Below, one piece after another: positions 1-64,000 of a stretch of DNA of 64,000 bases. The stretch is from an uncultured bacterium. GTDB taxonomy: Bacteria > Babelota > Babeliae > Babelales > Babelaceae. A program made the position numbers and the translations under genes. The first letter of the stretch is position 1, and the number at the start of each line of letters is the position of its first letter. The stretch spans positions 128,001-192,000 of the forward strand of contig CAWFXL010000001.1 in assembly GCA_963819815.1 (NCBI GenBank), read 5' to 3'. Under the pieces are notes generated by a model, which was not told the DNA's origin, did not search any database, and saw only the letters and a program-made list of their open reading frames with translations.

Positions 1-828
1 GGAGTGGGTAATAGGTTTAAGAAAGATATTTGGATCAAATGAAGGTCGTGAGAGAACTACTTCAAGGGCCCCGTCCTCGTCCATAAAGATGATGCTCCCT
101 TCAAGACCCTGAGGAAATACCTCTTCAGCAAACTGCTGAAACGATAGGTTTAAGGTCGTTTGAAGTGTTTTCCCGGCAAGGGCGTGCGAGATGGTATGGG
201 CATGTAAGGGGTTGCCTATGGCATTGGTAACCTTAAGTATTTGTCCTGCTTGGCCCTGGAGATCTTCTTCATACAACCTCTCAAGGCCCATTTTTCCTTG
301 GAGTGATTCTTTAACGCTTAGGTATCCTATAATATGGCAGGCAGTGGTGCTGTAGGGATAGCATCGCTCATAGCTCTGCTTTATAGTAAGATTCCTGGAG
401 GTAGGTACAGTTTCAAGAACTGCGCTGAGCTGCTCATAGGAAATATCAGGTACGAGCTTAAGTTTCGAAGAACGTCTCTCAGCTATCTCTATATCATGCA
501 TGACTTCTTGGTCGAGATTGCATAGAAGGAGAGCTTGTTGCGCACTCTGCCGTTGTCCTGCTGAAAGCATTACTTTACCGCTACCTTCCCACAGTAAGGA
601 ATAGACCGGTCTGTTTGTGACAAGCAGCGTACCCTGTTGGTCGGTAATGTTTCCTCGAGGTGAGGCAACCTTTTCCGTTCTGAGATAGTTACGCTTACTC
701 AGGCTCTTAAACTGATGCATCTGACTAATTTGTAGATGGAATAAATAAAGTACGATCGTTGAAAGCGCGAAGAATATCAGGAAAAGTATATGCCTCATGC
801 GTGCTGAAAGAATGTGGGGAATATACAT
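1..828 (-). CDS. mrdA: Penicillin-binding protein 2 (class B PBP), N-terminal part; runs off the window start
   Basis: Not in the ORF track. Manual translation from ATG at 828 (GGAG RBS upstream) gives MYIPHILSARMRHILFLIFFALSTIVLYLFHLQI...VASPRGNITDQQGTLLVTNRP...GLERLYEEDLQG...GKTLQTTLN...SRPSFDPN, which matches the PBP2 TM anchor and dimerisation domain. Confidence 0.85.
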   Translation of the reverse strand, partial: MYIPHILSARMRHILFLIFFALSTIVLYLFHLQISQMHQFKSLSKRNYLRTEKVASPRGNITDQQGTLLVTNRPVYSLLWEGSGKVMLSAGQRQSAQQALLLCNLDQEVMHDIEIAERRSSKLKLVPDISYEQLSAVLETVPTSRNLTIKQSYERCYPYSTTACHIIGYLSVKESLQGKMGLERLYEEDLQGQAGQILKVTNAIGNPLHAHTISHALAGKTLQTTLNLSFQQFAEEVFPQGLEGSIIFMDEDGALEVVLSRPSFDPNIFLKPITHS

Positions 829-837
829 AATACTCCC

Positions 838-3552
838 TTATTTAAGGTTGTATTCTTGACAGCGTCTGTTAACCGATGAGCGGTTAACCCCTAAGAGGGT
901 AGCAATTTTGCTTTGACTTTTGAACTTATGCCAGAGGATAGACATAACATGAGGATCCTTGAGAGCCTTTTTGCCTAGCCGCACTGCATGAGCAATATCT
1001 GGATCTGAAACGTTATAAGCGGGATCAAATTTAGTAACTTCAGAAATATTATGCTTACTCGATTTTTGGACAAGGAGTTGATGTACTCGATCTTTAAAGG
1101 CACGTAAGCTTAATGGCCGTTCATCATAGAGTTTTGAGGTATCTTTATCAGTTAATGAGAGCAAGTTTTTATAGGTATCTTCAGTAACAATTTGATCGGC
1201 AAATCCTTGAGCTAAAGCAGTGACCTCAGGTTCTGAAAGCTCATGCATTGGAGGCATAACCAATGAGGTTTGTTCAAGCTCATCATAGAGCTCCTGACAG
1301 AAGGCGCCTTCATGGACAAGCTGCAGAAGATTTTTGTTGGTTGAACAGATAATGCGAACGTTACTAAATACTTTATGGTCGCTCTTAAATTTATGAAAAT
1401 AACCAAGTGAAATGAACTCTGCTAAATAATTTTGAGTCTCTGTTCCTAAATATTCAACATTCTGGATAAAGAGGGTTCCGATATTATCTAGTTTTTCAAG
1501 CAGGGGCTGAATGCCATCTTTTTTTATGAGCGGATTATGGCCAAAGAGTTTTACAGCAACATCGTCCTGTTTCTCAGGAGAAGTAAGTTTTATGGTATGG
1601 AGTGATTGTCGGAGGCTTATGTTATGGAGTACTTCAACGGTTGGTATAAGATCTTCCTCAGGCAGATCAAGGAGCGTAGCTTTTTTACCTAATGCCGTTG
1701 AAAGCAGGTTAATTTTAAAGGAAAGGAGCTTTTCGCTATTTCCTGGTATAAGTCTGTTTATTAATTGGCCTGATTGTGTCGTTTCTAAATAGAGAACGTA
1801 GTCCCACATGGAAGGATCTTTGAGCTCGTCAAAGTGAGTTTTGATGATATCTGAAACTTCGGGATAATGAATCAAGACAATCGTTGCCCGCTCTTCAAGG
1901 CTTGGGATACCATTTATAATAATTTTTTGTCCTTTTGCGTCATGTGCAAAGGTAGTTTGCGAGGTCTTAAATTCTTGCACACGACGAGCAAGTGTTCGGA
2001 TTGCCTGAGTAAGAGGGTGGCCTTCATTCGCATTTAAATCTATCCCGACAAGCTCTTGAGCGGCCTCATTTGCTAGGGTGAACTTACGATACTTATAAAA
2101 GAGGATACCGACTTTACGCTCTTTATTTGAGCGTAAGAAGGAGCGTATACTTTCCTTATATTGATTAATTTCCTGGTGCTTGTAATACAGCTCTTCGCTA
2201 ATCACTTTATGTCTCTGATGAAGTGCTTCTAAATTACTATATTTGAGAATGTTAATAATATTGCTCACATAGGTGGTAAACACGAGCATTTCATCTCGAT
2301 CTTTATTAGTGTACAGTTTGCCCGGTCGTGCATCACGCTCTACAATGATATAGGCGGAGATACCAGATCTCTCAAAGATTGGGAGGAACACGTCGGCATT
2401 AATTTCGTTGAGGAATTGAAGAATTTCCTGATTTTGAGCATCATCTTCATAAAAGGCGGAAAAATGAATGTCGTCTCGTATAAATATTTTTAGTTTATGT
2501 AATGCCTGGGTAACCACTTCTTGCTTGTCGATATACTGCTCGACCTTTGCTGTTGTCTGCGCAATATCATAGTAGTTGTGATCATCCTGCTCTGAATCTG
2601 CTTTACGAATATAAAGTCTTACACGACCTAGAGGGATGCTAAAAGCAGTCTGAAAAAAACTCTGAGTGAGCTGGGCAAGCTCCTTGAGTGCACTTGCATA
2701 GCTTAGCTGCTCCAAAATATCTTTAAATTGTGTGATGAAGTTAAATTTCTGTTTTGATTCGACGGTCTTTCTGATATTAAGGAACCTCAGGCCTAACATT
2801 TTTTGAATAATGAGATAAATGGCGGCACTACTTAAGAGACTCGTAAGCGAGAGAAGATTAATTCTATGATACCAGGCTGTCGGAATGATCCAGGCGAGTG
2901 TTTGACCGGAGTTATTAAGAAGGTCAAAGCCTATAAAGGGAATAAGGAAACTGGTAAATACACGAATATGTTGCCGTAAAATAGTAGGAAGTTCTCGGTT
3001 ACTATCACGCAGTACCCTATAAAATAGGGGAATGAGAAGGAAAAAGAGCAAGTAAAAATGAATCGCTTGGATAAGGTCCATCTCAAAATTGACTGTTCTT
3101 GGATTGAGCGGAGGAATTCCATAATTAATGAACGCGTGATAGAGATACGTGCAACTGATGGCAATATTAACTAGTATATGAAGGGTAGTCGTGAGGGGAT
3201 GCCAGGTGATTCGTTTGTGGAGCAAAAATTCAAAGAAAAGTGCAATCGTTTGAATTTGCGTTATGTAAATTGACCAACATATACGACAATAAAGAGTGAA
3301 GACAGGAATATCCCCCACAATGTGATTAATACCTCTAATCCAATATTGCAAGATAAAGGTAAGATCATTTGCAAGTAATCCACCAAGGAAAAACAAAAGA
3401 CAGACCAAGAGCATTCGGCGGCTTTTTGCTGAGAAATAGTAGAATATACAGCCAAAGAAGATGATCGCTTTAAAAAGCCATGCACCAATCATAATGCCAA
3501 GCGTGACATACTGATTACTCAATAGTGTATAGATGGAACTCAGATATTGCAT
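838..3552 (-). CDS. Membrane-anchored one-component transcriptional regulator: ~7-8 TM sensor, GAF-like, PAS-like, degenerate sigma54-type AAA+ domain, Fis-type HTH (paralog 1)
   Basis: Hydrophobic N-terminal ~255 aa; PAS-like ANEAAQELVG; AAA+ remnants LFGH, GTLFIQNVE and NVRIICSTNKNL; C-terminal HTH QSKIATLLGVNRSSVNRR. Confidence 0.85.
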   Translation of the reverse strand: MQYLSSIYTLLSNQYVTLGIMIGAWLFKAIIFFGCIFYYFSAKSRRMLLVCLLFFLGGLLANDLTFILQYWIRGINHIVGDIPVFTLYCRICWSIYITQIQTIALFFEFLLHKRITWHPLTTTLHILVNIAISCTYLYHAFINYGIPPLNPRTVNFEMDLIQAIHFYLLFFLLIPLFYRVLRDSNRELPTILRQHIRVFTSFLIPFIGFDLLNNSGQTLAWIIPTAWYHRINLLSLTSLLSSAAIYLIIQKMLGLRFLNIRKTVESKQKFNFITQFKDILEQLSYASALKELAQLTQSFFQTAFSIPLGRVRLYIRKADSEQDDHNYYDIAQTTAKVEQYIDKQEVVTQALHKLKIFIRDDIHFSAFYEDDAQNQEILQFLNEINADVFLPIFERSGISAYIIVERDARPGKLYTNKDRDEMLVFTTYVSNIINILKYSNLEALHQRHKVISEELYYKHQEINQYKESIRSFLRSNKERKVGILFYKYRKFTLANEAAQELVGIDLNANEGHPLTQAIRTLARRVQEFKTSQTTFAHDAKGQKIIINGIPSLEERATIVLIHYPEVSDIIKTHFDELKDPSMWDYVLYLETTQSGQLINRLIPGNSEKLLSFKINLLSTALGKKATLLDLPEEDLIPTVEVLHNISLRQSLHTIKLTSPEKQDDVAVKLFGHNPLIKKDGIQPLLEKLDNIGTLFIQNVEYLGTETQNYLAEFISLGYFHKFKSDHKVFSNVRIICSTNKNLLQLVHEGAFCQELYDELEQTSLVMPPMHELSEPEVTALAQGFADQIVTEDTYKNLLSLTDKDTSKLYDERPLSLRAFKDRVHQLLVQKSSKHNISEVTKFDPAYNVSDPDIAHAVRLGKKALKDPHVMSILWHKFKSQSKIATLLGVNRSSVNRRCQEYNLK

Positions 3553-3568
3553 AGTTCTAAACTTTTTG

Positions 3569-3596
3569 TTGACTTTTGAAAAAACTGTTATAGAAT
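3569..3596 (+). promoter_or_regulatory. Sigma70-like promoter of peptide cassette 1
   Basis: TTGACT-16 nt-TAGAAT, conserved in all three cassettes. Confidence 0.7.
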
Positions 3597-3730
3597 CACT
3601 TTACAGAAAATCTAATCAAAAAGAGTTTAACTCCGTAGCAGCTAATGTCAAATTGTGCGCAATGGTTGCTACTTGAAGCTAAGGAATTGTAGCTGGTGGT
3701 TTTTTAATATATTTTCAAAAAGGAGTAACG

Positions 3731-3853
3731 ATGGCTAAACTAATTGTTAGCGCATTGTTCGCTATACTAATGACTGGTGCAGTAGCTGAAGTTTCTGCAC
3801 AGACTCGGTCCGAGGTTGCTAAAACTTATGCAATCTGCCCGTTTCCGTTCTAA
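3731..3853 (+). CDS. Small secreted peptide precursor 1 (40 aa) MAKLIVSALFAILMTGAVAEVSAQTRSEVAKTYAICPFPF
   Basis: Manual translation; AGGAG RBS 5 nt upstream; signal-peptide-like N-terminus; own promoter and terminator; two paralogs adjacent. Confidence 0.9.
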   Translation: MAKLIVSALFAILMTGAVAEVSAQTRSEVAKTYAICPFPF

Positions 3854-3858
3854 AGTAT

Positions 3859-3910
3859 TAACTATAAAGAAAGCACCCCTCGAATTCGAGGGGTGCTTTC
3901 TTTATAGTTA
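3859..3910. terminator. Perfect 52-bp palindrome / intrinsic terminator of cassette 1
   Basis: TAACTATAAAGAAAGCACCCCTCGAA|TTCGAGGGGTGCTTTCTTTATAGTTA. Confidence 0.85.
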
Positions 3911-4000
3911 GGTCTTGCAGCTACTATTGAGGGGAATGTACCCCAAATCTACGTTTTAAAAGTTTATTGTTCTCCCTAAGAATTTCTTATTTATTTTTGG

Positions 4001-4028
4001 TTGACTTTTGAAGAAACCGTTATACAAT
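4001..4028 (+). promoter_or_regulatory. Sigma70-like promoter of peptide cassette 2
   Basis: TTGACT-16 nt-TACAAT. Confidence 0.7.
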
Positions 4029-4161
4029 AATTTAGAAGAACTGCACGTAACATAAAAATAATATAACTTCGAGCAGCAGCGTATAGTAATTACTTGGCGG
4101 CTGTTTAGGTTCTGAGAATTGTAGTGGGTTGGTTTTTATTATTATTCAAATAGGAGTGATG

Positions 4162-4284
4162 ATGACAAAGCTTATTTTTAGTGCTTTGCTTGCTATGGTA
4201 ATGATTGGTTCAGTAGCAGAACTTTCTGCACAGACTCGGTCAGAAGCTGCCAAAACTTATGCAGTCTGCCCATTTCCGTTCTAA
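4162..4284 (+). CDS. Small secreted peptide precursor 2 (40 aa) MTKLIFSALLAMVMIGSVAELSAQTRSEAAKTYAVCPFPF
   Basis: Manual translation; AGGAG RBS; synonymous differences from peptide 1 (TCC/TCA, GAG/GAA, GCT/GCC, CCG/CCA) support a real coding frame. Confidence 0.9.
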   Translation: MTKLIFSALLAMVMIGSVAELSAQTRSEAAKTYAVCPFPF

Positions 4285-4299
4285 CTTATTCTAACTTTA

Positions 4300-4340
4300 A
4301 AATTAAGAACCCCCTCGAATCTCGAGGGGGTTCTTAATTT
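4300..4340. terminator. Intrinsic terminator of cassette 2
   Basis: AAATTAAGAACCCCCTCGA-atc-TCGAGGGGGTTCTTAATTT, 19-bp arms. Confidence 0.85.
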
Positions 4341-4430
4341 ATGGCTAAGGTATCCGAGGCTATCACTGAGGGGAAAGTGCCCCAATCTATATTTTTATAT
4401 TAGACCCAAGACGTTCCTGTTCACTTTTGG

Positions 4431-4458
4431 TTGACTTTCGAGAGAACTGTTATAGAAT
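4431..4458 (+). promoter_or_regulatory. Sigma70-like promoter of peptide cassette 3
   Basis: TTGACT-16 nt-TAGAAT. Confidence 0.7.
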
Positions 4459-4571
4459 CCTCTATAAGAACTGTACAAAAAAATAATATACCTGCGGGTA
4501 GCAGCTTATAGTAGGCGGCTATATGAGTTTTGAATTGTAGTGGTTGTTTTATATATCCAATAGGAGTGACG

Positions 4572-4697
4572 ATGACAAAGCTGATTCTTAGCGTATTTCT
4601 CGCTATATTAATGACAGGAGCAGTAGTTGAAGTATCTGCGCAAGCAAAGCGTTCAACGGTTTCTACAACTTGCCCCGAAGCGCGGTTTCCGTTCTAA
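4572..4697 (+). CDS. Small secreted peptide precursor 3 (41 aa) MTKLILSVFLAILMTGAVVEVSAQAKRSTVSTTCPEARFPF
   Basis: Manual translation; AGGAG RBS; same leader peptide and FPF terminus as peptides 1 and 2, with a divergent mature region. Confidence 0.9.
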   Translation: MTKLILSVFLAILMTGAVVEVSAQAKRSTVSTTCPEARFPF

Positions 4698-4707
4698 GCT
4701 AAAGTTA

Positions 4708-4746
4708 CAAGAAAGAGCCCCTCGAATTTCGAGGGGCTCTTTCTTG
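4708..4746. terminator. Bidirectional terminator between peptide 3 and convergent regulator paralog 2
   Basis: CAAGAAAGAGCCCCTCGAA-t-TTCGAGGGGCTCTTTCTTG. Confidence 0.85.
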
Positions 4747-4759
4747 GTGCTAACAGTTT

Positions 4760-7552
4760 TCAAGTTGGTGGCTGGTTGCTTCCCAAATTAAGCTCTCTGC
4801 ATCTACGGTTCACCGAAGATCTATTCACCCCAAGAAGATGAGCAATTTTGCTTTGATTTTTGAAGGTGTACCAAAGCTGAGCCATTATGTGTGGATCGCG
4901 GAGTGCTTTTTTACCCAGTCTTACAGCTTGAGCAATGACCGGATCGGTACTACTATTAACCGGATCGATTTTTTCAATGTCTGTGATGTTGTGTGATCGG
5001 GACTTTTCAAGAAGCAGCTCTTGAATTCGCTCTTTAAGTTCTTGCAAGCTGAGAGGACATTCCTTGATAAGCTGTGAGGTTTCCTTTGGTGTGATACTCA
5101 AGAGGTCTTTAAACGTATCAGTAGTGATTAGTTGATCAGCATATCCTTGTGCAAGCAAGGTTATATCTTCATGAGCAAGGTCAGTTAATGAAGGGAGACT
5201 AATGGTAGTTGCTTGTAGCTGCTCAAAGAGCTCTTGAGAAAAGACTCCTTCACTTACTAATACTGAAAGATCTTTTGACGTTGAACAGATGATGCGGGCA
5301 GAGCTCATTATTTTTTGGTCGCTTTTCACTTTATAAAAGTATCCCATGCGGATGTACTGGGCCAAGCCCTCTTGTGAGGTGAGACTTAACAGTTCTAGAT
5401 TTTGAATAAAGAGGGTGCCTGATTCATCGAGCTTGCTAAGCAGACTTTCAGATTGACTACCGCCCAGGAGGTCATTGATCCCAAAGAGCTGTGTGGCGAT
5501 TTCATCATGCTGCTCGCGTCGGGTAAGCTTGAGGGTGTACAAGTTTCTCCTTAGGCTTATCGAATGGAGTGATGTTACCGCTGCAAGCAGATCTTCCTCA
5601 GGCAACGAAAGAAGGACAGCTTTTCTGGTTAATGCAGCAGAAAGGAGTCCGATTTTAAAGGACAAAAGTGCCTCAGAGGTGCCAGGAATAAGTTCATTAA
5701 TAAGCCGCCCCGATTGGGTCGTTTCTAAATAGAGAACATAGTCCCAACAGGAGGGATCTTTCAGATACCCAGCATGGGGTTTTAACAGATCTGAAATTTC
5801 TGGATAGTAGAGTAGGAGTATACTTGAGGTCGTATCTGCATTTGGAATACCTGAGATCACCAGCTTAGTGCCACGTGTATCCTTACCATAGGCTATCTGT
5901 GCGGTTTTATATTGTTCAACCCTTTGTGCTACGGTCGTGCATATCTTGGTGAGTGGATGTCCCGAGAGCTTATTTAGATCAAAGCCCACGAGGTCATGAG
6001 CGGCCTCATTGGCATATGAAAACGTGCGATTTTTATAGGAGATGATACCGATTTTTCGCTCATGAGAGGTGCGCATGAATGAGCGTATGAGCTCCTTGTA
6101 CTGATTAATTTCTTGATGCTTATGATAAAGTTCTTCAGTAAGCTGTTTCTTTTGTACATGTAAAGCCTCCATACTAGTCTGTTGAAGTGCGGAAATGACA
6201 TTACTTATATACGAGGTAAATACGAGCATTTCATCCCGTTCTTTATTTGTGTAGAGCTTATCAGGTCGTGCATCGCGTTCTACCATAATATAGGCAACAA
6301 TCTTTGATTGTTCGTAAATCGGTACAAAGAGATCAGCATGGAGCATATCAAGGAAAGCAAGAATTTTTCTGTTGAGATCTGAAGCCTCATAGAAAAAAGA
6401 AAATTCTACGGCTTCCCGAATAAATATTTTATCGCGGGCTAAAGCAGCACGTAACGGTTCGTCATCCTTCAGAAATTGTTCAATTTTTAGCGCTGCTCCT
6501 ATGGCTTCTGGCGAAGTGACTGGGGCATCTTTAATGAAGAGTCGGGTAAAACTGAGTCGTATACCGAAGGCTGTGTGGAAAAAGGTTTGGGTGATATGAC
6601 ACAGTTCATTGACTGCTGAGGCATACCTCACCTGCTCCAAGATGTCTTTAAAATTAGTAAGAAAGTTAAAAGGTACCTTTGAGGTGACATCTGAATGTAA
6701 ATTAAGCAATCTCAAGCCGAGCATTTTTTTACTCAAAGTTATCAGGAGAAAGGCGCTGCAGAGGGCACCAATAGTGGCCCAGGAGTATTGACCTAAGGGG
6801 AAAGGAATATGTGCCGCACTAAAAATGGTGTACCATCCATCACCAAACAGAAGCAAGGAAAAAGGAAAGAGGTATAGGAGGCATGACTGTACCTGGACAG
6901 CCAAAATTTTAGGAAGTGTTCTGGTGCGCAGTTTTCGTATAAGGAATATAAAAAGGCCCAAATACAAGATAAATACATAACAATAGCTCGCAGAAATTAC
7001 GTTATGCTCAAGGAGATATTCGCTGCTCGATGTAACTACCGGAATTCCATAATAGGCTCCAGCTTCATATAAGAAAAAACTGGTGAACAGGAGATTGCAT
7101 AGAAGGTTTAAACTATGAAGGAAGGTGCACTTAATTCTTTGGGTTAAGAGGTATTCAAAAAAGAGGGCTAATGCCTGATGTGCACTGATAAAAAGACTCA
7201 GAGAAATTCGGCAATAGAGAGTAAAAAGGGGGATATCGCCCTGTATTTCAAGAATCCTTCGTAAAACGATCGATCCAATATAGGTAGCATCATCAAGGAG
7301 CGTTCCGAAAAGAAATATGAGTAATAGAAAAAGAGGTGCCCTGAGCTGTGGTTTATTATACCAAAACTTCACAATAAACCGGCCAATAACGAGCTTGGCA
7401 AGGCTCACAAGGATGAGCGCGCCACACGTTATATACGGATTAACAAGAAAAGAGGTGAGTGCTTCCAATAAGTGGTTCATCCCTAATATCTCTAGTTCCC
7501 TCTCATGAGGGTGTATATACATGAGTACTGCTTGTACTATTAATTTAAACAA
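4760..7552 (-). CDS. Membrane-anchored one-component regulator, paralog 2 (likely start ATG 7480, MNHLLE)
   Basis: Collinear with 838..3552 (VERDARP.KLYTNK.RDEMLVFT, WDYVLYLETTQSG, LLGVNRSSVNRRC); TM region much more divergent. Confidence 0.85.
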   Translation of the reverse strand: MFKLIVQAVLMYIHPHERELEILGMNHLLEALTSFLVNPYITCGALILVSLAKLVIGRFIVKFWYNKPQLRAPLFLLLIFLFGTLLDDATYIGSIVLRRILEIQGDIPLFTLYCRISLSLFISAHQALALFFEYLLTQRIKCTFLHSLNLLCNLLFTSFFLYEAGAYYGIPVVTSSSEYLLEHNVISASYCYVFILYLGLFIFLIRKLRTRTLPKILAVQVQSCLLYLFPFSLLLFGDGWYTIFSAAHIPFPLGQYSWATIGALCSAFLLITLSKKMLGLRLLNLHSDVTSKVPFNFLTNFKDILEQVRYASAVNELCHITQTFFHTAFGIRLSFTRLFIKDAPVTSPEAIGAALKIEQFLKDDEPLRAALARDKIFIREAVEFSFFYEASDLNRKILAFLDMLHADLFVPIYEQSKIVAYIMVERDARPDKLYTNKERDEMLVFTSYISNVISALQQTSMEALHVQKKQLTEELYHKHQEINQYKELIRSFMRTSHERKIGIISYKNRTFSYANEAAHDLVGFDLNKLSGHPLTKICTTVAQRVEQYKTAQIAYGKDTRGTKLVISGIPNADTTSSILLLYYPEISDLLKPHAGYLKDPSCWDYVLYLETTQSGRLINELIPGTSEALLSFKIGLLSAALTRKAVLLSLPEEDLLAAVTSLHSISLRRNLYTLKLTRREQHDEIATQLFGINDLLGGSQSESLLSKLDESGTLFIQNLELLSLTSQEGLAQYIRMGYFYKVKSDQKIMSSARIICSTSKDLSVLVSEGVFSQELFEQLQATTISLPSLTDLAHEDITLLAQGYADQLITTDTFKDLLSITPKETSQLIKECPLSLQELKERIQELLLEKSRSHNITDIEKIDPVNSSTDPVIAQAVRLGKKALRDPHIMAQLWYTFKNQSKIAHLLGVNRSSVNRRCRELNLGSNQPPT

Positions 7553-7643
7553 ACTAATCTATTGGTCAAATGGTTGGCGGGTCTCCTTTGTTGTCTAATG
7601 GGCAGTAAAAAGGTAAAGTAGCCCATAGGTAGCAAGGAGTGTC

Positions 7644-8306
7644 ATGCAGCTTCAGGAAAAAATAGTACGCATTATACAGCTTTTAAAAGAGGCAACAAAA
7701 GATATGCCTCCGACCTTAACGACGTCCCTCATAAAAGACTATGGGCGGGACCCGTTTATTATCCTTATTTCGTGTCTTTTGAGCCTCCGTGCAAAAGATA
7801 CAGCCACCTATCCGGTGAGTAAAAAGCTCTTTGAGCGAGTGCGTACGCCTGAGGAGCTGCTTAAGATGCCTGTTAAAGAGCTCGAGGAACTTCTTTATCC
7901 GCTTGGGTTTTATCGTAAGAAGACCGAAACTGTCCGATCGGTTTGCCAAGAGCTTATTAGGAGGTTTAAGGGAAATGTACCGCATACCGAGGAGGAGCTC
8001 CTCTCCTTAAAGGGAGTTGGGCGGAAAACAGCCCAGCTCGTACTTGGTAGTGCCTTCAAAATACCCACTATTTGCGTTGATACCCATGTACATAGGATTG
8101 CCAATAGGCTTGGCTGGATCCAGACGACCCATCCTGATGAAACGGAAAGGGAATTAAAACGGCTCATTCCACAAGAATATTGGCTGGATATTAATACCTA
8201 TCTCGTTATGTGGGGCCAGAATATCTGTGTACCCATCTCACCCAAATGTTCCCAATGTGTTTTGAGTCCCTTATGCCCTAAAATTGGCGTAGGGAAAAGA
8301 AGGTAA
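7644..8306 (+). CDS. nth: Endonuclease III
   Basis: HhH motif LKGVGRKTA, VDTHVHRI and 4Fe-4S motif C-x6-C-x2-C-x5-C. Confidence 0.93.
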   Translation: MQLQEKIVRIIQLLKEATKDMPPTLTTSLIKDYGRDPFIILISCLLSLRAKDTATYPVSKKLFERVRTPEELLKMPVKELEELLYPLGFYRKKTETVRSVCQELIRRFKGNVPHTEEELLSLKGVGRKTAQLVLGSAFKIPTICVDTHVHRIANRLGWIQTTHPDETERELKRLIPQEYWLDINTYLVMWGQNICVPISPKCSQCVLSPLCPKIGVGKRR

Positions 8307-8561
8307 TGGTGCGCCATTGTTGTATCCAATACGAACGTGTGGCTGATGGGATCAGGTCATTTTAATGGGGCAGGATCTTAGGGGGTACTGAGCTCGTTCT
8401 TGACGTTCTTGAGTTACTCGTGTATCTTAAGTAATAGCTTTTACTGGAAATCCTTTTGTTGTTTGATCCAATTCTGACGTAGTCTAGTTGCACTCACAAG
8501 TAGGTAGTACCTAAAAGTATTTTGATACATTTTTCTAACATCTATTTTGTGAGGTTCTTGA

Positions 8562-8909
8562 ATGAAACTATACGTAGGAAACCTTTCCCGCTCTACAACG
8601 GATGATACGGTTCGACAAGCATTTGAACAATTTGGCGAAGTATCGTCAGTTCGAATTCTCTTCGATCGTGAAACCCGCCAATCTCGTGGTTTCGGCTTTG
8701 TCGAAATGCCACAAGATGAGCAAGCGAAAGAAGCTATGGATAAGCTTAATGAAACTGAAATTGAAGGTCGTCGCATTCGTGTAAACGAAGCGCGCGAACC
8801 AGAACGCACCGGCGGAAGCAGTGGTGGTGGCCGTTCGGGTGGTGGTTTCCGCGGTGATCGCGGCGGTGACCGTGGTCCACGTGATGGCGGTTTTAGAAAT
8901 CGTTTCTAA
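8562..8909 (+). CDS. RRM RNA-binding protein with Gly/Arg-rich tail
   Basis: RNP2 KLYVGNL and RNP1 RGFGFVEM. Confidence 0.95.
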   Translation: MKLYVGNLSRSTTDDTVRQAFEQFGEVSSVRILFDRETRQSRGFGFVEMPQDEQAKEAMDKLNETEIEGRRIRVNEAREPERTGGSSGGGRSGGGFRGDRGGDRGPRDGGFRNRF

Positions 8910-8921
8910 GTTTTGAAACAA

Positions 8922-8959
8922 ACAAAAGGGTGGGCCTTAAAACCCACTCTTTTTTGTTG
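8922..8959 (+). terminator. Intrinsic terminator
   Basis: AAAAGGGTGGG...CCCACTCTTTTTT after the RRM gene. Confidence 0.75.
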
Positions 8960-9036
8960 TCTATCTTGTTAGGCTACCCCCCCGTAATCAGTACATTGTA
9001 TCATAAGCCCAGGCAGGAATACCTCTCATGAGCTCG

Positions 9037-9090
9037 ATGAGTTATAGAAACTTGCCTTATAACTCATAAAATGATAAAATATGAGTTATA
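9037..9090 (+). promoter_or_regulatory. Promoter of the Fic gene with three ATGAGTTATA operator-like boxes
   Basis: Boxes at 9037 (+), 9058 (inverted) and 9081 (+) surround TTGCCT-17-TAAAAT. Confidence 0.6.
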
Positions 9091-9101
9091 GAGGATGACC
9101 T

Positions 9102-10199
9102 ATGCAGTGGAACTGGCAGCTGGCTACATGGCCGAATTTTACCTATAACCCTGATAGCATAACTGAGCTTGAAAGAACATTTCTTTTAAGAGCAGGCAGC
9201 AGCTATGCTTTGTTATGCACTACAGGTGAGAAGGATAGAACTCAATTTATAATTGAGATGCTCACTCAAGAAGGATTAGAAAGTTCAAAAATTGAGGGAG
9301 AGCTTCTCGACCGGGAAAGTTTAGTATCATCAATTAAAAAGCACTTTGGGTTGCATGATGATAGTAAGAATCAATCTAATAAAGAGGCGGGGATGGCTGA
9401 GCTTCTCTGTAACGTATATGAGACCTACGATGCACCGCTTAGCCACGAAATGCTTTGGCAATGGCATGGGATGCTCTTTAAAAAAAATTGGTCCAGTCTT
9501 GAAGAATGCGGACAGTATCGGACACATAAAGAGCCGATGCAGATTGTTTCTGGTCATGGTGATGGACGCATCTACTTCGAAGCGCCCCCTTCAAAGAATG
9601 TATACAAAGAAATGACGAGATTTATCGAATGGTATAATGCTTCAGGCACTTCAGAGACTCTTTTAGGACGAGCTGCTCTTGCACATGTGTACTTTGAAAG
9701 TATTCATCCCTTTGAAGATGGAAATGGAAGGATAGGCAGAGTTCTTGTGGAAAAAGTTCTCTCCCAAGGAGCTCAACAACCTCTTTTGATTGCAGTTTCA
9801 AAGTGCATTGAAAAACGCAAAAAGGCCTATTATACAGAACTTGAAAGATGTAATAGGACGGTTGAGGTACAGCACGGGGTTGAGTTTTTTGCCCACATAA
9901 TCCTGCAAGCTCAGCAAGATTCGATGAGGCTTCTCAACTTTTTGATGCAGAAGTCTAAAATGCTTACGGCGCTATCAGGAAAAATCAATCAACGACAAGA
10001 AAAGGTTTTGTTGAGGATGTTTGCAGAAGGGCCCGATGGCTTTCAGGGAGGTTTAAGTGCTGAAAAATATATCTCTATTACAAAAACACCTCGTGCTACG
10101 GCTACTCGCGATTTAGTTGACCTGGTTAGTAGGGGAGCCTTGCTAAAAACTGGTGAATTGCGGTATACCCGCTACTGGCTAAATCTGGCCTATGTATGA
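9102..10199 (+). CDS. Fic family protein (N-terminal DUF4172-like region, C-terminal wHTH)
   Basis: HPFEDGNGRIGR Fic motif; SSKIEGE inhibitory motif; C-terminal TATRDLVDLV helix. Confidence 0.92.
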   Translation: MQWNWQLATWPNFTYNPDSITELERTFLLRAGSSYALLCTTGEKDRTQFIIEMLTQEGLESSKIEGELLDRESLVSSIKKHFGLHDDSKNQSNKEAGMAELLCNVYETYDAPLSHEMLWQWHGMLFKKNWSSLEECGQYRTHKEPMQIVSGHGDGRIYFEAPPSKNVYKEMTRFIEWYNASGTSETLLGRAALAHVYFESIHPFEDGNGRIGRVLVEKVLSQGAQQPLLIAVSKCIEKRKKAYYTELERCNRTVEVQHGVEFFAHIILQAQQDSMRLLNFLMQKSKMLTALSGKINQRQEKVLLRMFAEGPDGFQGGLSAEKYISITKTPRATATRDLVDLVSRGALLKTGELRYTRYWLNLAYV

Positions 10200-10242
10200 G
10201 GGCCGACTTCTCACTAAATCTGTCTGAAAGAAATAAGTGGGC

Positions 10243-12138
10243 TTAATGATCTTCGATTGAAATGGCGCCTTGCATGAGTCTTTGATAGTAGGGTGATTTC
10301 TTTTCAAGAACTGCTCGTGGATAGAAGACAATATCTTTTTCTTTGTCGATCAATGAAAAGTCGAGGATACCCACAGCTTCCTCAATAGTTTTTAAGCGAT
10401 GTGCAATAACGATAGTAAGCGCACTTTGCGCAAGCTCGCTAATCATCTTAGTGATAGCCATTTCACTGACTTCATCAAGACTACTTGTAGGTTCGTCAAT
10501 AAGAATAAGAGCCGGGTTATAATACTTTGCGCGCATATAGAGACTGGCAAAGTTTAAGCGTTGTCGTTGCCCACCTGAGAGGGTAAGTCCTGCTTCACCA
10601 ATGGGGGTTTCAAGTCCCTGCTTTTTCTTAAAGACATCCCAGATTCCTACCTGGGTAAGTATTTCTACGATCTCTTCATGAGTGTAGATAACCTTGTCAT
10701 GAGGTAGTCCTAAGAGCAAGTTTCGGTAGACCGTTCCACTCAAGCTACTTGCAATCTGACCTTGCATACAAATAAGGCTTCGCCGTATTTCGTCATTTAC
10801 GTTATAGACGGGTACTCCATTAACAAGAACATGACCTTTATCAGGTTTTAATTGACCGCCAAGGAGAGAGAGAAAAGTTGTTTTACCTATTCCCGAGGGC
10901 CCGATAATACCATAGAGTTTCTTCGGCTGACTGCGCGGAACCTCTATGAAAAAGGTATGATCATCAAAGATTTTTGCTTGAGGATTATAGTAAAAATGAA
11001 TGTCCTTAGCAGATACCGTAATTATATCCGTTTTTGCAGGTATAACAGGCATAGCCTCTGGAGCTGCAAGTACCGGATAGGTTTGTTTGCCAAACATTTG
11101 GATAAATAGGTAAAGATCATCTATGCGTGTGGTTGCTCGAAGAACTTTTCTAATACGCCTTCCAATCTCTATCACTTCATATGTTCCGTTAATGTAGGTA
11201 TAGAGAACAGCCACCCCTTGCATGACCGTTAATGAGCCATCCTTGATTAATGAGAACACTAACCAGCCAAGTATAAAAATGCTTCCTAAATAAAAAAGTC
11301 GTGAAATGGTCACCGATGCTGCAAAAGCGAGCCATGCCGTTCCTTCGATATCCATGAGATCTTTTGCCTTTTGTTTAGTGAGATCTGCAATTTCATGGGT
11401 AGCAAATGAGGAACGTATAAGCTGTACTTGTGTCAGACTTTCTACAGCAACTGCTTTTAATGAGTCATCCGCATCGATCATATTATTCTCAAAGGAAGCG
11501 CTGGTAAATAAGTTAAGGATTATATTAATGACCGCGATGAACGCTAACAAAATTAAGCAGGTTAATCCAAGCGTACGATCAAGAAAGAAAAAGGTGATGG
11601 TAACACTGAGCACACTTATAATAACCGGTAAGATATCCCATAACATCATATCGATGAAATTTTCATAGGCACGAGCACATCGTTCTACTTTGACAAAGAG
11701 TTTTCCGGTGGATTTTAGGGTATGGTAAAGTGGATCAACCGTAAGGAAATGTTCAATGGCATTGTACAGTATACTGTTCACGCACTGTACTTCTAAAAAT
11801 GCAGCAAAATAAACTGACACGAACTCAAGAACTATAATAAAAAGCCAGAATGCGATCAGATACAGAAAGAGCGTAAAGCTTTCAAGGTGGATGATTTTTT
11901 CAAGCAGCATCGGATAAATTGCATAGAAGCACTGGATCAGTGCAATGCAAAGAACCGAAATAGTGAGAGGCACTTTTTTTTTGCCAATAACACGCAGCCA
12001 GTGCTCACTAAAATCGATGGGAAAGACGCTAGCTTTTTTTCCAAAGTTAGCTAACCTTAGCCAAAAATGATAATAGCTCTCTACTAAATGTTTATACTGA
12101 TTAAACATGGTATTCTCAATAACTGTCACGGTATCCAA
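10243..12138 (-). CDS. ABC exporter, fused permease/ATPase (likely start ATG 12108)
   Basis: TM domain, Walker A GPSGIGKT, LSGGQRQR, ILIDEPTS and IAHRL. Confidence 0.9.
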   Translation of the reverse strand: MDTVTVIENTMFNQYKHLVESYYHFWLRLANFGKKASVFPIDFSEHWLRVIGKKKVPLTISVLCIALIQCFYAIYPMLLEKIIHLESFTLFLYLIAFWLFIIVLEFVSVYFAAFLEVQCVNSILYNAIEHFLTVDPLYHTLKSTGKLFVKVERCARAYENFIDMMLWDILPVIISVLSVTITFFFLDRTLGLTCLILLAFIAVINIILNLFTSASFENNMIDADDSLKAVAVESLTQVQLIRSSFATHEIADLTKQKAKDLMDIEGTAWLAFAASVTISRLFYLGSIFILGWLVFSLIKDGSLTVMQGVAVLYTYINGTYEVIEIGRRIRKVLRATTRIDDLYLFIQMFGKQTYPVLAAPEAMPVIPAKTDIITVSAKDIHFYYNPQAKIFDDHTFFIEVPRSQPKKLYGIIGPSGIGKTTFLSLLGGQLKPDKGHVLVNGVPVYNVNDEIRRSLICMQGQIASSLSGTVYRNLLLGLPHDKVIYTHEEIVEILTQVGIWDVFKKKQGLETPIGEAGLTLSGGQRQRLNFASLYMRAKYYNPALILIDEPTSSLDEVSEMAITKMISELAQSALTIVIAHRLKTIEEAVGILDFSLIDKEKDIVFYPRAVLEKKSPYYQRLMQGAISIEDH

Positions 12139-12200
12139 TATTAGCTATAGTAGTATATAGTTGATAAATATACAAGAGATGATGCAAGAAAGTACAGAAG

Positions 12201-12983
12201 ATGTGGAAGATTGAATCTTATAAAGCCTCATGGAGAGAGTCTCTTGAAATCTTTAGGAAAGACATAGGACTTCTCCTCTTAGTTTCATTGCGCACTCTTA
12301 TGTCTGTATACCGATCTTTACTCCATGCATGGTTCTTACCTATAACCCTCTTAGTGGGACTTGTGCTTTCTCTACCCCTGTTACTCGGATCATTTTATGC
12401 GGTGCTTATTGCTCGTGCAGCACGTCCTTCTATGGAACCGAAAAATAGTACCTATTGGCAGCGGCTCATTTTTGTAGATTGGTACCTCTTTTTTGGGGTG
12501 CTCATTCTTGAGAGTAAGTCATCTTATCTTGCTGCACAAGCACAGAATTCTTTGGGTTTTAAAATACTCTGGTATGTGTATGACGGTCTATCGCGACTTT
12601 TTTTTGTATCAGGAAAATTCTGGTTACCGGGCACCGAGGCGTTGGGGACTATGCTTATGTTTCTTTCACCTTTTATTATCCTTGTAGTCCTCTTTATGCT
12701 TGATTCGGAGAAAACTATTACGGCTTCATTGCAAGCGGTAGGGAGGGCGTTCCTTATGCTTGCCTATAATTATCCATTTTTCTTGTTACTCTATGCTTTT
12801 TTCAGGCTAATACTCTCGGCTGGATATCTTGTATCTATGCTACTTGATCCTTATATTCCCCAGTGCGGCCTATTTGGTTGGTTCTTCTTTCTCTTAGTAC
12901 TCTATCCTTATTGGGTTTGTGTGATAACAAACTTTTATGTAAAGCGTCTTCATGAGCAACTCTCTTGGTACTACTGGCGCTAA
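12201..12983 (+). CDS. Hypothetical integral membrane protein
   Basis: 260-aa ORF with several hydrophobic segments. Confidence 0.7.
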   Translation: MWKIESYKASWRESLEIFRKDIGLLLLVSLRTLMSVYRSLLHAWFLPITLLVGLVLSLPLLLGSFYAVLIARAARPSMEPKNSTYWQRLIFVDWYLFFGVLILESKSSYLAAQAQNSLGFKILWYVYDGLSRLFFVSGKFWLPGTEALGTMLMFLSPFIILVVLFMLDSEKTITASLQAVGRAFLMLAYNYPFFLLLYAFFRLILSAGYLVSMLLDPYIPQCGLFGWFFFLLVLYPYWVCVITNFYVKRLHEQLSWYYWR

Positions 12984-13087
12984 CGCACTGCCTTGTGATT
13001 TGCTATTATTCGGTTTCTTTGGTACATCTAAGAACATAGCTCAAATCATACCATGGCGTACATGATGCCATCTACGAGGTACCAATA

Positions 13088-15031
13088 ATGCAGGTTCTTG
13101 TTTCCCGTAAAGTTTTTTTCTTTGCACCCTTGGTGACTATCCTTTTTCTTGTCCCAAGCAGATTACTGTATGCACAAGAGAGTATTCCAACTATTATTCC
13201 GGCAGTCATCCAAGGAGGCTGCAGTGTCTGCGGAACTACTTCTTGTATTAATTGTCCCAAATTCTCAGGAGTAACCCGTGCTGTAAGTGACCAGGTATCA
13301 GTAGGCTGTGGTGCCTGTAAGGACAATGGAGAATTTTGCAATGACACAGCTTGTGCCTGTTTTATTGATCCCAGAGCGTCACGGGGTGTGTGCCGTGGTC
13401 GGACTGATTGTAGTATGAGAGAGCTACCCCCTTATTCAGCATTTATTCCTCGATCACAAGGTACCAACACTGCGCGAGAATTAGCAGGCTGGGAAGAGTT
13501 TATTCATCAGTTTGATGTAGGAGAGTATTACCTTACGACCGGCCACGTTCTTGGCTATTATCATTCGTTTAGACCTGAGAGGATTGCACGAGAGCTTTTT
13601 GGAGAGACTGTGCTTCGGTTTGCCGGAAGTCAGGTTCCTAACAGAGGTTGCTGTGAGTTGCTTGCTGATAATTTTGGGTTGTCAGATACTTTGCGTGGTG
13701 TCGTGACCATCGAGCCTACTATTGAAAATATCGTCTTTGATAACCAATTCTTCATAGGACTTGATCCCCTTGTGTGTGGGTTGTATGCCCGTGTACATCT
13801 GCCGATAGTGCATACTCGCTGGAATCTTAATCTCTGTCAAAAAATAGAAAGTGCGCAGCCTTGTCCTGACTTCCCTGCATGCTATATGGCAGACGAAGCG
13901 GTACCTGCTCAGTGTGATATTATTAAGGCACTGAGTGGACAGCATACCTTTGGCGACATGCAAACTCCCTGGGCGTATGGACGCATAAAAAATGGCCCTC
14001 AAACAAAGACCGGACTTGCTGATATAGATCTTATTGTTGGGTATGACTTTAGGCAAACTGATACTTCCCATTTAGGATTCTATGCGCAAGCAGTACTGCC
14101 TACCGGGACAAAGTTTACGGCACGAGAACTTTTTCAGCCTCTTGTGGGTAATGCCCATCATTTTGAGTTGGGAGTTGGGGTGAGCAGCCATTGGATTCTT
14201 TTAGAGAGCGACGCTCACAGTAACCTTGCCCTGTACCTCGAGGGTAATGTCGTTCATATGTTTAAAAATACTCAGATGCGCACCTTTGATTTTTGTAATA
14301 ATGGCCCTCTAAGTCGATATATGTTGCTTAAAGAGCTTACTGAAGAAGATGGTCAATTTACCTATGCAGGCTCGCTTATTAATGCCGTTAACTTTGCTAC
14401 TCGCCCAGCATCAGTAAGCATAGCAGCGAAGGGTGATGTAAGTGCTAAGCTTGCTGTTCGGACTCCCCATATTATTGTTGATATCGGCTATAACTTTTAT
14501 GGACGTACGAAAGAAAATGTGCATATTAATTCGTGCTCAGATGAACGTATCTATGCTATAAAAGGTACGGAGGGCGTATGTGGCCTTGAATATATGACAG
14601 ATGGTATGCAGTTTGGTTCCTTTGTGGGGGATGTCCCTCTTAACTCATCGCAAAGCCATGCAACGATTAGACGTGGAGCCCACACTGATAATGCTCAACC
14701 TGCACCTCAGGTGAGTCCGTCAGATATTGTGGTTACCGCTTTTAGTCGGCAAGAAGGCTCAATTGAAGGGCCTGACGTCAAGAAAGCATTTATTTCAGCC
14801 CCTCCAAAACTAGTGACTGTGCATGACCTTCATAAGGCAAGCGGAACTTCTCCATCGCAAGCAACCCATAAGGTATTTGGGTACCTCGGGTACAATTTCT
14901 ATGATTGTGACTGGTGTGCAACCCCGTATCTTGGTATTGGTGGTGAAGTTGAGTTTGATGCGCTCTTTCGTGAGGATCGTTCTTCTTTAAACCAATGGTC
15001 AGTCTGGGTTAAGGGTGGGTTTGAATTCTAA
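13088..15031 (+). CDS. Secreted Cys-rich protein, putative outer-membrane beta-barrel
   Basis: Signal peptide, Cys-rich N-terminus, amphipathic strands and C-terminal Phe (WVKGGFEF); paralog of 25113..26594. Confidence 0.7.
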   Translation: MQVLVSRKVFFFAPLVTILFLVPSRLLYAQESIPTIIPAVIQGGCSVCGTTSCINCPKFSGVTRAVSDQVSVGCGACKDNGEFCNDTACACFIDPRASRGVCRGRTDCSMRELPPYSAFIPRSQGTNTARELAGWEEFIHQFDVGEYYLTTGHVLGYYHSFRPERIARELFGETVLRFAGSQVPNRGCCELLADNFGLSDTLRGVVTIEPTIENIVFDNQFFIGLDPLVCGLYARVHLPIVHTRWNLNLCQKIESAQPCPDFPACYMADEAVPAQCDIIKALSGQHTFGDMQTPWAYGRIKNGPQTKTGLADIDLIVGYDFRQTDTSHLGFYAQAVLPTGTKFTARELFQPLVGNAHHFELGVGVSSHWILLESDAHSNLALYLEGNVVHMFKNTQMRTFDFCNNGPLSRYMLLKELTEEDGQFTYAGSLINAVNFATRPASVSIAAKGDVSAKLAVRTPHIIVDIGYNFYGRTKENVHINSCSDERIYAIKGTEGVCGLEYMTDGMQFGSFVGDVPLNSSQSHATIRRGAHTDNAQPAPQVSPSDIVVTAFSRQEGSIEGPDVKKAFISAPPKLVTVHDLHKASGTSPSQATHKVFGYLGYNFYDCDWCATPYLGIGGEVEFDALFREDRSSLNQWSVWVKGGFEF

Positions 15032-15807
15032 ACTATCCTGTAACCAGCAAAATATTCTTTGAAGTAGGTTCGAAAGTCCCACTTTTGAGGTTTATGCTGA
15101 TGAAGATAGTTTCCTGCTTCTTCTAAAGTACGTTGTACCTTTGCAGGATCGCGTTCTTGATCTAAAAGACGCTTCATCTCTTTAAAGAGAAGCTTTAAGG
15201 CGCCTTCAGTAAAGTCGGTTGCTGGGTTATGTCCATAGCCAAGAAGTCGTAAATATCCTTTAACTTCAAGATCGGCATCATAGTTCGATTCTGTATCGAT
15301 GATACAGAGCTTACCATCTTTTACGTGCAAGTAGTTGTCATGGGTTAGACTAATGTATTTAGTTTCTCGAATGAGTATAATAAGCTGGCGCATCTGCTCT
15401 TCAGTGACTTGATGAGAACCTTGGGGATGTACCTTTTTTACGACGACACAATAGTTTACGTTATTGACCAGGCGTGGGCGTCCTTTGAGATGATAGATGC
15501 GCTTGTCAGGTAGGGTGATAAGATCGAGATGATTGATATCGATAACCTGCTGCATAAGTTCCATGCCCCAGATTCTACTGAGTCCAAACTTTACAAAGTA
15601 ATCTGGAAGGTCATCAAACGTCCAGACCCCATGTTGACCGCCATGCTTATCGACGTTCTTTAGCTTGGTAAATAGGGAGCTACTATGCCGATCAAGAATC
15701 TTAGCAACCTGCTGATCAACCAGGTACTGCTCTATATGATCAAGGACAGTGTAGGCTTGAGCGATCTGAGATGAAATGAGTAGTAGGCTCAGGGCACAGC
15801 ATTTCAT
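15028..15807 (-). CDS. Secreted kinase-fold-like protein, type A
   Basis: Signal peptide; HGVW.F..LP.Y.VK and NY...DGK.CIIDTE family motifs. Confidence 0.7.
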   Translation of the reverse strand: MKCCALSLLLISSQIAQAYTVLDHIEQYLVDQQVAKILDRHSSSLFTKLKNVDKHGGQHGVWTFDDLPDYFVKFGLSRIWGMELMQQVIDINHLDLITLPDKRIYHLKGRPRLVNNVNYCVVVKKVHPQGSHQVTEEQMRQLIILIRETKYISLTHDNYLHVKDGKLCIIDTESNYDADLEVKGYLRLLGYGHNPATDFTEGALKLLFKEMKRLLDQERDPAKVQRTLEEAGNYLHQHKPQKWDFRTYFKEYFAGYRIV

Positions 15808-16652
15808 TTGGTTCCTTTATCTCTTTTTTTAAGATAGTACCGCGTATATTCTGCAAGCTCTTTGATTATCTTTTCCCGAACCTTAGCATTTTGGCGCCTT
15901 ACGTAGAGGTCAAGATCAGAGAGGCATTTGTCTCGTCGCTTATCATCGGTCTCTAGTACAAGCTGCTCAGCAATTTTATCAAGAATATAGGCAAGAGCTT
16001 CTGCCGTGTAGTAGTGCGAAAGGTTGCGATCTAACAATCTTACAAAGCCGGTATTAGGCTTATCGCGATTGAAGCTACCATCAGTGTCTATAAAGGAGAT
16101 TCTTCGGTCTGATAATCTGAGAAAATTAGGCTCGAAGGTGCTTAAATGGCCCGTTTTTTCGATAAGCATAATAAATTGTTGTACCTGCTCAAGGTCCATG
16201 GGAATAAGATACTCATCTTTAGAATCATGTACCTTTTTACAAACAACCACGTAGTTGAGGCTCGTAAATTCAGTAGGTCTTTCCTTAAGGTGATACAGAT
16301 ATTTTTCTGGAGTATGGAGAAGATGCAGATTTTCCTCTTGAATGCATAGGGAGATTCGCTCACGCTTTACCATCCTCGAGACGTTATACTTAACATAATA
16401 ACCGGGTAACCATTTGAAAGTCCAAACCCCATGCTTTTGACGCTCCGTAGCATGGACCGCATCGACAAGACGTGCTAATTCCTTGCTATGTTGATCAAGT
16501 ATTGCTGCAAGTTTTTCACTTACCCTATGCTGTTCAATAAATGTTTCATCAACTTCGAGCGAGCCAACTAAGCCTCCATGTAGTAGTGCTGCATGAACGA
16601 CTAATGACCCGCAGAATAAGCTCCTGCGGAGCTTTTGCTTCATCGAATTCAT
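15804..16652 (-). CDS. Secreted kinase-fold-like protein, type B
   Basis: YYVKYN; GHLSTFEPNF...FIDTDG. Confidence 0.7.
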   Translation of the reverse strand: MNSMKQKLRRSLFCGSLVVHAALLHGGLVGSLEVDETFIEQHRVSEKLAAILDQHSKELARLVDAVHATERQKHGVWTFKWLPGYYVKYNVSRMVKRERISLCIQEENLHLLHTPEKYLYHLKERPTEFTSLNYVVVCKKVHDSKDEYLIPMDLEQVQQFIMLIEKTGHLSTFEPNFLRLSDRRISFIDTDGSFNRDKPNTGFVRLLDRNLSHYYTAEALAYILDKIAEQLVLETDDKRRDKCLSDLDLYVRRQNAKVREKIIKELAEYTRYYLKKRDKGTK

Positions 16653-16759
16653 GTCCCCCTCTTTCGATGTTCTGGTCTTAACCCTTATTATTATAGCAAT
16701 TTAGCTTTTAGTTTTTCAATATTATTATAAAAATGCACATTTGAATTTTAATATTCGGA

Positions 16760-17569
16760 TTATCGTACCTTGGCACGACCCATAAGGTCCCTAAAGTACT
16801 GTGCAAAATAGGTCCTATAGTCCCACGAGGGTGGAGTCTCTTTCTCATCTATGTACTGTTGGATCTCCTCAAGCGTAGCTCTGATCTCTGAAGGGTTCTG
16901 TTCAAGCAACTGCCTCACCTCCAAAAAGACGATCTGCAAGGCTTCCTTGGAAAGATCTTTGGTAAAGTCATGCGTTCTTATTAAGCGTAGGAACCCCTTC
17001 AGAAGATGGTCAGACTCATAGCGGGATTCGGTATCGATAAAACAGAACTTTCCATCTTTTGTACGTATATAATTAGGGCCTTTTCGATTGCGAGGTCCTG
17101 CCATACTTATATAGCCGGTTTCATGCATAAGCCTGCACAGCTGTTTCATCTCTTTTCCCGTTATGGGCGGTAGTTTGCGTGCAGCATGAACTTTTTGGAT
17201 CACAATGGCATAGTTCCGGTTAGAAAGGGTGGTAGGGGTACCCTTTACGTGGTATACCCGCTTATCGGCAACGGTCAGGGACCTCAAATGGCAGCGCTCC
17301 ATTGCCTCTTTCATTTTTTCCATACCAACTATTCTCGCAATACCATACTTAATGTAATAGTCCGGGAGCCAGTCGAATTGCCATACGCCATGTTTCTTTG
17401 AACCGGAATCTACCTCCAAGAGTTTTTGAGCGACGATGTCGCTGTGTTCATCAAGGACTTCTGCGATTTTTTGATCTACGAGATACCGTTCGACTTGAAT
17501 TTTTTGTGCACAAAGAGGTAAGCAGAGGGCGCTCGCCGCCAGAAAAAGCTGTATTCGTATACCTATCAT
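16760..17569 (-). CDS. Secreted kinase-fold-like protein, type A
   Basis: YYIKYG; NYIRTKDGKFCFIDTE. Confidence 0.7.
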   Translation of the reverse strand: MIGIRIQLFLAASALCLPLCAQKIQVERYLVDQKIAEVLDEHSDIVAQKLLEVDSGSKKHGVWQFDWLPDYYIKYGIARIVGMEKMKEAMERCHLRSLTVADKRVYHVKGTPTTLSNRNYAIVIQKVHAARKLPPITGKEMKQLCRLMHETGYISMAGPRNRKGPNYIRTKDGKFCFIDTESRYESDHLLKGFLRLIRTHDFTKDLSKEALQIVFLEVRQLLEQNPSEIRATLEEIQQYIDEKETPPSWDYRTYFAQYFRDLMGRAKVR

Positions 17570-18405
17570 GGGCGCTCCTTTATGGTAGGCTTACGTACTT
17601 TAAGTACCTTGAGAGTTTTCTTGTGTGCCTTACGCCGCTCCTTAAGTAAGGTAGAGAGTTTTCGAGCAAGGGACTTTTCTTGATCTTCAAGCATGGTGGC
17701 AATCCGATTGAGTGCCGTCTGGAGATCTTGTCCGTGGAGAAGCACCAGATGCGCTGCAAGGCGATCTACGATATATAAGAGTGCTTTTGAAGAATAATAT
17801 GATGAGAGGTCGCGATTGAGAAGATCGATAATTCCTCGGATCGGATTTGCTTTATTAAACGTACCATCAGTATCAATAAAAGAGATTCTTCCATCACTAA
17901 GTCTCAGATAATTATGAGCAAACGTGCTGCAATGACCGGTTTTCTCAATAAGAGTAATAAACTGCTTAACCTGCTCAAGACTCATGGGCTCGGTATCTGC
18001 AGCAGGATCTGCAGTGAGCTCTTCAACGATGATGACATAATTAAGATTAGTTAGATTATAGGGCCGTCCTTCAATATGATGGAGATACTTTTGCGGGACA
18101 TGTAACAGATTAAGACCATAGTCTTTGATGCACTTTGCAAGGACCTCCCTCATAAGAAGGCGCTTCGTATTGTACTTTACATAATAGTTGGGGAGCCAAT
18201 CAAATTGCCATACGCCATGTTTTTGATAGGGTGTACGATTAGTCTTTTGTGTAAGAGCTTCAAGGAGCTCGCTATGCTCATCGAGTATGACGCTTATCCT
18301 ATCATCCACAAGGTGAGTTTGAATAAACAGCTCCTCTTTTCTTGCTAACAGAAGAGTACAGGAAAAAAGGGCCGAGCTAACCAGGATGGCATCTCTTAGT
18401 ATCAT
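17566..18405 (-). CDS. Secreted kinase-fold-like protein, type B
   Basis: YYVKYN; GHCSTFAHNY...FIDTDG. Confidence 0.7.
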   Translation of the reverse strand: MILRDAILVSSALFSCTLLLARKEELFIQTHLVDDRISVILDEHSELLEALTQKTNRTPYQKHGVWQFDWLPNYYVKYNTKRLLMREVLAKCIKDYGLNLLHVPQKYLHHIEGRPYNLTNLNYVIIVEELTADPAADTEPMSLEQVKQFITLIEKTGHCSTFAHNYLRLSDGRISFIDTDGTFNKANPIRGIIDLLNRDLSSYYSSKALLYIVDRLAAHLVLLHGQDLQTALNRIATMLEDQEKSLARKLSTLLKERRKAHKKTLKVLKVRKPTIKERP

Positions 18406-19172
18406 CGGAGTCCCCCCAGGTCATCAAAATATTCATGAGCGTAGGAAAGGTAGTTCCACGCATGGGGTTGCGGCTGTGCTTCTAATTGCTCTCTTAGATA
18501 GGGTAGAGCGAATGAGATATTTTCAGGATGTTTACGGAGCTCTTCTTTTATTTCCCAAAATATATGCTTCAAAGCATCTTTGGTATAATTTTTATTAAGA
18601 TCGTGCCGAGTTCCGATCATTCTTAAAAACCCTTTAATGCGCTTACTTGCATTAAAGATTCCTTCAGTGTCTATTAAGCAGAGCTTACCGTCAGCCATTT
18701 GGATATAATTAGTACTGGTCATATCTACATAATCTGCTTTGTGAATGATAGTGCAAAGCTGCTCTACCTGCTCAAGGGTAAGTGGTCGTTGTTTTCCTGC
18801 CGGTTCAATAGCTTTTACCACCACCGCATAGTTGAGATTATCTTGTGTGTAAGGCCTACCCTTAATGTGGTATACGCGTTTATCAGGCGTTGTGAGACAA
18901 TCAAGATCGTAGGTTTCTATGCATCGCCTTATTCGTTCGACCCCTTTGATGCGCTCAAGGCCATATTTTATATAGTAGCCTGGAAGCCAATCAAATTGCC
19001 AGACACCATGCCATTGGATGGTGCTATCAATCTTTTTGATCTTTTTATAAATTTCATGGCTGTGGGCATCTAAAATAGCTTCGATGTCGGAATCGACCGC
19101 ATATCTTTCAAGAGCACCCCAGCAACTACTTGCATATACGCTCAAAATGAGCACGCATGCTAGCCATTTCAT
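18402..19172 (-). CDS. Secreted kinase-fold-like protein, type A, with intact DxxxxN loop
   Basis: YYIKYG; YVDMTSTNY...LIDTEG. Confidence 0.7.
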   Translation of the reverse strand: MKWLACVLILSVYASSCWGALERYAVDSDIEAILDAHSHEIYKKIKKIDSTIQWHGVWQFDWLPGYYIKYGLERIKGVERIRRCIETYDLDCLTTPDKRVYHIKGRPYTQDNLNYAVVVKAIEPAGKQRPLTLEQVEQLCTIIHKADYVDMTSTNYIQMADGKLCLIDTEGIFNASKRIKGFLRMIGTRHDLNKNYTKDALKHIFWEIKEELRKHPENISFALPYLREQLEAQPQPHAWNYLSYAHEYFDDLGGLR

Positions 19173-19373
19173 ACCTTCCCCCTTTGTATGCTAATATGAG
19201 CTATAATCACCATGGGTACATTTTGAGTATACTTAATTAAATTTCTAAAAGTAAATAGAAACTAAAATGATGGATCGTCAATTTTATAATTAGATTAATT
19301 TGGCGAGCTTGCCTCTCATGTGATTCAGCGTTAGAATAAAAGGATTCGATATTATACCTAAAGGAGTTCCCCT

Positions 19374-20942
19374 ATGTGGTTCAGCTTTGCTACAAGTTAC
19401 CGTAACCATACTGATGGGAACTGGAAGATGCTGGGTCTAGTCCTGGTATTCTTCGTAAGTGCCCTTGCAGCTGACTCAAGAGCCCTTAAGGAGCTGCAGA
19501 CGAGCATCTCTTCATTGATCGATCAGCCTAAGTTTGTCTCAATGCGTTGGGGCATGTTAATTATGACAGCCGAGGGGCAGGTCCTTTTTGAACGGGATGC
19601 TGATAAAGCTTTTTTACCAGCATCAACGATGAAGCTTGTTACTGGGGCAGTGGCTCTGCATGTACTGGGCCCTGACTCTACGATGAGGACGTCGGTGTAT
19701 ACAACACAACCTATGCAGGCTGGGGTCGTGCATGGAGATCTCATTCTCTTTGGACGGGGTGATCCTACCCTATCTGGCCGATTTGAGCTTGAGAATCCCT
19801 ACAGTCTAGATTCATTAGCGTATCAAAAAACTAATTCAGGAATTGAAAGCCTAGCAGACCAGATCAAAGCACAAGGTATTAAGCGCATTACCGGTTCTCT
19901 TATTGGAGATGAGAGCTTTTTCCTCTCGAGGAAGCTCGGTCCAGGATGGGAATGTGATGATATACAAGCCTATTATGCTGCTGAAATTAGCGCACTAACT
20001 GTTAACGATAATTGCCTATCGCTTACCGTGGCGCCGAGCTTGATAGGAAGAGCTCCTACTATTACCGTGTTGCCTCAAACAAAGTACGTAAAAATACTTA
20101 ATACTGCCCGAACATCCGAGTCAGGGCAGACCTGTATTGGTATACATCGGCCGCTCAATAGCAATACTATCGAAATTTTTGGAACGATTCCTCGAGGAGC
20201 TAAGGAGTTCAAGTCGCTTATTGCAATTCATGATCCTGCACTCTTTGCGGCGACACTTTTAAAAGAGGCCTTAGCACGTCGAGGTATTAAAGTCATGCAA
20301 GGAGTACGTCGTATGGATACTCTTACTCGAATGGTTCAGCCCTGTACGGTATCAAAGTTATTCGAAGTGGCACATGTTACTTCCCAGTCGATGAGTGTTA
20401 TAGTCAAACTTATGAACAAGGTGAGCCAAAATCTCTACGCTGAACTTTTGCTGAGGCACATAGGCAATGCTCAAGGGTTGGTCCGGGTAGATCAATATGG
20501 ACTTCCACAACCTGCTGAAGCAAGAGGCAATGAGATGAGACGCTCTTTTCTTGAGATAGCTGGTATCGATCTGCAATCGCTGAAATTACACGATGGCTCT
20601 GGACTTGCGCGTCATAATTTACTGACTCCGCGAGCTACAGTATACTTGCTTCAGTACATGCTTACGCATCGAGATAGTGCAAGTTTTCTAGATTCATTAC
20701 CTCTAGCTGGAGTTGATGGGACTCTTGAGCATAGGATGATAGGTACCTCAGCAGCGAATAATGTACGAGCTAAGACAGGGATGCTGGGAGCGGTAAATGC
20801 TCTATCTGGATATGTTACCACTAAGAATGGGCGGTTGGTTATCTTTAGTTGCATGGCTAATAATTATATCGTGCCAACACTCGAGATTATGAAAATCTAT
20901 GACCAAATCGGAGTACTTCTTGCAGACTATGTTGGTATGTGA
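19374..20942 (+). CDS. dacB: D-alanyl-D-alanine carboxypeptidase/endopeptidase (PBP4, peptidase S13)
   Basis: PASTMK (SxxK), SQN (SxN), DGSGL and AKTG. Confidence 0.92.
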   Translation: MWFSFATSYRNHTDGNWKMLGLVLVFFVSALAADSRALKELQTSISSLIDQPKFVSMRWGMLIMTAEGQVLFERDADKAFLPASTMKLVTGAVALHVLGPDSTMRTSVYTTQPMQAGVVHGDLILFGRGDPTLSGRFELENPYSLDSLAYQKTNSGIESLADQIKAQGIKRITGSLIGDESFFLSRKLGPGWECDDIQAYYAAEISALTVNDNCLSLTVAPSLIGRAPTITVLPQTKYVKILNTARTSESGQTCIGIHRPLNSNTIEIFGTIPRGAKEFKSLIAIHDPALFAATLLKEALARRGIKVMQGVRRMDTLTRMVQPCTVSKLFEVAHVTSQSMSVIVKLMNKVSQNLYAELLLRHIGNAQGLVRVDQYGLPQPAEARGNEMRRSFLEIAGIDLQSLKLHDGSGLARHNLLTPRATVYLLQYMLTHRDSASFLDSLPLAGVDGTLEHRMIGTSAANNVRAKTGMLGAVNALSGYVTTKNGRLVIFSCMANNYIVPTLEIMKIYDQIGVLLADYVGM

Positions 20943-20958
20943 ACCTGAGCCTAGGCTT

Positions 20959-21897
20959 TCAATCGAAAAACCACCCATTTTTTGGTTTGCAGGCAAGTAG
21001 TATTGAGCATGCAATAAGCATTGCGCCACTTACTTGCCAAATTGAGGTTACCTCGCCAAGTACTTGTTGCGCAAGTACTGCCGTAAAGAGAGGTAGCGAA
21101 GAAAAGGCGATTAAGTTTACACGTGAGATTCCTTCATGCTTTAAGGCAGATGCATATAAGAAGATACTTGCGATACTTCCAAGAAGGCTGATACCTATAA
21201 AAAGTCCCCACTGCATTAAGGAGAGATGACTGACTAGGCTTACCAACTCTCGAGGTGCAACGTAGGGAACTACAAAAAAAATGCCCGAAACTGCTGTTGC
21301 AAAGGTTACAAAAAGAGTTGAGTAGTTCATGCTTACTTTTCTCAGCGCTTGGGAGTAAAGAGCTTGGCAGAGTACTGCCCCAAAAGCGAGAAGCTCCCCC
21401 ATATGCGTGCTACTTTGATAGGAGAGGATTTTGCCTTGAGTTACTACGAGGGTACTACCTGCAAAGCAAAGAGTTATTGCTGTTAGTTGTAGTCGAGTAA
21501 GTACTATCTGTCCAAGAAGTGCAGCGAGTACGAGGATCCATAGGGGGCTTGTGGCACTTATGAGACTAACTGAGATAGCTGTGGTATACGATAGTGCGGT
21601 AAAGAAAAAACTCGTATATATAAGTACTAAGAAGAGGCCCAGCATAAACATTCCAGGGATATCACGAGTTTTTATGTTCCGATATTCTTTCTGAGCGATA
21701 AAAAAGGGTATTAGTGCAACGGTTACCAGGCTGTAGCGAATACAGGCAAAGGCTACTGCCGACATGGAGGGGGTGAGGAGTTTCGAGGCTACCGTTACTC
21801 CTGCTCCTATGAAAGCACAGAGAAGTGCTGCGAAAATATAGAGCATATATTCCTTACTAGTTTTGAGACGATCGGTTGTAGGGTATCGTACTCCCAT
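20959..21897 (-). CDS. DMT/EamA family transporter (likely start 21846)
   Basis: Ten-TM pattern with two EamA repeats. Confidence 0.85.
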   Translation of the reverse strand: MGVRYPTTDRLKTSKEYMLYIFAALLCAFIGAGVTVASKLLTPSMSAVAFACIRYSLVTVALIPFFIAQKEYRNIKTRDIPGMFMLGLFLVLIYTSFFFTALSYTTAISVSLISATSPLWILVLAALLGQIVLTRLQLTAITLCFAGSTLVVTQGKILSYQSSTHMGELLAFGAVLCQALYSQALRKVSMNYSTLFVTFATAVSGIFFVVPYVAPRELVSLVSHLSLMQWGLFIGISLLGSIASIFLYASALKHEGISRVNLIAFSSLPLFTAVLAQQVLGEVTSIWQVSGAMLIACSILLACKPKNGWFFD

Positions 21898-21973
21898 GCC
21901 GACCTAGAATAAACAAAAAAAAATGATAAAGTAATACATAGTTTTTTTTTAAAAAAAAGGGAGGGACTCTACA

Positions 21974-23371
21974 TTGATAGAGGCAGTACTCGGAGCGCAC
22001 GCATTTGAAAAATCTGAAATAACCGTTATTGGAGCAGGGCCTGCAGGGCTTTTAACAGCCTATCGTTTAAAGAAAGCTGCTCTCAACGTTAAGGTTTTTG
22101 AAGCTCGATCTCGTAGTGGGGGAAGGCTTTTATCAGTACCTTCTATTCAAGCTGAGTTTGGCGCATGGTCCTTGGCAAATGGGGGAAAGCCAGAAATGTT
22201 TCAAGCTCTGGCCGAAGAGCTCGGACTTGAAATAGACTATTGGCAAGCGCCTTTTAAGCGGTTAGGGATAGTGAATAATCAGCTTAGTGATATAACCTAC
22301 CGTTTCATTCAATCGTATGATAATGATCCTCGGAAAGCCCGCAGCATTCTTGAATCAATTATACTGGTATCTAAGTCAGGCCAAGAGGTATTAGATAATT
22401 TTTATCCAGATGAACCTTTTCTTAAAGACTTCACAGAAAGGCTTTTGTGGGGCTATTTTGGTTCACGGGCAGCAGAACTCTCTGCTAAATTATATAAAGA
22501 ATCGATTATTCAGCTTTGCCTTGGTGGAATGTCAGATGTCTACAAGCAAGGTCCGCAACAAGCTCCGCTTAATCGAGTCAAAGGGGGCAATGATCTGTTT
22601 ACAAAAAAACTTGCAGAGTTTCTACACAATGATATTACGCTTAACAAGCCATTGACGGCTATTGCAAGAGGTACAGGTAATCGCCTGCGGCTTCTTTTTG
22701 AAGATGGCACGGCAAGTGAAACAGATCTTCTTGTGCTAGCACTTCCGGTTTCAGCATATAAAAAGTTAGCTATTGAAGAGGGTCTGATTCCTCGGGATCG
22801 TTTAGAAAGCATTCGCAGTGTATGTCCAGGCAGTATAACAAAGATACTCATACCTGCCTTGGGAACTGCACGCCCACCTGGTTATATCTCGACAAATGAG
22901 TATGGTGCTGCAATGAGTGAGCATGAAAAGTTTCTGACGCTCTATTGGCGTACTCCTTTTTCTCTTGACGCTTGTAAGGCCCAGGTTGCTAGTATAACAC
23001 AGGCGCTCAAATGGGATCTTCCGACTAAGTATATTCATGTAGAGACAGATGATTTGCACAAGGGTTATCCACAGGATGCAGTGTATATAATTGATTGGGT
23101 TCATGCTCCCTATATTAATGGCTCATTTTGTGCTTTTTCTCCAGCAAATGACCCGTTTGTACGGACTGAAAAAATCGAAGGGATTGTGACAAGCTCTCTT
23201 TTTAAGCCATCAGGGAACATTTATTTTGTAGGCGAAGCTGCAGGAACGAGTACACCACCGGGAAGTCTTGCTGCAGCATTTGAGTCTGCAGAACATATGG
23301 CGAGTCTTATTAAACAAAGATTATTATTTCTTTATAGTAATTCGCACCAGGATATTCAGTTTCGACTATAA
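21974..23371 (+). CDS. Flavin-dependent amine oxidase family protein
   Basis: VIGAGPAGL, EARSRSGGR and C-terminal IYFVGEA...AAFESAE. Confidence 0.85.
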   Translation: MIEAVLGAHAFEKSEITVIGAGPAGLLTAYRLKKAALNVKVFEARSRSGGRLLSVPSIQAEFGAWSLANGGKPEMFQALAEELGLEIDYWQAPFKRLGIVNNQLSDITYRFIQSYDNDPRKARSILESIILVSKSGQEVLDNFYPDEPFLKDFTERLLWGYFGSRAAELSAKLYKESIIQLCLGGMSDVYKQGPQQAPLNRVKGGNDLFTKKLAEFLHNDITLNKPLTAIARGTGNRLRLLFEDGTASETDLLVLALPVSAYKKLAIEEGLIPRDRLESIRSVCPGSITKILIPALGTARPPGYISTNEYGAAMSEHEKFLTLYWRTPFSLDACKAQVASITQALKWDLPTKYIHVETDDLHKGYPQDAVYIIDWVHAPYINGSFCAFSPANDPFVRTEKIEGIVTSSLFKPSGNIYFVGEAAGTSTPPGSLAAAFESAEHMASLIKQRLLFLYSNSHQDIQFRL

Positions 23372-23588
23372 TGCTAAGAATAAGCTTTTTCCCTTTCGAT
23401 GCCGTTAGTAATATGTTAGACCATTTGCTTTTAAAGCATACTTCGTTACAATGATTCTATATAATCAACCAATCTGGTTACCAAGCAATAAGTTAGTGCT
23501 TGCTGGTGGGGATTAGTGATAGCTGCTGGTGTATGTTGGTAGTACCGATGAGGCAGGCAAAAGAAAAAGATAGAGATAATGGGTTACT

Positions 23589-24998
23589 TTGTACCCTGAT
23601 GGAGGATTTATGACAGTGGGTACTAATAAACGAGAAACAATAAAGGTTATTCTCATCACGTTCTTACTCTGTTGCCTTGGGAATACAGTGCTTGCCCTCA
23701 ACACGCATAAGGCCTTGACCTCGGCGCTTATTAGAGGATTAGATGGCCAAGATACTGAGGATGATAGAAAATTGTTTGATGAGTATGATATTGATGCTGA
23801 GAAAGCTTTAGGAAAGGCATTACAAGGTATTATAAATGCTCGGCTAGAGAAGGCTTTCGATGATAGAGACCATGAAAGTATAGACAAAGTTCTACGAATT
23901 GCGAAGTATGTTCAGCGTAATCGCTCAAATACTCATCAGATGATACGGGTTCTCTATAAGTACTGTGAAACATCAATAAATCAGAAGCAACCGTTTGATG
24001 CCTTCAAAACCTGGTATACAGATCATCAAGTGGATGTGGATGATGTCACCCTACATGAAAATAGTAAAGAAACTATTGGTGACGACATCACAAGAAGGTT
24101 CCTGTTAATTAAAGGTAGGGAAACTATGGCAATGAATATTGCCGAGCTTGTTCATGAAAGGCGGAGCAAGAAAGGCATAGTACTCCGAGATCTTTTCAAA
24201 CATTATGAAGATAATAGTTTTGAAACAGGATATTGGGCTCGCGTAAGGCAGTGGCAGGACAGGCATCATGAGGATGTGGATAAGATAGAGTATGATACCA
24301 AGACCCTTGGGCACTATATTACCTCGCTTGCTCTGCGAGGAAGCCAGGAACGGCAAGACCTAATATATAGTACTTTTTTTATGAAAGGTCGTTCTGACCA
24401 TGTTTCCACATTTCTCTCACTTGTTGGGCTCCTGAGCCATGGCAAAATTACTGACCAAGGCAAAGACTTTTCTTTTAGTTCCCTAGAAAAATGGTTTAAA
24501 GAACATCCCATCGATGTAGATCTCATAGACTATCCAACGACGAAAGGAAAGTTAGGAGATGCTATTACTGAGGCATTTGTAAAGGATGAACACATTAGTG
24601 GCCTTGCAAGCCTTGTTCAGGAACATCGCAGTAAAAAGAATGCGGTGGTTTGTCGTCTTCTTGAGTGCTTACAAGTGAACAGCAATGCAGCTCTATTAAC
24701 AAAATTAGAGTCTTGGCTTGCGCTATACCCTATTGACGGTAGCAAGGTGCATTATACTGCTTCTCAGACTGTTGCTGACCGTATTGCAGAGATACGCAAT
24801 CCAGCATTAACGGCCTTATTTAAAAGAACGCAGGATAAACAGAAATCAAAGTCTGATCAGAAGTGGTCGACTCGACAAAAGATAGGATTTATTGGAGGGT
24901 TACTGCTCGCGGCAGGGGCTTGTTGGTATTATTTTGTTCACTCGAAGCACAAGAATGATAAGAAGGCTGATCATAGACCAGAACCAATATCAAACTGA
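23589..24998 (+). CDS. Hypothetical exported protein with four internal repeats and a C-terminal TM anchor
   Basis: N-terminal hydrophobic stretch; W..H..DVD...T(I/L)G..IT repeats; IGFIGGLLLAAGACWYYF followed by a basic tail. Confidence 0.75.
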   Translation: MYPDGGFMTVGTNKRETIKVILITFLLCCLGNTVLALNTHKALTSALIRGLDGQDTEDDRKLFDEYDIDAEKALGKALQGIINARLEKAFDDRDHESIDKVLRIAKYVQRNRSNTHQMIRVLYKYCETSINQKQPFDAFKTWYTDHQVDVDDVTLHENSKETIGDDITRRFLLIKGRETMAMNIAELVHERRSKKGIVLRDLFKHYEDNSFETGYWARVRQWQDRHHEDVDKIEYDTKTLGHYITSLALRGSQERQDLIYSTFFMKGRSDHVSTFLSLVGLLSHGKITDQGKDFSFSSLEKWFKEHPIDVDLIDYPTTKGKLGDAITEAFVKDEHISGLASLVQEHRSKKNAVVCRLLECLQVNSNAALLTKLESWLALYPIDGSKVHYTASQTVADRIAEIRNPALTALFKRTQDKQKSKSDQKWSTRQKIGFIGGLLLAAGACWYYFVHSKHKNDKKADHRPEPISN

Positions 24999-25112
24999 TA
25001 GAGTAGAATCGCTCGAAGGGCAGCATGCCCTAGGAAATCTGAAGCAGCTAATGTGCCCCCTTCAAACCATCTTCCTGCTTAATCTGACTCATCAAGGAAT
25101 GGGGATGCGTAT

Positions 25113-26594
25113 CTAACAGCTCACAACGATTTTTCCAAAGACGCCCCAATTTTCAAGTGCTGAAGCATGATGCTTAGATGCTAATTCATATCGTGCTCCA
25201 AAGGCAAGGTTTAGCGGATAGTCACACCAGTTGGTGGCATAGGTAATGGTGCCTGAGAAGGTGCTCGATAATGCTTTTTGTGAAATAGCAGAATTCCTGT
25301 TGACAGCACTTCCGGTGAGCTTTACAAACTGAGCATCGGGAGTGCCCTGCCCAAACGTATCTGAGATTTTTGCGGTACTGTGAGAAGTAAGATCTGTGCA
25401 GCGCGTCAAATCATAGATCCCAAAGTTCTCAAAATCAAATGCTGAATCTTTGATAGTAAGTTTTTCAGCAGAGCGGTACCACAGGTTATAGCCACCTTCA
25501 AAGCCCCAACAGCACCAGGTATAATGAAAACTGATCCACCACTCGAGAGTATGCTGTGGCTCTAGGTGAGCACACGCTCTTAATAAGTTGATGCCTCCTT
25601 GAAGAGGAGTATCGACATTGTCTTCAGCTGCGATGAGAAGAAATCGAGATAGCGGACCATTCTTAAGATCAAATTGGCGTCGTTGCTTGTCACCAAAGCT
25701 GTAGAGATATTTAAGCTCAGCCATGAGGAGGCATTCGGTACCTTCAAGTTCAGAGAGCCATAGGTTTCCATCGAACATGATACCTGCTCCAACACCCCCG
25801 CGTCGCGAGCCTACATAGGGTTGGAACCAGCGAGTATCATCAAACCTTTTCCCCGTAGGAATATTTCCAAGAAGGTACATGCTGAACATATCATCTTCAC
25901 AGTAGCCCATAACATATCCAAGACGGACCTGGATGTCGTCGACCCCCGTATGATGGCGAGAAAGGGGAAAGACCTCAAGGGTATCGAGCGCTTCACGTAC
26001 TGAGGATGGCTCATTAGTTAGATCTCCAAAGGTTGTGCGTTGTTCAAAGAGGCAAACCTGGTGTTTCACTCTGGTGACGGCAAAGGCACAATCAGCCCAG
26101 GTTCCTGGACAAAAACAATCTAAATTAAAAATAAACTGAGGTAGCCAGGCAAAGACTGCGCGTTTAGGACTCAGGCGTACCATCGAGCTAAATCCTTCAG
26201 GTTGTTTGGAGCCAAGACCGAGATTCAATGAATTAAAGGGTGCTGACTGTTCGGCAAACAAAAGAGGATTTTCGCCAAAGAAGCCTCGTCCAAGGTGCGC
26301 ACTTTTTCTATTTTGCTGGTAAAGGAAGGTTGAATCGAGCGTAAAGAAGGCACAGCTCACTTCACCACGAAATCGTTCAAAGAATGTACTGCTATTTCGA
26401 TAGGTTAAATCATTGGTGATCGAGCGGGGGTTCAGATAGGTACTGATGGCAGTAGGGCAGTCGTTACTTATTTCGTCACAATCACCAGAAATAGAGGCAT
26501 CACAATCGATTGAAGGATGGCAACAGTCATCAGGGTACAAAAATCCACCCGTTCCTATCGTGAGTGCTAAGAAGAGTATACGATATCTCTGCAT
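25113..26594 (-). CDS. Secreted Cys-rich putative outer-membrane protein (paralog of 13088..15031)
   Basis: Shared PRS, D.....GY, PTG..F, FQP.VG, FD..NGPLSR, GYN and W.V..K motifs. Confidence 0.7.
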   Translation of the reverse strand: MQRYRILFLALTIGTGGFLYPDDCCHPSIDCDASISGDCDEISNDCPTAISTYLNPRSITNDLTYRNSSTFFERFRGEVSCAFFTLDSTFLYQQNRKSAHLGRGFFGENPLLFAEQSAPFNSLNLGLGSKQPEGFSSMVRLSPKRAVFAWLPQFIFNLDCFCPGTWADCAFAVTRVKHQVCLFEQRTTFGDLTNEPSSVREALDTLEVFPLSRHHTGVDDIQVRLGYVMGYCEDDMFSMYLLGNIPTGKRFDDTRWFQPYVGSRRGGVGAGIMFDGNLWLSELEGTECLLMAELKYLYSFGDKQRRQFDLKNGPLSRFLLIAAEDNVDTPLQGGINLLRACAHLEPQHTLEWWISFHYTWCCWGFEGGYNLWYRSAEKLTIKDSAFDFENFGIYDLTRCTDLTSHSTAKISDTFGQGTPDAQFVKLTGSAVNRNSAISQKALSSTFSGTITYATNWCDYPLNLAFGARYELASKHHASALENWGVFGKIVVSC

Positions 26595-26812
26595 AGGTTC
26601 TCCTTTTTAAGTTTTTAATATCGTTAGTATGATAAATTCAAATGCTCTTTGCAACACCAAAAAATAGCCTCCCTTTCAGCAGGACTTTCTGGACTCATTT
26701 TTTGAAACTGTGGGCATGTTTCCTTAATTGCTTAATCTAAGGAGTGATCTCTCATCTTATAAAAGAGTGAGCAGGTCTGGAAGGCTGGTTGTAGCGAGCT
26801 AACCATGGAATA

Positions 26813-27916
26813 TTAGACATTAAATTTTATGACGACGACGTCGCCATCTTTTACGAGGTAATCCTGTCCTTCGGTTCTTATTTTTCCGATCTCTTTGAGT
26901 TTTGCTTCAGTTTTATACTCAAAGAGATCTTTGGCATTAAAGACCTCTGCACAAATAAAACCTCGTTGGAGGTCAGAATGTATTTCTCCCGCAGCTTCAC
27001 GGATGGTGGTTCCTTTTTCAATGGGCCAGGCGTGGATCTCTTTAGGACCGCAGGTAAAGAACGTAATCAGATTAAGCTCACGATAAGTATGTTTAATAAT
27101 CTCAGCTAGATTGTCCGTAGTAACCTGCATCATCTCTCTCATTTCAGCTGCTTCTTCTTCCGTTAAAAGAGTGAGCTCATATTCCAATTTGGCAGAGACG
27201 GGAATAACTCGCTCTTTTCCAAAGCGCTCAACTAATTTAATGAACATAGGATTTTTAAGGTAGGTATCGCCGGCAAGTTCAGCTTCAGTGACGTTTGCAA
27301 TAATCAAAAAGTTTTTTGCACAGAGCAGGGGAATCGTTTGGACCTTTGATTCCTTAAGGAGACTTTGTACTTTCTCAAGCTGTGCATCATTAAGAGCTAA
27401 TGATAGCTGTTTTAGGAGTTCGATTTCAGTTTCGAGTTCCTTGAGTTGTTTGGGATCATTTTTTGCTGCCTTAAGAAGATTGGCAGCTTTGGCGAGTCGT
27501 TTATCTACAGAATCAAGATCTTTGAGCATCAGCTCGGTAACGATGATGTCATAGTCAACTGACGGATCGCGGTCTAATTCCTCGATGAGGCCCGAGAAGC
27601 ATCTCAGAACATGTAAAATAAGGTCAACTTCCCGTATGTGACTGAGGAACTGATTACCAAGTCCTTCACCAGAGGCAGCACCTTTTACGAGCCCGGCAAT
27701 ATCAACAAATTGTACAGTAGATGCGAGAATTTTTTGAGAGTTATAAATTGCTTTAAGTTTTTCAAGGCGATCATCCGGCACATGGGTACAGGCAAGGTGC
27801 GGATCGATGGTGCAAAAGGGATAATCTTCTGCTGGTACCGATGAGCGAGTTAATGCATTAAAAAGAGTTGATTTACCAACATTGGGAAGGCCGACGAGCC
27901 CTGCGCTAATTGCCAT
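26813..27916 (-). CDS. ychF: Ribosome-binding ATPase YchF
   Basis: GLVGLPNVGKST, YPFCTIDP, DIAGLVKGA..GEGLGNQFL and TGS domain. Confidence 0.97.
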   Translation of the reverse strand: MAISAGLVGLPNVGKSTLFNALTRSSVPAEDYPFCTIDPHLACTHVPDDRLEKLKAIYNSQKILASTVQFVDIAGLVKGAASGEGLGNQFLSHIREVDLILHVLRCFSGLIEELDRDPSVDYDIIVTELMLKDLDSVDKRLAKAANLLKAAKNDPKQLKELETEIELLKQLSLALNDAQLEKVQSLLKESKVQTIPLLCAKNFLIIANVTEAELAGDTYLKNPMFIKLVERFGKERVIPVSAKLEYELTLLTEEEAAEMREMMQVTTDNLAEIIKHTYRELNLITFFTCGPKEIHAWPIEKGTTIREAAGEIHSDLQRGFICAEVFNAKDLFEYKTEAKLKEIGKIRTEGQDYLVKDGDVVVIKFNV

Positions 27917-28099
27917 AGTGTTCCTTTATCTGAAAGTCTTGTAGATAAAGAGTACCATAAAAAGTATAAGGCTGCGAGGATGCAGAGACTTGTGAGCAAA
28001 AAACCCTTGTTTTCATGGAATAGTATATGCTACGTTCTACCTTAGATGCGTTACTACGTATCAAAAAACTCACAATTTCTATACAAAGGGAAGCACTTT

Positions 28100-28810
28100 A
28101 TGAAGCAGTTATTTACCTTATTCACGGTTTGGTCTCTAAGTCTTATTGCACAGACTGGTCCTCAGCCCTTGTTTATCTCCAACATAACTTTCCTCCCGAA
28201 AGGATGTGGCGAAGCGACCACAAATATACAGGTGATTGCTTCAGGTGGTCAGCCCGCTGCAGATGGTTCATATACCTATAGTTTACAGGGTCAACCTTCC
28301 ATAACTAAGCCAACCGCATTATTTCAGAATGTCCCAATTACACTAGGAATTGAGAGCACTTTAGATTTACTAATTACGGATTCTGCAAACAATACGGTAT
28401 CCTCACAAGTTACCTTTACTGAATCTCAAACTGAATCGGTAAGCATGTCGATTGATTCATTACCTCTTGGAACAGGTCAAGGTTGCATTTCTTTAACTGT
28501 TACTAAATCAGCTGGCCAACCTGATGGCCTAGTTTCTCTTTTTATTGAGTCAGATGAAGTGTCCTCAGACATACAAACGAATGAAGTGGATAATGATCAG
28601 CCTTTTAAACTGACATTTTCTGCCCTTCCAAGTCCTTCGCTTAAGGCCGTCATGGAGCTGGCGAATGATTGCAAGAGTGGGGGTTCATCATTTTTTTCTG
28701 TTACATTTCCTTTTCCGCAGGGAATGGGGAATGCTCTCAAGGTCTATATATTTAACAAATATTGTAGCTGTGTATTGCAAAAGGGAACAATACCTGTTGT
28801 TCCTTTTTGA
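28100..28810 (+). CDS. Hypothetical secreted beta-rich protein
   Basis: ORF 28046..28810; signal peptide MKQLFTLFTVWSLSLIA from ATG 28100. Confidence 0.7.
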   Translation: MKQLFTLFTVWSLSLIAQTGPQPLFISNITFLPKGCGEATTNIQVIASGGQPAADGSYTYSLQGQPSITKPTALFQNVPITLGIESTLDLLITDSANNTVSSQVTFTESQTESVSMSIDSLPLGTGQGCISLTVTKSAGQPDGLVSLFIESDEVSSDIQTNEVDNDQPFKLTFSALPSPSLKAVMELANDCKSGGSSFFSVTFPFPQGMGNALKVYIFNKYCSCVLQKGTIPVVPF

Positions 28811-28857
28811 TCGGCTAGGTCGGTGTATATCCGGTTCGTACAGATTGGATAAAGATG

Positions 28858-28887
28858 AAGGGGCTGATCAAAAAAGATCAGCCCCTT
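28858..28887. terminator. Terminator hairpin between convergent genes (downstream of dnaK)
   Basis: AAGGGGCTGATC-aaaaaa-GATCAGCCCCTT. Confidence 0.75.
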
Positions 28888-28895
28888 TAGAATTG

Positions 28896-30795
28896 TTATT
28901 TTGTTTGATCATCCGGTTCGATATCGATCGGTTCATCATTCTTAGTATCAGATTCTTTTCGTTGAGTTGTGCTTTCATCAGCTTTTTCACCAGCTTGCTT
29001 ATAGAGAAACTCAGCAATCTTGTGAGATGCTTGAAGAAGTGCATCCGTAGCTTTTTGAAGCTCTTCTGCATTCTGAGCATGTTCCGTAAGCGCAGCTTTT
29101 GCAGCAACGAGTGCTTGTTCAGTTTTTTCAATGTCAGACGCTTCAAGTTTGCCTTTATTCTCGTTGAGCGTTTTTTCTATTTCTAGAATGAGCCCGTCAA
29201 GACGATTTTTCTTTTCAACTGCTTCTCGAGCTTTTTTATCTTCAGCTTCATGCTCTGCAGCTTCGCGAACCATACGTTCAACTTCAGATTTATCAAGACC
29301 ACCTGTACTTGTGATCGTAACTTTCTGCTCTTTGCCCGTTGCACGATCTTTTGCAGATACATGTACGATACCATTGGCATCGATATCGAAGGTTACCTCT
29401 ACTTGTGGTACGCCACGAGGTGCTGCAGGAATACCTTCAAGTCTGAATTGCCCGAGGAGTTTATTGTCCTTTGCAAACTCTCGTTCACCTTGAACTACTC
29501 GAATATCGACTGCCGTTTGATTGTCTTCAGCGGTACTAAATACTCTGTGATTTGCGCGTAGGTATTGTAGTATTACGCTCGATAAGTTTAGTTGCAACGC
29601 CACCCATGGTTTCAATACCAAGAGAAAGGGGAGTGACATCAAGCAGTAACACATCGGTGACATGGCCACCTAGAATTGCACCTTGTACAGCGGCACCAAT
29701 AGCTACGACTTCATCAGGGTTAACCGATTTATTTGGTTCTTTGCCAAAAAAATCTTTAACGAGTTGTTGTACTTTTGGCATACGGGTAGAGCCACCAACG
29801 AGAAGTACTTCGTCAATCTTATCTTTAGAAATATCAGCATCTTTTATTGCTTTTTTGCACGGAACAAGCAAGCGCTCAAAAATATCGCTACAGAGGGCTT
29901 CTAGTTTCGAGCGAGAAAGCTTCATCGTAAGATGTTTAGGGCCTGAGGCATCGGCCGTTATATAAGGAAGGTTAATTTCAGTTTCATGCATCGATGAAAG
30001 TTCAATTTTTGCTTTCTCTGCAGCTTCCCGTAATCGTTGAAGAGCCATACGATCATTTTTCAGATCGATGCCACTTTCCTTCTTGAACTCATCAATTAAG
30101 TAAGCCATGATTTTTTGGTCAATGTCATCACCACCAAGGTGGGTATCACCATTGGTTGATTTCACTTCAATTACGCCATCTTGAATTTCTAAAATAGAGA
30201 TATCAAAGGTACCACCACCAAAGTCAAATACGGCAATCGTACCATTTTTCTTTTTATCAAGACCATAGGCAAGGGCAGCTGCTGTGGGCTCATTGATGAT
30301 ACGCATAACTTCAAGTCCGGCAATCTTGCCAGCATCCTTCGTAGCTTGCCGCTGTGAATCATTAAAATAGGCAGGTACCGTAATAACTGCCTTGGTTACC
30401 GTTTGTCCTAGGTACTGCTCTGCCGATTGTTTTAATTTACTTAAGACCGCCGCAGCTATTTCTTGTGGGGTATATTCTTTCCCTTGAGCGGTAATAAAGA
30501 CCTCACCATTGGGACCCTTTTTAAGATGATAAGGTACTTGTTTAGCCTCCCCAGCAACTTCATCAAACGTATGTCCAATAAATCGCTTGGCTGAGAATAT
30601 CGTATTTTCAGGGTTTGTTACGGCTTGTCTTTTTGCTAAGATACCAACAAGACGTTTACCATCTTTCGTAAAAGCTACTACTGAGGGGGTAGTATTTTGG
30701 CCTTCTTCATTGGGAATTACTTTGGGAGTACTTCCTTCCATTACAGCTACAACAGAGTTAGTTGTTCCTAAGTCGATACCTATTATTTTGCTCAT
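28896..30795 (-). CDS. dnaK: Chaperone DnaK, split by a +1 frameshift near 29544 (probably an artefact)
   Basis: [11 protein letters not shown] through TIPTRKSQ in one frame, VFSTAEDNQ onward in the next. Confidence 0.97.
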
Positions 30796-31174
30796 CGTGT
30801 TCCTTTCTTAGGTGCGTGTCAATTGTGTCAGCTTAGATGATCTTTCATACCAATATATACTGGTAATTTTCAATTATGTCAAGAATTTTGCTCAAGAAAT
30901 CTTAGTCTGAGAGACTCATATTCATAGGCATAGACCACGATTTGGTTATCGCCTAACAATCTACACAAATAATTATTGTTGTTCTGAAAGGTTTATTCCG
31001 CAGGTAGATTGCAATTGATAATCACCCAAAATCCTTTTTGGTAAGTAAAAACGAGTTGTTGGACTCGCCTATAATGAGGGGTTGGTTTGATTGTTCCTGA
31101 GTGCTCGGGTGAAGGCAGCTAATTGTAGTTTTTCTCAGATGCAAGGACTAGTGAATTGAGCACTGCTTTTAGGA

Positions 31175-31939
31175 TCACTTTAAAGGAAAATAGCGCAAGA
31201 GCCATGTCTTAACCAACTCTCCAGCTTTGTTCGAAGAATTTAAGAAATCATGGGTTGCACCATCTACAATTTTCAATTCAGAGCTCTTTGGTAACCACTG
31301 CATGGCTTTTTTGGATTCTACATAGAGATCTAGCTCATCTTGATCAGCATTTCCATGTATAATGAGTACAGGACACGTAACCTTACTCAAAAGTGCTTTT
31401 TGATCAACAGCCTTAATGTCATTTAAAAGATTGCCATCAACCTTAAGTTTGTCACGCAAGCCGTCATTAACTTCTACGGTAATATAACCCATTGTTTGCA
31501 TCTCATCGAATTGCTCTTTCGTTAACCTAGTATCCCATTGCCATTGCACTGGTCCTGTAAGTGCGCTGATTAAAATCATAGTGCTAATCTCAGGAGTACA
31601 TGCCTCCAAGCAAGTTAGTGCTCCTAGGCTATGACCAATTAAAGCAATCTTTTGATATCCTCTTTCTTTACCAAAAGCTATTGCTGATGCCAAATCATCT
31701 ACCGATTTTTTTATAGTAAGTACATTACCTTCACTTGTACCATGCCCGGAAAAATCAAATGATAGCACGTTGTAATTTTCTTTTTGAAGGGCTTCGGCAA
31801 TTTGAGGAAACAATCCCTGAGCAAATCTATTATTTGCCGAACCGTGAGCCATGATAATAAGAGCTTTGGAAGGAGCTTCCCACAAAGTTCCCGTTAACGT
31901 TAGATTTCTTGAATTTTTAAACGATATATCTTTAATCAC
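31175..31939 (-). CDS. Alpha/beta hydrolase
   Basis: AHGS, DFSGHG.S, GHSLG nucleophile elbow and IHGNAD...H. Confidence 0.9.
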   Translation of the reverse strand: MIKDISFKNSRNLTLTGTLWEAPSKALIIMAHGSANNRFAQGLFPQIAEALQKENYNVLSFDFSGHGTSEGNVLTIKKSVDDLASAIAFGKERGYQKIALIGHSLGALTCLEACTPEISTMILISALTGPVQWQWDTRLTKEQFDEMQTMGYITVEVNDGLRDKLKVDGNLLNDIKAVDQKALLSKVTCPVLIIHGNADQDELDLYVESKKAMQWLPKSSELKIVDGATHDFLNSSNKAGELVKTWLLRYFPLK

Positions 31940-32088
31940 AGGTATCCTTTTCTTGCAATATCAAAGATACTACAGAAAATAACTTTATTGCGCGAGAGAG
32001 TATTTTCATTAAGAATACCAAGCTTCGCGGGCTCTTTCGAGTTTAGCGTTACGTTGCTAGTATGCTTCGATTTGAATCAATGCTTTTT

Positions 32089-33477
32089 CTAGAGGAGTGC
32101 ATAGCCAATTCCTGAAATTACTAAAGCGCAGATTAACGTCTTGCCGTATGGTCTAAAGGATGGCCAAATATTCCAGCGATAAAAAGAGTACAACGAGAGC
32201 AGCATAAAAGTACTGAGCCTGATGCAGACGATGGTAGTAAGTATGGCAAGAGGTGTCTGAAGATACTGTACCACGACATACACAACACCTATGCTCAGAA
32301 GATTAATCCCAAGATAGGTATGTGCATCTTCTTCTACGATATACCATTTTTCATAGAGGACAAAAAGGCTTTCAAGAAAGGTAAGCAGCACCATACCATA
32401 GAGGAGAGACCAGGTTACCGCCGACGCACTTGGTACGGTATGATGAAGGGCGATCTTTTTACCATTAATGATAAGAAATATGAGTAAGCCATACAGGACC
32501 TGATTGAAGACCTCCGTAAGAAAATGGAAAGCTTGTGTTTGAGTTTCCAGCGAACGAGATTTAAGGTGAGCAAGGAGCGCATTACTTGTTACCCCAAGCA
32601 CTTTTTTTGCCACAATAGTAATCCAATAAGAGATACTTGATATGACTTTCATGAGGCTTGCAGATTCGATACCAAACTGAAACGCACACAGGGGTACGAG
32701 GAAATTTCCCGAATACAGTTGCTGTAAGCAGTTGAGTACCCACGAGAAAATTCGAGTTTTTGAGATGCGGAAAAAAAGCTCAAGCTTCGAAATTAGTGCT
32801 ATCTCCTGAGTGTCTAAAGTGCCATACCAATAGGCAAGACAACCAATAAGGAGTATGCATTGCAGAAGGGACGCATACATGAGTATCTGCAAACTTGTAA
32901 GAAGGGTAAGGTGGCCAAAGTAGTGAAGAACAATAATGCCGACTACATTGATTCCAATACCTAACAACTCCACAAAAGCGGCAAATCGAAAGTAAAAACT
33001 CAATTGAAGAAATGCTCGGATGGTTTTGCGGTTGCTTTCAAAGAAAAAAATGAGAAGTGTGTATACAAGCAAATGGGTTGAGAAATATGGTGCAATAGTT
33101 TTAAAAAAATGGAGACCTGGAATATGAGAGGAACTGAGGTAGGTTGTAGTGCAAAGGATAGCGAGGAATACTATTTGCGGTATAAGAAGTACCTGAGTAA
33201 GCAACCAAAACCGTTTACGAGAGACGGAAAAAGTTTCAAGAAAGGGAGCTAGGGTAGTATCAAGTCCCAGGTTAGCAATCGCAACTGCTAAGTAGATTAA
33301 TGAGAGTAAGCAACCAAGGACTCCATGGAGAATGGTTCCTGCGTAGGTGCGATAGAGAAGGTGGAAAAGTATAACAAGACCCTGACTACCAAAAGAGTCA
33401 ATAAACGTCCAGATAATACCAAACTTAAATTGTGGAAGATACGGAAGATGGTAGGTTTGTTTCGTCATGGTGCTCAC
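32089..33477 (-). CDS. Polytopic membrane protein, MOP-superfamily flippase-like
   Basis: About 12-14 TM segments; NLGLD motif in the first half. Confidence 0.6.
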   Translation of the reverse strand: MSTMTKQTYHLPYLPQFKFGIIWTFIDSFGSQGLVILFHLLYRTYAGTILHGVLGCLLSLIYLAVAIANLGLDTTLAPFLETFSVSRKRFWLLTQVLLIPQIVFLAILCTTTYLSSSHIPGLHFFKTIAPYFSTHLLVYTLLIFFFESNRKTIRAFLQLSFYFRFAAFVELLGIGINVVGIIVLHYFGHLTLLTSLQILMYASLLQCILLIGCLAYWYGTLDTQEIALISKLELFFRISKTRIFSWVLNCLQQLYSGNFLVPLCAFQFGIESASLMKVISSISYWITIVAKKVLGVTSNALLAHLKSRSLETQTQAFHFLTEVFNQVLYGLLIFLIINGKKIALHHTVPSASAVTWSLLYGMVLLTFLESLFVLYEKWYIVEEDAHTYLGINLLSIGVVYVVVQYLQTPLAILTTIVCIRLSTFMLLSLYSFYRWNIWPSFRPYGKTLICALVISGIGYALL

Positions 33478-33582
33478 AAGAAAAAAATGTGCATATGAGA
33501 CTAGTATAATCGTAAAACGAATGTTATACTAAAGTCACTTAATTCTAGTAAACCAATAAGCTTTTGAGCATGAGGTTAGTAA

Positions 33583-34098
33583 ATGTTTTCTGAACAAGAA
33601 AAAGTTGTCTATCCAGGGCATGGCGTTGCGAAAATAGAGCGAATTGTAAAAAAAAATGTCGGCGGCGCAGAAGCATCATTTTATGAGTTAGCATTTCTCA
33701 ATAAAGATATGACGGTTCTTGTACCCGTTGAAAGTTCCTGTTCTGTTGGTCTTCGTGCACTCAGTTCTCATGAGCATGTGGTGGGCGTATTGTCATACCT
33801 TACTGAAGAAGTAGAGCATGCTTCAACGATAGAGTTTGTTCCTGCAAACTGGAGTAAGCGTAATAAGGAATATCAGTCAAAGCTCAAAAAAGGTGACCTT
33901 AAAGAGCTCTGTGAAATATACCGAGATCTTCATATTATCTCTACCCACAAAGAACTTTCATTTGGAGAAAAAACTCTTCTTCATCAAATCGAATCACTAT
34001 TAGTCGAAGAAATATCGCTTGTTGAGGAAATTGGCGAGGAAAAAATGATCGAACATCTTCGATCTCTCTGCTCACAAATCTCTGAAAAAAGGGTGTGA
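33583..34098 (+). CDS. carD: CarD family transcriptional regulator
   Basis: KVVYPGHGVAKI, VLVPV...VGLR and WSKR. Confidence 0.92.
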   Translation: MFSEQEKVVYPGHGVAKIERIVKKNVGGAEASFYELAFLNKDMTVLVPVESSCSVGLRALSSHEHVVGVLSYLTEEVEHASTIEFVPANWSKRNKEYQSKLKKGDLKELCEIYRDLHIISTHKELSFGEKTLLHQIESLLVEEISLVEEIGEEKMIEHLRSLCSQISEKRV

Positions 34099-34126
34099 TT
34101 GAAACCGCTTACTGGGATATGGGTAC

Positions 34127-35108
34127 ATGACACTTCCTTTTTTTATGATTATTTCAGGTCCGACCGGGGTAGGTAAAACGGCCCTCGTGGATGAGCTTAT
34201 TTCTCAGGTCTCTTTTCCTTTAGAAATTATTAATGCTGACATGGGACAGCTCTATGAGCCACTTACCATAGGTACTGCAAAGCCCGATCTCAGTGCCGTC
34301 AAAGTTCCTCATCATATGTTTGATATCATTCAAGATCCTCTTGATTACACTGCTTCTAGCCTATAGAGCACGCGCTCTTGAGCTGATACAAGAAATAACC
34401 TCACGTGGAGCAGTCCCGCTCTTTGTCGGCGGTTCAGGTTTTTATCTAGCTACATTATTCTATCCTCCTTGCGACGCACCTCTTCAAGGGGCAGATCCAG
34501 TAACCTATACAGAGAAACCAACACCAGAATTATGGGAGCTTCTTAATCAGGTTGATCCTGCACGCGCTCAGATGGTGCATAAGCATGATCGCTATAGGAT
34601 TATTCGTGCGTTGCGCATTTTTTATGAAACGGGCAAACAGCCTTCTTCATGTGAACCGGTATTTGATCCTCCGGGGAAATGCGCCTTTTACTACTTAGTA
34701 CGAGATCAGGAAGATCTCTATGAGCGCATAAATAAGCGCACTCAGATAATGCTCGATGAAGGGTGGTTTGATGAAGTGCAAGGTTTATCAAAAGAGTGGC
34801 ATGAATTCTTGCTTTCAAAAAAGTTGATCGGATATCCCGAGATTATCAACTATATGCAAGCAGAATCGTTAGGTCTTTTAGGTGATGATGCTTATGAGCA
34901 GCTGAATGCACAAATTTCTCAGAAAACTCGTTCTTATGCAAAAAGACAGATAACATTTTGGAAGCAGTTAAAAAAACGATGTATGCAGAGTGATCCACAG
35001 AAAGAGTATTTTCTCTCACTGGAAGAGATCAACCTCTCACACTCCTCTTTTGAAAGCGTTCTCACTTCTTTAAAAGCTGGTTTGGTATCACCTGTGCAAT
35101 CAAAATGA
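34127..35108 (+). CDS. miaA: tRNA dimethylallyltransferase, split by a +1 frameshift near 34358
   Basis: GPTGVGKT, IGTAKP, VGGSGFY, RIIRAL and TRSYAKRQITF across two ORFs. Confidence 0.93.
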
Positions 35109-35302
35109 AGCTAGTTTTATGAGCTTTTTCTCCTTACAAAAAGCATGAGGCTGTTTTGAAACGATGAGCTGCTGAGGTCAAGCCAGCAGAAAAAACTTTG
35201 ACACCTCAAGCGTTGCATGGTACGGTATGGACACGAAGCTTTACTCCTTAATGAGGGTGCGAAACTCTAGCACATAGCGAATTCCACCCAGATAAAAAAA
35301 GA

Positions 35303-35941
35303 GTGCGAGTTGAAATTCTATATATGATTGGTGAGTTATTAAGGATGTCTCACATGCTACACGATAGATCATTAGGTACACGCACGTCCCAGGAAAAAGA
35401 CATTGCTGGGGTGGACCGAGCTCTGACCGAATTGCTTGCTCATGAGGATATGAGTGAGCAAGAGAATGTTGGCACTACTTCTATGCATGGTAGCGACCGC
35501 ATCGAGATTACTCAACAGCAAGTAAGTCGAAGTATGGCACTGGTACTTGTGGGTTCCTTTCTTCTATTTTTAGCTGGCTATACACTTGGAAAATATCATG
35601 TAGTTCAGAGTACTTCAGAAGGTGCAAAGTTGATCCCTGACTTAGTCTATGGTATGTTCTTTGAAAGGGTTACTGAGGAACCGCTTACTGTACCTCATAA
35701 AGAAGTACATGGAGAATATGGTCGTTTTGCAACCTTTGAAGAAGCTGATAAGCTTTGTAGGGAGTTGAAAAAAAGGGGAATTCTTACTCAAGTAGTTACC
35801 CGAAGCAGTTCTACGGTGAATGGTAGATGTTTTGTGCACTATGCTGTTTGTAAAGAGACTCAAAAGGAACGTATTCCTAGTGAGCCTGTAGTGGAAAAGG
35901 TTGTGGAAGATATAAAGAAAGGTGGTTGCCTCAATGATTAG
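35303..35941 (+). CDS. Hypothetical single-TM protein with SPOR-like C-terminal segment
   Basis: One TM helix; GRFATFEEADKL..ELKKRG resembles SPOR. Start uncertain. Confidence 0.55.
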   Translation: MRVEILYMIGELLRMSHMLHDRSLGTRTSQEKDIAGVDRALTELLAHEDMSEQENVGTTSMHGSDRIEITQQQVSRSMALVLVGSFLLFLAGYTLGKYHVVQSTSEGAKLIPDLVYGMFFERVTEEPLTVPHKEVHGEYGRFATFEEADKLCRELKKRGILTQVVTRSSSTVNGRCFVHYAVCKETQKERIPSEPVVEKVVEDIKKGGCLND

Positions 35942-37877
35942 TGATATACGTAAGACGTTACAAACTCGTCCAGTTAAAATATTTCTGTGGATGCTCGTTG
36001 CCTCTTTTTTTATTGGGATTATTCCTTTGGCATTTCGGGGACGTCATGCTGAAGATAGCCTCGGCACAGTAAATGGATATCATATAGGGGTACTTGAATA
36101 TAGGCGTAAGCTTAATGAAATACAAGGTCATATTCGTGAGCTTCAACAAGCATATGGGATTCAAGCGGATATGGTTCTGAAGATGTGGGGCTTAGATAAG
36201 CGTCCTGATGAGGTAGTATTAGACAGTCTTATTAATGCTAAGGTGAGTAAGTCTTTAAATGATCGTTTAGGTGTGCAAGTAGATAACGAGTATCTCCAAG
36301 CCAAATTACGCGACCCTTATTTTGTGCGCCAATATTTGAGCAACATTATTCCTCCACAAGCTTTAGTGGGTGGTAGTATCGATACGGCTGCACTTGAATA
36401 TAATCTTGAACGCCAAGGGATCTCTCATGATGAGTTTGATGAAATGCTTAACGATGCTATGTTGAGTGCATTTCTTGCAAAACTCATTGCAGGTGGCTTA
36501 TATATTTCTGAAGGATCATTAAAGGATTACTTTATTGGCCAATCGGTGAAAAAGAAGTTTGCTTACGTCGGTCTACCTCTTTCTAAGTATCTTACGAAAG
36601 CTAAAGAGCAAAAAATTACTGATGCTGAGTTAGAAGAGTATTATGCAAAACCCGCACATCAAGATCCTTATCGCATTCCTGAAAAAAGGTCAGCCAAAGT
36701 GTGGACTTTCTCTCCAGATTCATTTGGTGTGGTGGTTACCGATAAAGACCTTGAGACAGCCTACCAGCGAAATAAGCGCAATTATATAAAGACTCCGGCT
36801 ACCGTACAGGTACAACATATCTTGTTACCCTTTACTGCAGAAAATAAAGTGGAGATGCGAGCTCGCGCACAGGCCATCTATGATGAAGTGACCGCAAAAC
36901 CGGATACCTTTGCAGCAGTTGCCGCGAAGGATTCACAATCAAAAGATAAAGGTACCACGATTACTCTAAAACGTACCGATAAAAATTCGGCTTTTACTAA
37001 GGAGGCGTTTGGTCTTCACAAGGGGAGCATTTCTCCGGTGGTAGAGACTGAGGAAGGATTTGAGATTATCAAACTGCTCGATAAAAAGGAGCCTGAGTTC
37101 AAACCACTTGATGAGGTTAAAGGGGATCTGTCGAAGCAGCTTAAAGAAGAAAAGTTTACTCAAGTCTTTGATGCAAACGCACAGCGCGTTTTAAGTCAAT
37201 CTAAGGACGAGCCAACGATCTTGGCAAGTTTTATTGAGCGCCATAAAGGGCAGGAAAGTACCCTTGCAGATGAGACTCGTTCTGAGAAGCGTCTCAATAG
37301 CAGCCTCTTTGGGCTGCGTCGCATCGGAGAGAAAGCTTTCTTTGAGGATGCTCAAAAAGGATACATTATAGAGTTAACAGCGCTTAATCCAAGTACGATT
37401 CCTCCTTTAGAAAAAGTGCAAGAAAAGATCTTGGAAAAACTCTACAGTGAGCGAGCACATGAGCTCTTAAAGAAAGATCTCAACCAGGGAGTTGCTGATC
37501 TTGCTGATAAAAAAATGACGTTAGAACAGGTTGCACAGGCCCTTAATGGGAAAGTGGAAACAACCGATTGGGTGTCGTTCACCGATCAAGATTCTCTCAA
37601 AAAACTTCGCGAGTTAAAGATCAAGATGCCTAAGCTGCAACACCTAACCACAAAAAATGCAGCAACAAGTGATATTGCCGGCAATGAAGGCTATATTATT
37701 CAGGTTAAGGAGATCGAGCCGATTAACGAAAAAGAATTTCAGGAAATGAAACCGGCTATTCGTTTTCAGATCGCACGAAATGAACTAGAGGGAATAGGAA
37801 GAGCGTTCTTTCAAGCCTTAAGAGATAAAGCCCAGGTATCTATAAACAATGAGATGCTACGTCTGGCAAAAAGCTAA
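35934..37877 (+). CDS. PpiD/SurA-like periplasmic chaperone with parvulin PPIase domain
   Basis: N-terminal TM, SurA_N-like region, VQHILL, ISPVVETEEGFEIIK. ORF opens at 35922. Confidence 0.85.
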   Translation: MISDIRKTLQTRPVKIFLWMLVASFFIGIIPLAFRGRHAEDSLGTVNGYHIGVLEYRRKLNEIQGHIRELQQAYGIQADMVLKMWGLDKRPDEVVLDSLINAKVSKSLNDRLGVQVDNEYLQAKLRDPYFVRQYLSNIIPPQALVGGSIDTAALEYNLERQGISHDEFDEMLNDAMLSAFLAKLIAGGLYISEGSLKDYFIGQSVKKKFAYVGLPLSKYLTKAKEQKITDAELEEYYAKPAHQDPYRIPEKRSAKVWTFSPDSFGVVVTDKDLETAYQRNKRNYIKTPATVQVQHILLPFTAENKVEMRARAQAIYDEVTAKPDTFAAVAAKDSQSKDKGTTITLKRTDKNSAFTKEAFGLHKGSISPVVETEEGFEIIKLLDKKEPEFKPLDEVKGDLSKQLKEEKFTQVFDANAQRVLSQSKDEPTILASFIERHKGQESTLADETRSEKRLNSSLFGLRRIGEKAFFEDAQKGYIIELTALNPSTIPPLEKVQEKILEKLYSERAHELLKKDLNQGVADLADKKMTLEQVAQALNGKVETTDWVSFTDQDSLKKLRELKIKMPKLQHLTTKNAATSDIAGNEGYIIQVKEIEPINEKEFQEMKPAIRFQIARNELEGIGRAFFQALRDKAQVSINNEMLRLAKS

Positions 37878-37896
37878 GAAAAAGTTATGATTAGAA

Positions 37897-37933
37897 GTAG
37901 TAAGGGTATCCTTGTATAGGGTACCCTTACTGC
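37897..37933. terminator. Inverted-repeat hairpin after the PPIase gene
   Basis: GTAGTAAGGGTATCCT-tgtat-AGGGTACCCTTACTGC. Confidence 0.6.
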
Positions 37934-38062
37934 AGAGTTATTCAAGCAGTACCAGAGTACAGTAAGACTTGAACCGTGTAGTGAGTTCGAGAGATCTCAA
38001 ATTCAGAATCTGCAAAAGATATAGTGAATACGTGAATATACAAATAGCCCAAAGGGGTACCT

Positions 38063-39017
38063 ATGATTATTCAAGCGACACAGCTTCGTAAAACTTTTGT
38101 GAGTAAGTCCCATGTCGTAGAGAGCGTAAAAGATGTGACCCTTGCATGTAGAGCAGGGTGAGATATTTGGGTTCATTGGACCAAATGGTGCTGGAAAAAC
38201 GACTACGATGAGAATGCTCACGACACTCTTGGTTCCCACTGAGGGAAACGCCTTGATTGCAGGCCATGATCTTATTAAAGAGCAGCAGAGCATTCGAAAA
38301 AAAATCGGCTATGTAAGCCAAGCAGGGGGACTCGATCCTGCCTGTACTGCTCGAGAAAATCTTATTTTCCAGGCACAATTGCATGGGTTTTCGTTGCATG
38401 ATGCACAGCTTCGCGCCAAGGAACTTGTTGCAACGTTTTTGCTTGAACCCTTTGCCGATCGTCCGGTGAGCACCTATTCAGGTGGACAGAAAAGACGGGT
38501 AGATGTCGCATTATCATTAGTACATAAACCGCAATTGCTGTTTCTTGATGAGCCGACCACAGGACTTGATCCACAAAGTAGAGCTCATCTTTGGCAAGAA
38601 CTTATGAAGATTAGAGAGCAGGGTACGACGATATTTTTAACGACACATTATCTTGATGAAGCTGATGTGCTCTGTGATAGGATCGCTATTATTGATTATG
38701 GTATGATAGTTGCAGAAGGCACTCCGCATGCTCTGAAAAAGCAGATAGGTGGAGATATTGTGATGCTAGGTATTGAAGCTTCATCCAATGACTCGCTTAA
38801 AGATCTCATTAAATCGCAGTCATTTGTACGTGAAATAACCGAAAGCACTGAGGGACTTCGTATTTGCGTAGATCACGGGGAGCATGCACTGGCAAGCTTA
38901 GTACGTCTTTTTGATCAAACTAAAGTTCCTCTACAAAAAATCAGTCTTTCACGACCTACCCTTGATGATGTATTTCTTAAGCAGACTGGTCGATCATTGC
39001 GCGAAACTTCTTTATAA
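38063..39017 (+). CDS. ABC-2 (DrrA-like) ATP-binding protein; 5' end out of frame by one base at ~38141
   Basis: ATG 38063 MIIQATQLRKTF...SVKDVT joins LHVEQGEIFGFIGPNGAGKTT; YSGGQKRR; LDEPTTGLD. Confidence 0.9.
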
Positions 39018-39028
39018 AGGATCTTTTC

Positions 39029-39790
39029 ATGAAAGTACTTAACGACACCTTACTTATCTATCGCTATACATTACGTGCTACGTTACGTAATCCGATTTTT
39101 GTTATTATTGGTCTATTTAATCCGCTATGCTTCTTATTCTTATTTGCGCCGTTATTACGCGAGCTTTCCAATACCCCGTATTTTTCAGGTGCGAATACGC
39201 TCTCTATCTTTTTACCAGGTCTTCTGGTGATGATGGGAATGTATGCATCAGCATATGCAGGCTTTAAGATAATCGATGAAATACGAAATGGATTCATTGA
39301 GCGTTTATGGGTTTCTCCGGTAAGCAGACTCGCTCTGGTTGCTGGTAGGACTCTTCGTGACACGACTATTTTGGTATTTCAAACAACCATATTGATTATA
39401 TTGTCCTATTTCTGGGGCCTTGAAGCCAACCTGCTTGGCGTTCTCGGTGCTCTTTTCCTTGTCGTGTTAGTTGGTATAACGCTGTCTTCCTGCTCCTATA
39501 TACTAGGGCTTATCTTTAAAGAAGAGGAAGCATTGGCTGCTGCAATTAACTTCTTCATAGTTCCTTTGCAATTGTTGTCGGGCATTACGCTTCCTTTAGC
39601 GTTAGCGCCTTTATGGCTTAAGCGAACAGCTCAGTTTAATCCACTGTCTCATGTAGTTGATGGAAGCCGAGCTTTGTTTGCAGGGAACTTCTCAGATGCA
39701 TCAGTTCTATTAAGCTTTGGGCTGATGATTGCTTTGGCCAGTGGGACCGTTTATGCATTGGTAAGGTCCTACAAAACTAAAGCTGTCTAG
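39029..39790 (+). CDS. ABC-2 type permease (DrrB-like)
   Basis: Six TM segments; NPLSHVVDG.R; adjacent to the ATPase. Confidence 0.9.
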   Translation: MKVLNDTLLIYRYTLRATLRNPIFVIIGLFNPLCFLFLFAPLLRELSNTPYFSGANTLSIFLPGLLVMMGMYASAYAGFKIIDEIRNGFIERLWVSPVSRLALVAGRTLRDTTILVFQTTILIILSYFWGLEANLLGVLGALFLVVLVGITLSSCSYILGLIFKEEEALAAAINFFIVPLQLLSGITLPLALAPLWLKRTAQFNPLSHVVDGSRALFAGNFSDASVLLSFGLMIALASGTVYALVRSYKTKAV

Positions 39791-40020
39791 AAGCACAGTT
39801 CATACGTATAGTCTCATTTTGTTCCCATGATCAAATTCGCCTAAGATGCGATGAGGTTATTGCTTTCTCTTGCCCTGATTGGATAAATTTCGGATTGACA
39901 ATTTTTGACTATATGATATCGTTAATTCTGAATTACTAAGGTTGCCGCATGGCAGTTACCGTTTTAGAATGTGAAATTAACGAGTATGACGGTGTTTCTA
40001 GAGACATATTAAGGATTTAG

Positions 40021-42171
40021 ATGACAAAATATAAAGTAATGAAAGTGCTGTGTATGCTTAGCATACCTCTGAATACTTTGAGTATGAGCATGCCTAGGGC
40101 AGAAGAAGTACAGAGAGTACGCTCAGAACTCTTTTCTGCTTGCTATAAGGGCGATACTGCGAAAATAGATGAGCTCTTATCGGGAGAGAATTTGTCTGTA
40201 GAATATTTTAAGGGCCCAGTAGAACCTTTAAAAGAGCTATGTAGTGATAATCGGTATATTTCTAGTATGGCATTAGTCAACAAACGTGAGGCTTCTTTGC
40301 TTCATTATGCTTCCTGGAGAGGCCATGCAGCTTTGATCCGCAGAGTGCATGAAAAATACCCAGGGCTAGTCTCGATGAAAGACAATAATGGAGTAACGGC
40401 GCTTCATTGTGCTGCAGCTGCAGGTCATAGAGAGTGCATTGAGCTCTTACATAATCTAGATCCAGAAATTGGTAGAGTGCAAGTCTCTGGAGCAACGGCA
40501 CTTCATTGGGCTGCAGCTGCAGGTCATAGAGAGTGCATTGAGCTCTTACATAATCTAGATCCAGAATTAATCAGGATGAAGGACAATCATGGAGCAACGG
40601 CACTTAATCATGCTGCATTTGGAGGTCGTAGAGAGTGCATAGAGCTCTTACATAGATTAGATCCAGAACTAATCAGGATGAAAGGCAATAATGGAGCAAC
40701 GGCGCTTCATTGTGCTGCTGAAAGGGACCAAAAAGAGTGTATAGAGACATTGCATAAGTTAGATCCAGAATTAATCAGGATGAAGGACAATCATGGAGCA
40801 ACGGCACTTAATTATGCTGCAGCTAAGGGTCATAGAGAGTGTATAGAGCTCTTACATAGGTTAGATCCAGAACTAATCAGGATGAAGGACAATAATGGAG
40901 CAACGGCGCTTCATTGTGCTGCTGGAATGGGCCATAGAGAGTGCGTAGAACTCTTACATAGGTTAGATTCAGAACTAATCAGGATGAAAACCAATAATGG
41001 AGCAACGGCGCTTCATTGTGCTGCTGAAAGGGGCCAAAAAGAGTGTATAGAGACATTGGATAGGTTAGATTCAGAACTAATCAGGATGAAAAGCAATAAC
41101 GGAGCTACGGCGCTTCATCGTGCCGCTGAAAGGGGCCATAAACAGTGTATAGAGCTCTTACATAGGTTAGATCCAGAACTAATCAGGATGAAGGACAATA
41201 ATCGAGCAACGGCACTTAATCATGCTGCAGCTAAGGGTCATAGAGAGTGCATAGAACTCTTACATAGGTTAGATCCACAGCTAATTAGGGTGAAAATGAA
41301 TAGTGGAATGACGGCACTTCATTGGGCTGCAGTTAATGGTCATAGAGGGTGCATAGAGCTATTACATGCGTTAGACCAAGAACTTATTAGAAGGCAAGAC
41401 AATAATGGTTTTACAGCACTTCATCATGCCGCGGATCGTGGTCAAGATGCATCTGTTGCATGGCTTTGTCGACAAAGTTATGGGATCAATAGTGTTAACT
41501 ATAATGGGCATACGCCCCTAGTAGTAGCCATTAGAGCTCGAAAGGCTAAAGTAATAGAATTGCTTCTTGATGCAGGATCTGATATAACATTTGAGCATGC
41601 ACTAGGTCGAAATGCTTTCTACTATTGTGCGCTATCATGTGATGAAGAACTTGTGACGATATTGCTAAGAAGGGCTTATAAGCTCTTTAGGCCTGTAGCA
41701 TCTGTAGTAGAACAGGCTGGAATGCGATTAAGGGTTTCAGAGAGAGTGCTGTCAAAATTCAGTATTATAAACTATCCATTGGCATGGACGTTCTTGTCGG
41801 AACCTTTACGTGAGGACTGTATTCTGATGCTTCAAGGAAAGCTAATCTTAGGAAAGCCGATTTTGAAGAAAGATATTTTCTTAGAAATGGCAAAGGAATA
41901 TACCGCGGATTTCTTAACAGACGAGTTTGTTAGTGAGTTTGAGAGAATTTTAGGTAGACCAGAGCTGACTCAGCAACAGCGCGAATTTATAAGCTCACTG
42001 CTGTTGAGAAGAGATGAGATGAAAGAAACCATTCTCAAGGGTATTGTTGAACGCTATCGTGAATTGTTAGTTGGAAACGAAGCAGGAAGTGATATCAATG
42101 CAGAAGAGATATCTGATCAGCATAAACGCCGAAGACTAGGGGAGGATGCTAGTAATGTTCCTTGTGCGTAG
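40021..42171 (+). CDS. Ankyrin-repeat protein with signal peptide, putative host effector
   Basis: About 14 ankyrin repeats (G.TALH.AA..G..ECIELL). Confidence 0.93.
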   Translation: MTKYKVMKVLCMLSIPLNTLSMSMPRAEEVQRVRSELFSACYKGDTAKIDELLSGENLSVEYFKGPVEPLKELCSDNRYISSMALVNKREASLLHYASWRGHAALIRRVHEKYPGLVSMKDNNGVTALHCAAAAGHRECIELLHNLDPEIGRVQVSGATALHWAAAAGHRECIELLHNLDPELIRMKDNHGATALNHAAFGGRRECIELLHRLDPELIRMKGNNGATALHCAAERDQKECIETLHKLDPELIRMKDNHGATALNYAAAKGHRECIELLHRLDPELIRMKDNNGATALHCAAGMGHRECVELLHRLDSELIRMKTNNGATALHCAAERGQKECIETLDRLDSELIRMKSNNGATALHRAAERGHKQCIELLHRLDPELIRMKDNNRATALNHAAAKGHRECIELLHRLDPQLIRVKMNSGMTALHWAAVNGHRGCIELLHALDQELIRRQDNNGFTALHHAADRGQDASVAWLCRQSYGINSVNYNGHTPLVVAIRARKAKVIELLLDAGSDITFEHALGRNAFYYCALSCDEELVTILLRRAYKLFRPVASVVEQAGMRLRVSERVLSKFSIINYPLAWTFLSEPLREDCILMLQGKLILGKPILKKDIFLEMAKEYTADFLTDEFVSEFERILGRPELTQQQREFISSLLLRRDEMKETILKGIVERYRELLVGNEAGSDINAEEISDQHKRRRLGEDASNVPCA
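40375..41460 (+). repeat. Intragenic tandem array with 102-bp period
   Basis: ATGAA(A/G) unit starts at 40576, 40678, 40780, 40882, 40984, 41086 and 41188; GTG variant at 41290. Confidence 0.95.
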
Positions 42172-42473
42172 AATTCAACTGTACGAAGTATTAACCATTT
42201 AGAGGGGGGTTTCAGTTTGTCATGAGCTGGAAAGCCTTGAATCTAAAGGTAGGGAGAGCGTAGTGCATTTCTTCAAATTATTCTTTTACGATTTACCGTG
42301 ATGTAGAACAATCCTTCTAAATAAGCTTTGAGCAGATAAGCACCGAGGTCTTCCCGACTTGCTTAACGGGAAGCCTGAGTGCCATGCATTTTTATTGCGT
42401 CTTTCGTAAATGCTGGTAAACTTAATAAACAAAGAGAAAATGTCTTGTACTACCTCACAGGAAAGCAACGCCC

Positions 42474-43559
42474 ATGACTGATAAAAAGAAGACAGTTGAT
42501 CAAACCAGCGAAAAGATGAAGGTTCTTGAGAGCGTTCTTGAGCAGATTGATAAGCAGTTCGGCAAAAATTCGATTATGTATCTTGGGCAGAATACAGCTA
42601 CTGTCTCAAACAATGATGTTATCTCTACCGGCTCAATCCTTATAGATAATGCTTTAGGCATCCGTGGCTTTCCTCGTGGTCGTATTGTTGAAATTTTTGG
42701 ACCAGAAGCGACCGGTAAAACAACCTTAGCACTTCAGGTATTAGCTCAAGCACAGTCTCAGGGTGGTGTGTGTGCCTTTATTGACGCTGAGCACTCCTTA
42801 GATCCTGCCTATGCGTCCAATCTGGGTATTAATACAAATGATCTATTGATCTCACAGCCAGATTATGGTGAGCAAGCTCTTGATATAGCTGAAATGCTTA
42901 TTCGCTCGGGTGCAGTAGACGTTATCGTCATTGACTCTGTTGCGGCTCTTGTTCCTAAAGCTGAGCTTGAAGGTGAAATGGGTGATGTACATATGGGCCT
43001 TCAGGCACGTCTTATGTCGCAAGCGCTGAGAAAACTTACTCCCGCTGTGCATAAATCGCGCACGGTACTCATATTTATTAACCAGGTACGTGCCAATATA
43101 AATTCTATGGCATTTGCAGAAAAAGAGGTTACCACCGGTGGTAAAGCCTTGAAATTTTATGCGTCATTTCGCTTAGATGTACGACGTATTCAGGCAATTA
43201 AAAATGGCGATGCCCATATAGGTAATCGCTTATCGATTAAAGTAGTAAAAAATAAATTAGCAGCTCCCTTTAAAAGGGCTGAAGTAGACCTTATATTTAG
43301 TGAAGGTATTTCTCCTGAACTAGATCTTATAGGTATAGCCCTTGAGCTTGGTGTTATTAAACAGTCTGGAGCATGGTTCTCCTATGGGACAGAACGGCTA
43401 AGCCAAGGTAAAGACCAGTTAAGAGTACTTTTGCGTGAGCATAAGGATGTAGCAGCAAAAATCCGTAAGCAGGTGCTTGAACTCATGGGGGTTAGAGTTG
43501 CAGGAGCTCGTGCAGTCGAAGCTGAAAAGAGCCCTAAGAAGCAGGTAAGTGCTGCTTGA
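42474..43559 (+). CDS. recA: Recombinase RecA
   Basis: [21 protein letters not shown] and [10 protein letters not shown]. Confidence 0.98.
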
Positions 43560-43590
43560 AAATAGGTACGTAAGTGATAACGATGAGGGT

Positions 43591-44148
43591 ATGTATAATT
43601 TGAAACCAACAAAAAAAGAAGCGACCAACAGTCAGCCGATAAACGATAAGATTCGTTTTGATAAGATGCAGGTAATATCCCATGATGGTTCTAATCTGGG
43701 TATATTATCTCGAGATGAAGCATTACAATTAGCGCGGACATCGAATCTTGATTTAGTATTGTTAACGGCAGCTGGTGGTGATGGGATGCCCGTTACTAAG
43801 ATTATGGACTTTGGTAAAGCGCTCTATGCAAAGAAAAAGCAGGCAGGAGAGGCTAAAAAAAGCCAAAAGGTAATCCAGGTAAAAGAGATGAAGTTTCGTC
43901 CTAAGATCGGCGAACATGATTTTATGACCAAGATGAACCAAGCGATTGAGTTCCTTAACGAAGGAAAGCATGTGAAGGTTACGCTTATGTTTAGAGGTCG
44001 CGAGATTGGCATGAAAGAGGAACGGGGAAAAGAGCTTTTTGATAAAATTGCAGAAGCATTTGAAAAAGCTGGATTGACAAAGATTTTTGCAGAAAAAGAT
44101 TCGAAGATTGGACAGCTCTGGTCGCGTATCTACTATTTAAAGAAGTAA
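43591..44148 (+). CDS. infC: Translation initiation factor IF-3 (start ATG 43591 or TTG 43600)
   Basis: INDKIR, KIMDFGK and VKEMKFRPKIGEHD; precedes rpmI-rplT. Confidence 0.95.
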   Translation: MYNLKPTKKEATNSQPINDKIRFDKMQVISHDGSNLGILSRDEALQLARTSNLDLVLLTAAGGDGMPVTKIMDFGKALYAKKKQAGEAKKSQKVIQVKEMKFRPKIGEHDFMTKMNQAIEFLNEGKHVKVTLMFRGREIGMKEERGKELFDKIAEAFEKAGLTKIFAEKDSKIGQLWSRIYYLKK

Positions 44149-44158
44149 GGAACTCAGT

Positions 44159-44353
44159 ATGTATAAAGTGAAGACCCATTCAGGGGCAAAAAAAAGATTC
44201 AAAAAGCTAAAGAGTGGTCTTATTAAGGCATATCATCCTTATAAGCGTCACTTGTTAACGAAGAAAACAACTAAGAGAAAGCGGAACTTAAGAAACACGA
44301 TGTATCTATCGCCTGCCGTAGTAGGGCATGTTTCACCGCTTTTACCGTATTAA
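44159..44353 (+). CDS. rpmI: 50S ribosomal protein L35
   Basis: KVKTHSGAKKRFK. Confidence 0.96.
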   Translation: MYKVKTHSGAKKRFKKLKSGLIKAYHPYKRHLLTKKTTKRKRNLRNTMYLSPAVVGHVSPLLPY

Positions 44354-44383
44354 TACCATTACAGTGATTGAAAGGATAGTACC

Positions 44384-44734
44384 ATGACGAGAATTAAACG
44401 TGGAACGGTTACTAAAAAGCGTCATAGTCGTTTATTAAAAAAGACCAAAGGATTCTGGGGACAACGCAGTAATGTTTTCCAGCGCGCTAAAGAAACATTA
44501 ATGCGTGCAATGGCCTTTGCGTTTACCGGTAGAAAGTTGCGCAAGCGCGATATGCGCTCGCTTTTTATTATGCGTATTAAAGCAGCAGCTGAACGTAATG
44601 GAACAAAGTATAATACTTTGATCCATGGTCTTCATAAGGCTGATATTCAGTTGAATCGGAAAATGCTGAGCCAGCTTGCTGTGTATGATCCTGAGATATT
44701 TGCAAAATTGGTAGCGATGGCGCAGGCAGCTTAG
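44384..44734 (+). CDS. rplT: 50S ribosomal protein L20
   Basis: MTRIKRG...RKRDMRSLFIMRI...LNRKMLSQLA. Confidence 0.97.
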   Translation: MTRIKRGTVTKKRHSRLLKKTKGFWGQRSNVFQRAKETLMRAMAFAFTGRKLRKRDMRSLFIMRIKAAAERNGTKYNTLIHGLHKADIQLNRKMLSQLAVYDPEIFAKLVAMAQAA

Positions 44735-44794
44735 GTGAGCGCGCATAGCTAGGTAGTAGTAACGGAATATACGCAAAAGCGTAGATAAGGAATT

Positions 44795-45082
44795 GTGATG
44801 GAAACTGTACAGCCGCTTGAAAGATTACAAGCTCTTGAAAAGAGAATTGCTCATATTATCGACCTTCTTCATGCAGAGCGTGATCGCACTGCGATGTTAG
44901 TAGAAGAAAAAAATGCACTCCTTACGCGTATTGACGCTATGGAGTCTTCTCTTCTGAAGGAAACGAAAAGTATTGAAGATTTGTCACGAGAGCGTGTACT
45001 CACCAAACAGATGGTTGATGAGCTTATTCAGACGATTGATGAGCTTGTAGAGACTATTCCTCAGTCGGAGGCTTCCCTGTAG
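44795..45082 (+). CDS. Coiled-coil protein, ZapB-like
   Basis: Heptad-rich 95-aa ORF directly before zapA. Confidence 0.6.
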   Translation: MMETVQPLERLQALEKRIAHIIDLLHAERDRTAMLVEEKNALLTRIDAMESSLLKETKSIEDLSRERVLTKQMVDELIQTIDELVETIPQSEASL

Positions 45083-45109
45083 GAAGAGCGGTTACCGATT
45101 CTTTGGAGC

Positions 45110-45421
45110 GTGGAGAGCACGATGACAAAAGAACTAAAAAAATATAAAGTAACCATCGCTGGAGAGAGTTATTTCTTGGTGAGTGATGAAACTGAAGAGC
45201 AAGTCATGCGCGTAGCGAAGCATGTGAATGATCAAATGCGTACGATTGCTCAATCAGGACTTTCAGATGATCCACAAAGGCTTGCAGTACTCGTTGCTTT
45301 GCAAAGTACCAGTAAGATGATGGAACATGGAGAGCTTTTAAAGCATCATCAAGAAAGTACGGAAAGAATGATTGAACTTCTATCTGAGCAGGTTCCTCAG
45401 GAAAGTTCGGTAACTTCCTAG
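45110..45421 (+). CDS. zapA: Cell division protein ZapA
   Basis: VTIAGESY...VAKHVNDQM...RLAVLVAL. Confidence 0.85.
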   Translation: MESTMTKELKKYKVTIAGESYFLVSDETEEQVMRVAKHVNDQMRTIAQSGLSDDPQRLAVLVALQSTSKMMEHGELLKHHQESTERMIELLSEQVPQESSVTS

Positions 45422-45602
45422 TCTCGTTTCCTTCCGTTCTACGACATTTTCGCCACAGAGACATCTCTGTATGCGGGTAAAAAGGATGTGATAAACTTAA
45501 AAGATTTCCAATAGTATTATTAATGGGGGTCCTGGTAGTTTGTTACTCAGTATGATATACTGTAGAGTAAATTTTGATAGTTGATGGAAGTTAGGATAGA
45601 TC

Positions 45603-47162
45603 ATGACCGTATTAGTAACAGTTCTTATCGCCATAGCGGCACTAGTTGGCGTAATAATAGCATTAGTATATGCCTACCGCATGTATATACGAGCTCAGCA
45701 GATGCTGACCGAAGCACGCTCAAAGTGGGAAAGTGCCCGTAAAGGGATCGAAGCTGAAAAGCGTGAAGCGCTTATTCAATTGAAGGATGAGCTTTATAAA
45801 AAGCGTACCGAATTTGATTTGGATATGAAGCGTGAACGAGCAGAGCTTGAGCGGTTTCAGATAAAAATAAATGGTAAGTATGATGCAATCGAGAAAAAAG
45901 AGCAACGTCTCGAAGAATTAGCCAATGAGCTGCAGCAAAAGGAAAGAACTTTGTCTCGTGCTATCGATGCACAGCGGGCTCATGAGTTGAAGCTTAAAAA
46001 GGTTTACGATGATCTGACGAGTAAGTTAGAGTCGATGAGTGGCATGACTCGAGAACAGGCTCGTGCGGGGCTTCTTGAAACGCTTGAAGATGAAGTGATA
46101 CTTTCAAACCAAAAATATATCCAGAAGATTGAGGAAGAAGCTCGATCTATGGCTAAAGAGAAAGCACAAAACATTGTGGTTACTGCTATGCAGCGGTACA
46201 CTGCAGATCAGGTTGCTCCAAATTCATCAGGTGCGGTTCATTTACCAAATGATGAGATGAAGGGGCGCATTATCGGTAAAGAAGGGCGTAATATTAAAGC
46301 TCTAGAAATGGCGACTGGTATGGAGTTTGTTATCGGAGATACCCCAGAAATTATTACGATTTCTGGATTTAATCCGATTCGTCGTGAAGTAGCACGAAGA
46401 TCGTTAGAAAAATTAATTGCTGATGGTCGTATCAATCCAACTCGTATTGAAGAGACGGTGGTTCAATGTGAGGCTGAAATTGAAGAGATGATTCAAGAGT
46501 ATGGCAAAAATGCGATTCTTGAATTTAATTTGCAGGGTATTAAGCCTGAGATTGTCACGCTGCTTGGTAGATTACATTTTAGAACAAGCTTTTCACAAAA
46601 CGTCCTTGCTCATAGTATCGAAGTAGGGATATTTGCCCGTATGATTGCTGAAGAGCTAGGTCTTCCTAATCCTGATATTGCTTTGCGTGGTGGGTTACTG
46701 CATGATATTGGTAAGGCGGTTTCTGCTGAAGTTGAAGGGCCTCATGCACTCATTGGTGCTGATATAGCAAAACGATGTGGTGAAGATCCTATGATCGTTA
46801 ATGCTATTGCTGCGCATCATGAAGAAGTATCATTTGAATCGATTTATAGTCCTATTGTGATGATAGCTGATACGATTTCTGCTTCTCGACCAGGAGCACG
46901 ACGTGAAACATTATCTGCCTATATTAAACGTCTTGAAAAGCTTGAAGAGATAGCCTATGGCTTTGAAGGGGTTAAAAAGGCATATGCATTCCAGGCTGGC
47001 CGTGAAGTACGTGTCATTGTTGAGGAAGATTACTTGGATGATGAAAAAGCAGCTCAATTGGCACGCATGATTGCACGTAAGATCGAAAAAGATATGGCAT
47101 TCCCTGGACAAATTAAGGTAAATGTTATTCGTGAAAAACGTTCTATCGAATATGCAAAATAG
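45603..47162 (+). CDS. rny: Ribonuclease Y
   Basis: TM anchor, coiled coil, KH (KGRIIGKEGRNI) and HD (LLHDIGK) domains. Confidence 0.97.
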   Translation: MTVLVTVLIAIAALVGVIIALVYAYRMYIRAQQMLTEARSKWESARKGIEAEKREALIQLKDELYKKRTEFDLDMKRERAELERFQIKINGKYDAIEKKEQRLEELANELQQKERTLSRAIDAQRAHELKLKKVYDDLTSKLESMSGMTREQARAGLLETLEDEVILSNQKYIQKIEEEARSMAKEKAQNIVVTAMQRYTADQVAPNSSGAVHLPNDEMKGRIIGKEGRNIKALEMATGMEFVIGDTPEIITISGFNPIRREVARRSLEKLIADGRINPTRIEETVVQCEAEIEEMIQEYGKNAILEFNLQGIKPEIVTLLGRLHFRTSFSQNVLAHSIEVGIFARMIAEELGLPNPDIALRGGLLHDIGKAVSAEVEGPHALIGADIAKRCGEDPMIVNAIAAHHEEVSFESIYSPIVMIADTISASRPGARRETLSAYIKRLEKLEEIAYGFEGVKKAYAFQAGREVRVIVEEDYLDDEKAAQLARMIARKIEKDMAFPGQIKVNVIREKRSIEYAK

Positions 47163-47165
47163 ACG

Positions 47166-48007
47166 ATGAGTGTACTCAAGGTCCTCATGTTAGGGGATAT
47201 CTGTGCAGCTCCTGGAAGAGCGATCTTTCAGAAGCATTGTGCACAGTTAAAGCAGCAGTATGGAGCGGATGCGATTATAGTTAATGGAGAGAATAGCGCC
47301 TCCAATGGAAAAGGTATCACTTCACGTATCATGAAGTTTTTTAAACATCATGGCGTGAATGTCGTAACCTCCGGAAACCATATATGGGCCCAGAGAGAAA
47401 TCTACAGCTATCTTAAAGCCAATACTGATCTTCTTCGTCCGGCTAATTTCCCCTCAGAGTGTCCTGGGGTTGGTGTTACTACCTTCGAGGTCGGGGCTAT
47501 ACTGTAGGGGTGATTAACCTACAAGCACGTACCTTTATGCGAGAATTTGTATCGTGTCCTTTTAAAGCTGCTGAATCTCTTTTAACCTATCTTAAACCAC
47601 GCACTAATATTATTATTGTTGATTTTCATGGTGAAGCTACTTCCGAGAAGATGGGCCTAGCCTATTTTTTGGAGGGCAAAGTTTCTGCAGTAGTGGGTAC
47701 TCATACCCATGTTTTAACCCATGATGCACGTATATTGCCTGGTGGTACAGCCTATATTACCGATCTTGGTATGGCTGGAGCCTTAAATTCTATGATTGGC
47801 ATGAAAAAAGAGCCGATTATCACCCATATGATCACCCAATTGCCCATACGGTTTGAAGTAGAGACGACCGGTCCTATGATACTGAGTGGCGCGTGCATTT
47901 CTATCGATACAACTACTGGTAAAGCAGTAGGTATCGAGCCTGTCAAAGTTATCGATGAAGCGATTGTCCTTGAAGGACCTGACGAGTTCGACGAACGAAA
48001 ATACTAA
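47166..48007 (+). CDS. ymdB: YmdB-family metallophosphoesterase, split by a frameshift in the G-run at 47493-47496
   Basis: GD, NGEN, TSGNH, DFHGEATSEK, GTHTH and TDLGM across two ORFs; follows rny. Confidence 0.9.
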
Positions 48008-48081
48008 ACTCTTGAGTTTTCCGTAAGAAATACTTTATACTTATTTAAATGGTAAATATTTCACAATGGAAAGGATATAGT

Positions 48082-48270
48082 ATGACAAGGTTTAGTAAAA
48101 AAGGTCAGAAAAAGATTGCCGAGGTTATGAAGGACTTAGAAGAGGGGACTCTTACACGTGGTCCCTTAGATACACCTGTTCATAGTCACAAGCGCGCTCT
48201 TAAGATAGCTGAAGATGAGGCGCGCCAGTTACATGTGGTAAAGAAAAAGCCTCATCGTAAGAAATCATAA
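48082..48270 (+). CDS. Small basic protein, DUF6496-like
   Basis: KKIAEVMKD...G.L...PV.S.K.A..IA..EAR; paralog of 49379..49558. Confidence 0.7.
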   Translation: MTRFSKKGQKKIAEVMKDLEEGTLTRGPLDTPVHSHKRALKIAEDEARQLHVVKKKPHRKKS

Positions 48271-48299
48271 GAAAATTGTGAACTCACACAAAAAGGCGC

Positions 48300-48360
48300 T
48301 ACTATGGCAAAGATAGTCAAAAGAAAATCGCCGGAATCATGAAAGCGAGCTTAAGAGTGG
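48300..48360 (+). pseudogene. Decayed 5' fragment of the 49379 gene
   Basis: TATGGCAAAGATAGTCAAAAGAAAATCGCCGGAATCATGAAA = YGKDSQKKIAGIMK, with the start lost and an internal deletion. Confidence 0.7.
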
Positions 48361-48565
48361 TATGAGTCTATAATGAGATTTTTTCAGCATAGATTCATAC
48401 CTTTCTCTTCGTTATTACACGTCAATATGTGCGAGATGTGAATATGCATTATTCTGTGTGGGAGAAAAAATAAATTAAAAAAACATCTGACAGATTGAGT
48501 CGATAATGGCTACAATTACTAATATAGACGCCAAAATAGGCCTAATTTCTATGAAAGGATCAACG

Positions 48566-49123
48566 ATGAAGAAACTTACATTATTTGTCGGTGTATTTTT
48601 TGCACTGATATTCATGAGGATATATCCACTCCATATGGCTGTAGAGAGACGTGATATGATTCAGGTAGAGCAATATATTGCACATGGTGAGGATGTGAAT
48701 GCTCAAAATAAGGTCGGATCAAGGCCACTCAATTATGCCTTAACCGTTGAAACGGTAAAACGTCTTTTGGCTGCAGGGGCAGATCCCAATGGTCGCAATG
48801 CTGAAGGAGATACTCCTCTTTTTAACCTTTTTGGAGGTCCTACATGGAGAGCAGATCCTGCATGGACAGCTGAGTCTATAAAAGCGCTTGTGAATGCGGG
48901 AGCTAAAGTAGACGAACAGGGTCGTTATGGAGAAACTGCACTTTTTGCAGCGGTTGTTGGAGGTGATGAGGTAAAAGTAAACGAATTGCTCGCCTTCAAT
49001 GCTGATCCGACTATAAAAGATAAATGGGGCAGGACTCTGTTTGATGTGCTCGATGATTACAAAGCAAGAATTAAGGATGAGGGATTACGGCAGACTTTTG
49101 AGCGGATTGGGGAGGTCTCTTAG
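48566..49123 (+). CDS. Secreted ankyrin-repeat protein
   Basis: Signal peptide MKKLTLF; GADPN, GDTPLF and GETALF repeats. ORF opens at 48506. Confidence 0.88.
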   Translation: MKKLTLFVGVFFALIFMRIYPLHMAVERRDMIQVEQYIAHGEDVNAQNKVGSRPLNYALTVETVKRLLAAGADPNGRNAEGDTPLFNLFGGPTWRADPAWTAESIKALVNAGAKVDEQGRYGETALFAAVVGGDEVKVNELLAFNADPTIKDKWGRTLFDVLDDYKARIKDEGLRQTFERIGEVS

Positions 49124-49214
49124 GCGAAGAGTTCACCCTCCGATGCAACCGGCGCCGCAGAAAGTTTTTACTACTGAAAGCAAAGATTAGTGTGAACAAT
49201 ATGTATATAACAAG

Positions 49215-49244
49215 AAAAGCCCTTGTTTACCGGGAGGGCTTTTT
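49215..49244 (+). terminator. Intrinsic terminator
   Basis: AAAAGCCCT...AGGGCTTTTT. Confidence 0.65.
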
Positions 49245-49378
49245 ATCTGAGATTCCATGTCATAAGCATGTTCTTAAGATAGCTGAAGATGAGGCGCTCC
49301 AGTTACAGGTGGAAAAGAAAAAGCCTTACCGTAAAAGATCATAGGAAAATAGTGAACTCATTAGAAAAAGGAGATATA

Positions 49379-49558
49379 ATGGCAAAATATGGTAAAGACA
49401 GTCAAAATAAAATTGCTGAAGTCATGAAAAAATGGGAAAAAGGCGAGCTTAAGAGTGGCAAATCAGAAAAACCGGTAACGAGCCAAAAGCAGGCAGTTGC
49501 TATAGGAATATCTGAAGCGCGCAAAGCAGGCGACAAAGTACCGCCCAAAAAGAAATAA
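49379..49558 (+). CDS. Small basic protein, DUF6496-like
   Basis: AAGGAG RBS; MAKYGKDSQNKIAEVMKKWEKGELKSGKSEKPVTSQKQAVAIGISEARKAG. Confidence 0.85.
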   Translation: MAKYGKDSQNKIAEVMKKWEKGELKSGKSEKPVTSQKQAVAIGISEARKAGDKVPPKKK

Positions 49559-49609
49559 GAGCCTAAGATCGGTTCGACCATGAGCGAATCTTGAGCAAGT
49601 CATTATTAT

Positions 49610-49644
49610 GAAGAAGGAGCCTTTTTTAGGGCTTCTTCTTTTTT
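49610..49644 (+). terminator. Intrinsic terminator
   Basis: AAGAAGGAGCC...GGCTTCTTCTTTTTT. Confidence 0.65.
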
Positions 49645-50004
49645 GATGTACCGAGAAAGTACCAGAGCAAAAAAACAATGATCCCCGTGTGGTACTCTTC
49701 TAGTTCTACCCTTCGAGTTGTATTGCCCGATAGATTCTTCCAAAGATACGATTGAATGAGTTCTCCTCTCAAGAGTGCATACGGAGTTCCTGATGGCCAA
49801 TTAATATCTTGAAATAGTCGTCTTCTTTTTTGTATATTGTTTTATAGGTGTGGATGCATTTTATAATCGATCATGGGGGGAAGACTACCACTAAATGGAA
49901 CTTTTTTTAAATCTTTATATCAATGTAGATTCTTGTTATTAAAATAACTTAAAAAGGGGCGCCAATCTTTCAAGATAAAAAAGATAGTTCGCCAAAAAGA
50001 AGGA

Positions 50005-50607
50005 ATGATTATGAATATTGCATCAAAAATTTTGACCGCCGGGCTACTCATAGTAGCATTGCCTATGGTTGCAGTTGATAGCTGTACCAATCGTAGCTGC
50101 AACAAGCCTGCTAGCTGTAATGATCGTAACAATGACCATAACTGTAATGACCGCTGTAAAGAACGCGATTGTATTGAACGTGACTGCATTGTAGGAGCAT
50201 ATACCGGTTTTCTGAGCGGTTCATTTTATACCCCCCACGATGCTATTGTTGCCCAGTTTAATCCAGGTGGTACTATGACTATTTCAGATGTTGGTAGCGT
50301 TCAACCAGCAACTCCAACTACAGAATTCGTGGGCACTTGGAGATGTGCAGGCAAGAATACCTATACATTTAAGGCCGTTGCTACAGGAGCCTTTATTACC
50401 TGTCCTGCGGGAGCTGTTTGTGGCTCTATAAATGATGTTCAATACTTAACCTTAACGGGCACCATTACCTTTGATACAGGATGTCAAAATGGCACAGGGA
50501 CAAATATTACCTTCACTGGGTGGACTGATTATACATTAACAACAATACGTGATGGTGGACCATTTGTGAACCAAATGATCACCTTACTACGCTATCCAAA
50601 CGCTTAA
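50005..50607 (+). CDS. Secreted protein with Cys-rich N-terminus and beta-rich domain
   Basis: Signal peptide; five-residue-spaced C-x-x-R repeats; GTW strand motif. Confidence 0.75.
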   Translation: MIMNIASKILTAGLLIVALPMVAVDSCTNRSCNKPASCNDRNNDHNCNDRCKERDCIERDCIVGAYTGFLSGSFYTPHDAIVAQFNPGGTMTISDVGSVQPATPTTEFVGTWRCAGKNTYTFKAVATGAFITCPAGAVCGSINDVQYLTLTGTITFDTGCQNGTGTNITFTGWTDYTLTTIRDGGPFVNQMITLLRYPNA

Positions 50608-50637
50608 ACTTTTAGGTTAGCATATTTTAAGTACATA

Positions 50638-50677
50638 AGAGTAGGTGGGAACGCTTTGACGTTCCCACCTACTCTCT
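50638..50677 (+). terminator. Strong hairpin terminator
   Basis: AGAGTAGGTGGGAACG-ctttga-CGTTCCCACCTACTCT. Confidence 0.75.
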
Positions 50678-50831
50678 AACAAATTATTTTATACGCTCCC
50701 TTATGACGCTTCTCCAATCATTAGCATAACCAATGCTTTCTGGTATCCTATGAGATGAATAGGTTTCTCGTTATAACCATTGCTCCTATGCCTTTCTTAT
50801 GTATTCTTGTATATGAGACTCAAAGGATGAG

Positions 50832-51725
50832 ATGTTCTTAATAGTGCTACTCTATATGCTGTGCGCAGGTACGTTCACGATCAGTAAATGGGGTCTTTCC
50901 TACACTGAGCCTATTTTTTTTGTAGCGGTACGTATGCTTCTTGCGGGAGCACTCCTCTGCGGCTATGTTGTTGCCCGCAGTGGCTATACTACTAAAAACA
51001 TGTGGCATTACCTCAAGAGAGACTGGTTGCTTTTTGCTCAGATCATTTTTTTTCATATCTATCTTACCTATATATGTGATCTATGTGCGCTTAAAAATAT
51101 CACGAGCATTGAATCGGCATTTATCTATAACCTCTCACCGTTTATTGCGGCATTATTATCCTACGTTTGGTTTGGAGAATACATGACCAAGAAAAAATGG
51201 CTAGGGTTACTTGTGGGGTTCTTCGCTTTTCTTCCGCAACTATTGCAAGCTGATGGGGGGAGCTTCTTCACACATGCCTGGCCTCGATTTCTTACCTTAA
51301 TCGCGGTTATCTCAAGTGCCTATGGTTGGATTGTTTTACGAGCGTTAGTAAAGAAGGGCTATTCTCCGATCGTTGCCAATGGAGTAGGAATGTTTTTCGG
51401 GGGGCTCTGTGCCTTGGGAACATCATTTATGACTGAATCGTGGAATCCTGTGGTTACAGAATGGGTTCCTTTCATGCAAGCAACAGTGTTAATTGTGGTA
51501 GTCGCTAATCTGCTCTTTTATAATCTATACGGCTATTTGCTTGAGCATTATACGGCGACACTGTTATCTTTTGCAGGCTTTATGTGCCCCTTGTTTGCAG
51601 CACTCCTTGGATATCTCTTCTTTGGGGAAACATTTTCTCCAAGTCTCTTCTTCTCATTTATCGTTGCCTGTATCGGTTTGGTCATTTTCTATCATGAAGA
51701 GTTAAAACAGGGCTATGTAACCTAG
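50832..51725 (+). CDS. DMT/EamA family transporter
   Basis: Ten TM segments; P.FFVAVR and duplicated EamA pattern. Confidence 0.88.
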   Translation: MFLIVLLYMLCAGTFTISKWGLSYTEPIFFVAVRMLLAGALLCGYVVARSGYTTKNMWHYLKRDWLLFAQIIFFHIYLTYICDLCALKNITSIESAFIYNLSPFIAALLSYVWFGEYMTKKKWLGLLVGFFAFLPQLLQADGGSFFTHAWPRFLTLIAVISSAYGWIVLRALVKKGYSPIVANGVGMFFGGLCALGTSFMTESWNPVVTEWVPFMQATVLIVVVANLLFYNLYGYLLEHYTATLLSFAGFMCPLFAALLGYLFFGETFSPSLFFSFIVACIGLVIFYHEELKQGYVT

Positions 51726-51742
51726 GACTACATACGGATGAG

Positions 51743-52357
51743 TTACACTGAACTTTTTGCTTTAGGCTCTTCCTTAGGAGGGAAAGCATTTGTAATGGCC
51801 TCAGATAAAAAGGATGCTAGCTCATTATAATGTGAGCGCACCTTAGCATAGTTCTCGATATCTTCTTGCCATTTCATTTTGAGTCGGTCAGTAACCATAG
51901 CACTTACCAAGTCGAGGTATTTAGATAGCATGTCTTGCATTTTACAGAACGTAATATAGGGATTAACTTTGCTTATTAAACAGCTGATAGCGGTGGCATT
52001 TTGTTTTAAGGTGGCAAGCTCGCTCTCCATTTTCTTAGCATCGTCTTTCTTTGCTGCATTGATGAAGTCTACTAAGTGCATTGCCTGAAACTTGAGAAGA
52101 TCGCTTAAGTCTTGTCCCATTTTTGTACCGTAATAGGGTTGCAGGGTGATGGTTCCGAGCTCTGCCTGCCGTGCAAGGAATATTTTTTCAGTTGCTTGGG
52201 TTGCTTGATCAGGAAGGTTATCAGATACTGCAAGCAGATATTCTCGTAGTAATAGGGGAATTTCATTCCACTGAGTGTGCAAAGGAACCTCATGTTTTCC
52301 CTGAAGGTCTAAGCAGAGCGTGCAGAGTAGTAGAAAGATGCTGAGTATGTGTTTCAT
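51743..52357 (-). CDS. Hypothetical secreted helical protein
   Basis: Signal peptide; 204-aa amphipathic helical ORF. Confidence 0.7.
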   Translation of the reverse strand: MKHILSIFLLLCTLCLDLQGKHEVPLHTQWNEIPLLLREYLLAVSDNLPDQATQATEKIFLARQAELGTITLQPYYGTKMGQDLSDLLKFQAMHLVDFINAAKKDDAKKMESELATLKQNATAISCLISKVNPYITFCKMQDMLSKYLDLVSAMVTDRLKMKWQEDIENYAKVRSHYNELASFLSEAITNAFPPKEEPKAKSSV

Positions 52358-52499
52358 AGTGCCCCTTTAAAGAGTAAGCAGGTAGTTTTCATATCGTGCA
52401 GCGTAGCATACATTGGCTGGGCAAATCTAGGTTCTTCATAAGTTTGTGAGAAGAGACATACTTCTTTCTGCTAAACATCTAAAAAGATCAAAAAATAAC

Positions 52500-53693
52500 T
52501 TATCGAAGAGATTCATAGCCACCAGTAAGACCTTCTTTTGAGAGAACCACTTGCCAAAGCTGAATTCCACGAGCTCTAAAAAGCCCCGCACATGAAAGAA
52601 GGTAGTAGCTCCACATGCGGTAGAAGCGCTCACCATACTGTGCCTCAAAAGTTGGCCAGGATCTTGTGAAGTTTGCATACCAGGACATAAGGGTCTTATC
52701 GTAATCTGCACCAAAGTTATGGATATCTTCTATTATGAAACGTCCTTCTACTGCCCGAGTTATTTGTACGAGCGAAGGTAGAATGCTATTAGGAAAAATA
52801 TATCTGTTTATCCAGGGGTCAGGAGTATAGGCGGAGACATTAGAACCGATCGTATGTATAAGAGCAATGCCTTCATCTTTAAGACATGAGCAAACCATAC
52901 CCATATAGGTGTCATAATTTTTAGCGCCCACGTGCTCGAACATGCCTACACTGACCACACGATCAAAAGTTGCGGTGCAGTCGCGATAATCTTGAAGAAG
53001 GAAGGTGACCGGGAATGTACCTTTATGAGCTTGTGCATACTCATACTGCTCTTTTGAGATGGTAATACCAGTTACCTCAACGCCATATTTTTCGGCAGCA
53101 TATGAGGCAAGCCCGCCCCATCCACAGCCGATATCAAGAAGAGTCATCCCTTTCTTGAGCTGCAGCTTCCGACAAATAAGATCAAGCTTATGTTCCTGGG
53201 CCTCATCTAATGTGGTAGCATTTTTCCAGTAGGCACATGAATAGATCATACGAGCGTCAAGCATCGCTTTGAAAAACTCATTTGATAAGTCATAATGTTG
53301 TTTACCTACTTCAAGAGAACCTTTGCGAGTTTGGTAGTTAAAGAGTTTAAGCATGCAAGCTCGATAAAGCTCATACCAATTCTTTGTTATATAGGCATCA
53401 AGGTCTGCGCGAAATACTCGGTAGAAAAACTGATCAAGAGCTTGACAGTCCCACCAGCCATCCATATAAGATTCACCTAAGCCAAGCGATCCTTCTTGAA
53501 GAACTCTTTGATAGAGAGCAGGGTTATGTACGGTAATATCCCAAGGACGGGAGCCATCAATTTTGATATCGGCTTTATCAAGTAGTGAGATTATGAAAGT
53601 CTTTGCTTCTTCTTTCCCATAGGCTTGCTTACCAAAATATACGATTGCAAAGAGACCTAGGATGCATGAAAGTATGATAACCGGCCATTTCAT
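52500..53693 (-). CDS. cfa: Cyclopropane-fatty-acyl-phospholipid synthase
   Basis: SLGLGESYMDGWW, HYDL.N, LDIGCGWG, SVGMFEHVG and RMW.YYL. ORF opens at 53744. Confidence 0.95.
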   Translation of the reverse strand: MKWPVIILSCILGLFAIVYFGKQAYGKEEAKTFIISLLDKADIKIDGSRPWDITVHNPALYQRVLQEGSLGLGESYMDGWWDCQALDQFFYRVFRADLDAYITKNWYELYRACMLKLFNYQTRKGSLEVGKQHYDLSNEFFKAMLDARMIYSCAYWKNATTLDEAQEHKLDLICRKLQLKKGMTLLDIGCGWGGLASYAAEKYGVEVTGITISKEQYEYAQAHKGTFPVTFLLQDYRDCTATFDRVVSVGMFEHVGAKNYDTYMGMVCSCLKDEGIALIHTIGSNVSAYTPDPWINRYIFPNSILPSLVQITRAVEGRFIIEDIHNFGADYDKTLMSWYANFTRSWPTFEAQYGERFYRMWSYYLLSCAGLFRARGIQLWQVVLSKEGLTGGYESLR

Positions 53694-53869
53694 AGGCGCC
53701 TCCTTTGAGGCATAAGTATTGTCATTATCAGCAAGCAGAGTCAATAGTTTTATTGAAGAGCACGGGATAAGGATGGCGGGAATGGAGTATGACAGTGCAA
53801 TAGCAATGTACTCATGTGAGATGAGGGTTATATGTATACGTGATTGACGAGTTTTATAGTGGAGGAATA

Positions 53870-54739
53870 TTAGAGAGCCTTATACCCTAAGTCCCTAAGT
53901 AACGCACCAAAATCTTCGAGTACCTGGCGCAGTTCTCTATAATTACCTCTCTGCAAATGGAACGTATTAAACCCGAGTGCTTCTGCAGCTTCAAGGTTTT
54001 CTTCTCGATCATCTATGAAGAGACATTCTGTTGGATTGAGTTTATGAAGATCTACAAGATACTGAAAAGCAGCTTTCCTTGGCTTAATAAATCCGGTTCT
54101 TCCTGAAATGAGTATGTCATCAAAGAAGGCAAATGTATCCCTATTAAGCTCATGCATAATTTCAAATGAAAAGGGGTCCCAATTTGAGAGAGCAATAAGT
54201 TTATTTCGTGGGGTCCCATCAGGATTGACCTCGCGGGCACACTGTTCTAATAATCGGATGCCTGCTCTAATTGGTCGCATATTATGCGCTAACGTGTGCG
54301 GGTTAAAGACTGCAGCAACCGCTTTTTTTATGAGCTCTTTTTCTCGGTGACTTGCAAAGAAGGTCCCTTGTTCAGCAAGCACTTCAATTTTAGTATGTGC
54401 TCGGTTGATGATCTCTTCACTTGAAAGTGTTCCTGCTTGCCAATGGGACATGATAGGGGGTAGGAGGACGCCCCGAGCATTACGCAGGTGAATACCTTCA
54501 GGTACGGGTTCGCACTCGAGCTGCGAAATGACTTCAAAAAAGCGCATTTCTAAATTCCAAGGGTTTTTCCAATCGAAGAGGATATGTTCAAGTAGGTGAG
54601 AAAGACCAATAGACTTCATGTAGCCAAAGGTGCTTTTTTCAAAAAGCACATCGCCAATATCCCAAACAAGCACTTTAGCAGATAGGGCAGAGCTGCTCAT
54701 GAGAAAGGTTAATGTAAATAGTAATGATCGGATGTTCAT
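53870..54739 (-). CDS. HAD-family hydrolase with signal peptide
   Basis: WDIGDV, LSNW, KP and FIDD...N. Confidence 0.85.
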   Translation of the reverse strand: MNIRSLLFTLTFLMSSSALSAKVLVWDIGDVLFEKSTFGYMKSIGLSHLLEHILFDWKNPWNLEMRFFEVISQLECEPVPEGIHLRNARGVLLPPIMSHWQAGTLSSEEIINRAHTKIEVLAEQGTFFASHREKELIKKAVAAVFNPHTLAHNMRPIRAGIRLLEQCAREVNPDGTPRNKLIALSNWDPFSFEIMHELNRDTFAFFDDILISGRTGFIKPRKAAFQYLVDLHKLNPTECLFIDDREENLEAAEALGFNTFHLQRGNYRELRQVLEDFGALLRDLGYKAL

Positions 54740-55050
54740 CAGACTCCTTTAGAGGATATTACGATGTGGATCTCTCTTATCATGGTAAAGTATCCTTGGA
54801 AAAGTGCAAGAACCCTTCTTGTAACCAGCGTGTAGGCATAATGGGGCTTTATAGTAGTGAAGAATAAGCTTAATAGGCATTATTTCTGTGATGGCTTCAA
54901 ATTGAACTATGCACGGGCTGAATAACTACTACCGAAATCAGACAAGAACAATAGGTACATGAATAAATAGAAGAGGCCAACAGAAAGGCATGAGTTCGGA
55001 AATGCTCAAAGCTTAACTTTAATTTTCAATCTCATTAGTGGCTTCGAGTG

Positions 55051-55797
55051 CTATTCAAAAAATTCTTGAAGTCTCGCCTTTTGGACTGAATTAAACTTAT
55101 GCCCTTTCGTCTCAAGGGCAGTCTTAAGCCATTCCTTAGGCAATTGGTTCAATAAGAGATTCAACCAGTTAGGCATTTCAGCGGGTGCTAAATGGGCAAT
55201 CATGTTAACATAGAGATACAATGTAGCGGTACGCATTCGAGCGAAATCTTCCCTATATTGTTGAGCAGCTGTGTTAGAATGAATTATCACCACATTTTCA
55301 TAGTTAACGTTACCACTATTCCTGAGCCCTGGCTTTGTGAAATTAGATGAACCGGTAAAGACGTCTGCATTATCGATCACCACAAATTTATCGTGCATAC
55401 TCGCGCCTGTATATTTTGACGGGTAGACAAGAGGAAGCATACCGTGTTCTAAAAATTTTGTTATAAGGCTTTCAATATCCTTTGACGATTCATCAATTAT
55501 GACCTTTACATCTATTTCCCTATCTTTTAACTTGATGAGCTTGCCGATTACTGTTGGATCGGTCATCCAATAGATCGCAACTAAAACTGAATTTTTGGCA
55601 GTATCAAGAAATTCCAACAACTTTTCTAACACATTGTCTCTCGGAACAAAATAGATTGAATGATATTCACCTGAAGAAGTTGTACTACTAGGCGTAGTGG
55701 GAGTCTCGGTAAAAAGGCGCCTTTTTGCATGCGGTACTTCAGAGCAATGAGTATCAAAAAGCACTGCCAGAAATAAAAAAAATATAAGCTTTTTCAT
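55051..55797 (-). CDS. Secreted single-HKD phospholipase D/Nuc-like protein
   Basis: MHDKFVVID...TGSSNFT...N.EN. Confidence 0.9.
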   Translation of the reverse strand: MKKLIFFLFLAVLFDTHCSEVPHAKRRLFTETPTTPSSTTSSGEYHSIYFVPRDNVLEKLLEFLDTAKNSVLVAIYWMTDPTVIGKLIKLKDREIDVKVIIDESSKDIESLITKFLEHGMLPLVYPSKYTGASMHDKFVVIDNADVFTGSSNFTKPGLRNSGNVNYENVVIIHSNTAAQQYREDFARMRTATLYLYVNMIAHLAPAEMPNWLNLLLNQLPKEWLKTALETKGHKFNSVQKARLQEFFE

Positions 55798-55832
55798 GAG
55801 TTCACCTCTTTAAAATCACACCAATTTGGTAG

Positions 55833-57329
55833 TTAACACCGTCCACTTAGTTGGAGTGAACGCTTTTTGAGCCTTTCAAAAGACTTTGTATAGGCTTCAA
55901 AGAGGTCTTCATTTTCAATGATTACGACATTTTCCTGATTTTTTTCATTAGCCCTCATCGTAAGATTATACGATCCGGTCCAAACAAGCGCTTTACCCTC
56001 TATTGTCTGAGAGAAAAGCATAAATTTATTGTGCATAAGCCCTGCTTCAGATTTATTTGATGCGGTTTGGAACACCCAGAGTGGAATCTTAGCATTAGCG
56101 AGCATACACACCTCCTGTCCATATGAGCGGTCTACAACTCCTTCAACCAATACTCCTCTACGAGCAGCCCGTATAAGTGCTTCTGTTATAGCTTTATCGG
56201 TGAGTTTAAATATGGCAATAGAAATACGCTTTTTTTCAGCATCGATAAGCCTTATAAGTCTCGTGCTAAGATGGTCATCAGGGGAAAAAAATGGTTGCAC
56301 AACACAGCGCTGATGTGTCGAGAGGAGGGGATCTTCTTCTATAACGCTAGCGGGTGCTATGGAAATTTTGATACGTGGGGATGGGGTACTCGAAGCGTTA
56401 CTATTTGTAGCACTGCTACTGCTAGATGTACTCGATCTATCAGTGGTCTCGGTATTATCAGTATCTTTTTCTATAGATGGAACTTGAGTACTTAATAATG
56501 CAATAACCCTTGCCCGCGAACCTGCGGTGCTTTTCTTTGCTTCATCGAGCGCTGAGCTGCCTTTACTATCTGCGATAGAAGGATCTGCACCATGGGCAAG
56601 CAAGTATTCAACAACATCAGCATGACCATTCAAAGAAGCCAAATGTAATGCTGTCTGTTTATTAGCATATTTTTGGAAATTAGGGTCAACGCCGAGCTTT
56701 AGAAGTTCTTTGACTTCGTTAAGTTCTCCACTATCTGCTGCAATTAAGAGATCATACGCCAGACTCAAAAGGTCTCGCTCTTTTGGATTGCTTTTCTCAG
56801 CGGGCTGTATGTCAGATGAAATGCTAGCAACTGACTGATTACTCGAACTTTGGGTAGCATTTTTACTCGATGTGCTTGATTTCACCGCCGTTGCAACTTG
56901 ACTCGCATTTGTTTTAGCTCGAACTGAGGCTTTCAATAAAGCAATAACCTTTTCCCGCGAATCCGCAGTGCTTTTCCTTGCTGCATCTAGTGCTGTTTTG
57001 CCATCACTATCTCGAATATTGGGATTTGCGCCATGTGCAAGCAAGTATGCAACAACATCAACATGCCCATTAGAGGCCGCCAAATATAATGCTGTTTTCT
57101 TGCTACGGTTTTGATAATTGGGATCCACAATCCTTATGAGTTTCGTAACCTTTTTCAGATCTCCGCTATTCGAGGCATTAATAAATTGTGCCCCCTCCGA
57201 TGCCGTCTTTTTTGGGTTCCTTTTCATCGCAGATTTGCCGCTCAATTCTTTAACTGTTTTAGCAGGCAAGGTAGCCTTTTCCATCGAAATGACAATACCA
57301 AGTATTGAAAGTAGATATATGTGCTTCAT
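55833..57329 (-). CDS. Secreted ankyrin-repeat / PLD-domain fusion protein
   Basis: Two duplicated ankyrin modules, Ser/Thr linkers and MHNKF...WTGSYNLT...NQEN. ORF opens at 57359. Confidence 0.88.
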   Translation of the reverse strand: MKHIYLLSILGIVISMEKATLPAKTVKELSGKSAMKRNPKKTASEGAQFINASNSGDLKKVTKLIRIVDPNYQNRSKKTALYLAASNGHVDVVAYLLAHGANPNIRDSDGKTALDAARKSTADSREKVIALLKASVRAKTNASQVATAVKSSTSSKNATQSSSNQSVASISSDIQPAEKSNPKERDLLSLAYDLLIAADSGELNEVKELLKLGVDPNFQKYANKQTALHLASLNGHADVVEYLLAHGADPSIADSKGSSALDEAKKSTAGSRARVIALLSTQVPSIEKDTDNTETTDRSSTSSSSSATNSNASSTPSPRIKISIAPASVIEEDPLLSTHQRCVVQPFFSPDDHLSTRLIRLIDAEKKRISIAIFKLTDKAITEALIRAARRGVLVEGVVDRSYGQEVCMLANAKIPLWVFQTASNKSEAGLMHNKFMLFSQTIEGKALVWTGSYNLTMRANEKNQENVVIIENEDLFEAYTKSFERLKKRSLQLSGRC

Positions 57330-57762
57330 GGGATACCTCTTTTTAAACGTTGCGGCCAATTAAATCAGCTCAAATTGTATCGATTGTGCTGTTTCGGTAA
57401 TTATTTAAGCATTATATTTTTTAAATATTTAATTCCATATGTATTATTGTATCAAATTTGATCTACCAGAGTAAAGAATTTGTGGGATGTCGACCACTTT
57501 TCATTATATTTCAGGTTAGAATATGCAGAGTAATAAAAGAGATTTAAGAGGTCTTTGGCCGTGAGGGCCGTCTGGTGGTTGTTTTGAAGTGGGGACATCT
57601 ATATTGCGGCAACGAGTTTACCACTTAAAGCTCTGGGGTCCGTTGAAGACCATGGTAGGGTGCTGATAAGAGCAGATGGGTCGTCTTTTAGGTACATTCA
57701 ATCATATTCGTGATTTTGAAGGTCTATGCAAAAGGAGACTTCTGTAGGGGCTTTTAAAGGTT

Positions 57763-58329
57763 TTAATGAAGGACAATCCAGAAGGATATAAAGAAAGAGA
57801 TGCCTGCAGCAACGACCCAATAAAAGTATTTGTCTAAGTAGTACTGCACCTTTTCGCCCCAGATATAGATAGCCCCTGAAATGGCAAAGAAGCGCAATCC
57901 TCGGGCACCCATAGAAAGAAGAATAAAGGGCGTTAGGGGAAGCCTCAGAAACCCTGCACTAATCGTAAGTATCTTATACGGCATGGGAGTAAGTGCTACA
58001 ATAAAGGTTGTCCAGGCTTGGTAGGCGGTAAATTGTTCGACCAGATGATCAAATTTCTTTGCATTTATGACATGTTCAAGAACGCTCCTACCACCAGCTT
58101 TCCAGAGCAGAACTCCGATGTAGTATCCTACTAGTGCTCCAAGACCAGATACGAGTGTTGCAATGGTGGCGTACATAAATGCTTTGGGTCTATTTTCAAG
58201 GCTGAAAAAGGCGAGCATGGTGCTGACGGGGACGATAAAAAAACCCTCGATGAATACCAAAAGACCGAAGATGAGAGTACCATACCAGGCGTGTACATGC
58301 TTACCCAGCCACTGATACAGTGCTTTCAT
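57763..58329 (-). CDS. YqaA/DedA (VTT domain) membrane protein
   Basis: LGALVGYYIG, LTPMPYKI and RGLRFF. Confidence 0.88.
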   Translation of the reverse strand: MKALYQWLGKHVHAWYGTLIFGLLVFIEGFFIVPVSTMLAFFSLENRPKAFMYATIATLVSGLGALVGYYIGVLLWKAGGRSVLEHVINAKKFDHLVEQFTAYQAWTTFIVALTPMPYKILTISAGFLRLPLTPFILLSMGARGLRFFAISGAIYIWGEKVQYYLDKYFYWVVAAGISFFISFWIVLH

Positions 58330-58330
58330 C

Positions 58331-59641
58331 TTAGCCTAACGTTTTCTTGATGTATGCTTCAATCTGGTCGATGCTAATTCGTTCTTGAGCCATCGTGTCA
58401 CGGTTGCGCACGGTAACTGATGAATCTTGCTCTGACTCAAAATCATAGGTAAAACATAATGGTGTGCCTATCTCATCTTGGCGGCGATAGCGCTTTCCGA
58501 TCGATCCTGAGTCATCATACTGCACCATATATCCTTTTTTCTTTAGCTCTCCATAGATGTTCTCAAGAGGGGCTGCAATTTTCTTTGAAAGGGGCATAAA
58601 AGCTGCTATATAGGGAGCTAGACGAGGGTGAAGCCTCAATGAGATTCGTGTTTCGCCTTCAACCGTATCTTCGCGATAGCTATCAAAGAGTATCGTTAAG
58701 AAAAGCCTATCAGTACCGACTGAGGTTTCAACAACGTGAGGAACAAAGGCGCTCTTTGTATCATCGTCATAGACTGAGAGGTCTTTACCTGAGAATTCCA
58801 TATGTCTTGAAAGATCGAAGTTGCCTCGATTGGCTATTCCTTCAAGCTCTTTCCATCCAAAGGGGAACTGATACTCAACATCTGAGGTTTCGGAAGAGTA
58901 ATGTGAGAGCTCATCCTTTTCATGAGCTCGTAAACGAATCCGTTCTGGAGCTATACCGATATCTGCATAAAAGGCCTTGCGAATCGCGCACCAGATACGG
59001 AAGAACTCCTCCGCCGTTTCTGGGCGACAGAACCATTCCATCTCCATCTGCTCAAACTCGCGCATTCTAAATAGAAACTGCTTGGGGGTGATTTCGTTTC
59101 TAAAGGCTTTTCCAATCTGGGCAATGCCAAAGGGGATCTTAACCCGGTTGCTGTTCATGACGTTTTTAAAGTTAACAAAAATCGATTGTGCTGTTTCTGG
59201 GCGTAAGTAGGCAACTGAGGTGGCATCCGCTGCTGCTCCAACTTGGGTTTTAAACATGAGGTTAAATTGACGGACCTCTGTCCACGCGGTGTTACCACAA
59301 TGAGGGCAGGGTTTTGAAAGATCTATATCATCAGCTCTGTAGCGATGTTTACAGAAGGTGCAATCTACCATAGGATCCTGAAACCCTTCAAGGTGTCCTG
59401 ATGCTTCCCAAATCGCTTCGGGAGTGATCACCGATCCTTCCATAAAAAGAATATCATAGCCTGTTGCTTCGAGTGATTTCATCCAGGCATTTCTAAGATT
59501 GCGCTTTAAAAGAGTGCCTAATGGACCTGTGTCATAGACACCATTGAGTCCACCGTAGATATCGGCTGTTTGATACACAAAGCCGCGACGTTTACAGAGT
59601 GCTACTAATTTCTCAAGGGTAACAGACGTTTGTTCAGCCAT
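58331..59641 (-). CDS. glyQS: Glycine--tRNA ligase (alpha2 type)
   Basis: LCKRRGF, YLRPETAQ, GKAFRNEITP, REFEQME and GSIGKRYRRQDEIGTP. Confidence 0.97.
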   Translation of the reverse strand: MAEQTSVTLEKLVALCKRRGFVYQTADIYGGLNGVYDTGPLGTLLKRNLRNAWMKSLEATGYDILFMEGSVITPEAIWEASGHLEGFQDPMVDCTFCKHRYRADDIDLSKPCPHCGNTAWTEVRQFNLMFKTQVGAAADATSVAYLRPETAQSIFVNFKNVMNSNRVKIPFGIAQIGKAFRNEITPKQFLFRMREFEQMEMEWFCRPETAEEFFRIWCAIRKAFYADIGIAPERIRLRAHEKDELSHYSSETSDVEYQFPFGWKELEGIANRGNFDLSRHMEFSGKDLSVYDDDTKSAFVPHVVETSVGTDRLFLTILFDSYREDTVEGETRISLRLHPRLAPYIAAFMPLSKKIAAPLENIYGELKKKGYMVQYDDSGSIGKRYRRQDEIGTPLCFTYDFESEQDSSVTVRNRDTMAQERISIDQIEAYIKKTLG

Positions 59642-59794
59642 AGAGGGTCCTTAACGCAAGATGATGCAGCGGTAGTATATCGATCTATGAGCTAGTATAC
59701 TCTGTTTTCTAGTGGTGGTAAACGAAACTGAAAGATGTGTTAGCCACAAAAATACTTTCCGGAAGCTTGCTACAGTGTGAATCCCTTTTGAAGC

Positions 59795-60298
59795 TCAAGA
59801 TAGGCCACAACGTACCAGACAGTTCCATACTAGTACGGTCAAGAGAACAATTGGACCAGGCAATTGCTCTTGTCGCTCGACAATGCTCAGCAGCCTTCTA
59901 GCAGCGTTAATGATTGCGCTGTTTTGTCGTGCTTCTTGAAACGGCCGACTTCGTGTGACTTCTTCGCAATAGGTAACAATGGACTCTCGAATTTCCTCTA
60001 AAATCGGATATTCGTAAACCTCATCAGGAGCTGCTCGGCGAACCGTACTTGGGTTTCTTATTATTTGTTTGAGAAGGGCTCTACAGCGGGCTCTAACCGA
60101 TTCTCTCATAAGTTGGAGGGCAGTGTCAGGTCTAAAAAATTCCCTCGCCAAGTTATCGAGCCTCCTCTCATCAACATGGTTACGAGCATAGTCATCAACG
60201 TCATATTCATCAATGCTCATGGGTACAGAGACCTGCATCGCAAATGCAGAGAAGACACTTAGTTTTATTGCCATTAGTATATATAATTTAGCATTCAT
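59795..60298 (-). CDS. Hypothetical secreted protein
   Basis: AAGGA RBS; signal-peptide-like start; hydrophobic C-terminus. Confidence 0.6.
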   Translation of the reverse strand: MNAKLYILMAIKLSVFSAFAMQVSVPMSIDEYDVDDYARNHVDERRLDNLAREFFRPDTALQLMRESVRARCRALLKQIIRNPSTVRRAAPDEVYEYPILEEIRESIVTYCEEVTRSRPFQEARQNSAIINAARRLLSIVERQEQLPGPIVLLTVLVWNCLVRCGLS

Positions 60299-60861
60299 AC
60301 CTATCCTTTAATGGTATTTACTCGTAATATAAACACTTATCAAGGAGAATCCTTTATGATTGGAGATGATGGCTGATCTCACTTTCTTAGTATAACACAC
60401 TAGCTACTTGTGCAAAGGAGTCTTGCTAATCGATTCTACAAGAGAGTTCGGCTAATGAAGTCTTGGTGGCCTAGCAAAAGCCCGATGCTGAAAGTACTGA
60501 TCACGCCAAACTGGATAAGTGGGCGAGGTAATTGGGCGCTAAAGCAGCCGCGTCACGAGTTGCTCAGCTTTGTAATGCATCCATTGCATCTTGAATAGCA
60601 GGCTCTACTTTTCTGCAACGTAGTCTAGCTCTCGAAGCAACTTTCCAATTAATTTGATGTCTCTTCAGTTTCAAAGGCATCTCTTCATTGTGCTCGGATT
60701 CTACAACCTAGAGAGCCTTTCGAATCATTCCTCTTTGTAGTGTCAAGGTCCTGGCTCTGGTAATTTTTAGCAAGATAGGTACTCTAAGAATGAGCAGACT
60801 TCTTGAATTCATTAGTTATTACATCTTAGCTCAAATATCATTCGAGTAAGAAAGGCTTTTC

Positions 60862-62526
60862 ATGCAAAATAAATCTCTCCAAGTATACGGCGCGATATTT
60901 TTCACCGTTTTTATGGTGTTGGCAGGTGCATTATTGCTTATGCATCGGCAAGTGGGTCATATGAAAGGTAGGCTTGAACAGCTAACCTCAACACAGGTTG
61001 ATCAGCCTAAATTGCCCGAATCAAATCTAGCCCACGTGGATGTATCCGCTCCTAAGCGACAGCGTTGGAGTGAGTTGCAATCACAATCTCAAAATGCAGT
61101 ACTTCAGGTCTTTTCTCAGATTAATGAATTCAATTGGGTAGAACCGTATAAGAGTCCGGCACAAAAAGAATCTCGAGGATCTGCATTCTTTATTAATGCA
61201 GAAGGCGATATCATCACCAATGCACATGTCGTTAGTCAAGCCATTTACGTGACTGTTCAGATTCCTTCGGTGGGTAAACGCCGCTTTGAGATTGAGATTA
61301 TAGGAGTAAGTCCTGAACGAGATTTAGCGTTACTAAGACTTACAGATAAAGCGCGTGATGCGCTTAAAAAAGAGCTCGGGGTGACTAAACTTCCTTACTT
61401 AACGCTGGGCGACTCAGATGCGGTGCATCGTGGTGACAAGATTATGGCTCTTGGATTTCCGTTAGGACAAGAGGGACTTAAGAGTACTACCGGTGTGGTT
61501 AGTGGTCGTGAACATCTACCAGCTTCGGGATATTTTATACAGATTAGTGCTCCTATTAACCCGGGTAACTCGGGTGGTCCATCTTTAGACCATGGAGGTC
61601 GAGTTATCGGTGTTAACTCTGCCGGTATTCCTGGAGCTCAAAATGTTGGCTATATTATTCCGTCAAATGAGGTACTTCTCTTTTTAGATCAGCTAGAGAA
61701 TGTGGTGCCAGAAGATGGGAACCCGAAACTATTACGTAAGCCGTTCATGGGGGTATTTTTCAATTCAGCGGATGATAACCTGCGTGAGTTCCTCGGTAAT
61801 CCATCTCCAGGAGGCCTCTATGTAATTGATGTGTACAAAGGAAGTCCTTTTGACCTTGCAGGCATTAAAGCAGGAGATATGATCTATACGATGGATTCGT
61901 ACCCTGTGGACATGCATGGAGAGATGTCGGTTCCTTGGAACAAAGAGGATAGAATTTCGCTTCTTGATTATGTATCGCGCCTTAAGCTCGGTCATAAGGT
62001 TGTCATGGAAATTTATCGAAAAGGCAAGCTTTTGAAGGTGACTATTCCCTTAGAGAATAATGAACCTCCTATTAGGAAGATGTACCCAGGATTTGAGAAG
62101 ATAGATTATGAAATGATCGGAGGCTTTGTGTTCATGCCGATTACCGTTAATCATATCATGCTTCTTGCGCAGTATGCTCCCAAGCTCATAGAATATGCAG
62201 ATCCGGCAAAGCCGATAGAACCGTCCTTGCTTATTACGCATGTGCTGCTTAATTCGCCAGCTTCTAGGCTGCGTACTATTGGAGTAGGGGGAATTATCGC
62301 TGAAGTAAATGGACAGAGGGTAAAAACTCTTGGAGACCTTCGTGCTGCAATAGTATCAAATCCACAGAGTAAATATCTTACCTTTAAGACCACCGATAAT
62401 CAGTTTGCAGTGATTCCTGTAGATGATGTACTTGCTTCAGAAGAGCGTTTATCAGCTATGTATTACTACCCAGTATCGGATACTTTTAAAGAATTTAAGA
62501 AACGTATAATGGAATCAAGAAAATAA
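60862..62526 (+). CDS. HtrA/Deg-family serine protease with PDZ domains
   Basis: TNAHV, DLAL and INPGNSGGP; N-terminal TM. Confidence 0.93.
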   Translation: MQNKSLQVYGAIFFTVFMVLAGALLLMHRQVGHMKGRLEQLTSTQVDQPKLPESNLAHVDVSAPKRQRWSELQSQSQNAVLQVFSQINEFNWVEPYKSPAQKESRGSAFFINAEGDIITNAHVVSQAIYVTVQIPSVGKRRFEIEIIGVSPERDLALLRLTDKARDALKKELGVTKLPYLTLGDSDAVHRGDKIMALGFPLGQEGLKSTTGVVSGREHLPASGYFIQISAPINPGNSGGPSLDHGGRVIGVNSAGIPGAQNVGYIIPSNEVLLFLDQLENVVPEDGNPKLLRKPFMGVFFNSADDNLREFLGNPSPGGLYVIDVYKGSPFDLAGIKAGDMIYTMDSYPVDMHGEMSVPWNKEDRISLLDYVSRLKLGHKVVMEIYRKGKLLKVTIPLENNEPPIRKMYPGFEKIDYEMIGGFVFMPITVNHIMLLAQYAPKLIEYADPAKPIEPSLLITHVLLNSPASRLRTIGVGGIIAEVNGQRVKTLGDLRAAIVSNPQSKYLTFKTTDNQFAVIPVDDVLASEERLSAMYYYPVSDTFKEFKKRIMESRK

Positions 62527-62553
62527 ACAGATAGTGCACTTGAAAGGTTAGCC

Positions 62554-64000
62554 ATGCTTAAAAGATGTTTGACACTTGCTCTTATTGTAGGACTACCGGC
62601 AGCTCGAATAAGTTGTTATGATGGAGAAGTAGAGTGGGGCTATGCTGAAGAACGGACGCGCAATGCAGTAGTCCAAGTATGGGCACAGTCGACAGCCTTT
62701 AATTGGATCTATCCTTACAGTAGTCCGGAACAGGCACAAGGAGCGGGTAGTGGCTTCTTTATCGATAAAGAAGGGCACTTTCTTACGAATTACCACGTGA
62801 TACGTGCTGCCAAATCGGTCTACATTTCTTTGCCTACTTTGGGAAGGACGCTACTTCCTACAAAGATTATTGGAGTGTGTCCGGAGCTTGATATTGCGCT
62901 CTTGCAGTTGACGGCAGAAAGTAAAAGAATTATTGAGCAAGCATGTGGGCCGATTAATGCGTTAGAGTTTGGTGATTCTGATAAGCTCTATGATACTCAA
63001 TCAGTTCTTGCTATAGGATTTCCTCTTGGATTGCGTACCCGAAAAAGTACGGTAGGCGGAGTAGCGGGACAAGACTTTGTAAAAGGAAACTCACTTATCC
63101 ATATTACCGCTCCGATTAATCCTGGAAACTCAGGGGGACCTTGTGTGACCAAGGATGGTAAAGTTGTGGGTATAAATAGCTCAAGCTATTGGAGTGCGCA
63201 AAATTACAATTACATTATCCCTATAAAGGAGATACTGGTAGTTCTTGACGATCTCTTTACAACTCCTTTAGTTCGCAGACCTGATTGGGGAATGGGGATT
63301 AATAAAACCACAGCAGCTCATGCACGCTCACTGGGTAATCCACTTCCTGCAGGGTTGTACATCAATTATGTCTACAAAAATTCTATGGAAGAAAAAGTAG
63401 GATTTAAGGCCGGTGATATGCTCTATGAGGTAGGGGTTAATGGAGTTCATTATACGTTAGATGAATTTGGCTATACCTCAGTTCCTTGGCGAACCAGTGA
63501 AAAAATTTCGCTCAAAGAGCTCTTAGTGCGCTGCAAAGTGGGAGATGCTCTCTCCTGCGTTGTGTATCGTAAAGGGCAACGCAAAGAGCTTCGTTGTTCT
63601 TTTGAAGATTCACGATTGCGCCCAGTACGTGAGATTTATCCTGAGTATGAGCCTGAAGAGCTTGATTATGAAATATTTGGTGGATTAGTTATCATGCAGC
63701 TACGCGAAAATCATTTTGAGTATTTCAAGAATAACTTTGTGGACCAAATAGGAGAGCTTCGTAAGTATCATCTTAAGGAACATCAGTCTGAGCCGGTTCT
63801 TGTTGTTACCACCGTGCTTGCAGGGTCAATAGCTCACTTGAGCGAATGCATTGCACCAGGCTACCTTCTTGATACTATCAATGGCCAGAAGGTGACCACC
63901 TTGGCTGAGCTACGTGCTGCACTTAAGCTGAGTACTAAGAATGGCGAGATAGCGATTGTCTTGAAAGATCGCCCGGTAACGGTGTTTAATCTCGGTGAGG
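62554..64000 (+). CDS. Second HtrA/Deg-family protease, runs off the window end
   Basis: Not in the ORF track. Manual translation MLKRCLTLALIVG...GSGFFID...LTNYHV...DIALL...APINPGNSGGP in one frame. Confidence 0.9.
   Translation, partial: MLKRCLTLALIVGLPAARISCYDGEVEWGYAEERTRNAVVQVWAQSTAFNWIYPYSSPEQAQGAGSGFFIDKEGHFLTNYHVIRAAKSVYISLPTLGRTLLPTKIIGVCPELDIALLQLTAESKRIIEQACGPINALEFGDSDKLYDTQSVLAIGFPLGLRTRKSTVGGVAGQDFVKGNSLIHITAPINPGNSGGPCVTKDGKVVGINSSSYWSAQNYNYIIPIKEILVVLDDLFTTPLVRRPDWGMGINKTTAAHARSLGNPLPAGLYINYVYKNSMEEKVGFKAGDMLYEVGVNGVHYTLDEFGYTSVPWRTSEKISLKELLVRCKVGDALSCVVYRKGQRKELRCSFEDSRLRPVREIYPEYEPEELDYEIFGGLVIMQLRENHFEYFKNNFVDQIGELRKYHLKEHQSEPVLVVTTVLAGSIAHLSECIAPGYLLDTINGQKVTTLAELRAALKLSTKNGEIAIVLKDRPVTVFNLGE

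Follow-up and report, generated by a model that had tools for sequence, protein, structure and literature searches.

The window, a stretch of 64,000 nucleotides from an uncultured member of the Babelaceae within the Dependentiae/Babeliales, carries a set of short peptide genes located between two paralogous regulators of ~900 aa (Table 1). The peptide genes are arranged in three tandem units of ~430 bp each (positions 3540-4775; 78% mean column identity), and each unit is composed of a sigma-70-type promoter, a ~130-nt 5'UTR, an AGGAGT ribosome site, a short ORF and a strong hairpin. The promoters of all three units read TTGACT-16-TA(G/C)AAT (10/12 matches), and AGGAGT precedes the ATG by 4 nt. 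The start of peptide 2 was set at ATG 4162 and not at the listed TTG 4129, because this reproduces the 4-nt AGGAGT spacing of units 1 and 3. The ORFs of units 1, 2 and 3 are 40, 40 and 41 aa long, and they combine a signal-peptide-like leader that ends in (V/L)SA before a Gln with a C-terminal FPF; the three ORFs of this form that had been described in an earlier sequence-only reading are all present. The hairpins after the ORFs are perfect, with 18-25 bp, -30.7 to -41.5 kcal/mol and z values of -7.9 to -12.7. In unit 1 the -35 element lies 17 nt from the ATG of regulator 1, and the 5'UTR, counted from a predicted transcription start, is nearly identical in the relative G001. No conserved inverted repeat that might serve as an operator was found by eye in the three unit promoters, and an Rfam search of positions 3400-4900 at E <= 1 returned no family near its gathering score, the weak matches being the hairpins themselves.

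Table 1. Features of the peptide locus and its flanking regulators (window positions)
Feature	Position	Strand	Description
Regulator 1, 904 aa	838..3552	-	Divergent from peptide unit 1
Promoter unit 1, sigma-70-type	3569..3596	+	TTGACT-16-TAGAAT, 10/12 matches; common to all three units and G001
5'UTR unit 1, start approximate	3603..3730	+	Conserved hairpin; TTGTAGCTG motif 3687-3695; SD AGGAGT 3721-3726
Peptide 1 gene, 40 aa	3731..3853	+	Leader MAKLIVSALFAILMTGAVAEVSA, then predicted mature QTRSEVAKTYAICPFPF
Terminator-like hairpin unit 1	3858..3911		25 bp, -41.5 kcal/mol
Promoter unit 2	4001..4028	+	TTGACT-16-TACAAT
Peptide 2 gene, 40 aa	4162..4284	+	SD 4152-4157; leader MTKLIFSALLAMVMIGSVAELSA, then predicted mature QTRSEAAKTYAVCPFPF
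Terminator-like hairpin unit 2	4300..4340		-30.7 kcal/mol
Promoter unit 3	4431..4458	+	TTGACT-16-TAGAAT
Peptide 3 gene, 41 aa	4572..4697	+	SD 4562-4567; leader MTKLILSVFLAILMTGAVVEVSA, then predicted mature QAKRSTVSTTCPEARFPF
Terminator-like hairpin unit 3	4708..4746		-37.6 kcal/mol; also positioned to end the convergent regulator 2 gene
Regulator 2, paralogue of regulator 1	4760..7552	-	Same architecture; listed start TTG 7552, likely ATG 7480, giving 906 aa

Conservation of the peptide genes

On sequence grounds, the three are real, conserved small-peptide genes with a predicted export-type leader. The combination of promoter, SD, ORF and hairpin in every unit, together with the frames kept in G001 and an excess of synonymous changes, marks them as more than chance ORFs. 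In G001, which is the sole close relative and shares 91.5% nt identity with the window over about 1500 nt, all three frames are retained with identical lengths. Purifying selection had been suggested from peptides 1 and 2, and Nei-Gojobori counts for this pair favour synonymous change, with 11 changes at 29.7 synonymous vs 10 at 90.3 non-synonymous sites, albeit in small numbers. The same method gave 4/12.5 synonymous vs 2/38.5 non-synonymous for the mature part of this pair, and 11/92.1 vs 15/270.9 for the three G000/G001 orthologue pairs pooled (G000 being the genome of the window), again with small numbers. The single Cys pointed out in the sequence-only reading stands at -5 in window peptides 1 and 2, but it is not an invariant feature, since the G001 orthologue of peptide 1 reads ..YAIAPFPF. 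In the orthologue comparison of peptide 3, CPEA is changed to CTEA.

Peptides 1 and 3 occur in public collections as unnamed predicted proteins, while peptide 2 does not. NCBIfam assigned no family to the three peptides, and neither did a protein atlas to peptide 1 (best 0.80). Among 60 relatives, FPF-type cassettes were found in G001 only, four further matches (E 0.24-0.55) being noise. A metagenome scan with regulator 1 recovered 4 loci, of which one was once more the G001 contig, two were fragments that lack the upstream side and one was distant, and a profile search with the genus peptide alignment returned 15 proteins, almost all already collected and none of the FPF type. Small shares of this DNA were also seen in two soil-metagenome DNA runs.

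Leader and mature form

By inspection, the leaders consist of M(A/T)K, a hydrophobic stretch of 15-16 residues and the (V/L)SA site, which fits the n-h-c pattern and the -3/-1 rule. The peptides of the genus have a similar layout, with an h-region of 15-16 residues, cleavage-like sites of the type (V/L)SA before Q, VNA before E or VTA before Q, and polar tails of 17-28 aa. Export and cleavage at these sites are predicted, and the export and processing machinery in the genome includes two Peptidase_S26 matches and one RseP-type Peptidase_M50. Among the mature forms that had been considered earlier, a linear peptide, possibly with a spontaneous pyroGlu, fits best; the suggested search for a glutaminyl cyclase detected no Glu_cyclase_2-type enzyme in the genome, which is 88% complete.

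The sequence-only reading had also raised an Agr-type autoinducer, in which an AgrB-like peptidase would form a five-residue Cys thiolactone ring (CPFPF). Peptides 1 and 2 do carry a Cys five residues from the C-terminus that is followed by hydrophobic residues, and in the Agr system of staphylococci the peptide is likewise sensed at the membrane by a polytopic sensor with a hypervariable membrane part. This possibility is nevertheless already largely refuted, and its probability is close to negligible. In the G001 orthologue of peptide 1 an Ala stands in place of the Cys, and most of the relatives' peptides likewise have no Cys there; in peptide 3 it lies eight residues from the end, and neither the genus alignment nor the wider family shows a conserved Cys. 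Moreover, the ORFs end at FPF, which leaves no removable C-terminal recognition tail, and the best AgrB (PF04647) match in the whole genome (88% complete) reaches 12 bits (E 0.087) at a cut-off of 23. In contrast to the AgrD/AgrB/AgrC/AgrA system, the sensor here would be a one-component transcription factor and not a histidine kinase.

The flanking regulators

Regulator 1 is composed of a 7TM part (aa 1-255), a GAF-like domain, a long helix, a PAS-like domain, an ATPase-dead AAA+ domain resembling sigma-54 activators and a Fis-type HTH. Regulator 2 shares 31.6% identity with it in the 7TM part and 52-67% elsewhere, and has no peptide gene of its own upstream. AF2 models of regulator 1 display seven long helices in aa 1-290 (pLDDT 89.2) and the GAF-like and PAS-like domains in aa 256-640; because cytoplasmic domains follow the seventh helix, an N-out, C-in topology is predicted.

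The sole Pfam match in the flanking regulators is Sigma54_activat, which in regulator 1 covers profile positions 93-166 of 168 only. When aligned to NtrC1 (4ly6), the AAA+ domain has 'np..llek' in place of 'GAFTGA' and 'FiqnI' in place of the Walker B 'FLDEI', while the Walker A region did not align to a solved activator, its consensus by eye reading ..PEEDL... Sigma54_DBD (PF04552) was detected neither in the genome itself (0/1) nor in the genomes of the family (0/41, of which 25 are at least 90% complete). With GAFTGA and Walker B lost and no sigma-54 found in the lineage, the flanking regulators do not qualify as enhancer-binding proteins on either count, and the label 'sigma 54-interacting regulator' that databases apply is a functional misnomer where sigma-54 is absent from the lineage. 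The absence of sigma-54 from the family genomes also fits the sigma-70-type promoters of the peptide units. The best NCBIfam match is TyrR (E 1.9e-19), far below the cut-off. In sigma-54-independent relatives of the TyrR type, a PAS-like domain is likewise joined to an AAA+ domain that lacks GAFTGA and to a C-terminal HTH, and here this combination occurs in a lineage without sigma-54; however, TyrR itself is a soluble, ATP-binding protein with an ACT domain, whereas the present regulators have an N-terminal 7TM domain and have lost the Walker B positions as well.

For the 7TM domain of regulator 1 alone, Pfam returned no family. HisKA_7TM (PF16927), a lead that came only from a language-model neighbour cluster with 21% of members carrying it, was rejected, as 0/60 aligned 7TM domains match it at E <= 1. 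The top structural matches of the 7TM model are all GPCRs from eukaryotes or viruses, and many of these are receptors for peptides. VIA-align to GPCRs gave a Z of 15.2 (rmsd 5.0 over 236 residues), where helical bundles typically reach about Z 14, and Foldseek gave a best E of 2.2e-3 with TM values of 0.44-0.59; judged from these models, the GPCR likeness is one of fold only, at a level common for helical bundles. No described family accommodates the peptides or the sensor domain. Across the regulators, the mean pairwise identity is 27.8% in the 7TM part vs 56-67% in the other domains, a contrast that constitutes weak evidence, because membrane domains often evolve faster than soluble ones. 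Between G000 and G001, 10/16 differences in regulator 1 fall within the first 255 of 904 aa; in regulator 2 the 7TM part contains 14/44 differences, which is no excess.

Pairing of peptide and regulator across the phylum

The pairing was assessed in 74 public Babeliales loci retrieved with the regulator alignment, 69 of which have a full 500-bp upstream flank, by counting ORFs with an ATG start, a length of 18-80 aa, an SD-like site and a hydrophobic segment. A small hydrophobic ORF lies upstream of the regulator and divergent from it at 54/69 loci, vs 1/69 upstream on the same strand and 2/70 and 3/70 in the two downstream orientations. A stricter motif-based count gave 50/65 vs 0, 0 and 3 of 65 at the control positions and 0.4% in shuffles, and ~10/73 regulator loci are without a peptide gene, some of them with truncated flanks. 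An SD-like site precedes 51/56 small ORFs (5% in shuffles), and a TTGNNN-16..18-TATA[CA]T promoter precedes 35/56 (1.8% in shuffles), its -35 being located mostly 1-23 nt from the regulator's ATG. The other conserved neighbours of the pairs are a PBP or a Xer-type recombinase. No paper describing the peptide-regulator pairing was found.

The conserved part of the peptide family is a C-terminal x-P-P-x motif only. PP occurs within the last 12 residues of 52/54 paired ORFs vs 3/220 comparable ORFs genome-wide in G000, and the residues that flank it vary widely across the family (W, F, Y, M, G, Q, L). The window's peptides are without a canonical PP and represent, together with G001, one of the two exceptions among the 54. 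In the genus alignment, the PFPF of the window is aligned with GPPY/GPPW of sister species and the second Pro is invariant, so that, on this alignment, FPF is a local variant of the family-wide Pro-Pro motif. An aromatic-x-Phe C-terminus of OMPs activates DegS-type proteases; FPF as a mimic of this end was rejected as a general explanation, since the relatives do not end in Phe. In some relatives the motif is repeated within one precursor (3 x D(D/E)FPPMG; 2 x SVFPPIS), and the presence of two or three copies suggests that the activity resides in the short Pro-Pro unit.

Since regulators are often found divergent from their targets, synteny alone does not prove sensing, and the peptides might be only a regulated or co-located product without feedback, for example an exported effector or envelope factor such as a proline-rich mimic for the protist host. 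EVH1, WW and SH3 are eukaryotic domains that bind proline-rich ligands, the FPPPP class being ligands of EVH1, and tails such as DFPPID, DDFPPMG and GFPPPTE resemble this class. The bearers, moreover, are described as obligate parasites of protists. We consider such a role unlikely. Paralogous regulators of one genome each retain a distinct peptide (..YR(L/V/A)P(I/P)PP at one locus vs ..ERPPYFPHI at the other), for which cognate pairs are the better explanation. In addition, a Sec-exported peptide of 6-18 aa in a diderm periplasm has no evident route to the host cytosol, the residues around PP vary widely, and the PFPF of the window fits none of the ligand classes.

The form of the peptides outside the genus bears on a further alternative. 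Most members there are 20-38 aa long, with a basic N-terminus and one hydrophobic stretch, directly after which the Pro-Pro tail follows with only 4-8 residues, and several are without a plausible -3/-1 site (for example ..AILVVVPPSG and ..LGIFPPV). Release by signal peptidase I is doubtful for these members, and a membrane-retained peptide or intramembrane cleavage fits better. An uncleaved, non-diffusible micro-protein that docks laterally on the 7TM regulator would resemble MgrB, which has <50 aa, a single hydrophobic segment and a short tail in the periplasm and acts on the membrane sensor PhoQ, although MgrB is not linked to phoQ, targets a two-component kinase and is not known as part of a conserved paired module. 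As a general account, this is a variant of a signalling role rather than its opposite, and it is quite improbable: in the window and the genus, a canonical leader is followed by a polar tail, as is usual for signal peptides that are cleaved off; many h-regions are 12-15 residues long, rather short to form a stable membrane helix; and the precursors with repeated motifs suggest processing.

In most pairs, only 60-105 nt separate the start codon of the peptide gene from that of the regulator, so the transcription units of the two must overlap or interfere. Along these lines, the small ORF could be a functionless, cis-acting translated leader that tunes the regulator by Pro-Pro stalling or by overlapping divergent transcription. 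Such stalling would depend on EF-P or on secretion, as in SecM or MifM. PP near the stop codon is indeed the one conserved feature, and a possible anti-SD/SD pairing exists in the 5'UTRs of the window (weak, -8.9 kcal/mol, 3 sequences). Such a leader is very unlikely, however, because the peptides of the window are conserved and triplicated without PP (PFPF, RFPF), and units 2 and 3 lie at 430-860 nt from the start of regulator 1 with strong hairpins of their own and no downstream cistron. Known monitoring substrates are located upstream on the same strand, whereas the small ORFs here are divergent, and a pure stalling leader would not need the conserved basic-hydrophobic N-terminus.

Similarly, small size, hydrophobicity, multiple copies, strong promoters and hairpins would suit a type I toxin-like or bacteriocin-like membrane-active peptide, which we regard as highly improbable. 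The phylum-wide link to a regulator and the conserved polar Pro-Pro end are untypical of type I toxins, and the predicted mature peptides of the window are polar without being amphipathic. Furthermore, the Rfam search matched no antitoxin or sRNA family at its gathering score, and the conserved neighbours of the pairs comprise no immunity or dedicated export gene.

Comparison with known peptide systems

Almost all known cases of peptide signalling with a gene-linked micro-ORF come from Gram-positives, in which histidine kinases or cytoplasmic RRNPP proteins act as receptors. In the Rgg/SHP and ComR/ComS systems, the peptides are encoded by often unannotated ORFs of ~20-35 aa, with a basic N-terminus, a hydrophobic stretch and an active C-terminal end. 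As in these streptococcal systems (PMC13361665, PMC7564271), a tiny ORF is divergent from its cognate regulator and several paralogous pairs may be present per genome. Their receptor, in contrast, is a soluble cytoplasmic TPR protein (RRNPP) and the peptide is re-imported, whereas the neighbour here is a 7TM protein without TPR, the host is a diderm of an unrelated phylum and the conserved motif is Pro-Pro.

The 40-aa form of the window is matched most closely by the precursors of the Phr/Rap and PapR/PlcR systems of Bacillus, which have ~40-48 aa, a Sec-type signal peptide and active C-terminal residues. In these systems, however, the peptide gene follows downstream of the regulator gene, a cytoplasmic receptor is used and import occurs via Opp; there is also no sequence similarity, and the window's peptides have no NCBIfam match. 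The comparison with PapR made in the sequence-only reading thus stands for the general layout and not for the neighbouring regulator, which is not of the RRNPP/TPR type: the small precursor, the export leader seen by inspection and the conserved C-terminal end correspond to the RRNPP arrangement as a likeness of layout, not homology, and Pfam found no cytoplasmic TPR regulator beside the peptide genes. BcrR, ToxR and CadC similarly unite sensing and DNA binding in one membrane-anchored protein, and BcrR senses a peptide antibiotic, but these proteins have other folds and domain orders, with an N-terminal HTH, 1-4 TM helices and no known genetically paired peptide.

A candidate signalling module

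A signalling role, as proposed earlier, is the best reading of the locus, given that such peptide genes are found beside a membrane regulator of the receptor type across the phylum. We tentatively favour the view that the exported peptides serve the flanking 7TM-GAF-PAS-deadAAA-HTH one-component regulators as their cognate signal or modulator on the extracytoplasmic side. Each unit would be transcribed alone from its near-consensus sigma-70 promoter and translated from the strong ribosome site, and the 23-aa leader would direct the precursor through Sec. Signal peptidase I would then cut after (V/L)SA and release linear peptides of 17-18 aa, possibly with a spontaneous pyroGlu, that end in (P/R)FPF. 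This C-terminal end, as the local form of x-Pro-Pro-x, may contact the outward side of the fast-evolving seven-helix domain of regulator 1 and/or 2. From there, the signal would be relayed by the GAF-like and PAS-like domains and the ATPase-dead AAA+ domain and reach the Fis-type HTH; with sigma-54 absent from the lineage, this HTH would act at sigma-70 promoters. Classic autoinduction is not indicated, as the peptide promoters are near consensus (10/12) and need no activator; the regulator may repress the peptide promoters or not control them at all. Alternatively, the actual sensing could take place in the cytoplasm, at the GAF-like and PAS-like domains. A complex prediction for aa 1-290 of regulator 1 and the precursor of peptide 1, both supplied as alignments, gave a score of 0.02 (mark 0.32), a value that speaks neither in favour of binding nor against it.

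A more specific version, to which we give slightly less credence, is that a seven-helix receptor of GPCR-like form, joined in one protein to a transcription factor with a dead sigma-54-activator engine, may directly sense the paired Pro-Pro micropeptide; this would represent a phylum-wide undescribed module. If so, it would add a third receptor architecture to bacterial peptide signalling, beside histidine kinases and RRNPP proteins, and the module would be expanded here to three peptides and two receptors, possibly forming two signal channels. Peptide 3, which looked like a distinct pherotype in the sequence-only reading, might then belong to a channel of its own, given two receptors as divergent in the 7TM part as these (31.6% identity). 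One account of the Dependentiae (PMC6561590) describes them as lacking quorum sensing. The Dependentiae/Babeliales are described as obligate intracellular parasites of protists, and they form a little-studied phylum with reduced genomes and few known regulators. The pairing supplies a testable ligand candidate for an orphan receptor family, and as the 7TM domain of the regulator is found in 183/261 genomes of the phylum, the regulator may be a main environmental or developmental switch.

Pairing of small peptide genes with membrane regulators

The three tandem peptide genes of the window, whose products share the C-terminal end FPF, are a local, expanded and atypical instance (FPF, not PP) of a phylum-wide module that main texts leave undescribed, and the pairing of peptide and regulator genes on which this module is built is firmly established. 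Of 41 genomes of the family, 36 encode homologues of the two flanking regulators, frequently as tandem pairs. A profile of the seven-helix membrane (7TM) N-terminal domain of these proteins has matches in 183 of the phylum's 261 genomes (141 of the 189 high-quality ones) and is absent from whole families, such as f11 (0/35) and f6 (0/12). At the first 30 loci, short ORFs were seen that diverge from the regulator and encode products hydrophobic at the N-terminus and rich in proline at the end; counts were made on 74 named public Babeliales loci retrieved with the regulator alignment. When ATG ORFs of 25-75 aa with a hydrophobic 10-mer and a PP, PFP or FPF tail were sought within 700 bp, 50 of 65 full-flank loci had one in the upstream-divergent position, as against 0/65 upstream on the same strand, 0/65 downstream on the same strand, 3/65 downstream on the opposite strand and 0.4% in shuffled upstream DNA. 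A motif-free count (ATG ORF of 18-80 aa, SD-like site, hydrophobic 10-mer, at most 500 bp) gave 54/69 for the upstream-divergent position and 1/69, 2/70 and 3/70 for the three controls. PP lies within the last 12 residues of 52 of these 54 paired ORFs versus 3 of 220 comparable ORFs from all frames of G000, the assembly containing the window; the two others belong to G001, a close relative with the FPF type, and to locus L087. Looser limits yield a candidate small ORF at 58 of 73 loci, and five more candidates appeared among 12 re-examined of the 15 leftover loci, some of the rest having truncated flanks. An SD-like site is found in 51 of 56 intergenic regions (5% in shuffles) and TTGNNN-16..18-TATA[CA]T in 35 of 56 (1.8% in shuffles), and the -35 element of the small-ORF promoter mostly lies 1-23 nt from the regulator ATG. 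Such conserved, oriented pairing implies that peptide and regulator work together; that the peptide is merely a regulated or co-located product seems rather unlikely.

Structure and conservation of the cassettes

Each of the three units of ~430 bp (mean column identity 78%) comprises a promoter match, a 5'UTR of ~110-130 nt, AGGAGT 4 bases 5' of the ATG, a peptide ORF and a closing, perfect G+C-rich hairpin of 18-25 bp (-41.5, -30.7 and -37.6 kcal/mol in units 1, 2 and 3), and no shuffle folded as strongly. The cassette region shows no enrichment of promoter-like sites in general (5 observed vs 3.1 expected). The peptides themselves are as the sequence-only reading described them in the window: a leader of 23 residues (M-A/T-K, 15-16 hydrophobic residues, (V/L)SA) precedes Gln at +1, one Cys and the FPF end, and there are no copies in the genome beyond these three. 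That the small ORFs are a cis-acting stalling leader, or act by transcriptional interference, is very unlikely, as PP is missing from the window peptides, units 2 and 3 lie far from where the regulator begins, and every unit ends in a hairpin of its own.

Features of the peptide-regulator loci (window positions unless a contig or locus is named; G000:C1 and G000:C2 are contigs of the assembly, L-numbers public Babeliales regulator loci)
Feature	Location	Strand	Description
Tandem units 1-3	3540-4775	+	
Promoter match, unit 1	3569-3596	+	TTGACT-16-TA(G/C)AAT, sigma-70-type, 10/12 positions
Promoter match, unit 2	4001-4028	+	TTGACT-16-TA(G/C)AAT, sigma-70-type, 10/12 positions
Promoter match, unit 3	4431-4458	+	TTGACT-16-TA(G/C)AAT, sigma-70-type, 10/12 positions
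5'UTRs folded	3603-3735, 4035-4166, 4465-4576		
5'UTR motif	3687-3695, 4119-4127, 4535-4543		TTGTAG(C/T)(G/T)G
Peptide 1 ORF	3731-3853	+	40 codons
Peptide 2 ORF	4162-4284	+	40 codons
Peptide 3 ORF	4572-4697	+	41 codons
Regulator 1	838-3552	-	904 aa
Regulator 2	4760-7552, probable start 7480	-	906 aa; paralogue of regulator 1
Penicillin-binding transpeptidase	1-828	-	PBP_dimer
Fic/DUF4172 protein	9102-10199	+	possible adenylyltransferase
Signal peptidase I match	G000:C2:3420-4133		
Repeat precursor	L023:1203-1391	-	Pro-Pro unit, 2-3x
Repeat precursor	L110:1100-1216	-	Pro-Pro unit, 2-3x
Repeat precursor	L057:1984-2169	-	Pro-Pro unit, 2-3x
Repeat precursor	L085:2158-2313	-	Pro-Pro unit, 2-3x
Cys-rich small ORFs	G000:C1:1147457-1147663, 1147783-1147995; C1:68242-68421; C1:885466-885633; C1:280161-280316		tandem pair MKLQKLFFLVSCVFGTINVQA... 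among them

Cassettes are present in one of 60 relatives searched, G001 (same genus, 67% complete), which is 91.5% identical to the window locus over ~1500 nt and retains all three reading frames at unchanged lengths; the conservation of the frames that had been proposed as a check is thus seen in G001, the other 59 relatives being without cassettes. Four further matches (E 0.24-0.55) were discarded as noise. According to Nei-Gojobori counts, peptides 1 and 2 differ at 11 of 29.7 synonymous and 10 of 90.3 non-synonymous sites (4/12.5 and 2/38.5 in the mature part), and the three G000/G001 orthologue pairs pooled differ at 11/92.1 and 15/270.9, small numbers that indicate probable purifying selection, as had been suggested for peptides 1 and 2. 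Promoter and 5'UTR are conserved to the same degree as the coding part, so conservation alone is no proof of coding; at the sequence level, it is the phylum-wide family evidence that does prove the coding status of the predicted ORFs. A type I toxin or bacteriocin is a highly improbable identity for their products.

In G001, peptide 1 ends in ..YAIAPFPF, with Ala in place of Cys, and the peptide 3 orthologue has CTEA for CPEA. The Agr-like thiolactone, a lead of the sequence-only reading, therefore has a close to negligible probability: an orthologue lacks its Cys, which the family as a whole does not conserve either, the precursors have no tail, and a search of the genome found no AgrB. Nor was a Glu_cyclase_2 found in the genome, so any pyroGlu would be spontaneous. 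What stands of that reading is that the products are signal-type peptides, presumably exported and most likely linear.

The motif TTGTAG(C/T)(G/T)G, perhaps an operator or RNA element, recurs in all three 5'UTRs ~30-45 nt 5' of the ribosome site, and the window has 7 matches to it vs 2.2 expected. Several sister species (L042, L044, L048, L073) have, by eye, TTGTAGTGG-like strings at the corresponding position of their 5'UTRs. A consensus fold of the 5'UTRs has a conserved hairpin, and an ACTCC-like upstream stretch possibly pairs with AGGAGT, weakly (-8.9 kcal/mol, 3 sequences, 2 compensatory pairs).

Forms of the peptide family

A typical family member has 20-38 aa, for example ..IVALEWPPGS, ..VVCAEYPPLG, ..ILADMPPYA and MKFMTVLLGLVTFLGIFPPV, and the window's genus has longer peptides of 40-51 aa with classical leaders, often in 2-3 tandem copies, and ends such as GGGPPWIIGR, HGVPPYEE and GLPPY. 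In the genus alignment the PFPF of the window stands opposite GPPY/GPPW, with the second Pro invariant. Several precursors repeat the motif, as D(D/E)FPPMG three times (DDFPPMG..DDFPPMG..DEFPPMG), SVFPPIS twice, or SVFPPISSVFPPIS, and paralogous regulators of one genome have different peptides (L058 vs L072).

Architecture of the flanking regulators

The receptor candidates, which the sequence-only reading missed, are the two flanking proteins. Sequence searches recognize only the second half of a sigma-54-activator AAA+ domain and a C-terminal HTH, and public homologues from Candidatus Dependentiae/Babeliales, whose affiliation places the organism, are labelled 'sigma 54-interacting transcriptional regulator'. 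When a profile of 23 homologues was aligned to the solved NtrC1, GAFTGA was replaced by 'np..llek' and the Walker B 'FLDEI' by 'FiqnI', while the Walker A region did not align (consensus by eye ..PEEDL..). None of 41 family genomes, 25 of them at least 90% complete, yielded a sigma-54 DNA-binding domain, and the regulators must act with sigma-70. An AlphaFold2 model of regulator 1 from a 60-sequence alignment has seven long membrane helices in residues 1-290 (pLDDT 89.2, pTM 0.84), and the N-terminus should face outward, because the cytoplasmic domains come after the seventh helix. Residues 256-640, modelled less confidently (pLDDT 72.7), form a GAF-like domain, a long helix and a PAS-like domain, with Foldseek matches to phytochrome GAF/PAS modules and DhaR(N). 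The flanking proteins are thus 7TM-GAF-PAS-deadAAA-HTH one-component regulators.

The best 50 matches of the 7TM model were all GPCRs in two structure searches (Foldseek best E 2.2e-3, TM 0.44-0.59; VIA-align Z 15.2, rmsd 5.0, 236 residues), and as helical bundles commonly reach a Z of ~14, the likeness is one of fold only. Pfam recognized no family in the 7TM domain of any of 60 homologues. Mean pairwise identity is 27.8% in the 7TM domain versus 56-67% elsewhere (253 pairs); in regulator 1, 10 of 16 G000/G001 differences fall within the first 255 of 904 residues, and regulator 2 has no excess in its 7TM part (14/44).

The gene directly downstream of the regulator encodes a penicillin-binding transpeptidase in this genus and a Xer-type tyrosine recombinase in four loci of other genera (loci named for the comparison: L021, L023, L032, L033, L014, L016); both are cell-division proteins, which may hint at the regulon. 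A Fic/DUF4172 protein lies 1.5 kb past regulator 2.

Proposed mechanism

Four features point to the end of the peptide acting at the outer surface of the 7TM domain: the N-terminus is of the export type, the sole conserved motif is C-terminal, some precursors repeat it, and the sensor domain evolves roughly twice as fast as the rest of the protein. Export, cleavage, binding and regulatory outcome are the inferred steps of this mechanism. In the window, Sec export and a signal peptidase I cut at (V/L)SA|Q would give linear 17-18-mers. The G000 assembly has two Peptidase_S26 genes, and the better of these two signal peptidase I matches lies on the small second contig of 39.5 kb. Release of the short forms of other genera would need another protease, and a gene for an RseP-type Peptidase_M50 is present; RseP-type proteases are the release route of SHP and enterococcal pheromones. 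Alternatively, the short forms may remain in the membrane as modulators of the MgrB type, an unlikely variant of the same reading. Being near consensus, the promoters of the peptide genes should need no activator, which argues against simple autoinduction; they may instead be repressed by the regulator, or a constitutively made peptide may serve as a readout of confinement or density.

Relation to known systems

In layout the module is closest to Rgg/SHP, by its divergent micro-ORF, and to Phr/PapR, by its Sec leader and active C-terminal end; Agr is closest in the site of signal sensing, and TyrR-type sigma-54-independent relatives of enhancer-binding proteins resemble the cytoplasmic part of the regulator. 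By the defining tests of these families, however, it belongs to none of them. No paper was found that joins Dependentiae and sigma-54, searches on regulation, quorum sensing and small ORFs in Dependentiae, TM6, Babeliales, Babela or Vermiphilus found nothing on the module, and those on membrane-bound one-component, 7TM or peptide-pheromone systems found only eukaryotic (fungal, insect) GPCR papers. A passage on Chromulinavorax states that quorum-sensing mechanisms are absent, and the regulators it names are merR, yebC and fmdB (PMC6561590). The words 'regulator', 'sigma', 'two-component' and 'peptide' do not occur in the main text of PMC4776705; the module is undescribed at the level of main texts, and supplementary gene tables could list the regulator. 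The repeated Pro-Pro precursors of the relatives recall multi-copy pheromone precursors. Elsewhere in G000 there are other small ORFs, unrelated to the FPF peptides, whose products combine a signal-peptide-like leader with a Cys-rich tail.
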